IMG/VR virus record: IMGVR_UViG_3300049173_000058 | Location: 1 to 27,311 of that record | DNA: 27,311 bases | Source: a virus | Lineage: Duplodnaviria > Caudoviricetes | Reading direction: 5' to 3' (one strand) | Shown: positions 1-27,311 of the stretch, in pieces | Layout of the letters: each line of letters begins with the position of its first letter | Numbering within the stretch: position 1 is the first letter of the stretch | Position numbers and translations under genes: made by a program | The notes under the pieces: model-generated | Databases searched by the model: none | Seen by the model: only the letters and a program-made list of their open reading frames with translations | What the model was told of the DNA's origin: nothing

Positions 1-223
1 GGATCGGGGGACAGAGATGGCTATAGAGCTACTGCGAACGACAGAGAGCAGTAGCAGAAGGGCGGCCCTCCCGAGGCCGCCCCTATATAAGGAATCTCTG
101 AAGGCCAGGGCTTAGAAGCCCTGGCTAGTAACAGGTCTATAGGAAGTGCAACGGCGGCCGGCAGGCCGCCTTTTCTAAGAGGGTGCCCCCCTCTCGAAAG
201 GGGGTACCCCCCTGCCTTACAGC

Positions 224-538
224 ATGTGCCCCCGTCATAAAAGGCTGCACCCCCTCGGGGAAGGGTGCCCCCTCTGCAAGGGTGCACCCCCTCGCAGACA
301 CAAGAGTAAGAACACTCGGAAGCCTGGGCTGTATGACTACCAATGGCAGAAGGCCAGGGCTGAAGCCATAAAGCTTCAGCCTTACTGTTCTTTCTGCGGT
401 ACCGATAAGGACCTAACCGGAGACCACATCCTTCCCTTGAAGGATGGAGGAACGAACACACTCGATAACATCCGTGTCCTATGTCGATCATGCAACACAC
501 GCAGAGAGAACGACTACCGAAAAGGCCGTAGGTACTAG
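224..538 (+). CDS. HNH endonuclease, terminase-associated (HK97 gp74-like)
   Basis: CSFCG...TGDHILPLKDGGTN...NIRVLCRSCN HNH/zinc motif; lies upstream of terS. An in-frame CTG at 212 after GAAAGGGGG may be the true start. Confidence 0.9.
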   Translation: MCPRHKRLHPLGEGCPLCKGAPPRRHKSKNTRKPGLYDYQWQKARAEAIKLQPYCSFCGTDKDLTGDHILPLKDGGTNTLDNIRVLCRSCNTRRENDYRKGRRY

Positions 539-708
539 GCACAGCACTTTCAAAAAGGTGCACCCCCTTGCCGCCCCTCCCAAGCACGCAGAGCACACCG
601 GCCATGCCGACAGGCATTAGGTCCAACTCTGCCTTTCACGTAGCCGCTGATCACACCAGACGAAGCACTGTCAAGCATCCTGGTTCAGCTTCTTCGGCTC
701 ATTTGAGA

Positions 709-765
709 CGGGAGGGGGGATCCGAAAGGATTCCGGCGCCCTTCCCCGCACCCGCCGCCTTCCCT
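709..765 (+). other. Candidate cos (cohesive end) region; possible 3' overhang core CGCCGCCTTC at 753-762
   Basis: Non-coding gap between HNH and terS, the usual cos position for HNH/P27-terS/HK97-portal phages. A G-run (GGGAGGGGGG) is followed about 35 nt later by CGCCGCC. Confidence 0.35.
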
Positions 766-929
766 CGGCGTGAGCGCGCGGGGGTTCGCCCGTGTTCGTG
801 GGAATGCGGATAGCTACGGTCGAGCGAGCATGCAACCGCCTAGGCCGTTGACCAGCGCGGATCTCTCCGCGTGAATTACAGAAACGTTTCCCAGAGAGGG
901 GAATTCCAGACCCGAGAGAGGTTGCAGAC

Positions 930-1388
930 ATGCCCGGACCGCCCCCGACCCCTTCGAAGCTGGTCGAGCTGAAGGGGAACCCCTCGAAGAAGAAGCTCAC
1001 GGCCGAGCCTGAGCCGACCAGGGGCGCGCCGAGGCCGCCCGCTGACTTGAAGGGTGAGGCCCTGGCCGAGTGGGGCCGCATCGTCCCCGAGCTTGACCGC
1101 CTGGGCCTTCTCACGAAGGTGGACCGGGCCTATCTCGTCGCCTACTGCGAAGCCTGGGCCACGTTCAACGCGGCCCGGGAAGCTATCGCCGAGTTCGGCC
1201 CGCTGGTAGCCGGCCGAGACGGCGGCATGGTCAAGAACCCGGCCGCTCAGGTCATGCGTGACGCGGCGGACATGATGTTGAAGTTCGGTAGCCGCTTCGG
1301 ACTGTCGCCTAGCGACCGTACGCGGCTCTCTGTGCCTTCCGGCACGGAAGACGGCCCCGATGCTCAGGTTCTCTCTCTCCTGAGCTAG
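930..1388 (+). CDS. terS: Terminase small subunit, P27 family
   Basis: MPGPPPTP..L..LKGNPSKK start, EWGRIVPEL, D...LVAYCEAW, KNPA, FGLSPSDRTRL signature. Confidence 0.95.
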   Translation: MPGPPPTPSKLVELKGNPSKKKLTAEPEPTRGAPRPPADLKGEALAEWGRIVPELDRLGLLTKVDRAYLVAYCEAWATFNAAREAIAEFGPLVAGRDGGMVKNPAAQVMRDAADMMLKFGSRFGLSPSDRTRLSVPSGTEDGPDAQVLSLLS

Positions 1389-1400
1389 GCGGGGCACACG

Positions 1401-1478
1401 GCCCCTCTCGCAGGGGCTAGGGGTTGAGCCCCCAGGTAGACCAGCGAAGGGCGGTCGCGGTCCCTGGGTGGCTCCCCT
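1401..1478 (+). ncRNA. Small hairpin plus ~60-nt rod-like hairpin upstream of the tRNA-like genes
   Basis: GCCCCT/AGGGGC at 1401-1417. Nested pairs AGGG/CCCT, GAGCC/GGCTC, CCCAGG/CCTGGG, GACC/GGTC and GCGA/TCGC span 1419-1478. Confidence 0.4.
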
Positions 1479-1481
1479 GAA

Positions 1482-1554
1482 GGGTTCCTAGCTCAGTTGG
1501 TAGAGCGTCGGCGTGAAATGCCGAAGGTCGGTGGTTCGAGTCCATCGGTTCCCA
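1482..1554 (+). tRNA. tRNA-Phe(GAA)-like, atypical (two U-U mismatches in acceptor stem, G32, no encoded CCA)
   Basis: GGGTTCC TA GCTC AGTTGGTA GAGC G TCGGC GTGAAAT GCCGA AGGTC GGTGG TTCGAGT CCATC GGTTCCC A cloverleaf; anticodon at 1515-1517. Confidence 0.85.
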
Positions 1555-1610
1555 CAGTGGGGTAGCTCCCCTGTTCCTGAAACTCCCCCTGATCAGGGGA
1601 CGGAAGGAAC

Positions 1611-1684
1611 GCGCACTTCGTCTAGCGGCCTAGGACTTCCCCGGTGAGGGGACAACGCGGGTTCGAATCCCGCAGTGCGCCCCA
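1611..1684 (+). tRNA. tRNA-like RNA with 5-nt anticodon loop (GGTGA, central GTG), Glu-like body, C discriminator, encoded CCA
   Basis: Perfect acceptor stem GCGCACT/AGTGCGC, D arm GTCTAGCGGCCTAGGAC, anticodon stem TCCCC/GGGGA, T arm GCGGG TTCGAAT CCCGC, then C-CCA. Confidence 0.8.
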
Positions 1685-1719
1685 ATACGTTTACACGTCT
1701 TCCCGAACGGGGTTCAGCA

Positions 1720-1995
1720 GTGACTCAGGTGACCAGCGCTTCGCGCGAGTATCGGTTCTTCTTCGCCGAGGACATCCCGACCGAGAGCTATCCGTTCTCC
1801 TCGGAAGTCGAGAGGACGCCCGAGCTGGATCAGGTCGCCGTCGACTACCTGAACGCAAAGCTTGCTCTCTACGCGGCCGTGAATCCGTCCCGCAACCTGA
1901 ACACGACGACTCTCGACTTCAGCGGCTCCGTGGTCGTGAGCGAGACGACCAGCGAGAGCGCGCGACTGCACCCGCTCGATGACTTCGGGCTGTAA
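1720..1995 (+). CDS. Hypothetical protein (~91 aa)
   Basis: GTG start after GGGG; high-GC3 codon usage; abuts the next gene. The ORF-track start at 1675 lies inside the tRNA. Confidence 0.75.
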   Translation: MTQVTSASREYRFFFAEDIPTESYPFSSEVERTPELDQVAVDYLNAKLALYAAVNPSRNLNTTTLDFSGSVVVSETTSESARLHPLDDFGL

Positions 1996-1998
1996 GCC

Positions 1999-2319
1999 GT
2001 GGCCGATCTGAAGAAGCGCCGTAGGCGTAGGCCGGCGGGGTGGCTCTCGCGTCGCGAGTACGCGCTGAAGCTTCGCTGCGATCAGTGGGGCGTCCCGTAC
2101 GAGAAGGTCAGTCGAGCGAAGGTCTTCAACCGTGACGGTTGGGTGTGTCAGCTCTGCGGCCAACCGATAGACAGGGTGATTCGGTTTCCGAAGCCGCTCA
2201 GTAAGTCTCTCGACCACATCGTTCCCCTGTCGCACGGCCCCGGTACTCCGGGGCACGTCGAGAGCAATTGCCAGGCTGCACACCTCGGCTGCAATAGCAG
2301 CAAGGGTAACCGCGTGTGA
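1999..2319 (+). CDS. HNH endonuclease (second copy)
   Basis: RDGWVCQLCG...SLDHIVPLS...GHVESNCQAAHLGCNSSKGNR. Confidence 0.92.
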   Translation: MADLKKRRRRRPAGWLSRREYALKLRCDQWGVPYEKVSRAKVFNRDGWVCQLCGQPIDRVIRFPKPLSKSLDHIVPLSHGPGTPGHVESNCQAAHLGCNSSKGNRV

Positions 2320-2379
2320 GTGAATCCCCGGCTTAACCGGTCTTTGGGATATGCAAAGACGACGAACCGGGGGTGAGCG

Positions 2380-4119
2380 ATGAACGAGGGAATCGTCTCG
2401 TCGCCCTTCGGTCCCGTCGATGCGCGTGAAGGCTTCTTCTTCTATGACGAGAAGAAGGCCACGCACGCAATCAACTTCATTGAAAAGCTGATCGTCCACA
2501 CGAAGGGCCGTCATGCTGGCGCGCCCTTCATTCTCGATCCTTGGCAGAAGGACGAGATCATACGGCCGCTCTTCGGAACGGTCATGTGGGATGACCAGTA
2601 CAACGAATACGTTCGCCAGTACCGCATAGCGTGGCTCGAAATGGCACGCAAGAACGGGAAGTCGGAACTCCTTTCCGCGTTCGCCCTTCTCGGCCTGGTG
2701 GGCGACTTCGAAGAATCCGCCGAGGTCTACTCGGTCGCGGCTGACCGCGATCAGGCAGGGTTGGTCTACAGCACTGCGAAGCGCATGGTCGAGCTGAACC
2801 CGATCCTCTCGAAGCGACTCGAAATCATCGACTCGAAGAAGCGGATCATCGACCGGAAGACGAACAGCTTCTATCAGGTCTTGCCCGGCGACGCTGCGGG
2901 CGCCCTCGGAACGAACCCTTCAATGGTTCTTTTCGATGAGGTTCTGACACAGCGGGACAGGCACCTTTGGGATGCCATGCGACAGGGCTTCGGTACCCGT
3001 CGACAGCCGATCATGATTGCCGCGACAACGGCGGCATATCGAACCGCGGCCTTCGCCCTCGAAGAGCACGAACACTCTCTTCGTGTTCGCGAGGATCAGA
3101 ACATGGACCCGGCGCGATTCGTGTTCGCGCGGAACGTTCCCGATGACTGGGATTGGAAGGACGAAGGCAAACCGCCCTCGGCCGAACACCCGAAGGGGAC
3201 GGGTTGGTACCTGGCGAATCCCGCCCTCGGTTCCTTCCTGAACATCAACAACCTTCGGGCCGAGGCCATGGAAGCGGCGGAGAAGCCGACGGCTCAGAAC
3301 AGCTTCCGAGTCTTCCGCCTGAATCAGTGGGTGTCTCAGGCGAACCGGTGGCTCGACATGCACCTGTGGGACGAGAACGGATCGCTGAAGGTCGACCGGG
3401 AACGGCTTAAGGGCCGCCCCTGTTACGCGGGTATCGACCTGGCCGCTACGGGCGACTTTAACGCCTGGGTGTTGCTCTTCCCCGGTAGCCCTACCGACCC
3501 CGAGGCCGAAGGCTGGACGGTGCTTCCGCACTTCTGGGTTCCTCGGCCGGCGGTCGAGAAGCGAAGCGCCATGAAGTCGAGCTTCGAGGTTTGGGAGCGT
3601 GAGGGTTTCCTTACGGTGACCGAGGGGCCGACTACGGACTTCAAGGCCATCTTCCGGCGCATCGCCGAGGATGCCGAGACGTTCCGAATCCGCTTCTTCG
3701 GCTATGACCCGTGGAACGCGACTCAGCTTGTGAACGAGCTGGAGGAACACGGCCTTACGGCCGTGAAGGTTCCGCAGAGTGCCGCTCGACTCAATGACCC
3801 GAGTAAGGCGATCGAGTCCGCCCTAGCGGGCCGTGAGCTGCACCACGGCGGTCACCCGGTGCTGCGTTGGATGGCGGACAACGTCGAGCTTGACGTTACC
3901 GGCGACGGTTTGGTGAAGCCTTCTAAGGCGAAGAGTGGCGAGAAGATCGACGGTATCGCGGCTCTCGCTAACGCCTTCTTCCTTACGGCCCTTCCGGCCG
4001 ATGAAGAGGTTCATGTGACCTTCGTGAACTTCAACGAAGAGTATTCGGATTCCGAGTTGGAATCGCTTCTTACCCCTGCCGCTCGGCAGAAGGACTTCTT
4101 CCTAGAAGACGACGATTAG
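2380..4119 (+). CDS. terL: Terminase large subunit (HK97/P27-type)
   Basis: Walker A ARKNGKS, Walker B VLFDE, nuclease motifs GIDLA, YDPWNA, KIDG. Confidence 0.97.
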   Translation: MNEGIVSSPFGPVDAREGFFFYDEKKATHAINFIEKLIVHTKGRHAGAPFILDPWQKDEIIRPLFGTVMWDDQYNEYVRQYRIAWLEMARKNGKSELLSAFALLGLVGDFEESAEVYSVAADRDQAGLVYSTAKRMVELNPILSKRLEIIDSKKRIIDRKTNSFYQVLPGDAAGALGTNPSMVLFDEVLTQRDRHLWDAMRQGFGTRRQPIMIAATTAAYRTAAFALEEHEHSLRVREDQNMDPARFVFARNVPDDWDWKDEGKPPSAEHPKGTGWYLANPALGSFLNINNLRAEAMEAAEKPTAQNSFRVFRLNQWVSQANRWLDMHLWDENGSLKVDRERLKGRPCYAGIDLAATGDFNAWVLLFPGSPTDPEAEGWTVLPHFWVPRPAVEKRSAMKSSFEVWEREGFLTVTEGPTTDFKAIFRRIAEDAETFRIRFFGYDPWNATQLVNELEEHGLTAVKVPQSAARLNDPSKAIESALAGRELHHGGHPVLRWMADNVELDVTGDGLVKPSKAKSGEKIDGIAALANAFFLTALPADEEVHVTFVNFNEEYSDSELESLLTPAARQKDFFLEDDD

Positions 4120-4126
4120 GAGATTC

Positions 4127-4318
4127 ATGGACCGGCCCAACCTGGGCCGCTCTCTCCGGTCGGTCGCTAATTCGTTTGTCCCGAACGTCTTTCAGGTGGG
4201 CAGCCTCGGCTTCATTTCCGTTGCTGCCTACGACGTTGCGCGCCCTCTCGGGCACTTCGCGGTGGCCGTGTGCCTCGGGCTTATCGGTTACGCGACGGAC
4301 GGGGGCAAGCGGCAGTGA
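4127..4318 (+). CDS. Small membrane protein preceding portal
   Basis: SD AGGAG; two hydrophobic segments; TGA overlaps the portal GTG (GTGA). Confidence 0.75.
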   Translation: MDRPNLGRSLRSVANSFVPNVFQVGSLGFISVAAYDVARPLGHFAVAVCLGLIGYATDGGKRQ

Positions 4319-5661
4319 GCCTGTTTACACGCATCGGTCATGAGGTTCGCGCGGCTATGTCGGGCCTCGCCTCTGACTGGGAACGGGACGTCGAGTCCTC
4401 GGGGTATCTGCGTACGGCCTCGGGCCGGAAGGTGTCCCGCCGGAACAGTCTTCAGATGGTGGCGGTATACGCCTGTCAGTCCCTCATTGGGGACGCGGTG
4501 GCGTCCCTTCCGGTCGACCACTACACGAAGATTAGCGGGCGGAAGGAAACGTTCGATCCCATCCGTTCCCCGCGCTGGATACGTCAGCCGAACCCTTTCC
4601 AGACCTCTTACGAGTTTTGGTTCCGCGTGATCATCAGTCTTCTGACTGACGGCAACGCGTTCATCTACACGCTTCGGAATGACCGTGGCGAAGTGGCCGC
4701 GCTGTACTGCATGCATCCGCAGTACGTGAACATTCTCGACGGTCCGTTGGGTGATAACCGGTACGAGGTGAGCGACGATAACGGCGCGGTTCACGGCGTC
4801 CTCGATCGCTCTCAGCTTCTCCACATTCCGGCCTTCACCGTTCCCGGTGCTAGCCGTGGCCTGTCGCCTATCGACATGGCCCGAGAGGCTATCGGCCTGG
4901 GGCTGGTCGCCGAGGAATTCGGTTCCCGCTTCTTCGAGCAGGGAACGACGATGGCCGGCGTCATCGAGCACCCGGGCACCCCTCGGCCGGACGAAGCGCG
5001 ACTTCTTCGCGACATGTTCCGGAAGACGCACGCGGGAGTGAAGAACTCCCATTCGGTCGGCGTCCTTACCGGCGGTGCCCAGTTCAAGCCGATCACGCTT
5101 TCCCCGGAACAGGCTCAGTTCTTGGAGACGCGACGGTTCCAGAAGACAGAGATTGCGCTTCTGTACCGCGTGCCCGCGTACCTGGTCGACAGCTCGGTTA
5201 GCTCGACCTGGGGGACCGGAATCGAGGAACAGAACAAGTTCTTCGTAGACCAAACGCTGATGCCGTGGATTGTTCGCATCGAACAGGCGGTGTCCACGTT
5301 CCTCCTTCCTGGCCTTCAGTACATCCGCTTCAACGTGGACGCTCGACTTCGAGCGAAGACGAAGGACCGGTACGAGGCTTATCAGACGGCGCTCAATAAC
5401 GGCTTCCTGAACGCGGACGAGATTCGCGCAATGGAAGACCTGGCCCCGCTTCCGAAGAAGCTCGGTCAGCGCTACTACCGGCCCTTGAATCTCGGCGTCG
5501 TGGGCGACGAAGAGAAGGCCAAGGAAGAGAAGAAGGCCCAGGCCGGCCCGCCGGTTGCTCCGGTGCCCCCGGTTGTCCCTGATCCGAACGCGGACCCGAA
5601 CGCACAACAGGACCCGAACGCTACGGATCAGAAGGACGACCAGAATGCAGATGGAGCGTAG
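4315..5661 (+). CDS. Portal protein, HK97 family
   Basis: AVYAC..LI...VASLP, QPNPFQT, GNAF, GLSPI, AQFLETRRFQ..EIA.LYRVP, NADEIRAMEDL; Pro/Asp-rich C-terminal tail. Confidence 0.96.
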   Translation: MSLFTRIGHEVRAAMSGLASDWERDVESSGYLRTASGRKVSRRNSLQMVAVYACQSLIGDAVASLPVDHYTKISGRKETFDPIRSPRWIRQPNPFQTSYEFWFRVIISLLTDGNAFIYTLRNDRGEVAALYCMHPQYVNILDGPLGDNRYEVSDDNGAVHGVLDRSQLLHIPAFTVPGASRGLSPIDMAREAIGLGLVAEEFGSRFFEQGTTMAGVIEHPGTPRPDEARLLRDMFRKTHAGVKNSHSVGVLTGGAQFKPITLSPEQAQFLETRRFQKTEIALLYRVPAYLVDSSVSSTWGTGIEEQNKFFVDQTLMPWIVRIEQAVSTFLLPGLQYIRFNVDARLRAKTKDRYEAYQTALNNGFLNADEIRAMEDLAPLPKKLGQRYYRPLNLGVVGDEEKAKEEKKAQAGPPVAPVPPVVPDPNADPNAQQDPNATDQKDDQNADGA

Positions 5662-6331
5662 GGCAGTCCCTACCGAATTTGAGGTTCGATCCGAGGGCGG
5701 GAAGTTCAACTTCTACGGCTATGCGCTGAAGTGGGACGCCCGTTCCTCGAACCTCGGGGGCTTTCGTGAGCGAGTCGCCCAGGGGGCGACTTCCGAGAGC
5801 ATCACGCGCGATGACATTCGAGCGCTCTTCAACCATGACCCGAACCTGATCCTCGGCCGGAACCGATCCGGCACGCTGCGGCTTTCCGAGGACTCGAACG
5901 GGCTTCACTACGAAGTCGACATGCCCGACACGACTTATGCCCGCGACCTGGCCACGGCCATGGAGCGCGGAGACGTCAGTCAGTCGAGCTTCGGCTTCAA
6001 GACTTCCGGACCGGACGGCGATTCCTGGGCCGAGGACGAAGACGGGTTCCCGCTTCGGACTCTTCAGAAGGTCGCCCTGTTCGACGTCTCGCCGGTTACC
6101 TACCCGGCTTACGCCGACTCCACTTCGGGTGTCGGTTCCCGTGCTCTTGAGCTTCTGGCCGAGAAGCGCGGTCTTTCTGTAGCGCGGCTGGATTCGCCGG
6201 AAGCGATCCGGGCCGCTATTCGGGGCGAGTTCGAAGTTCCGGCGCTCACGACTGAAGCGCGGACCAACTTCCCCCGTTACGAGCTTCCTACCGATCCGGT
6301 GGCGGCTCTCGCGGCTCTTCGTCGCTTCTAG
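5645..6331 (+). CDS. Prohead (capsid maturation) protease, HK97 family
   Basis: GYA, FRERV..GA, ALFNHD...ILGR, SSFGF, DVSPVTYPAY motifs; ATG after AAGGA. Confidence 0.95.
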   Translation: MQMERRAVPTEFEVRSEGGKFNFYGYALKWDARSSNLGGFRERVAQGATSESITRDDIRALFNHDPNLILGRNRSGTLRLSEDSNGLHYEVDMPDTTYARDLATAMERGDVSQSSFGFKTSGPDGDSWAEDEDGFPLRTLQKVALFDVSPVTYPAYADSTSGVGSRALELLAEKRGLSVARLDSPEAIRAAIRGEFEVPALTTEARTNFPRYELPTDPVAALAALRRF

Positions 6332-6360
6332 CAGATCTGTAACTATCATTTGGAGCGTTC

Positions 6361-7545
6361 ATGGACTTCGCGTCCGTTGCTAAGGCTGCGCTGGAGAAGC
6401 GAGCCAACCTGATTTCCGAGCTTCGCTCTGTCGAGGCTGACACGTCCCTGTCCGAGGCCGAGAAGCGCGAACGCGTCGAGCGAATCGACGTCGACGTTCG
6501 CGGCCTGGAGGTCGAGGCCCGAGAGGCTGTCGAGCGTGGCGAGCGTGAGGCCGAGGTTCGCTCCCTCGCGCAGCGGGCCGGCGGCCTTCTCCTGCCGGGT
6601 TCCCCCGAGGCTCGCCAGGGCGAGCGTGACGAGGCAGCCGAGCTTCGCGCGGTCGCGCGTGGCGACATGCCGGGCGTCGACTTCGACCTTCGTACCGCGA
6701 CCAGCGGCACCCCCGCGAACGCGGGCAACACCTACGCGAACACCTTCGTGGCTCAGGTCATCGAGGCCATGCGCGTTCGCTCCGAGTTCTTCTCGAAGGC
6801 TCGCACCCTCACCACGGGTTCCGGCGAGACGATCGAGTACCCGGTGAAGAACGGCCGCCCGACGGCCGCGCAGGTGGGCGAGAACACGGCCTACGGCAAG
6901 AGCGACGGTTCTTGGACCAAGACGAACATCGGCGCGTACAAGTACGGCGTGATCGTCGAGGCGACTCAGGAAATCGTCGATGACTCGCAGCTCGACATTC
7001 TCGGCATCCTCGCCGAGGACGCGGGCGAGGCTGTCGCCGACAAGGTGATGGCTGACCTTCTCGTCGGCAACGGCACCGGTAAGCCGTGGGGCTGGATCAC
7101 CCGCGCTACCGGCGGCGTGAACGCGGCTTCCCTGGGCGCGGTCACCACGAACGACCTGATCGACCTTCAGCACTCCATCCTGAAGCCGTACCGACGGAAC
7201 GCGGTCTTCATGACCTCGGACCAGGCGGTGCAGAACCTTCGGAAGCTGAAGGACACGACCGGTAACTACATCTGGCAGCCGGCTCTCACCGCTGGTGCCC
7301 CGGACACGATCCTTGGCACCGCGATCATGACCGACCCGAACGTCGTCACCTCTGGTGCGGGCGCGAAGGTCCTGGTCTACGGCGACCCCTCGAAGTACCT
7401 GATCCGTCAGGCGAAGTCGCTCCGTGTCGTCCGCTCGGACGAGTACGGCTACGACCGTGACGTGGTCGCGTTCAAGGTCACCTGGCGCGGTTCCGGCGAC
7501 CTCTTCGACCTGGCTTCCGTCAAGGCTCTGACCGTCACCGGCTAA
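6361..7545 (+). CDS. Major capsid protein, HK97 fold with N-terminal delta domain
   Basis: Coiled-coil N-terminus; LRKLKDTTGNYIWQP, TILG, YGD..Y motifs; follows the protease. Confidence 0.96.
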   Translation: MDFASVAKAALEKRANLISELRSVEADTSLSEAEKRERVERIDVDVRGLEVEAREAVERGEREAEVRSLAQRAGGLLLPGSPEARQGERDEAAELRAVARGDMPGVDFDLRTATSGTPANAGNTYANTFVAQVIEAMRVRSEFFSKARTLTTGSGETIEYPVKNGRPTAAQVGENTAYGKSDGSWTKTNIGAYKYGVIVEATQEIVDDSQLDILGILAEDAGEAVADKVMADLLVGNGTGKPWGWITRATGGVNAASLGAVTTNDLIDLQHSILKPYRRNAVFMTSDQAVQNLRKLKDTTGNYIWQPALTAGAPDTILGTAIMTDPNVVTSGAGAKVLVYGDPSKYLIRQAKSLRVVRSDEYGYDRDVVAFKVTWRGSGDLFDLASVKALTVTG

Positions 7546-7552
7546 TCGGTAT

Positions 7553-7580
7553 GAGGGGCCGCCCTTCGGGGCGGCCCCTC
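7553..7580 (+). terminator. 12-bp hairpin after capsid gene (terminator or stabiliser)
   Basis: GAGGGGCCGCCC-TTCG-GGGCGGCCCCTC; no strong U tract. Confidence 0.7.
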
Positions 7581-7603
7581 GGTCATTCCCCATGGGAGAT
7601 CAG

Positions 7604-7822
7604 ATGAAGGTTCGCATTCTTGAGAACGGGTCGGGGCTTCTCGACGGCAGGCCGTTCCCCTCTATCGGCGATGAGGTCGAGCTTCCTACGGGACTCGCTA
7701 TCTCGCTGATCAATGACAAGCGCGCGGAAGCTGTGGCCGAGACGGCCGCGGAGACGCGCGAGACGGCCGCTGAAGCGGCCCCCGAGAAGCGCGGCCCCGG
7801 TAGGCCGCGGAAGGCCGCGTAA
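7604..7822 (+). CDS. Small head-associated protein
   Basis: SD GGAGA before ATG 7604; basic tail KRGPGRPRK; typical position after the capsid gene. Confidence 0.8.
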   Translation: MKVRILENGSGLLDGRPFPSIGDEVELPTGLAISLINDKRAEAVAETAAETRETAAEAAPEKRGPGRPRKAA

Positions 7823-7831
7823 GGGGTTGCT

Positions 7832-8665
7832 GTGCGGTTTCTGAGCGGTAGGGCCGTCAAGCTGCGGCACACCTTCCTTGACGACGAAACGCCTCTGGTC
7901 GTCCCTGCCGTGTCGGTGACCGTGCGGGACGCTGCGGGCGCGACCGTTTACACGGGTTCGGCGGCCAGCTCGGGAGACGAGTGGTCGGCCACCCTCCCGG
8001 CACAGGCCGAGGGCGTTTACACGGCCGAGTGGCAGGCCGGCGCAGAGGCGACGGACCGGACCACCTTCGAGGTAGTCGGCGGGTTCCTGTTCACCCTGCC
8101 CGAAGCACGTCAGTCGGACATGGACCTTGAAGACTCAACCCGCTTTCCGACGGCCGAACTTCGGCACTACCGGGACGTGGTGGAAGACGAGTTCGAGGCG
8201 ATCACGGGCCGATCCTTCGTGCCGCGTACAGCGCGCGTCGAGGTCGAGGCGGACGGTTCGCGGACGCTCTTCCTGGGCTACTTCGATGCAACGGCCGTGA
8301 CGGCCGTGGACGGCCCTTCTGGGCCTGTCGACGTGACGGGTTGGGCGGTCGACGCTACGGGCTTCCTGAAGGCCCCCTTCGAGCTGGTCGAGGGCGACCG
8401 GTACTGCGTCACGGTGACGTACGGCCTGGGCCAGGTGCCCGAGGACGTGAAGCGCGCGGGTCTGATCCGGCTTCGGTCCGTCCTCACGGCGGAGCGGTCC
8501 GGCATCCCGGACCGGGCTACGGCCTTCGTGGCCGCCGAGGGCGGAAATTACACGTTGGCCACTGCGGGCCGGAACGGTTGGGAAACCGGCATCCCCGAGG
8601 TCGACGCGGTTCTGAAGCGGTACAAGTACACGATCTTTAACGACGTGTTCGGGGTGGCCCGATGA
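7832..8665 (+). CDS. Head-to-tail adaptor with beta-rich (Ig-like) N-terminal domain
   Basis: VTYGL..VPEDVKRA and TGIPEVDAVLKRY are adaptor-like motifs; synteny. Confidence 0.75.
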   Translation: MRFLSGRAVKLRHTFLDDETPLVVPAVSVTVRDAAGATVYTGSAASSGDEWSATLPAQAEGVYTAEWQAGAEATDRTTFEVVGGFLFTLPEARQSDMDLEDSTRFPTAELRHYRDVVEDEFEAITGRSFVPRTARVEVEADGSRTLFLGYFDATAVTAVDGPSGPVDVTGWAVDATGFLKAPFELVEGDRYCVTVTYGLGQVPEDVKRAGLIRLRSVLTAERSGIPDRATAFVAAEGGNYTLATAGRNGWETGIPEVDAVLKRYKYTIFNDVFGVAR

Positions 8666-9084
8666 GCACTCACGCTTTCGCGTTCAAGGGTGCGCTTCGC
8701 GACATGATCAAGGCCCTTCCCGCCCTGTCCGGCTATCAGGTCACCTGGGGCTACCCGTCCCGTAGCCCGGAACGCCGATGGGTGTTCGTGGGTGAGGTTC
8801 TGTGGCCGGATTCCCAGTGGGCGACCAATCGGAGCCGTGAAGAGGTCTTCGAGATCAGCGTCATCGTGAACTGTCAGCTCTCCGGTGCGACCTCGGAAGA
8901 GGTCGAGGGGGAGCTTCAGCGCATGGCCGCCGGTATCGAGGACGGCATGAAGGCCGCCCCCAATCTCGGTATTCAGTCCGTCGTTACGTCGGACTTCGTT
9001 CCAAAGAAGCTGACTAGCTATCCGTCCGATCAGGTCTATGAAGGCCAGTTCGAGGCGGTCGTTCGCGTGAAGGCGAGGCTGTAG
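8662..9084 (+). CDS. Neck protein / tail terminator
   Basis: 140 aa; ATGA-coupled; just upstream of the tail tube gene. Confidence 0.65.
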   Translation: MSTHAFAFKGALRDMIKALPALSGYQVTWGYPSRSPERRWVFVGEVLWPDSQWATNRSREEVFEISVIVNCQLSGATSEEVEGELQRMAAGIEDGMKAAPNLGIQSVVTSDFVPKKLTSYPSDQVYEGQFEAVVRVKARL

Positions 9085-9248
9085 TGAAGACCGTTGCTTA
9101 CAACGGGCCTTATTCGGCGGTAGAGGTTCCCTCGCTGGGTCTTACCGCCGAGAAGGGCGACCCGATCGAGGTCGCCGACGAAGTTGCCCAGGCTCTTATT
9201 CGCCAGGGTTGGCAGGAGATTCAGGCGAAGAAGGAGACGGGTAAGTAA
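9084..9248 (+). CDS. Small 54-aa protein missing from the ORF track (MKTVAYNGPY...KETGK)
   Basis: TAGTG coupling at the start and TAATG coupling at the end; fills the gap exactly. Confidence 0.8.
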   Translation: MKTVAYNGPYSAVEVPSLGLTAEKGDPIEVADEVAQALIRQGWQEIQAKKETGK

Positions 9249-10216
9249 TGGCCACCGTTCACGATTCATACGTCGGCGCGGTTGACGAAGTCACGTACGG
9301 CACTGCCGTTGCCGTGACGAAGTTCTTCGAGTTCACCGACGAAGGCATTGAAGGCAAGTACGAGCGGATCGACTCCGAGGCGATTCGCGCGGGTACCCGC
9401 GTCCTGCGAAGTGACCGTTTCGCGGTCAACCCGAAGGGTGCCGAGGGTGACGTGAAGATGGAAGTCACCTCGGGTGGCTTCGAGTTCTGGCTGAAGCACA
9501 TGATGGGCGCGGTCTCGGCCGGCGCCCCCTCGGGCGGCTTCGTCACTCACACGGCGACCCTGGGCGACCTGAACGGTAAGTCGTTCACGGCTCAGGTTGG
9601 CCGAGTCGACAACACCGGCACGAAGGTCCCCTTCACGTACGAGGGTGGCAAGGTCAAGGAGTGGGAGCTTTCCAACGCCGTTGACGAGCTTCTGAGCCTG
9701 TCCGTGTCGCTCGACTTCGCGAAGGAGACGATCGGTGCGGGCACGGGCGCATACGCCCTGGGGGTTCCGGTCTACCCGGCGAACGCGAAGCTCTTCAGCT
9801 TCGGCGGTGGCACGGTCACTGTCGGCGGTTCGTCCTTCGACATCTCCGACTTCTCCCTGAAGGCGTCCAACGGCCTGAAGGATGACCGGTACTTCATCCG
9901 CAACTCGGGGAAGAAGGCCGAGCCGCTGGAGTCCGAGCTTCGCAAGTACGAGTGGAGCATTAAGGGCGAGTTCAGCGGTACGACGCACATCAACCGCGTT
10001 GCTGCGGCTATCGCGAGTGGCGCGGTCGCGAACATAACGGTTCTTTGGGATGGGCCGGACGGTTCTCAGTTCAAGGTCGAAATGCCGTTCGCGCGCTTCG
10101 ATGAAGGCCCGGTGACCGTGGGCGGTATGGAAGTGGTCGAGCACGACCTTTCCGGTCTCGCGCTTACGGATGGCACCGCTTCGCCGGTAACCATCACGTA
10201 CAAGGCCGTTCAGTAA
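9248..10216 (+). CDS. Major tail (tube) protein
   Basis: 322 aa, E.TYGTAV N-terminus, beta-rich, biased codon usage, SD AAGGAG. Confidence 0.9.
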   Translation: MATVHDSYVGAVDEVTYGTAVAVTKFFEFTDEGIEGKYERIDSEAIRAGTRVLRSDRFAVNPKGAEGDVKMEVTSGGFEFWLKHMMGAVSAGAPSGGFVTHTATLGDLNGKSFTAQVGRVDNTGTKVPFTYEGGKVKEWELSNAVDELLSLSVSLDFAKETIGAGTGAYALGVPVYPANAKLFSFGGGTVTVGGSSFDISDFSLKASNGLKDDRYFIRNSGKKAEPLESELRKYEWSIKGEFSGTTHINRVAAAIASGAVANITVLWDGPDGSQFKVEMPFARFDEGPVTVGGMEVVEHDLSGLALTDGTASPVTITYKAVQ

Positions 10217-10269
10217 CAGGCCCTTCTTTTTTGGGCTAAAACTGTCATTTGGAATTGGGGTGCTGGGCT

Positions 10270-10734
10270 ATGCCTGTTCAGGGTCTCGCCGCGAACGTCG
10301 AGGGCCTAGCCCAGTTCTCCCGCGCTCTCGCGCGGATCGGTGCTGACGGTCTCCGCGATGAAGTGAAACAGGCGAATTTCGATGTCGCCGACAAGCTCAC
10401 GGACGCGGCCAAAGCGAAGGCCGGCGGGCTGTCCCGCCAGCAAAGAGCGGCGGCCGATTCTCTCAGGGCCACAAAGACGCAGAACTATGCGGCCGTTCGC
10501 CTCGGTTCTGCCCGGAAGCCCTATGCCCTGGGTGCCGAGTTCGGCGCTAAGAAGCGCACTCGGCGCGGTGTTGTCGCCCGAGGCTTCCGCCCCTGGCGCG
10601 GAAACGCGTTTTCCGGCTGGTCTGGCGGTCCTGGCTACTTCCTTCACCCGGCGATCCGGGAGAAGGGTCCTGAGCTTATCGAAGAGTACATGCGTCGTAT
10701 TGACGAAATCACACAGGAGGCATTTCCAGAATGA
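10270..10734 (+). CDS. HK97 gp10-like tail completion protein
   Basis: VEGL.QF.RAL, PYA...EFG, YFL.PA motifs. Confidence 0.75.
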   Translation: MPVQGLAANVEGLAQFSRALARIGADGLRDEVKQANFDVADKLTDAAKAKAGGLSRQQRAAADSLRATKTQNYAAVRLGSARKPYALGAEFGAKKRTRRGVVARGFRPWRGNAFSGWSGGPGYFLHPAIREKGPELIEEYMRRIDEITQEAFPE

Positions 10735-11069
10735 GCACGAACCCCGAGACTGTCGCCCTTCGTATCGACCCCGACGTTCTCACCATCGGTGATCTCGAAG
10801 ACTTCGAGGACGTTGTGGGCGCCCCGCTGTATGAGGTTCTTTCTCCTCGGCCGGTTATCGGTTCCGACGGTAAGAAGGTGCTGGACGAGAAGGGCCGCCC
10901 CGAGCTTCAGACTCAGATCAGCACCAAGGCCCTTAAGGCTCTCATCTGGATTACTCAGCGCATCGAGAAGCCGGACTTCTCGCTTGAGGATGCCCGCCGC
11001 ATCCGGGTTTCTGCGCTTGAGCTGGTCGGCGTGGACGGCCCGGGAAACGCCCCCGAGCAGAACGCCTAA
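10731..11069 (+). CDS. Tail assembly chaperone (G)
   Basis: Upstream of the tape measure gene; slippery G GGA AAC near the 3' end. Confidence 0.85.
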   Translation: MSTNPETVALRIDPDVLTIGDLEDFEDVVGAPLYEVLSPRPVIGSDGKKVLDEKGRPELQTQISTKALKALIWITQRIEKPDFSLEDARRIRVSALELVGVDGPGNAPEQNA

Positions 11070-11197
11070 AGGAACGGGCGGCGTTCTGCCACTTTTACCG
11101 CATGGCTCCCGGCGACATTCGCCGCATGAGTGCGGCGGAGTATCGCGCCTTCTGTGACTACATGAACGAGTACAACGCCAGTCGGGAGTCTTTCTAA
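10731..11197 (+). CDS. Tail assembly chaperone G-T fusion via -1 frameshift at GGGAAAC (11042-11048)
   Basis: The -1 frame is open from the slippery site (KRPRAERLKERAAFCHFYRM...RESF) to TAA 11195-11197, which overlaps the tape measure ATG. Confidence 0.85.
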
Positions 11198-14100
11198 TGT
11201 CCGATCAGAGGACGCTTCGCGTTGTCATCGTCGGTAATGCTTCGCAGGCAGAGGCGGCGCTTCGAAACCTGGGCGATGAAGCCGACGATTTGGAGCGTCA
11301 GACGGGACGGTTCTCCGGTGCTCTTACGGGCATGGGGGGCCGTCTCGCCGCGTTCGGTGCTACTGCGGCGGCCGGCCTCGGAATGGCCGCTGGTGCTATC
11401 GGTGTCGCGGCCTTTCAGGCCGCGGCCGATGCGGAATCAATGCAGGTGGCCTTCGAGACCCTTACGGGTAGCGCTCAGGCCGCTAAGAAGCACATGCAAG
11501 ACCTGGCCTCTTTCGCGGCGGCGACGCCGTTCGAGCTTAAGGGCCTTCAGCAGGCGAGCGTTAAGCTTCAGGGCGTCGGTGTCTCGGCGAAGGATGTAAT
11601 CCCGCACCTGACCGCGTGGGGCAATGCGGCTTCGGCCATGGGTGTTCGAGGGGCTTCCTTCGACAACGTTCTGACGGCCCTTTCCCAGGCCATCGGTAAT
11701 GGCCGCTTCTCCCTCGAAGACTTTAACCAGATGGCCGACAACGGCCTATCGGTTTGGAAGTCTCTCGAAGAGGCGACCGGCAAGAGTTCCGCCGAGCTTC
11801 GCGAAATGGCTTCGGCTGGAAAGCTTGCGACTAAGGACGTCCTGCCCCTCCTCGAAGGAGTCTTCAACTCCAAGTGGGGCGACGCGATGGATAAGCAATC
11901 GCAGACCGCTAACGGTCAGCTTGCGGCCCTGAGCGACGCGTGGGACCACCTTCTCATCAAGATAGGCACCCCCCTTCTTCCGATCGGAAAGAAGGCCATT
12001 GCCGGGCTTAGCGGGCTCATATCCGAACTCGGCCACCACACGGCACCCCTGGGCGACACCTTCAAGAGTGTCGGTCGCGGGATCAAGGAAGCCTTCGTGG
12101 CGGCCGGCTCGATCCTGGCCCCGTTCAAGGCCGAGGCCGTCAAGGTGGGCCCGGACGTACAGCGCGGGTTCTCTGCCGTTCAGCAGACCCTCGGACAGCT
12201 CGGTTCGGTCATTCGGGGTTCGGTGCTTCCCCTCTTCCGAAGCGTTGCGGCGGCTGTCGCGCCCGTCCTCGGGACGATAGCGCGCGTCGTGTACGGGACT
12301 GTCCTCCCGGCCCTTATGGGGCTGGTGCAGACCGTTCTTCCGCACTTCCGGAATTTCGTCACCTTCCTGCAAACGCAGATCGTTCCCGTCCTTCAGGGAA
12401 TGTTCGCGAAGGCTCAGCCGGTCCTAGTGAAGTTCGGTCAAGTCTTTTCGACCGTCATGCAAGCGATAGGTGTCGCGGTCAATATTTTGGCCCCGATCCT
12501 GGCGTTTCTCTGGAAATTCCTAGGCCCCATCGTGATCTCTACGATTCAGGGACTCTGGTCCGGAATCGTCAATGTCATATCGGGTGCGCTGAGCATCATT
12601 CAGGGCGTCGCGAACATTTTCATCGGCATCTTCACTGGCAACTGGTCGAAGGCTTGGAATGGCGTCAAGCAGATCTTTTCCGGTATCTGGGACGTCATCT
12701 GTGGCGCGTTTCAGATCTTCATTTTCGGCCGTATCTGGGGAATCCTTCGAGGCGGCCTAGCGAAGATCGGTTCCCTTTGGTCCTCGGGCTGGAATGGGAT
12801 CAGGAATTTCTTCATGTCGATCGTGAACTTCATCAAGGGTGGGGTTTCCGGTTGGGTGAACGGAATTCGCTCGATCATCTCGGGCGGGATCAACTTCATC
12901 AAGAACGTTTGGAACCTCGGTTGGAACGGGATCAAGCAAACGATCTCCGTGAATGCCCGAGGAATCCTTTCGATCGTTCGGGACCTGCCTTCGAAGATAA
13001 CCGGGTTCTTCCGAGCGCTTCCCGGCAATCTTCTTCAAATCGGCAAGGACATCATTAACGGTCTTGTTCGCGGTATCCGGAACTCCCTCGGTGCCGTGAT
13101 GGGTGCGGCTCAGGCCATCATCGACAAGATCCCCGGCCCGATTAAGAAGGCCCTCGGCATCAACTCGCCTTCGCGAGTCATGGCCGAGATCGGTAAGTGG
13201 ATCACTGAAGGTCTGGCGAAGGGAATGCTCTCCGGATCTAAGAAGGTTGCGGAGACTTCGAAGAAGCTGCATGAGCTGATCACGAAGGCTTACAAGAACA
13301 AGGACATTTCCAAGAACAAGTCGAAGGCTCTTCACGCCTACATCTCGGCGCAGAACCGAAAGCTTGTGGCTCTTGCTAAGGCTCGGGAAGAGATTCAGAA
13401 GCGGCTCGCCACGGCGAACGCGAAGCTTGCTGACCTGAAGAAGGCCAAGTCTGAAATGGCCTCTTCGATCACTTCGAAGGCCAGGGACTTCGGTTCCTTC
13501 ATGGGGGCTCTCGACACTTCGCAGTACGGGGATAACTCGGCGAACGCGATTCTCGCGCGCTTGAAGGGCAAGCTTCAGGGGATCATCGGTTTCCGGAAGA
13601 ACCTTCAGGCGTTGGCGAAGCGTGGCCTCGGCGCGGGCATCATCAATGAGATTGCCCAGGCCGGCCCCGAAGAGGGCGGGCAGATGGCCCAGGCTCTTCT
13701 TAACGCTGGTGGCGGTCAGATCAAGGAACTGAACTCCACTTATAGCGCCATTGGCAAGGAGTCGAGCAACCTCGGGAACTTCGTAGCGGGCAACTACTAC
13801 GACGCGGGTATCCGCATGACCGAGGGCCTTATCAAGGGTCTGAAGCTCCGCGAGAGCGTACTGACCCGCGCTATTCAGGTCATGGCGGCCAAGATGGTGG
13901 CGACCCTGAAGAAGTCTCTGGGGATCAAGTCTCCCAGCCGCGTCTTCATGGGCCTCGGCGGCTTCACTGCGGCCGGTTTCGCGAAGGGCATCACGAAGGG
14001 CCAGGGCGGCGTTCAGGCGGCCGTAGACGAGTTGGCGGGAACGCGTCCCTCGGGGCGGCTTGCTAACAGGTCTATAGCCCGTGCAATGGCGCTTCAGTCT

Positions 14101-14247
14101 GCGGGTGGCCAGTCGGCCCCGAACGTCTTCGTGACCGTTCAGGGCAACGTCACTTCCGAGAAGGCCCTAGCTAAGTCGATTGCCACCACTGTACGAGACG
14201 AAATCGTTCGCAACGGAAAGCGTAACGGAGGAAGGACGGGACTCTAG
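11197..14247 (+). CDS. Tape measure protein
   Basis: 1016 aa, Ala/Gly-rich helical; FAAATPFEL, periodic W/F repeats, two LGIxSPSRV motifs. Confidence 0.96.
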   Translation: MSDQRTLRVVIVGNASQAEAALRNLGDEADDLERQTGRFSGALTGMGGRLAAFGATAAAGLGMAAGAIGVAAFQAAADAESMQVAFETLTGSAQAAKKHMQDLASFAAATPFELKGLQQASVKLQGVGVSAKDVIPHLTAWGNAASAMGVRGASFDNVLTALSQAIGNGRFSLEDFNQMADNGLSVWKSLEEATGKSSAELREMASAGKLATKDVLPLLEGVFNSKWGDAMDKQSQTANGQLAALSDAWDHLLIKIGTPLLPIGKKAIAGLSGLISELGHHTAPLGDTFKSVGRGIKEAFVAAGSILAPFKAEAVKVGPDVQRGFSAVQQTLGQLGSVIRGSVLPLFRSVAAAVAPVLGTIARVVYGTVLPALMGLVQTVLPHFRNFVTFLQTQIVPVLQGMFAKAQPVLVKFGQVFSTVMQAIGVAVNILAPILAFLWKFLGPIVISTIQGLWSGIVNVISGALSIIQGVANIFIGIFTGNWSKAWNGVKQIFSGIWDVICGAFQIFIFGRIWGILRGGLAKIGSLWSSGWNGIRNFFMSIVNFIKGGVSGWVNGIRSIISGGINFIKNVWNLGWNGIKQTISVNARGILSIVRDLPSKITGFFRALPGNLLQIGKDIINGLVRGIRNSLGAVMGAAQAIIDKIPGPIKKALGINSPSRVMAEIGKWITEGLAKGMLSGSKKVAETSKKLHELITKAYKNKDISKNKSKALHAYISAQNRKLVALAKAREEIQKRLATANAKLADLKKAKSEMASSITSKARDFGSFMGALDTSQYGDNSANAILARLKGKLQGIIGFRKNLQALAKRGLGAGIINEIAQAGPEEGGQMAQALLNAGGGQIKELNSTYSAIGKESSNLGNFVAGNYYDAGIRMTEGLIKGLKLRESVLTRAIQVMAAKMVATLKKSLGIKSPSRVFMGLGGFTAAGFAKGITKGQGGVQAAVDELAGTRPSGRLANRSIARAMALQSAGGQSAPNVFVTVQGNVTSEKALAKSIATTVRDEIVRNGKRNGGRTGL

Positions 14248-14249
14248 TC

Positions 14250-17054
14250 ATGGCGACGATTCCCAAGGTCACTGTCGAGGTTGCCTTTGACGGTGGCCCC
14301 TTCTCCAACTCCTATACGTGGACTGACATCAGTGATTACGTGAGGGGGTTTCAGGTTCGGCGTGGTCGGAACAATGAGCTTGACCGCATCGAGGCTGGAA
14401 CCCTCTCCCTCGAACTCGACAACAGCGACGGGCGGTTCACGCCCGGCAAACAGAAGTATGCGGGGAACATCCTCTCGGGCTTCATGGGGCAATACTCCTG
14501 GGACCTGAGTGGGCGCGCGAACAACACACTCATGTCGTCCATCAACATCGGCGAAGTGACCGACGACCAGAAGCCGCGGGTGATGAGCCGGACGGTTTGG
14601 ACCAACGGCGCCCCGGTGTCGTGCTACTTCGCGGTTCAGTGGGTCGACTCGTCGGGGACGACGCTCCGCTTCAACATCGGTACCCGGTTCGTCGCCGACG
14701 GCTCCCCGGCCGTTTACACGCACGAAGAGACCCCGCCGGCCGGTGTCTTTCAGGCGTATCTCTACATCTACGCGGACACCTACCCCGAGGGGAACGCGGG
14801 CCTGATCGCGTACGGCGAGAAGGCCGAGTGGTACAAGACTCAGCCGTACTACCCGAACGTTCTGCCTCGGCGACGCGTGCGCGTCCGCACGCCGAACCTG
14901 ACCCCGAAGGACGTCAGTACGGGCGGCGACGTGAGCCGTACGTCTGCCATGTTCTCGACCTCCCACAGCGCGGGGACGAGCAACGTATGGCAGAGCGAAT
15001 ACAAGGCTTCGGGCGCTGGTGCCATCCGCGTGACCATGGGCAACAACGGGACGCAGGACTACGCGTCCTCGATCCGGTGCGGGTTCACGTCGGGCGGTAA
15101 GCCGGTCGGCCTGGCCCGAGTCGTGCCCGGACAGACCTACTCGGTTCGCGCGAAGGTCCGGCGCTACGGCACCGGCTTCCCGACCCTGATCATGCTCATC
15201 CGCTGGTACGACGCGAACGGGGCTCTCGTCACCACAAGTGCGGACGGCGCTCCGGTGACCACGACGACCAGCTTTCAGTACATCACCCGTATCGGATCGA
15301 TCGCCCCCGCAGGGGCGGTGTGGGCCGGCATATCGATCGGCTCTCGGGGCGGCGACTCGAACATGGGCTTCGTCGTGGATGAGATCCAGTTCGAGCAAGG
15401 TACGACGTTCTCGGAGTGGAACCCTGGGGGCTCGATCTTCCACGGGTACATCGAGAAGTGGCCCGTGACGAGTGAGGGACTGACGGCCTCGGTCGACGTG
15501 ACGGCGGTCGACGGCTTCTCGGTCCTGGCGAACACGGACCTTCGCACGGCCATGCAGGATCACATCCTGTCGACGGCTCCCATGGGGTACTGGACGCTGG
15601 GCGACCCCGAGGGGGCGACTCGCCTTGAGAACCTGGTGAACGACCAGGCTCCCGCGCGGCTGGTCGCTTCGAAGCACGGGGCGGGCACGGCCCAGCTCGG
15701 GGCCGACTCGATCGTCCGGAAGGACGCGACGACCAGCTACAGCCTGACCAACGTTGCGGCCAACATCGGCACCGTGGTCGACATCTGCGAGGGTGGCACG
15801 CGGAACTACCCCCTCGATGTTCAGTTCACGGTCGCCTTCTGGGTTCACCCGGTGTGGCCGTCCTCGGGGACGACTTCCACTCTGTTCCGGTCGTGGGCCG
15901 ATACCGGCGGCGACCACATGCAGGTTCAGTTGAACTCTTCCGGGAAGCTCATAGCCACCATGCGCTATGGCGAGGGAATCTCTACGGCCACTTCGGTGAA
16001 TTCCGTATCGTCCTCGAAGCCTACGTTCGTCGTTGTCTCGGCGAACGAAGGCATTACGAAGGTGTGGCTGAACGGGGTTCTCGAAGATACGAGCGACATG
16101 GGTTCGGTTATGAATCCTGATGTCCGGGACATGCGTTGGTCCTCCCTGGGTGGAGCGCAGGCCGGCAGCATCTATTCCGAGTACGCGAATGGCCGTTATG
16201 GCCATCTGGCCGTGTGGGACCGAGTCCTTACCACCACGGAGATTTCCGAGATTTGGAAGCTCGGCGACTACAACGGGGCTGACTTCTCCGAGGACGAGAA
16301 CAAGCGTCTTAACCGCATTGCCACCATGGCGAACTTCAACGGAGAGACTGCCTACGATGCGGCGAAGAGCACGCTTCAGGGGCCTGTTTGGGCTACGGGA
16401 GCGAAGGCCCTGGACGAGCTTCAGGCGGCGGCGGAAGACGCTGAAGGCTACGTCTTCATGGATGGGGACGGACGGCTCACGTACCACAACCGGGACCGTC
16501 GCCAGGGGGCCGCAGTGCGGTTCGTTATGAGCGACGCTCTCGGGTTGCCGTATGAGCCTGGCCTGAAGTTCGAAATGGACGATGACCGCGTTATCAATGA
16601 GGTCACGTACAAGCGGACCGGTGGTGTCGAGGGCGTTCTTAAGGATCAGGCTTCCATCAACGCCTATGGGCGTAAGTCGAAGAGCATCGAGCGTCGCGTG
16701 ACTCTCGATAGGTCCGTTCAGGATGCGGCTTATAGCCTGCTCAATCACTACTCGAAGCCGATCGTTCGCTGTGATTCGGTGACGTTGAACTGCTCGGCTA
16801 CTCCGAACCTCTTCAGTGTCGCTTTGGCCGCCGAGATCGGCGACCGAATCACTCTCGATGATCTGCCTTCTCAGGCCCCGGAATCCAACCTTGACTATTA
16901 CGTCGAGGCCATCGAAACCGACGTGTCGGTGGAAGGCGGAACGCTGGAATGGGTCACGACCCTTTCCCTGTCTCCCGCCGAGAATTCCGACGTGTGGGTG
17001 ATTGAAGATCCGACGCTAGGCAGGCTCGACAGGACCACGGTCCTGGCCTACTAG
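14250..17054 (+). CDS. Tail tip/hub protein with inserted carbohydrate-binding-like and LamG/ConA-like domains
   Basis: WTDISDYV..RRGR..E..AGT.SL.LDNSDGRFTP N-terminus; VDEIQFEQG CBM-like end; GYWTLGD...LAVWDRVLT..EI LamG-like; SINAYGRK hub motif. Confidence 0.85.
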   Translation: MATIPKVTVEVAFDGGPFSNSYTWTDISDYVRGFQVRRGRNNELDRIEAGTLSLELDNSDGRFTPGKQKYAGNILSGFMGQYSWDLSGRANNTLMSSINIGEVTDDQKPRVMSRTVWTNGAPVSCYFAVQWVDSSGTTLRFNIGTRFVADGSPAVYTHEETPPAGVFQAYLYIYADTYPEGNAGLIAYGEKAEWYKTQPYYPNVLPRRRVRVRTPNLTPKDVSTGGDVSRTSAMFSTSHSAGTSNVWQSEYKASGAGAIRVTMGNNGTQDYASSIRCGFTSGGKPVGLARVVPGQTYSVRAKVRRYGTGFPTLIMLIRWYDANGALVTTSADGAPVTTTTSFQYITRIGSIAPAGAVWAGISIGSRGGDSNMGFVVDEIQFEQGTTFSEWNPGGSIFHGYIEKWPVTSEGLTASVDVTAVDGFSVLANTDLRTAMQDHILSTAPMGYWTLGDPEGATRLENLVNDQAPARLVASKHGAGTAQLGADSIVRKDATTSYSLTNVAANIGTVVDICEGGTRNYPLDVQFTVAFWVHPVWPSSGTTSTLFRSWADTGGDHMQVQLNSSGKLIATMRYGEGISTATSVNSVSSSKPTFVVVSANEGITKVWLNGVLEDTSDMGSVMNPDVRDMRWSSLGGAQAGSIYSEYANGRYGHLAVWDRVLTTTEISEIWKLGDYNGADFSEDENKRLNRIATMANFNGETAYDAAKSTLQGPVWATGAKALDELQAAAEDAEGYVFMDGDGRLTYHNRDRRQGAAVRFVMSDALGLPYEPGLKFEMDDDRVINEVTYKRTGGVEGVLKDQASINAYGRKSKSIERRVTLDRSVQDAAYSLLNHYSKPIVRCDSVTLNCSATPNLFSVALAAEIGDRITLDDLPSQAPESNLDYYVEAIETDVSVEGGTLEWVTTLSLSPAENSDVWVIEDPTLGRLDRTTVLAY

Positions 17055-17074
17055 CAGCCCGTTTACACGCTCTC

Positions 17075-17102
17075 AGGGGCGGCCCTCCGGGGCCGCCCCT
17101 TT
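17075..17102 (+). terminator. Intrinsic terminator-like hairpin
   Basis: AGGGGCGGCCC-TCCG-GGGCCGCCCCT followed by a short T run. Confidence 0.65.
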
Positions 17103-17135
17103 GGTGTGCCCCGTGAACCTTGGAGTTTGGCCGGC

Positions 17136-17681
17136 ATGGCTACCGTTCCCGCTACTCAGTCTTTCCTCGCAGGGGAGAAGGTCACGGCCGCGAAGCTTAC
17201 GGCCGCGACGAAGACCCCTCTCGACTTCCTTCTGAACCCGCCCAGGGTCAACGCCTTCGCCACGGCTGGAACCGTGTGCCCTACGGGCATTTCGACGCTC
17301 ATCACCTTTGATGGCGAAGCGTGGGATACGGACGGAATGCACTCGACCACGAACCCGAGTCGCATCACGATCAATACGCCTGGTCAGTACCTCGTCAGCA
17401 TCTATGCGCGCTTTCCCATTAATGCCACCGGTTACCGGTCGTTGAACCTGCGGCTGAACTCGGGCGGTAACTCCGGTGCTGGTTCAACACTGAGCACGAT
17501 TTCCGTTGCCCCCACTCCTGGTAGCGCTACCACCATGGTCACTCGAACCCTGGAACTGACGTGCAATGCAGGCGATCATTACGAGCTTTTCGCGTCGCAG
17601 AGCAGCGGCGCAAACATGACGCTCGATGTCGGCCAGCGAGTGACGGCGATGGAATTCCGGTGGCTCGGTCTCACCACCTAA
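17136..17681 (+). CDS. Minor tail / receptor-binding protein (C1q/TNF-like beta sandwich)
   Basis: AGEKVTAAKL N-terminus; ITFD.E.WDTDGMH...SRITI.TPG.YLV motif; SD GGAG. Confidence 0.75.
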   Translation: MATVPATQSFLAGEKVTAAKLTAATKTPLDFLLNPPRVNAFATAGTVCPTGISTLITFDGEAWDTDGMHSTTNPSRITINTPGQYLVSIYARFPINATGYRSLNLRLNSGGNSGAGSTLSTISVAPTPGSATTMVTRTLELTCNAGDHYELFASQSSGANMTLDVGQRVTAMEFRWLGLTT

Positions 17682-17697
17682 TCGAAAGAACACCCCC

Positions 17698-18021
17698 ATG
17701 GATCTTCTCGGCTTTGCCGGATGGGTATTTGGTGCCCTGGCAACCCTGGGCGCCGTGGGCGCCGCATACGTTCGCTTCCGGTCCGACACAGATAACGCCA
17801 CGGCGGAGATTTGGAAGGGCGAGGCGGAAGCGCAGAAGGCCCGAGCGGATCGGCTCGAAGAGCAACTGAAAGAACTCACGGGCCGTGTCTCTCGGCTCGA
17901 AGCCGAGAACCGTCACCTTTCCGAGCTGGTCACCGGACAGGCCGCTATTGCTGAGCTGAAGTCGCTTGTCGTGACTCAGCACCAGGACCTTATTTCCCTA
18001 CTTCGTTCGGAGGCTCCGTAA
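17698..18021 (+). CDS. Lysis-cassette membrane protein (one TM helix plus coiled coil)
   Basis: N-terminal TM helix, heptad coiled coil, TAATG coupling to the endolysin. Confidence 0.75.
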   Translation: MDLLGFAGWVFGALATLGAVGAAYVRFRSDTDNATAEIWKGEAEAQKARADRLEEQLKELTGRVSRLEAENRHLSELVTGQAAIAELKSLVVTQHQDLISLLRSEAP

Positions 18022-18863
18022 TGGAATTCGTTCAGGCTAAGTGGTACGGCCCTGGCCGTACCGTCCCTATCCGCGTGATCGTCGTTCACGACATGGAAGC
18101 CCCCGAGGGGCCGAAGACCGCCGAGAACGTCGCTAAGTGGTTCTCGACCCTGCCCGCGTCCTCGAAGGCGTCCGCTCACGTCTGCGTCGACAACGACTCG
18201 GCGGTTCGCTGCGTCGCCGATGGTGACCGGGCCTGGCATGCTCCGGGCGCGAACTCTGACGGCCTGGGCATCGAGCTTGCCGGGTACGCGCGTCAGTCTC
18301 GCGCGGAGTGGCTTGACCAGTATTCGAAGGGCGTGCTGGAGAACGCGGCCCGCGTGGTGGCCGGCTGGTGCCTGAAGCACAACATCCCGGCCCGGAAGCT
18401 CACCCCGTCCGAGCTGAAGGCCGGTAAGCGGGGCATCGTCGGGCACCGGGACGTGTCTGCGGCCTACGGCCAGACTGACCACTCGGACCCCGGCCCGAAC
18501 TTCCCGTGGGACTACTTCCTTGGGCGTGTAAACGCCTTCATGGCTCCGCGGCCTTCGGCCCCGCCGGCCCCTGCCAAGCCTGCCCCCGCGAAGCCGACGA
18601 AGTACACCCCTCCGCCCTTCCCGAAGGGCCTGAAGCCGGGTAGCGCGTCGCCCTCGGCGAAGACGCTTCAGCGTGCCCTGAAGGCCGCTGGATTCATGAA
18701 CAAGAGCGTCCCTGAGTCGGACAACTACGGCCCGAAGACTCAGGAAGGTGTCGGGCTCTTCCACCGGAAGTTTCCGAAGTACGCGGCCCAGGGCTCGACC
18801 TGGGACGTAGCGATCGGCCCGAAGGGTTGGGCCGCGCTCTTCACTCGGGCCTACGGCAAGTAA
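18021..18863 (+). CDS. Endolysin: N-acetylmuramoyl-L-alanine amidase plus Pro-rich linker and peptidoglycan-binding domain
   Basis: IVVHD, SAH, AWHA..N..GIE, GHRD, HSDPGPNFPW; LQRAL...YGPKT. Confidence 0.93.
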   Translation: MEFVQAKWYGPGRTVPIRVIVVHDMEAPEGPKTAENVAKWFSTLPASSKASAHVCVDNDSAVRCVADGDRAWHAPGANSDGLGIELAGYARQSRAEWLDQYSKGVLENAARVVAGWCLKHNIPARKLTPSELKAGKRGIVGHRDVSAAYGQTDHSDPGPNFPWDYFLGRVNAFMAPRPSAPPAPAKPAPAKPTKYTPPPFPKGLKPGSASPSAKTLQRALKAAGFMNKSVPESDNYGPKTQEGVGLFHRKFPKYAAQGSTWDVAIGPKGWAALFTRAYGK

Positions 18864-18871
18864 GGATCATG

Positions 18872-19102
18872 ATGGACTTTCTGAAGAAGCACCCTGCCCG
18901 CGTCTACTCGCTGGTGGTGGCCGCCCTCGGCCTGGCCGCCGCGTTCGGCGTCGAGGTACCCGAAGCGCAGATTCTCGGCGCGGTCGGCGCCGTCCTGGCG
19001 CTCATCTCTGGCGAGGCGGTTCAGCGCGTCGAGGACTCGAAGACCCGTGACGCTCTCCTCACCCCGTCGCCTGCCCATGGCGGCCTGGCCGACGAAGGCT
19101 AG
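18872..19102 (+). CDS. Holin (two TM helices)
   Basis: Two hydrophobic helices; follows the endolysin; SD AAGGA (alternative ATG at 18869). Confidence 0.8.
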   Translation: MDFLKKHPARVYSLVVAALGLAAAFGVEVPEAQILGAVGAVLALISGEAVQRVEDSKTRDALLTPSPAHGGLADEG

Positions 19103-19156
19103 CTAGGGCGGGGCCGTGAATGCCTCCCACGGCCCTTCAGCACGTCCTAGCCGAAT

Positions 19157-19190
19157 CCCCCTGCACCCTTCCCGGGTGTGGGGGGCTTTC
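19157..19190 (+). terminator. Terminator ending the late operon (between convergent genes)
   Basis: CCCCCTGCACCC-TTCCC-GGGTGTGGGGGG then CTTTC. Confidence 0.7.
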
Positions 19191-19207
19191 GTCGTTTCCC
19201 GGGCCGT

Positions 19208-20539
19208 TTACACGCCTGCGGGCTTCATGCTCTCGGAGCGCTCGAACAGCTCGGCGGCCCCGTGGTGGCGAAGGTGGGGCCGGATGAGTTGGCGCATGGT
19301 CGCGAAGCGCTGATCGGCTCGGCCCGAGCGGACTAGCGGGAAGTCGTCAAGGGCGGCATGCCAGGTCTTCAGGGCCTCTTCGAGGTGCCCGACCTGAAGT
19401 TGCCGTTCGGCGAGTAGTGCGCGCATGCGCACGTTGCCTCGGCGGTACACGGCGAAGCGAAGCCTGTTGCTCTCCTGTAGCGCTTCGATCGATCCGTGAA
19501 CGTCGCCGAGTTCGTAACGCACTTGCGCTACGTGGTAGTTGAGCGCGGCGGGATCGTAGGACCCGAGCGGCTTCCCTCGGCTCTCGGCCCTGTCCATGGC
19601 GGCTTCGGCTTCCCGCATGTACCGCAGTGCGGCCGTACGGTTCCCGTCCTGGGCGGCGGAGTGTGCTTGCTGCCCCTTCAGGAAGGCCAGCATGCGCGGG
19701 CCGGCCTTCGGGGATGCTGCGGCGGCGGCCTCGGCCAGGCGCAACGCGTCGGGGCCGTGCCCGAGGTCGACGGCCTGAACGCTCATCCCTCGAAGCGTGG
19801 TGCAGTAGGTCAGGTGGTCGTCGGCGGACCCGGCCAGTTCGAGGGCCTTCGTGTAGTAGTCCTGTGCCAGGCCGTGAAGCCCTTCGTCTACGGCCATGTA
19901 CCCCGTGAGGTAGCAGAGGTCAGAGGCGGCGGACATCATCGCTTTCCGCACGTCCTCGGGGGCCTCGGCCCGAAGGTACGGGACAACGGTGTTCACCAGG
20001 AATGACGCGGCCATGGGGCGCGCGGTACGGCCCCCGAATTGGTCGTCAAGCTCAGAGACCTTCTCGGTCATCTGAACAACCATGTCGACTTCCCCGAAGC
20101 CGTACTTCAGTCCTCGGCCCTTCTTCACGGCCTCGGCTCGACCAACGACGTCGGGCCACCCCGGAATCGTGAGCGCGACGGAGTAGAGGCCCACCCCGAG
20201 GACGCTTCGGCGTGAGGGGTCCATGTCGGCCCGCCCGAGGTCTATCAGCCCTTCCACGGTGCCCGGGGTCGGTGTGCTGCCCTTCGGGGCCGGTAGGCCG
20301 GCCTCGGCGTGCGTGACCTGCCTTCCGAGGCGACGCGAGAGAGCTTCGAGGATCAGCGGTCGGACCTTCGGCACGGGGGTTGTGCCCCCGAGCCACTTAC
20401 TGACGTTGCTCTTGTCGGCCCGGACGGACACCCCGGCTTCGTCGCCTGCCCGGTTTAAGGCCGTGGCGAGCTGTCCAAGGGTCCAGTCCGCTTCGCCGAG
20501 AAGGCGGCTCAGTCCCTCGTTCGGCTCCCGCTCGGCCAT
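19208..20539 (-). CDS. Streptomyces-type XRE-HTH/TPR regulator (NsdA-like architecture)
   Basis: N-terminal PN..L..LL.EA.W...QLA...VSKWL.G..P HTH; central D.SRRS.LG; LDDQFGG; helical repeat C-terminus; SD GGGGG. Confidence 0.8.
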   Translation of the reverse strand: MAEREPNEGLSRLLGEADWTLGQLATALNRAGDEAGVSVRADKSNVSKWLGGTTPVPKVRPLILEALSRRLGRQVTHAEAGLPAPKGSTPTPGTVEGLIDLGRADMDPSRRSVLGVGLYSVALTIPGWPDVVGRAEAVKKGRGLKYGFGEVDMVVQMTEKVSELDDQFGGRTARPMAASFLVNTVVPYLRAEAPEDVRKAMMSAASDLCYLTGYMAVDEGLHGLAQDYYTKALELAGSADDHLTYCTTLRGMSVQAVDLGHGPDALRLAEAAAAASPKAGPRMLAFLKGQQAHSAAQDGNRTAALRYMREAEAAMDRAESRGKPLGSYDPAALNYHVAQVRYELGDVHGSIEALQESNRLRFAVYRRGNVRMRALLAERQLQVGHLEEALKTWHAALDDFPLVRSGRADQRFATMRQLIRPHLRHHGAAELFERSESMKPAGV

Positions 20540-20550
20540 GCCTACCCCCG

Positions 20551-20588
20551 AACTTTCCACGCTTTCAACTCTGCCCAACTCCCCAAAG
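20551..20588. repeat. Degenerate ~10-nt tandem repeats in the divergent promoter region
   Basis: AACTTTCCAC GCTTTCAACT CTGCCCAACT CCCCAAAG. Confidence 0.4.
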
Positions 20589-20648
20589 GTACCGCCGCGG
20601 GCTACGGCGCGGTTGCGTAGAGCGACAACGTCAGCGAGAGGACAGACC

Positions 20649-21014
20649 ATGCCGGGGAATCAGGTAGAGCGCGTGAGCAGCGTCGATGCGCCGTTGGATG
20701 TGGAGACGATGACGGACACCATCGACATGGTGCTGTCGATGCAACTCAGCACGTCGACCCGCGCGGACATCGACGGGCGGACGGGCCGCGCCGTGGGATT
20801 CCTGAACTTGCTCCTGGCCGAGAGCGTCGACCAGGAAGACGAAGACACGGCCGCGATCGTGCGACAGGCTCACCGGTTCTTGGAGCTGTCCGGCCGGCCG
20901 ACCGAGCGGACGCCCGTGTTCGAGGCGTTCCGCTTCATGGTGGACACGGCGAAGCTCTCGAAGGCTCTCCTCTCGGCCTACGCGCAGAGGAACGGAATCG
21001 ACCTGCGAAGGTGA
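20649..21014 (+). CDS. Hypothetical helical protein (weakly DUF6415-like)
   Basis: ATG after the GTCAGCGAGAGGA leader/SD; PLDVETM motif; divergent from the regulator. Confidence 0.7.
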   Translation: MPGNQVERVSSVDAPLDVETMTDTIDMVLSMQLSTSTRADIDGRTGRAVGFLNLLLAESVDQEDEDTAAIVRQAHRFLELSGRPTERTPVFEAFRFMVDTAKLSKALLSAYAQRNGIDLRR

Positions 21015-21256
21015 CCGTCGCACCTGAGAGCCCGAAGAAGCGGGCAGGCCGCACGGGCTACACCGGGGGGTGGCGGCGTCCCACCCTGATCGAGTGGATG
21101 AACGACAACGGCACCATCTGTGCATCGTGCTTCGGGCACCGGACGGTTTGGTGTCCCGACTGTGCAGGGTTCGGCGGCTGCACGACGTGCAAGCACACGG
21201 AGAAGGTTCGGTGCCCCCAGTGCGCGGGCGGAACGCTCGACGGGTGGCGCTGGTGA
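21011..21256 (+). CDS. DnaJ-type zinc-finger small protein
   Basis: Four CxxC(xG) repeats; GTGA-coupled. Confidence 0.75.
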   Translation: MTVAPESPKKRAGRTGYTGGWRRPTLIEWMNDNGTICASCFGHRTVWCPDCAGFGGCTTCKHTEKVRCPQCAGGTLDGWRW

Positions 21257-21297
21257 CTCCCTTCCGTCCGTCCCCCCGTAGCGGATGGCAGGGAAAC

Positions 21298-21329
21298 GAG
21301 AAGGGGCGACCCGTGGGCCGCCCCTTCTC
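21298..21329. terminator. Bidirectional terminator hairpin
   Basis: GAGAAGGGGCG...CGCCCCTTCTC between convergent genes. Confidence 0.75.
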
Positions 21330-21334
21330 TCCGC

Positions 21335-21688
21335 TCAGGCTCCGAGGAACCCGTTCCGTCTCATGTACTGCTTTCGCGTCAGCTCGATGCCGGTACGGGC
21401 GTCCGGCCCGTGCTTCTCGATCATCTGCTGAATCGTCATCCCGAAGGTGTTCCGGAAGTAGTCCGGGAACCAACTCTCGTAAGCGGCCTTCCGGTTCAGG
21501 TAGGTGTTAATCCCGTTCCTGATCCGGGCCACGGTCGTACGGGCCTTCCGGGCCGCGCACGACGTTCCCGCCCACAGCTGGTCACCCTCGGCCGTTTCGA
21601 GAAGGACGGTGCGCTTCAGCTCTTCCTTCCCGCAGACCTCACAGGTGTTGCACTCGTCGGTGATGGCTCGGATGTGCCAGGCCGCCAT
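21335..21688 (-). CDS. Hypothetical zinc-binding protein
   Basis: CEVCGK.ELKRTV...GTSCAAR; own promoter and SD. Confidence 0.8.
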   Translation of the reverse strand: MAAWHIRAITDECNTCEVCGKEELKRTVLLETAEGDQLWAGTSCAARKARTTVARIRNGINTYLNRKAAYESWFPDYFRNTFGMTIQQMIEKHGPDARTGIELTRKQYMRRNGFLGA

Positions 21689-21724
21689 GTCTTGCCCCTT
21701 TGCCGTTCCTCGCTGACATGTGGA

Positions 21725-21754
21725 ACTCTACGGCGTTTAAACCGAGTGTGTCAA
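21725..21754 (-). promoter_or_regulatory. SigA/HrdB-type promoter TTGACA-N18-TAGAGT
   Basis: Consensus match; GTCAGCGAG begins 7 nt after the -10. Confidence 0.85.
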
Positions 21755-21771
21755 ATAGTAGCTTCAGGGGA

Positions 21772-21800
21772 AACGAAGAAGGGGCCGGTTTCCCGGCCCC
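21772..21800 (-). terminator. Intrinsic terminator
   Basis: GGGGCCGG stem, then TTCTTCGTT on the minus strand. Confidence 0.75.
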
Positions 21801-21809
21801 TCGGTTTCG

Positions 21810-21992
21810 CTAGGCGTTCTGAACCTCTCGGCACCGGTCGCACGCACAGTGCGCGTCATGTAGGGCGGTGCAGAAGTCGCTAGCGGGGGTGTCTCCCGTG
21901 TCGAGGACGGTTCCGCAGCATCGGCAGAACGTCAGGTTCTCCTCGCAGAAGTGCACCCATCGGTGAATCCCCTTGCGGAGCGAAACGGCCAT
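21810..21992 (-). CDS. Small Cys/His-rich (zinc-finger) protein, 60 aa
   Basis: SD GAAGGGAAGG; H..VHFC, CRCC, HCACDRC. Confidence 0.75.
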   Translation of the reverse strand: MAVSLRKGIHRWVHFCEENLTFCRCCGTVLDTGDTPASDFCTALHDAHCACDRCREVQNA

Positions 21993-22047
21993 TGGCCTTC
22001 CCTTCATCCGGCCCCCGGTTGGGGGCCTTCTCTCGCTGACAAGGAAG

Positions 22048-22076
22048 ACGGTAGCACCGTTTAAACGAGATTCCAA
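22048..22076 (-). promoter_or_regulatory. Promoter TTGGAA-N17-TACCGT
   Basis: Spacing and downstream leader motif. Confidence 0.75.
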
Positions 22077-22092
22077 ATCATAGCTTTGAGGT

Positions 22093-22121
22093 AAAGGGAA
22101 AGGGCCGGATCGTCCGGCCCT
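22093..22121 (-). terminator. Intrinsic terminator
   Basis: AGGGCCGG/CCGGCCCT stem, then TTCCCTTT on the minus strand. Confidence 0.7.
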
Positions 22122-22124
22122 CGG

Positions 22125-22427
22125 TCACTCCTCGGTCAGTCCCTTAGCGTGCTCCCACTCGGCGACCTGCCACGCGTCCACGCGGACCACGGTCACGCCC
22201 CATCCGCCTTCGCTGTACGCGTCGCGCACGGTTCGGCCGGCAGTGGCCGCCACGTCGAACAGGGTCGGTACGCGCACGGTCATGGTCCACTCGGTCCACC
22301 CGTCGCCCATCTGTGCCGTGGCCCCGTAGTCGACCAGGGCGCCGGTAACGGCGTCGAGGGTGTCGTCAGTCTCGGCCAGGTTCTTTCCCTGGTGCCTCAC
22401 TCGCACTACGGCCTGATACTCGCGCAT
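22125..22427 (-). CDS. Hypothetical protein, candidate antitoxin partner of the HicA-like ORF
   Basis: 100 aa, alpha/beta pattern, directly downstream of the HicA-like gene. Confidence 0.7.
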   Translation of the reverse strand: MREYQAVVRVRHQGKNLAETDDTLDAVTGALVDYGATAQMGDGWTEWTMTVRVPTLFDVAATAGRTVRDAYSEGGWGVTVVRVDAWQVAEWEHAKGLTEE

Positions 22428-22461
22428 CGTGTAAACCTTCTTCTCTCGCTGACACGGTGAA

Positions 22462-22483
22462 GGGGGCCGGTCTCCCGGCCCCC
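22462..22483 (-). terminator. Hairpin between the HicA-like gene and its partner (weak terminator or processing stem)
   Basis: GGGGGCCGG/CCGGCCCCC; only TTC follows on the minus strand. Confidence 0.55.
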
Positions 22484-22493
22484 GTTGGGGAGG

Positions 22494-22691
22494 TTACAGA
22501 ACCCCGAACCTCTTCGCTACGGCCTCATTGTTTCTCTGGCCCCTGCCCCCGGTGTTTCTGCTGATCCACTCGGCAGGCTTCGTCTTGTCGTCCGGGAAGC
22601 AAAGCCATCCGTGATTGCGGCGCTCAACCTTGTATCCGGCGGCCTTGATTGCCTCTGCCAGACCTTCCGGAGTCCGGTTCACCTTTGCCAT
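22494..22691 (-). CDS. HicA-like (dsRBD-fold) small basic protein
   Basis: 65 aa; AIKAAGYKVERRNHGW.CFP.DKTKP...RN....KRFGV resembles actinobacterial HicA-like toxins. Confidence 0.6.
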   Translation of the reverse strand: MAKVNRTPEGLAEAIKAAGYKVERRNHGWLCFPDDKTKPAEWISRNTGGRGQRNNEAVAKRFGVL

Positions 22692-22732
22692 CGATCGCCC
22701 CTCCCTGTGTGTCTCTCTCGCTGACAGGTGAG

Positions 22733-22761
22733 ACGTTACTAGTATTTGGAATCTCTGTCTA
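22733..22761 (-). promoter_or_regulatory. Promoter TAGACA-N17-TAACGT
   Basis: Spacing, operator-like motif in the spacer, downstream leader. Confidence 0.75.
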
Positions 22762-23320
22762 CCCGCTCAGGTGGGTTGTTGTTGCCGTTGTCTTTCGTCT
22801 TTGCCTTACCCCATGCCTCGGGTGCCCTGAGCGGGCGGGAGCGGGTTGGACCCCCCCTTGAAGCAAGCAATAGGCCCCCCACTGCTGGAGGTTGCTCACT
22901 TCAAGAGGGGACCTAGGGGAGTCGACTACGTACCTCGGTACGCCCGTCGGGGCTCTCGCTTTCAGGACCGGTATGGAGGGAATTAGCCTCACCGCAGGGC
23001 CGGGAAGTGTGATCAGAGCTAGGGGCCGCACGCCCGTCCCCTCTGCGGGGACACCGGTCCGGGCCTGCCTTCACCCGGTACGTCTGTCACTCGGTATGCC
23101 GTTCCCTCTCGGGCTTCTCTACCTCCCGGTGGCTGAATCCGGGGTCGGCTTTTGGTGAGGAGAGCCGTTCTCTTACTCCTGACTGTCTGGACTCCCCAGG
23201 GCGTCAACCTGGGGCCGCAGGAACGGTTTCCGGGGCCGTTCTCCCTTGGCATGTCGTCTCCCTCGGGTGCCATCCCTCGGGCCGTCGTGCGCGGCCACGG
23301 CCAAGATCACGCCGTGCGCC
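22762..23320 (-). ncRNA. Candidate large structured non-coding RNA (~560 nt)
   Basis: Own promoter, no convincing ORF, many nested helices including a 20-bp stem with four G-U pairs that form only on the minus strand. Confidence 0.55.
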
Positions 23321-23324
23321 ACGG

Positions 23325-23354
23325 ACGTTACTGTGATTTGGACTAGACGCGCAA
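23325..23354 (-). promoter_or_regulatory. Promoter TTGCGC-N18-TAACGT driving the non-coding region
   Basis: Same -35/-10 hexamers as the 25030-25058 promoter. Confidence 0.8.
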
Positions 23355-23564
23355 GCTAGACTTGGGGTGATCAAGGCCACGCGTTTACACGGTTCCAAAA
23401 CACAGCATGGGGACAGGCTTCGCCACGCCCAGGGCCGAGAGGCCGGCGAAGAGGCCGCGGGGCCCCCGTGCGCCCCGTACAGGGCCGTGCAGGGTGAGCG
23501 CGGGCATGGAGAAGGCCCCCGCCGGGACGGGGGCCGTAGGGGGCTCTCAGGGGCTCGACAGGCC

Positions 23565-23593
23565 AACGACAAAGGCCCCGCCGAAGCGGGGCC
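23565..23593 (-). terminator. Intrinsic terminator after lsr2 (second hairpin at 23514-23535)
   Basis: GGCCCCGC-TTCG-GCGGGGCC then TTTGTCGTT. Confidence 0.8.
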
Positions 23594-23614
23594 GTGGTCG
23601 AGCTGGTAGCGCGG

Positions 23615-23947
23615 TTACGCGGCCTGAGCCTTCTCGTACGCCTCACGGAGGGACGCGGGCACGCGGCCCCGGTCGCTCACCTCATAGCCGTTCTCGCGCG
23701 CCCATTCCCGGATGGCCTGAGAGTCGTCCTTCGGCTTCCCGGTGCCCATGCGGCGGACCGTCGCGCGGCCCCCGCCCACCTTCCGGCCCCCACCGACGTA
23801 CGGGGCCAGGACGTCACGCAGCTTCTCGGCGTTCGCGTCGGACAGGTCGATTTCGTAGGTCTTCCCGTCGAGGGCGAAGAGAACGGTCTGAGTGGCCTCG
23901 GAACCGTCGATGTCATCGACCAGGGTGATTTCGACCTTCTGAGCCAT
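23615..23947 (-). CDS. lsr2: Lsr2 nucleoid-associated protein (possible longer start at GTG 24085)
   Basis: MAQKV...LVDDIDG, YEIDLS..NA.KLR, IREWARENGYEVSDRGRVP; SD AAGGA. Confidence 0.95.
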   Translation of the reverse strand: MAQKVEITLVDDIDGSEATQTVLFALDGKTYEIDLSDANAEKLRDVLAPYVGGGRKVGGGRATVRRMGTGKPKDDSQAIREWARENGYEVSDRGRVPASLREAYEKAQAA

Positions 23948-24081
23948 GGTGTTTTCCTTCTTCGGGAAGAGTTCGATTACGTTGGATCTTTTACCAGCGT
24001 GGCAGTTACAGCCACAAGCGATTCCGCTTAGCGTGCGGACGGGGCACCGCTGGTGATGCCCCGTCATGCACCACCCGAGCT

Positions 24082-24735
24082 TCACGGGCTGACCAGCTCC
24101 CCGCTGTGAGCCTTCGCGAAGGCCCGAATCACGGCCTCGGGGATGCGCCCGGTGTCCTTCACGTTGAAGCCGTTCTGACGCCCCCAAGTGCGAATGATCG
24201 CACTAGAATCCGTGGCCGCCGAGATAGCGGGAGCCTTCTCGACCGAGGCCGCGAAGATGGGGGCCTGAACCGCCGGGGGCTCCCAGGCCGGCCAGGGGTC
24301 ATCCGACAGGGCCTCTTCGAGGGCCTGGCCGTGGTCGGCGACCAGCTCGACCAGCTCGGCCGCCACGGGCTCACGCTTCTTCAGAAGGTGCGTGAACAGG
24401 TGGACGGCCAGGGGTACCGCGACACTCGGCACGCCGAGGACAACGGGCCCGGGAACGGTGTCCGGAAGGGCGTTGCTCCACAGGCTGTACGCGAAGAACA
24501 GTCCGGCCAGGGTCCACGGGTAGGCCGTGGCCTTCCATCCCCAGTCACGAAGCCGGTAGGCCACCCATACGGCGACCGTCACGAAGCCTTCGACTATCAG
24601 GGGGTAGATCGGGGACAGGTCGACGTTCCCGCCGGTACCGAGGTATACGGACCGAAGAGCCTCATAGGAGAGGGTGAAGGCACCGGCCGCGATTCCCGCG
24701 ACTACGGCGGCGGCGGTCCTGTCGGTCTTCTGCAC
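24082..24735 (-). CDS. DUF2637-like membrane protein fused to an Lsr2 DNA-binding domain
   Basis: AF.LSY.AL, YPLIVEG, SL.SN, VP.VA..L..HL over four TM segments; C-terminal IRTWGRQNGFNVKDTGRIP. Confidence 0.8.
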   Translation of the reverse strand: MQKTDRTAAAVVAGIAAGAFTLSYEALRSVYLGTGGNVDLSPIYPLIVEGFVTVAVWVAYRLRDWGWKATAYPWTLAGLFFAYSLWSNALPDTVPGPVVLGVPSVAVPLAVHLFTHLLKKREPVAAELVELVADHGQALEEALSDDPWPAWEPPAVQAPIFAASVEKAPAISAATDSSAIIRTWGRQNGFNVKDTGRIPEAVIRAFAKAHSGELVSP

Positions 24736-24779
24736 TGGATTCCCTTCCGGCCCGAAGGCCGTTTCTCGCTGACATTGGG

Positions 24780-24809
24780 AACCTAGCACTTAGTAAGATC
24801 GCGTTTCAA
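24780..24809 (-). promoter_or_regulatory. Promoter TTGAAA-N18-TAGGTT
   Basis: Consensus match plus downstream leader. Confidence 0.8.
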
Positions 24810-24831
24810 GTCTAGCTTCGAATCGGAACGA

Positions 24832-24858
24832 GAAAAGGCCCCCCTTCCGGGGGGCCTT
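24832..24858 (-). terminator. Intrinsic terminator
   Basis: AAGGCCCCCC/GGGGGGCCTT stem ending in TTTTC on the minus strand. Confidence 0.75.
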
Positions 24859-24862
24859 CCCG

Positions 24863-24970
24863 CTACTTCTCTACCTTCACCCACTCGAAGCGGTGGGCGG
24901 TGTGAATGTCGCCGTCGCAGCTCTTGTGCCACTTGCAGACGAGCTTGAAACGCGGGTCTCCGAAGTGCAT
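24863..24970 (-). CDS. 35-aa microprotein (MHFGDPRFKLVCKWHKSCDGDIHTAHRFEWVKVEK), not in the ORF track
   Basis: SD GAAGGGGAAG; own promoter, leader and terminator. Confidence 0.7.
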   Translation of the reverse strand: MHFGDPRFKLVCKWHKSCDGDIHTAHRFEWVKVEK

Positions 24971-25029
24971 TTCTCTTCCCCTTCAGTCTCGCACCGGGCT
25001 TTTCCCGGTGTCTCTCGCTGACAAGGAAG

Positions 25030-25058
25030 ACGTTACTATCATTTGGAATCGGGCGCAA
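25030..25058 (-). promoter_or_regulatory. Promoter TTGCGC-N17-TAACGT
   Basis: Consensus spacing, operator-like motif in the spacer, leader. Confidence 0.8.
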
Positions 25059-25060
25059 GT

Positions 25061-25342
25061 TTAAACGCGCTCGTCTTTCGGGCGGAGTGTGATCCGGACT
25101 CGGCCCACGACGACCGACCAGGGAAGGCCGCCCTTAACCGTCGCGTGCCCCTCGGCGAGCATGAGTTCCCGGGCTTCTGTCGCGTTGCTCAACAACACGG
25201 CGTCTTCGATGCCGCTCAGGGCGGCGCGCTCTCGAATGCGCGCGATGGAGCGATCTAGGGCTTCAGCCGCTCCGGTGGTGTCGCCCACGTCCTCACCGGC
25301 CGAGGCGATTCCGTCGACCTCCCAGAGCATCCAGAGAGCCAT
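25061..25342 (-). CDS. Hypothetical protein (93 aa), probably leaderless
   Basis: No SD; TACGCT lies 6 nt upstream of the ATG; follows a terminator. Confidence 0.65.
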   Translation of the reverse strand: MALWMLWEVDGIASAGEDVGDTTGAAEALDRSIARIRERAALSGIEDAVLLSNATEARELMLAEGHATVKGGLPWSVVVGRVRITLRPKDERV

Positions 25343-25387
25343 AGGGGAAGCGTAGGCTGGTCCGGCCGGCCAGGCATCCGGGCAACG

Positions 25388-25412
25388 CAAAAGCGGCCCC
25401 CGAAGGGGCCGC
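25388..25412 (-). terminator. Intrinsic terminator
   Basis: GCGGCCCC-TTCG-GGGGCCGC then TTTTG. Confidence 0.8.
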
Positions 25413-25423
25413 CGTGGCGCGGG

Positions 25424-26086
25424 TCAGGCTATTTCCATCACGGTCCCGAAGGGGCAGACCGGCATCCCCACTTCGAGCCACTTCGCCGTGGTGCGGACCA
25501 CGTACCCGCCGCACTCGCACTTCGAGTTGCAGGCAACCTTGATCATGCGGGTTCCCTGCTTCTTCGGTCCGGACGAAGTCGGGGGCTCTTCCGGGGTCTC
25601 CTCGGGGTCTTCCGGCTTCGGCTCTTCCTTCGGCTGAATCGGCTTACCCATCGGGTACAGGGTGGCGTGATCGTAAGGGCCGATCTTCTTCGCCAGTTCG
25701 GCCAGCTTCTCCGTCAGTTCGGGGGTGGCTACCGTCGCGGTCATCTTGCCCGTGAGGCCGAGGGCCTTAGCGGCCTTCGCGAAGGCCCCCTTGTGGCCGC
25801 TCTTGCAGTCATCGGCCGCGTGCACCAGTTCGTGAATCAGAACGTCGAGAACGCGGGCTTCTTCCTTCAGTTCGGGGCTGATGAAGATGTGGTTCACGTC
25901 GTCCTCGGAGACGCGGCGCGCCCAGCACTGGCCGAGGATCTTTCCGTTCTCGCGCTTCGAGCCGTAGCCGAATCCGACCGAGACGTGAATCTTCTCCGGA
26001 AGGGGGAACTCGACCTTCTCGAACTCGGGGCGAAGAGCCTCGATCGCCAGGTGAAGCCACTCTTCGCGGGTGATGGTCTGAGCCAT
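25424..26086 (-). CDS. SprT-like HExxH metallopeptidase with C-terminal zinc ribbon
   Basis: LGQCW, IFISP, LIHELVHA....GHKG.F; C-terminal C..CECGGY...CP. Confidence 0.85.
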   Translation of the reverse strand: MAQTITREEWLHLAIEALRPEFEKVEFPLPEKIHVSVGFGYGSKRENGKILGQCWARRVSEDDVNHIFISPELKEEARVLDVLIHELVHAADDCKSGHKGAFAKAAKALGLTGKMTATVATPELTEKLAELAKKIGPYDHATLYPMGKPIQPKEEPKPEDPEETPEEPPTSSGPKKQGTRMIKVACNSKCECGGYVVRTTAKWLEVGMPVCPFGTVMEIA

Positions 26087-26142
26087 TTTCGTTCCCCTTC
26101 TCTATCCGGCCGGGCTTTCCGGCCGTCTCGCTGACAAGAAGA

Positions 26143-26171
26143 ACGTTACTGTGATTTGGAATCTGCGTCAA
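26143..26171 (-). promoter_or_regulatory. Promoter TTGACG-N17-TAACGT
   Basis: Near-consensus, operator-like motif in the spacer, leader. Confidence 0.85.
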
Positions 26172-26212
26172 GTGTTTAAACGGGCTGGTTCAAGTGATAG
26201 CATCAGGGCATA

Positions 26213-26243
26213 CAAAAACGGCCCCCGCCGAAGCGGGGGCCGT
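26213..26243 (-). terminator. Intrinsic terminator
   Basis: ACGGCCCCCGC-TTCG-GCGGGGGCCGT then TTTTG. Confidence 0.85.
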
Positions 26244-26287
26244 CTGCACCGACCTTCGATCGTGTCAGCGAGAGAAGGGGAAGGTGC
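26214..26287 (-). ncRNA. Candidate ~74-nt antisense sRNA complementary to the conserved early-gene leader and SD
   Basis: TACACT -10 at 26300-26295, G 7 nt later, hairpin GCACC...GGTGC enclosing TTCCCCTTCTCTCGCTGACACG, then a terminator. Confidence 0.6.
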
Positions 26288-26306
26288 GAGATTGAGTGTA
26301 CGGGAA

Positions 26307-26729
26307 TCAGGGTGGCGGAAGCCATTCACCCTGGGGCCAGACCACGCGGCCTATGCGGGCCGCCCGGATCAGCGTCCGGCAGCTCGGGCACGGCTCGCGC
26401 GTCACGTACAGGGTGGCCCCCTGGCGGTGCTCCCTGGGGGTGAGGCGGACGCAATTCCGCTCCGCATGGTCAGCCGTACAGTTCGAGTAATCCGAGTTCG
26501 GCGGGCACTCCTCGGCCGTCATGCGGCCCCGAGGGCAGGCACCAGCGGACAGGCAACCGGGCACGCCCGGCGGCGGGCCGTTGTACCCGGCGCCCACCTG
26601 AGTAGGCAGGCCGGCCAGAGGCTTGACCATGACCGCGCCCACCTGGGCGCGGGTGCAGTCCCCGCGTGCGCTCACGGCCTGGGCGATTCCGAGGAAGTAC
26701 ACATCCCAGGTAGGCCGCGGGTCACTCAC
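26307..26729 (-). CDS. Deoxycytidylate (dCMP) deaminase
   Basis: RPTWD.YFL.IA..V..R.DC.R.QVGA, GYNG, HAERN, PCPSC. Confidence 0.93.
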   Translation of the reverse strand: MSDPRPTWDVYFLGIAQAVSARGDCTRAQVGAVMVKPLAGLPTQVGAGYNGPPPGVPGCLSAGACPRGRMTAEECPPNSDYSNCTADHAERNCVRLTPREHRQGATLYVTREPCPSCRTLIRAARIGRVVWPQGEWLPPP

Positions 26730-26877
26730 TGGCGGCCCCTCGGGCCATGTCGCGCACGATGGCGAACGCCTGGGCGTCCGTGAAGCCCGCGCCCTTCAGG
26801 GCCTCGAAGTACGAGTGAAGGGCGGTAGCGGCCGCGATCAGGTCAGCGGCCACGCTGAAGGGGCTCTTCGTCGTCAA
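26722..26877 (-). CDS. Small helical hypothetical protein (51 aa)
   Basis: TTG after SD AGGAG; Y..L..AGFT..QA..IV motif common in phage ORFs. Confidence 0.7.
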   Translation of the reverse strand: MTTKSPFSVAADLIAAATALHSYFEALKGAGFTDAQAFAIVRDMARGAASE

Positions 26878-27238
26878 GGAATCTCCTGGTCTCGATCCCT
26901 GCCTTCTCGGCAAGAACGGCGGTCATGGACGCCCCTCGGCTTCCGTCGAGGATGAAGGCCAGGCACACATCAGGGCCGTCTTCGATCATCAGGGCGTTTC
27001 GCAGGTACCCGGCACGCTTGCCGTGGCGGTCCCAATTCGCGGGGTAGCGCACACGGTGCATGCCGGTCTCTACGGCGTACGTGTCGGCCAGGGCATCCGC
27101 CCCTGTGGGGCAGGCTCCATGCATCAACACGGCTTCATGGAAAGGCGTCTTGTGCTCATACAAAGCCCGGAAGATCTCAAGTTCGATCTTCCGGGCGTCG
27201 GTCCAGTCGCGTGAACCGGTGACGAGAACCTTCAGCAC
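26843..27238 (-). CDS. SLOG / YspA-like (DUF2493) protein
   Basis: KVLVTGSRDW, HGAC.TGAD.LA, PANW..HGK.AG..RN..M, AF....SRG. Confidence 0.9.
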   Translation of the reverse strand: MLKVLVTGSRDWTDARKIELEIFRALYEHKTPFHEAVLMHGACPTGADALADTYAVETGMHRVRYPANWDRHGKRAGYLRNALMIEDGPDVCLAFILDGSRGASMTAVLAEKAGIETRRFLDDEEPLQRGR

Positions 27239-27311
27239 GACCAGTCGTCGTCATCCACGTACACGGGGACGGGAACAACCGTGGTCGAGTGGCCGCCGCT
27301 CGGCGGACGAG
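27232..27311 (-). CDS. 3' end of an upstream gene (partial; ...GGHSTTVVPVPVYVDDDDWSC)
   Basis: Open frame whose TGA falls just inside the start of the SLOG gene; truncated by the window edge. Confidence 0.45.
   Translation of the reverse strand, partial: RPPSGGHSTTVVPVPVYVDDDDWSC

Follow-up and report, generated by a model that had tools for sequence, protein, structure and literature searches.

A structured non-coding RNA of Streptomyces phages and plasmids with a predicted pseudoknot core resembling that of mycobacteriophage RNA origins

Introduction

Wetzel et al. 2020 (PMC7157519) reported that most mycobacteriophages with parABS partition systems carry no repA and that, upstream of parA, a non-coding RNA is made. 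In that study, the RNA region is needed for stable lysogeny, and Alma, LadyBird and RedRock replicate without a protein initiator; about 600 bp is enough for replication with the ORFs knocked out, and in Alma and LadyBird the region is both necessary and sufficient. Lytic growth is normal in origin deletions of these two phages, and an RNA-seq signal lies over the region. An RNA region serves the replication of most extrachromosomal mycobacterial prophages, and such phages are almost confined to cluster A (PMC7157519). The terms "RNase H" and "secondary structure" occur nowhere in that paper.

Two further groups of replicons offer points of comparison. ColE1 RNA II is a folded transcript of ~550 nt that forms a hybrid with its template; RNase H cuts it back and Pol I then extends it (PMC5043065). 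In the Streptomyces plasmids SCP2, pFP1, pFP11 and pWTY27, Rep proteins bind iterons or adjacent sequence (PMC3583192). A Kocuria plasmid without Rep, pKPAL3, is described in PMC5711781. PMC11109978 contains no plasmid or phage motif. In a literature search that left most subscription journals outside its reach, neither the structure reported below nor an RNA-based Streptomyces replicon was found described.

Results

The window analysed here is a whole viral contig of 27.3 kb (27,311 nt). Its plus strand carries HK97-type head genes, tail genes and an endolysin, and its minus strand small early genes, lsr2 among them. Streptomyces is assumed to be the host because a neighbouring protein has a relative from Streptomyces cinereoruber and because Streptomyces genomes and plasmids contain the element described here. 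Genes for tRNA-Phe and an ARAGORN-called tRNA-His (1482-1555 and 1611-1684, plus strand) lie between the terminase subunits, and HNH genes are located at 224-538 and 1999-2319. A 480-aa regulator ORF (19208-20650, minus strand) probably starts near 20539, its first 37 codons being out of frame in two relatives. The element and its surroundings comprise the following features.

23615..23947, minus strand: lsr2 gene, upstream neighbour of the RNA element
23574-23593, minus strand: terminator-like hairpin of lsr2 (context)
23383..23390, minus strand: upstream GTGTAAAC motif, related to GTTTAAAC of other early promoters; invariant in the phage-copy alignment
23325..23354, minus strand: RNA promoter TTGCGC-N18-TAACGT with no GTCAGCGAG after it (sequence and alignment of copies)
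22775..23317, minus strand: predicted RNA body, ~545 nt, conserved across copies; start inferred 7 nt past the -10 box
22717..22761, minus strand: next early promoter, TAGACA-N17-TAACGT with a GTCAGCGAG site, which bounds the element and drives the 65-aa gene
22494-22691, minus strand: 65-aa gene, conserved, with an invariant H-G-W

The promoter and the ~545-nt body are conserved in nine other Streptomyces phage genomes, namely eight IMG/VR contigs and one prophage (G281) beside the window copy. All full-length phage copies lie in the same early-gene block, immediately upstream of the 65-aa gene. The first-pass annotation had seen no convincing gene in this stretch, and the comparison bears this out. 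Each of the eight homologues compared has 4-11 indels whose lengths are not divisible by three, and the longest frame is not the same from copy to copy, so a coding region is ruled out; the two ORFs overlapping the element gave no PHROG match.

The folding energy of the element is ordinary (minus strand z = -1.48, with 5 of 100 shuffles equally stable; plus strand z = +0.48), and the case for structure therefore rests on covariation. RNAalifold predicted 123 pairs from nine copies, 26 of them with a change on both sides, and one loop exchanges among GAGA, UUCG, GCAA and UGCG in the aligned copies. Homologues with compensatory changes, which the first-pass annotation had named as a check, are thus present among the phage copies. 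The covariation, the tetraloop swaps and the absence of a conserved frame uphold the earlier reading of a promoter-driven, multi-domain non-coding RNA whose transcript is predicted, and we are highly confident that this is a real structured RNA. It belongs neither to GOLLD or ROOL nor to any other Rfam family: searches at gathering and relaxed thresholds matched no family to the element or its homologues, with chance-level scores only, and Rfam recognised only tRNAs in the window. A likeness to RNase P or tmRNA motifs, seen by eye, was dropped because no covariance model matched.

Support for each helix was counted as paired cells over nine aligned copies, a double change being one in which both sides of a pair are altered. 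All seven helices proposed earlier can be drawn in the window, but only three are kept in the alignment. The 20-bp stem 22851-22870/22892-22911 with its four G-U pairs is one of these, with 176/180 cells paired and 7 of its 20 pairs double-changed; 39 of its cells are G-U and none is A-C, in support of the minus strand. The hairpin at 23194-23214 (61/72 cells) was likewise retained, as was helix GGACCGGU (67/72), although the 5' arm of the latter competes with a better-supported helix, Pa. The four that proved not to be conserved are the stem round the A/C loop (22762-22771/22826-22835, 51/90), helix 22928/23077 (25/63), the long-range helix 22916/23190 (42/72) and the hairpin 23221-23241 (27/54). 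The repeat G(A/G)GAACGGC occurs three times in the window copy, as noted before, but only once or twice in each of the other eight. The resulting model consists of the following parts.

23296..23316, minus strand: 5' hairpin P1; 50/54 cells paired, no double changes
23247..23281, minus strand: hairpin P2; 63/72 cells, 3 double changes
23194..23214, minus strand: hairpin with loop G/U-U-G/A-A-C-G; 61/72 cells, 2 double changes
23053..23079, minus strand: helix Pa, 23079-23075 with 23057-23053; 45/45 cells, 1 double change
22995..23067, minus strand: core pseudoknot helix Pb, 23067-23062 with 23001-22995, bulged C at 22998; covariation
23052-23036, minus strand: hairpin Pc, enclosed by Pb; 54/54 cells, 5 of 6 pairs double-changed
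22969..22994, minus strand: hairpin Pd, with the conserved loop (A/G)(G/C)UAAU(U/C)CC at 22987-22979
22937..22944, minus strand: GGCGUAC motif, invariant in aligned Streptomyces phage and plasmid copies, where it also served as extraction anchor
22851..22911, minus strand: 20-bp stem ending in a seven-G run; G run in all 20 aligned copies
22772..22835, minus strand: CCCGCUC motif and A/C-rich tail; CCCGCUC also stands at the 3' end of mycobacteriophage ori RNAs

Near the 5' end, the P2 loop UGGCA can pair with UGCCA just 3' of it, forming a 5' pseudoknot that is invariant (45/45 cells); in some plasmid copies both sides, by eye, become GGUG/CACC. This pairing competes with a long-range pairing to 22812-22822 (79/99 cells, broken in the copy L015). 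Pa closes the loop AAGG-CAG-G-CC-CG-GA, and an equivalent stem of different letters is present in plasmid and mycobacteriophage copies. Pb is 100% paired in 21 Streptomyces copies, with compensatory changes in three of its six pairs. No terminator follows the 3' end of the RNA body, and 22772..22835 is the candidate zone of the RNA-to-DNA switch proposed below. One phage copy (L018:3880-3930) has an insertion of ~45 nt with a small hairpin in its A/C-rich tail.

The likeness to mycobacteriophage origins lies mainly in the core. A covariance model, R1, was built from the 21 Streptomyces copies only and run against nine mycobacteriophage ori loci (Alma, LadyBird, RedRock and six relatives from 130 BLAST hits; Et2Brutus and Gladiator were outside this set). 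R1 matched 9/9 loci, once each and on the RNA strand, with 23.1-34.5 bits; elsewhere in these 99.7 kb nothing scored above 13.8 bits (SCP2). In Alma and LadyBird the hits lie within the deletions reported to destabilise the prophages (26463-26959 and 25900-26299, respectively), and in RedRock within the replicating fragment (PMC7157519). Bit scores alone do not decide homology, as a background hit of 30.3 bits that lacks the core helix and loop turned up among 151 genomes of the class.

The Streptomyces phage, plasmid and mycobacteriophage groups all have the series AAGG-X4-CC-CG ... CC-GG-Y-C-Y3 followed by a hairpin with loop RSUAAUYCC, in which X pairs with Y round a bulged C. In every group a stem further upstream, Pa, encloses the X loop, so that the core forms a predicted pseudoknot. 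Pb keeps one register and one bulged C in all three groups, while its four variable pairs take two or three Watson-Crick forms each; all four are Watson-Crick in 30 of 31 loci across phages, plasmids and mycobacteriophages, in an anchored search that required three of the four pairs (L194 being the one locus without a match). In the 21 Streptomyces copies the core is 96% paired, with a covariation score of 0.597 against 0.214 when shuffled and at most 0.18 when slid, a score inflated by the relatedness of the copies. The Pd loop of L015 is identical to that of Alma, and the loop of the plasmid copy L186 to that of LadyBird. Across all of IMG/VR, a 28-nt core pattern gave 22 hits, of which 6 were of the Streptomyces type, 15 were mycobacteriophage-type origins and 1 was due to chance, and it gave none in 401 actinobacterial genomes; this pattern and the model boundaries were set after the likeness had been seen.

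Outside the core and short motifs, no homology to the mycobacteriophage RNA was found. Searches with nhmmer between the Streptomyces and mycobacteriophage RNAs were weak (E 0.13-2.3), and an alignment of the window with Alma stayed at shuffle level (38/200). By eye, a motif TGCGCCC-GAA...GTGTC stands just past the promoter in some plasmid copies (L186:19835-19885) and in mycobacteriophage ori RNAs (L221, 5' region), hinting at a homology that reaches the 5' end. Together, these data make it very likely that the RNA is homologous to the mycobacteriophage ori RNA. The class, which the first-pass annotation had been unable to assign, can accordingly be named through the core common to the RNA-based origins of cluster A.

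Diverged copies were also found by BLASTN in eight Streptomyces plasmid records of 31-80 kb, and further ones on genome contigs by BLASTN and R1. A profile made from phage copies alone covers most of the plasmid-copy length (E 1e-18 to 1e-39). In the alignment, each set of redundant loci is represented a single time. The plasmid copies are intergenic. In 8/8 records a gene of 44-95 aa, ribbon-helix-helix-like by eye, lies upstream of the RNA, and the copies have a conserved CATCGTAGC-type box upstream. They are followed by a conserved hairpin block of ~250 bp (L187:16180-16360, L180, L191, L193-L195); this block and the small upstream gene are absent from phage copies. GCG(A/C)AGC loops are enriched in the block, with 15 seen against 3.4 expected among sequences that are related to one another. 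The GCGAAGC loop is presumably a stable DNA mini-hairpin, and the block is a candidate lagging-strand initiation signal.

PLSDB assigned no replicon type to any of the eight plasmid records. No Pfam Rep family was found in 32/32 annotated genes of NZ_CP063809 or in the genes scanned elsewhere (24/35 of NZ_CP108823, 22/43 of CP107817 and 7 genes adjoining copies in other plasmids). The neighbourhoods of the plasmid copies have no large protein common to all of them. As most genes are without any family, a novel Rep is possible; Streptomyces Rep proteins may also be missing from Pfam, in which SCP2 RepI/II gave only MarR matches. Overall, it is likely that the RNA is the replication origin of these plasmids. 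Stand-alone genes for the RapZ C-terminal (RNA-binding) domain lie 1-2 kb downstream of several copies, as listed below, and L176:1501-1777 (genome G171) is a truncated copy in a non-phage context, with the core and 3' stem only.

L186:21584-22045: RapZ C-terminal domain gene
L187:17680-18087: RapZ C-terminal domain gene
L192:8091-8555: RapZ C-terminal domain gene

Other searches delimit the distribution of the element. R1 found it in 1/151 Streptomycetaceae genomes and in 0/151 genomes of the order of G007, and DNA contigs of four runs yielded further variants. Among named phages, neither the element nor a plasmid copy had a BLASTN match, and 5 of the 11 genome BLASTN hits were chance matches of ~35 nt. 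A metagenome pattern scan returned five hits, none homologous, and an over-loose pattern no homologue among at least 120 loci on genome contigs. The RNA was found in 0/5 more distant phages with only the regulator gene in common; four fragmentary relatives gave no RNA match, but the neighbouring gene is missing there too.

The phages themselves appear to integrate. A tyrosine integrase is encoded by three complete relatives with terminal repeats and by the G281 prophage, which sits inside a 338-kb chromosomal contig; two phage relatives are classed as proviruses, and no plasmid state was seen. ParA was found in 0/4 Streptomyces phage records (the three complete relatives and G933), the control record being positive. 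With integrase present and ParA absent, a classic parABS phage-plasmid is ruled out, and we file the element as a homologous RNA in a new setting rather than as a parABS prophage origin. The same four records encode no family A polymerase; a primase and a DnaB-like helicase are encoded by Streptomyces phage relatives, and no initiator was seen among the G410 proteins scanned.

G933 is complete and syntenic, with a helicase 87% identical, and has two small genes in the place of the RNA and no R1 hit. The RNA is therefore an accessory cassette and not a required origin of the phage family. In L5, an integrating cluster A phage, R1 had no match in 50,000 of 52,297 bases (best 11.8 bits). Thus, among the mycobacteriophages tested, the RNA accompanies parABS rather than an integrase, whereas in the Streptomyces phages it is found together with an integrase and is optional. 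G933 retains the 65-aa gene without the RNA, which argues against a type III antitoxin system; the 65-aa neighbour looked HicA-like by eye, yet had no PHROG, Pfam or PDB match. A relative of this gene was seen in an isolate assembly, on a contig of 42.7 kb that is roughly as long as one phage genome and could be a free circle.

The promoter was found in the sequence as first annotated, with TTGCGC (23354-23349) and TAACGT (23330-23325) separated by an 18-nt spacer on the minus strand. Across seven aligned copies neither TTGC nor the TAACGT box varies, and TAACGT is invariant in nine. It is also, as had been noted, the only promoter of seven without GTCAGCGAG downstream.

26171, 25058, 24809, 22761, 22077 and 21754, minus strand: six promoter-like sites, each followed by GTCAGCGAG (sequence)

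No GTCAGCGAG-like site with fewer than two mismatches lies near the RNA promoter in the 9/9 copies checked, and the promoter of the tenth phage copy, inspected separately, lacks one too. The first-pass annotation took GUCAGCGAG for an mRNA leader, but a repressor operator is just as plausible. Each genome has 9-15 occurrences of GTCAGCGAG, most of them directly after early -10 boxes, a placement expected of an operator. One complete relative has a gene, outside the window, whose product is homologous to the L5 gp71 repressor (26% identity, E 3e-13), and cluster A repressors of the gp71 type bind oriented asymmetric sites, some within promoters (PMC6550527). Judging from these motif positions, GTCAGCGAG may be where an L5 gp71-like repressor binds, as its operator or stoperator, and not an mRNA leader, in which case the RNA promoter would stay on in a lysogen, like the mycobacteriophage ori RNA. 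The loci concerned are window positions 20630-26272, with nine GTCAGCGAG sites, and L211:18714-19229. GTTTAAAC/GTGTAAAC and GATTCCAAAT motifs (23383-23400) recur both in and upstream of early promoters and are possibly the sites of a second regulator.

A small RNA directed against the leader was rejected, there being no complement of GUCAGCGAG with one mismatch or fewer inside the element. No antisense promoter or -10 box is conserved over the 5' part of the RNA in the phage copies, which leaves copy control unexplained. Further in, a promoter-like TTTCAG-N18-TAGCCT (22960-22989, plus strand) would drive antisense transcription across the 5' two-thirds of the RNA; 8/9 phage copies preserve the -10 box of this site, but it overlaps the conserved core loop.

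Discussion

The reading we favour is that of an RNA-primed replication origin acting on the free circular phage genome with no initiator protein, and we consider it probable; that the origin is still active in this phage is judged about equally probable. The first-pass annotation had set function as a DNA origin against an RNA; here, RNA and origin are most likely one and the same thing. By analogy to ColE1, host RNA polymerase would transcribe the ~545-nt RNA, which would fold round the pseudoknot core common to mycobacteriophage origin RNAs and remain hybridised to the template near the G run as an R-loop. RNase H would then trim the RNA and Pol I extend its 3' end, so that this end primes DNA synthesis without an initiator protein. 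Transcription, R-loop formation, trimming and extension are all inferred from this analogy, and the competing 5' pairings would provide a possible control switch. The G run, CCCGCUC, the A-rich tail and the lack of a terminator fit ColE1-like priming. ColE1 homology was rejected on a shuffle-level score, so the element would work like a ColE1 replicon but is not one. In this integrating phage, the target of the cassette would be the circle that is un-integrated or has been excised, with a plasmid-like fallback state or early copy amplification in mycelium as the outcome. Once the prophage is integrated, an active origin would have to be silenced.

Several observations could also be explained if the phage had captured a plasmid primer RNA and turned it into a decoy or incompatibility factor, which lysogens would produce and which would disturb related plasmids or phages or titrate a core-binding host factor. 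The phage integrates and has no ParA, its copies lack the downstream block and small upstream gene of the plasmids, the cassette is swappable, and the RNA promoter is free of the putative operator. However, ten phage copies retain the entire 545-nt fold with compensatory changes, down to the 3' G run, CCCGCUC and A-rich tail, and this is beyond what a decoy should need. Phage and plasmid RNAs also have different 5' ends, which speaks against interference of the antisense type. We therefore regard a decoy as unlikely.

Alternatively, the RNA may serve as an auxiliary origin in lytic growth only, where an early R-loop would load the phage DnaB-like helicase and primase, with no plasmid state. 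The location among early cassettes with the same promoter class agrees with this, as do the primase and helicase genes, the missing family A polymerase and the lack of an initiator among the G410 proteins scanned; phage primase could stand in for the missing downstream block. Nevertheless, G933 has the same replication genes without the RNA, and Alma and LadyBird with their origins deleted grow lytically as normal (PMC7157519), so that we rate this explanation as rather unlikely, below the decoy.

It is improbable that the pseudoknot core is a general RNA module, such as a ribozyme or protein-binding domain, and the Streptomyces RNA unrelated to replication. Such a module would account for the lack of a significant mycobacteriophage-Streptomyces RNA alignment outside the core and for the RapZ C-terminal RNA-binding domains near several plasmid copies, but in the genome samples searched the core occurs only in mobile elements and never in a chromosomal housekeeping context, and the plasmids have no other recognised replicon. 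Least probable is a structure acting as single-stranded DNA, be it a DNA-level origin or a transfer signal with an incidental transcript: DNA-type hairpins do lie downstream of the plasmid copies, but the promoter is conserved at a fixed distance, G-U pairs occur on one strand only (39 G-U, 0 A-C) alongside GNRA/UUCG loop swaps, and an RNA-seq signal covers the homologous mycobacteriophage region (PMC7157519). These last two explanations and all others jointly are left with a small share of the probability.

Elements of this kind are known; what appears to be new is the structure, together with the plasmid family and the setting in an integrating phage. More tentatively, and with rather less confidence than in an RNA-primed origin as such, we propose a hitherto undefined, actinobacteria-specific class of pseudoknotted primer RNAs, not related to ColE1, that would be the initiator-free replicon of a group of Streptomyces conjugative plasmids and more than 100 mycobacterial prophages, and that integrating Streptomyces phages would carry as a plug-in cassette that stays on in lysogeny. 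If true, one phage would have both an integrated and a self-replicating state. The distribution also shows a probable origin RNA travelling as a cassette between plasmids and phages, integrating ones included. The element offers a candidate replicon for Streptomyces plasmids of 31-80 kb that typing tools leave blank, and possibly a sub-kilobase, protein-free origin for Streptomyces vectors. The 2020 mycobacteriophage work left the structure and mechanism of the origin RNA open (PMC7157519); the core, backed by covariation, supplies particular base pairs that can be mutated in existing plasmids, and so opens the mechanism to direct testing.

Comparison with known systems

Like GOLLD, ROOL, OLE, raiA, RNase P and tmRNA, some of which are phage-borne, the element is a large, ornate, covarying RNA, but it matches none of their Rfam models, nor those of introns. 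The theta replicons of Streptomyces are likewise low-copy circular plasmids with a non-coding replication sequence (PMC3583192); SCP2 has no match to R1 (best 13.8 bits).

ColE1 RNA II is a promoter-driven non-coding RNA of ~550 nt with a 3'-proximal G run and no terminator (PMC5043065); the element's promoter, predicted length, G run and lack of a terminator fit this pattern. In the plasmids that bear the element, no recognised initiator was found among the genes scanned, most of which have no family. In sequence there is no likeness between RNA II and the element (42/100 shuffles score as high; R1 7.3 bits), and no equivalent of RNA I was found at the 5' part of the phage copies, the one antisense candidate lying inside the core (8/9).

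The closest relatives are the cluster A origins of Alma, LadyBird, RedRock, Gladiator and Et2Brutus, for which the text of PMC7157519 describes no structure. They stand beside parABS in phages without integrase (PMC7157519), whereas the element is an early cassette of phages with integrase and no ParA and, unlike them, also occurs in conjugative plasmids. The core insert is 56-63 nt in the element against 42 nt in the mycobacteriophages, and the 5' domains differ. Both are non-coding regions of similar size, ~500-600 bp in cluster A (PMC7157519), and both have the same predicted pseudoknot core with its bulged C, the UAAU loop and the 3' CCCGCUC.

Follow-up and report, generated by a model that had tools for sequence, protein, structure and literature searches.

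A short motif that heads the messages of small phage genes occurs once in inverted orientation, at position 26264 of the DNA analyzed here (the window, 27,311 nucleotides in full length), raising the question of whether this copy is one more leader or the antisense part of a separate RNA. The 27.3-kb window is part of a temperate-type Streptomyces siphovirus. Its plus strand carries the terminase, portal, capsid, tape measure and lysin genes, with genes for tRNA-Phe(GAA) (1482-1555) and tRNA-His(GTG) (1611-1684) on the same strand before the terminase. Beyond the structural genes lies a block of small minus-strand cassettes (Lsr2, DUF2637-Lsr2, SprT-like and several unknowns), and then the tail of an operon whose final gene encodes a dCMP deaminase. 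No transposase was identified among the 37 window ORFs scanned. With at most one mismatch, TCTCGCTGAC occurs 12 times in the window (3.28 expected), a number reached in 0 of 100 shuffles, and all nine exact copies of GTCAGCGAG fall within 20.6-26.3 kb. Seven of these head minus-strand leaders, one heads the plus-strand gene at 20649 and one lies at 26264. Because the plus-strand copy at 20630 is the sense leader of gene 20649, the copy at 26264 is the only one antisense to local transcription, in agreement with an earlier note on this DNA, which had claimed that its inverted orientation is unique.

The inverted copy lies in a minus-strand unit that spans about 26214-26324 including its promoter. 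A weak -35-like hexamer, TGGCTT (26319-26324), is separated by an 18-bp spacer from the -10 box TACACT (26295-26300). A CCGCCA box (26313-26318) stands 12 nt before the -10, within the last codons of the dCMP deaminase gene (26307-26729, minus strand; stop at 26307-26309), which is an upstream neighbor only and is not counted as part of the element. Seven nucleotides lie between the -10 box and GCACC at 26287. With a start placed by inference at 26287-26288, the predicted sRNA is ~74-75 nt long (26214-26287) and comprises an antisense stem-loop (26246-26287) and an intrinsic terminator (26214-26242), the latter with a 10-bp G+C stem and a cUUCGg loop (hairpin 26242-26219) followed by a U run (26218-26214). 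The bases are as the note had described them, with TACACT, 7 nt, the motif and a U-tailed terminator after the dCMP deaminase stop. This terminator would end the upstream operon as well. The region 19000-27311 gave no Rfam match at E ≤ 1, and ARAGORN did not call the element as a tRNA, its fold being a single stem-loop plus terminator.

The predicted fold of 26208-26287, terminator hairpin included, has an energy of -45.4 kcal/mol (z -6.2). Its outer stem pairs GCACC (26287-26283) with GGUGC (26250-26246), and its inner stem pairs CCUUC (26278-26274) with GAAGG (26257-26253). Only two segments are predicted to be open across 20 homologues, the tip loop CUGACA (26268-26263; unpaired probability 0.84-0.99) and the internal loop UUCC (26282-26279; 0.67-0.85), while CCUUC stays largely bound to GAAGG (mean unpaired probability 0.15-0.23). 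The pairing of the GCACC/GGUGC ends had thus been recognized correctly, but the accompanying claim that most of CCCUUCUCUCGCUGACACG is exposed does not hold. The inverted motif copy CTCGCTGAC (26272-26264) belongs to a longer antisense arm, CCUUCCCCUUCUCUCGCUGAC (26264-26284), in which an anti-SD part is joined to an anti-tag part. In other words, the 5' arm of the sRNA is the complement of tag plus SD with the intervening spacer taken out, and the tip loop is complementary to the start of the GUCAGCGAG tag. The tip loop also contains CUGA, which fits the YUNR pattern (PMC4737173), four letters that carry little weight.

To what extent is this unit conserved? A first pattern scan yielded eight contigs; as these had been chosen by the motif, loci were re-collected through the neighboring SprT protein. 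The inverted copy was present just before the first tagged leader in 20 of 20 examined loci with SprT identity of at least 59%. One locus (L077) was dropped as a duplicate of L049, and the 19 distinct relatives together with the window form the 20 loci of all later counts. Thus, the search of leader-bearing relatives that the note had called for found the inverted copy in 19 of 19 distinct phages or prophages, which keep the sRNA unit whatever gene stands upstream. The dCMP deaminase gene takes that place in only 7 of 20 loci, indicating that the sRNA is an independent gene that is not bound to this neighbor; a 3' UTR of the deaminase gene was rejected as a requirement. Processing of the sRNA from a dCMP deaminase read-through transcript is possible.

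Among more distant loci, a counterpart was found in L089 and L091 (near-duplicates, SprT 51%), which keep the design, and in L088 (58%); L052, L053 and L090 (50-58%) have neither tag array nor sRNA. When the search was widened via the metallophosphoesterase, no new contig reached the sRNA. The relatives of the window phage are uncultured contigs and prophages of named Streptomyces genomes; nine such genomes contain the prophage, among them S. cucumeris NEAU-Y11 and S. antimicrobicus SMC 277. A close cultured relative was looked for and none was found. With the sRNA element as query, cultured phages gave only terminator-sized matches among the 30 of 90 listed, and the right arms of Marky and Ponzi are without the tag.

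In a stem alignment of 18 copies (L085 and L087 were omitted for their longer terminators), 94.7% of cells are paired, compared with at most 59% in slid controls. Double-sided changes occupy 18 cells, all in the outer stem, compared with 6.4 in shuffles (0 of 500 reach 18). Since the outer stem exists in about five variants (GCACC/GGUGC, GUUCC/GGAAC, GCAUC/GAUGC, CGGC/GCCG and GGUCCC/GGGGCC) that do not cluster on the SprT tree, these cells would reflect a handful of events reshuffled by recombination and not 18 separate ones. G-U pairs outnumber A-C pairs by 14 to 3, which favors the minus strand, as does the U run on this strand. Moreover, a -10 of its own precedes the element in 20 of 20 loci (TAnnnT 21-24 nt from the core, 29 nt in one), and a TAnnnT placed for the plus strand was found in 0 of 20. 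On this ground the copy was rejected as a plus-strand sense leader, an alternative that the note itself had raised.

One might still suppose that the element is a relic of a past inverted duplication of a leader, which has since traveled with the terminator. The leader at 22453 does resemble the element read backwards over at least 17 nt, scoring only 21 bits with the covariance model, but the unit is kept in all clade members while flanking genes change, and it shows compensatory changes and fixed promoter spacing; we consider a relic extremely unlikely. The 22453 copy was also considered as a second sRNA gene and rejected, as it has no conserved -10, no U tail and a model score of 21 bits; it was treated as a target. 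Judged from sequence, the inverted copy thus lies in a real, conserved and probably functional phage sRNA gene, and the in-silico tests aimed at refutation support the antisense-sRNA reading.

Eight window messages begin with the GUCAGCGAG tag or, in the case of the 22453 copy, carry it internally. The tagged cassettes share a design: a consensus host-type promoter with an operator-like motif, then GUCAGCGAG(A/G)n, a hairpin or short spacer, GAAGGG(G)AA and the start codon. On the minus strand, the leader of the SprT-like gene (25424-26086) at 26087-26135 contains the tag, a hairpin and AGAGAAGGGGAA (predicted ddG of pairing with the sRNA -16.8). The same order is found before the 35-aa gene starting at 24970 (leader 24971-25022, ending in GAAGGGGAAG; -17.0), the DUF2637/Lsr2-domain gene starting at 24735 (24736-24773, GGAAGGGAA; -12.0) and the gene starting at 21992 (21993-22040, GAAGGGAAGG; -11.1); a hairpin between motif and SD had indeed been noted for four window leaders. 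Also on this strand are the leaders of the 65-aa gene 22494-22691 (22692-22725; -18.4) and of gene 21335-21688 (21689-21717; -12.3). The internal tag (22428-22453), which lacks a promoter, directly follows a G+C hairpin and is fused to the SD of gene 22125-22427 (17-nt match; -18.9). On the plus strand, the sense tag leader of the gene starting at 20649 occupies 20630-20648 (-13.1). This 121-aa gene (20649-21014) is divergent from a 443-aa regulator-like gene (PHROG 10886; 19208-20539, minus strand), which looks like cargo because the repressor of the relatives sits elsewhere. The leader of the PHROG 10886 gene is tagged too in L005/L079 and L048.

Exact matches between the inverted copy and the leaders measure 17 nt (22440-22456), 16 nt (22026-22041), 13, 13, 11, 11, 11 and 10 nt; the longest was as previously given, and the second had been put at 15 nt. 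The pairing prediction proposed in the note separated the eight leaders (ddG -11.1 to -18.9) from 20 other gene starts in the window (0 to -4.2).

Downstream of the sRNA and on its strand, the 20 loci together hold 137 tags, 1 to 12 per locus as limited by contig ends. TAnnnT stands 6-8 nt before the tag in 122 of these leaders, so that the tag would be the transcript start, while 15 are without a promoter. In the 127 leaders that could be parsed, tag and SD are separated by a hairpin of -5 kcal/mol or stronger in 81 cases and by at most 7 nt in 35. A predicted ddG of -8 or lower was obtained for 129 of the 137 leaders, compared with 10 of 200 control SD-ATG windows. The predicted duplex covers the SD in 103 of the 127 parsed leaders, often with the hairpin looped out. 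The real anti-SD arm outscored a C/U-swapped arm in 120 of 137 leaders, and AAGGG precedes 48 of 76 tagged but 21 of 325 untagged ORFs. A motif-blind search returned 144 promoter-like sites with an operator-like or GTTTA(A/C)AC motif, and 115 of them start at most one mismatch from GTCAGCGAGA. In 11 of 20 loci, opposite-strand cargo genes that differ between loci are tagged too.

The tag extends to replication genes. In the relatives, the whiB-led replication operon is also headed by it, and most whiB leaders carry it (15 of 18), here ~90 nt before the gene and with weaker predicted pairing (-6.5 to -17.2). In L048 the upstream operon encodes a repressor, a WhiB-like protein, an exonuclease, DnaB, RusA, a primase, a metallophosphoesterase and a sigma factor. 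The tag is absent from primase (0 of 23) and post-sigma transcripts (0 of 15), and the exact tag was found in 0 of the 11 repressor upstream regions shown.

The window also contains an ORF-free stretch of ~550 nt (about 22770-23322, minus strand) that follows a promoter with an operator (TAACGT near 23330) and is conserved across 13 loci. Its promoter is of the same class as those of the cassettes, and in 13 of 13 loci the transcript is without the tag; thus, the tag marks messages for translation and not the promoter class itself. Changes on both sides occur in 22 of 111 predicted pairs and no Rfam match was found. The stretch appears to encode a large structured non-coding RNA, and its location resembles that of the ~500-bp Pleft non-coding transcript in cluster A mycobacteriophages (PMC5712189). 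A role as sponge for the sRNA was rejected, as no consistent pairing site was present.

Covariation between sRNA and targets is thin because the 9-nt core is almost invariant. The changes in near-match tags are G-U compatible in 10 of 13 cases, with 8 falling at an edge position. One case is clear: in L086 the same A-to-U change appears as GAUAGGG in the sRNA complement and in one of 11 leaders, that of SprT. In only 6 of 20 loci was the cognate sRNA the top-ranking one for the leader adjacent to it. Most L088 tags have the sequence GUCAGCAAG, and the inverted loop of this locus has CUUGCUGAC, so that a G-to-A change in the tag is mirrored in the loop; the anti-SD tract of this sRNA is on the other arm. 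By loop-only energy the L088 tags pair better with their own loop (-19.2) than with the window loop (-14.4), but whole-RNA energies show no preference for its own leaders (-9.0 vs -9.3). When viral sequences were scanned for the CTTGCTGAC variant, the 36 matches (32-55% G+C) were unrelated.

Could the tag instead act at the DNA level, as a protein site or favored initial sequence, with the inverted copy serving as a DNA site or roadblock before the terminator? The tag sits at +1 of most promoters, and cluster A mycobacteriophages use oriented DNA sites (PMC5712189). Moreover, a looser pattern of promoter plus GTCAGCRRG occurs in 72 of 401 Streptomyces genomes (9 control matches), and tRNA genes account for 5 of the 11 examples retrieved. 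In L329-L332 and L339, the 8-nt leader GUCAGCAG follows a TAnnnT box before host tRNA-Lys(CTT) genes, and one tRNA-Ile gene starts with GUCAGCGAG; some non-tRNA loci (L334, L336, L337, L340) start likewise. Given this shared start, part of the tag may be a promoter-start preference, with its first bases derived from a favored start sequence. However, the exact pattern of -10 plus tag is confined to phage DNA (in five host genomes, 33 of its 34 matches fall in the prophage), and a separate operator-like motif is already present. A DNA element also leaves the covarying stem, the G-U strand bias and the conserved -10 unexplained, and does not account for an inverted copy that equals tag plus SD minus a hairpin of 0-32 nt. 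We therefore regard it as very improbable.

The reading that we favor, and hold to be fairly probable, is that a separately promoted, conserved stem-loop sRNA shuts off translation of the phage's own early accessory genes via their 5' tag and ribosome-binding site. In a first step, the open tip loop CUGAC(A) would capture the free 5' end of the message. With the open UUCC loop assisting, this pairing would unzip the inner CCUUC/GAAGG stem, so that the anti-SD arm is freed by strand invasion and is not exposed beforehand. The freed arm would cover the SD with the leader hairpin looped out, ribosomes would be excluded, and decay may follow. Counting against this reading are the thin sRNA-target covariation, the small number of stem events, the similar starts of host tRNA genes and an orphan homologue in a host chromosome, described below.

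The sRNA might also pair with the leaders to a different main effect, such as decay, premature termination (as with P4 CI) or shielding and stabilization of the 5' end. Tags of the 22453 type, internal, promoter-less and after a terminator-like hairpin, would fit such an outcome, as would the 15 of 137 tags without a -10 and the whiB tags, ~90 nt from the gene and more weakly paired (-6.5 to -17.2). In addition, in-cell probing of RNA-IN/OUT gave no clear protection of the ribosome-binding site, according to the available part of PMC4737173. On the other hand, the predicted duplex includes the SD in the great majority of parsed leaders (103 of 127), and the SD is otherwise fairly open (mean unpaired probability 0.61), a combination that fits blocking and not activation. 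We consider a main effect other than ribosome exclusion unlikely.

When would the sRNA be made? Its promoter, with a weak -35, the CCGCCA box and the 18-bp spacer, resembles other promoters of these phages. The box with its spacing is found in 16 of 20 sRNA promoters, 11 of 12 whiB promoters and 1 of 122 tagged accessory promoters, a pattern built on the sRNA and whiB classes and, like the operator pattern, tuned by eye on the same loci. It matched 53 times in the 20 loci, compared with 2.55 in shuffles, and also recognized promoters before the primase gene, downstream of the sigma gene and at one other upstream gene. A distinct class, TTGAnn-CCGCCA-N12-(T/G)AnnnT, comprises four replication-region promoters and that of the sRNA (L048 1191-1227, 5386, 7936; window 26313-26318). 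To look for a shared late or phage-sigma promoter, the window was searched with a matrix built from the sRNA promoter; no other site scored high (13.9 at best vs 30.9), though the window may lack the late promoter. The CCGCCA-box promoters may resemble T4 middle promoters, and the phage WhiB-like protein is one candidate reader of the box.

The second element is an operator-like motif of the CTAnnATTTG class, seen in the SprT promoter at 26149-26161 and, in similar form, at 22739, 23331, 25036, 22083, 21761, 6343 and 10242. Asymmetric, stoperator-like sites of this type also lie in the late region and right after terminators (6343, 10242, 26200). Separately, GTTTAAAC palindromes recur in the accessory promoters (window 22035-26185), and GTTTACAC is found at starts in distant actinophage loci. 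The operator-like motif accompanies 107 of 137 tagged leaders but 0 of 20 sRNA promoters; among box promoters in 27 loci (L161 overlaps L080) the counts are 53 of 59 for non-sRNA and 0 of 16 for sRNA promoters. From these patterns we infer that the sRNA is co-regulated with replication genes yet lies outside repressor control. It would rise when the replication-operon promoters fire, because its promoter has their box, and would persist in the lysogen, because this promoter is without the operator. During infection the sRNA would brake the first-wave cassettes and the tagged whiB leader as the replication promoters fire, sparing the untagged primase, post-sigma and repressor messages; in the lysogen it would soak up leaky transcripts.

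Alternatively, the sRNA could be mainly an outward-facing immunity factor, silencing early messages of incoming related phages that share the tag but have different operators. The operator-like motif is missing from all 20 sRNA promoters and differs in L074, L085, L087 and L088, while the tag is nearly fixed, and non-cognate sRNAs pair about as well as cognate ones. Furthermore, an orphan copy exists in a host chromosome: a complete homologue with loop CUUGCUGAC and a score of 61 bits (G041:C16:42497-42574; L338 9498-9578), with no tagged leader or related phage gene within 19 kb. A further match, in G177, was discarded because it sits inside coding sequence. However, a single genome out of 401 searched has the orphan. 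The tag is retained in the genes of the phage itself, so that a benefit to self is needed, and the sRNA promoter combines a weak -35 with a box also found in lytic promoters. A mainly outward role thus appears quite unlikely. A broader and still doubtful version would be an RNA address system, in which unrelated cargo genes join the regulon by acquiring a 9-nt tag at the 5' end together with a fitting ribosome site, and one repressor-independent RNA silences all of them; the prophage copy, having the lytic CCGCCA box and no operator, could then be switched on by the activator of an invading relative, silencing the invader's early genes across immunity groups.

How does translational shut-off by this sRNA relate to known systems? 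RNA-OUT of IS10/Tn10 overlaps, and is encoded opposite, its single target, a transposase message. As described in PMC4737173, it is likewise a ~70-nt hairpin whose loop captures an unstructured message 5' end, the duplex reaching over the ribosome-binding site. Unlike RNA-OUT, the phage sRNA lies away from its targets, which number up to 12 per locus, and would have to bulge out a leader hairpin that varies among them. By prediction, its loop is complementary to the extreme 5' end of its targets (starts taken from -10 spacing) and the SD is covered in 103 of 127 leaders; it has no Rfam match, a separate locus and eight window targets. By analogy, the sRNA would work like RNA-OUT, but in trans on a regulon.

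C4-type RNAs are tRNA-like cloverleaves, and the Rfam C4 models gave no match. The c4 RNA of P1/P7 (PMC12197685) and CI of the satellite P4 (PMC4825925) are also small trans-acting phage antisense RNAs with loop-borne pairing, two-part recognition and a link to lysogeny or immunity. Each acts on one operon (ant and the P4 replication genes, respectively), and P4 CI is processed from its target transcript and causes termination. The phage sRNA, by contrast, is flanked by a promoter and a terminator of its own, is not predicted to fold as a cloverleaf and would serve a regulon dispersed over multiple promoters. Two loop-borne segments, the tip loop and the internal loop, are open by prediction; the targets are dispersed cassettes and not a flanking antirepressor or immunity operon, none being annotated as antirepressor and several being unannotated. 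P22 sar and lambda OOP, phage RNAs of 68-77 nt, similarly repress a phage gene post-transcriptionally on top of a protein repressor, but have one target each, reached via overlapping sequence (PMC12197685). More generally, the available part of this 2025 review has sar, OOP, aQ, c4 and STnc6030 each controlling one phage gene or operon.

Among actinophages, the SAS/ESAS elements of cluster K mycobacteriophages and cluster EF Microbacterium phages likewise pair an unusually conserved motif at the ribosome site of some genes with another conserved element farther upstream, and the available part of PMC7302621 names no antisense partner. A conserved motif at the ribosome site of a gene subset is found here as well (AAGGG, 48 of 76 vs 21 of 325), but the sequences differ (the GGGAAAGGACCCC type consensus is not matched) and the second element is the transcript 5' end. 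The PHROG 357 repressor of the relatives presumably resembles L5 gp71. As in the L5 system (PMC5712189), the relatives combine a repressor with many asymmetric operator-like sites. Stoperators of the L5 type are repressor-bound asymmetric sites that overlap promoters in one orientation. The tag lies downstream of the -10, and it is the separate CTAnnATTTG motif, not GUCAGCGAG, that would fit an operator role.

A search of the open-licence literature, which takes in the lesser part of the subscription journals, returned no description of this sRNA-tag system. Loop-to-5'-end antisense control is itself already known; what appears to differ is its regulon-wide trans form. Our analysis points to one predicted sRNA that would control as many as twelve scattered phage genes via a purpose-built leader, alongside a protein repressor. 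If true, early genes of phages in Streptomyces would be subject to an RNA-based timer or lock. Such a system would also give the unexplained conserved start motifs (SAS) of actinophages a testable function, with an inverted copy as the partner to look for, and would provide a compact repressor-tag pair ready for Streptomyces engineering.
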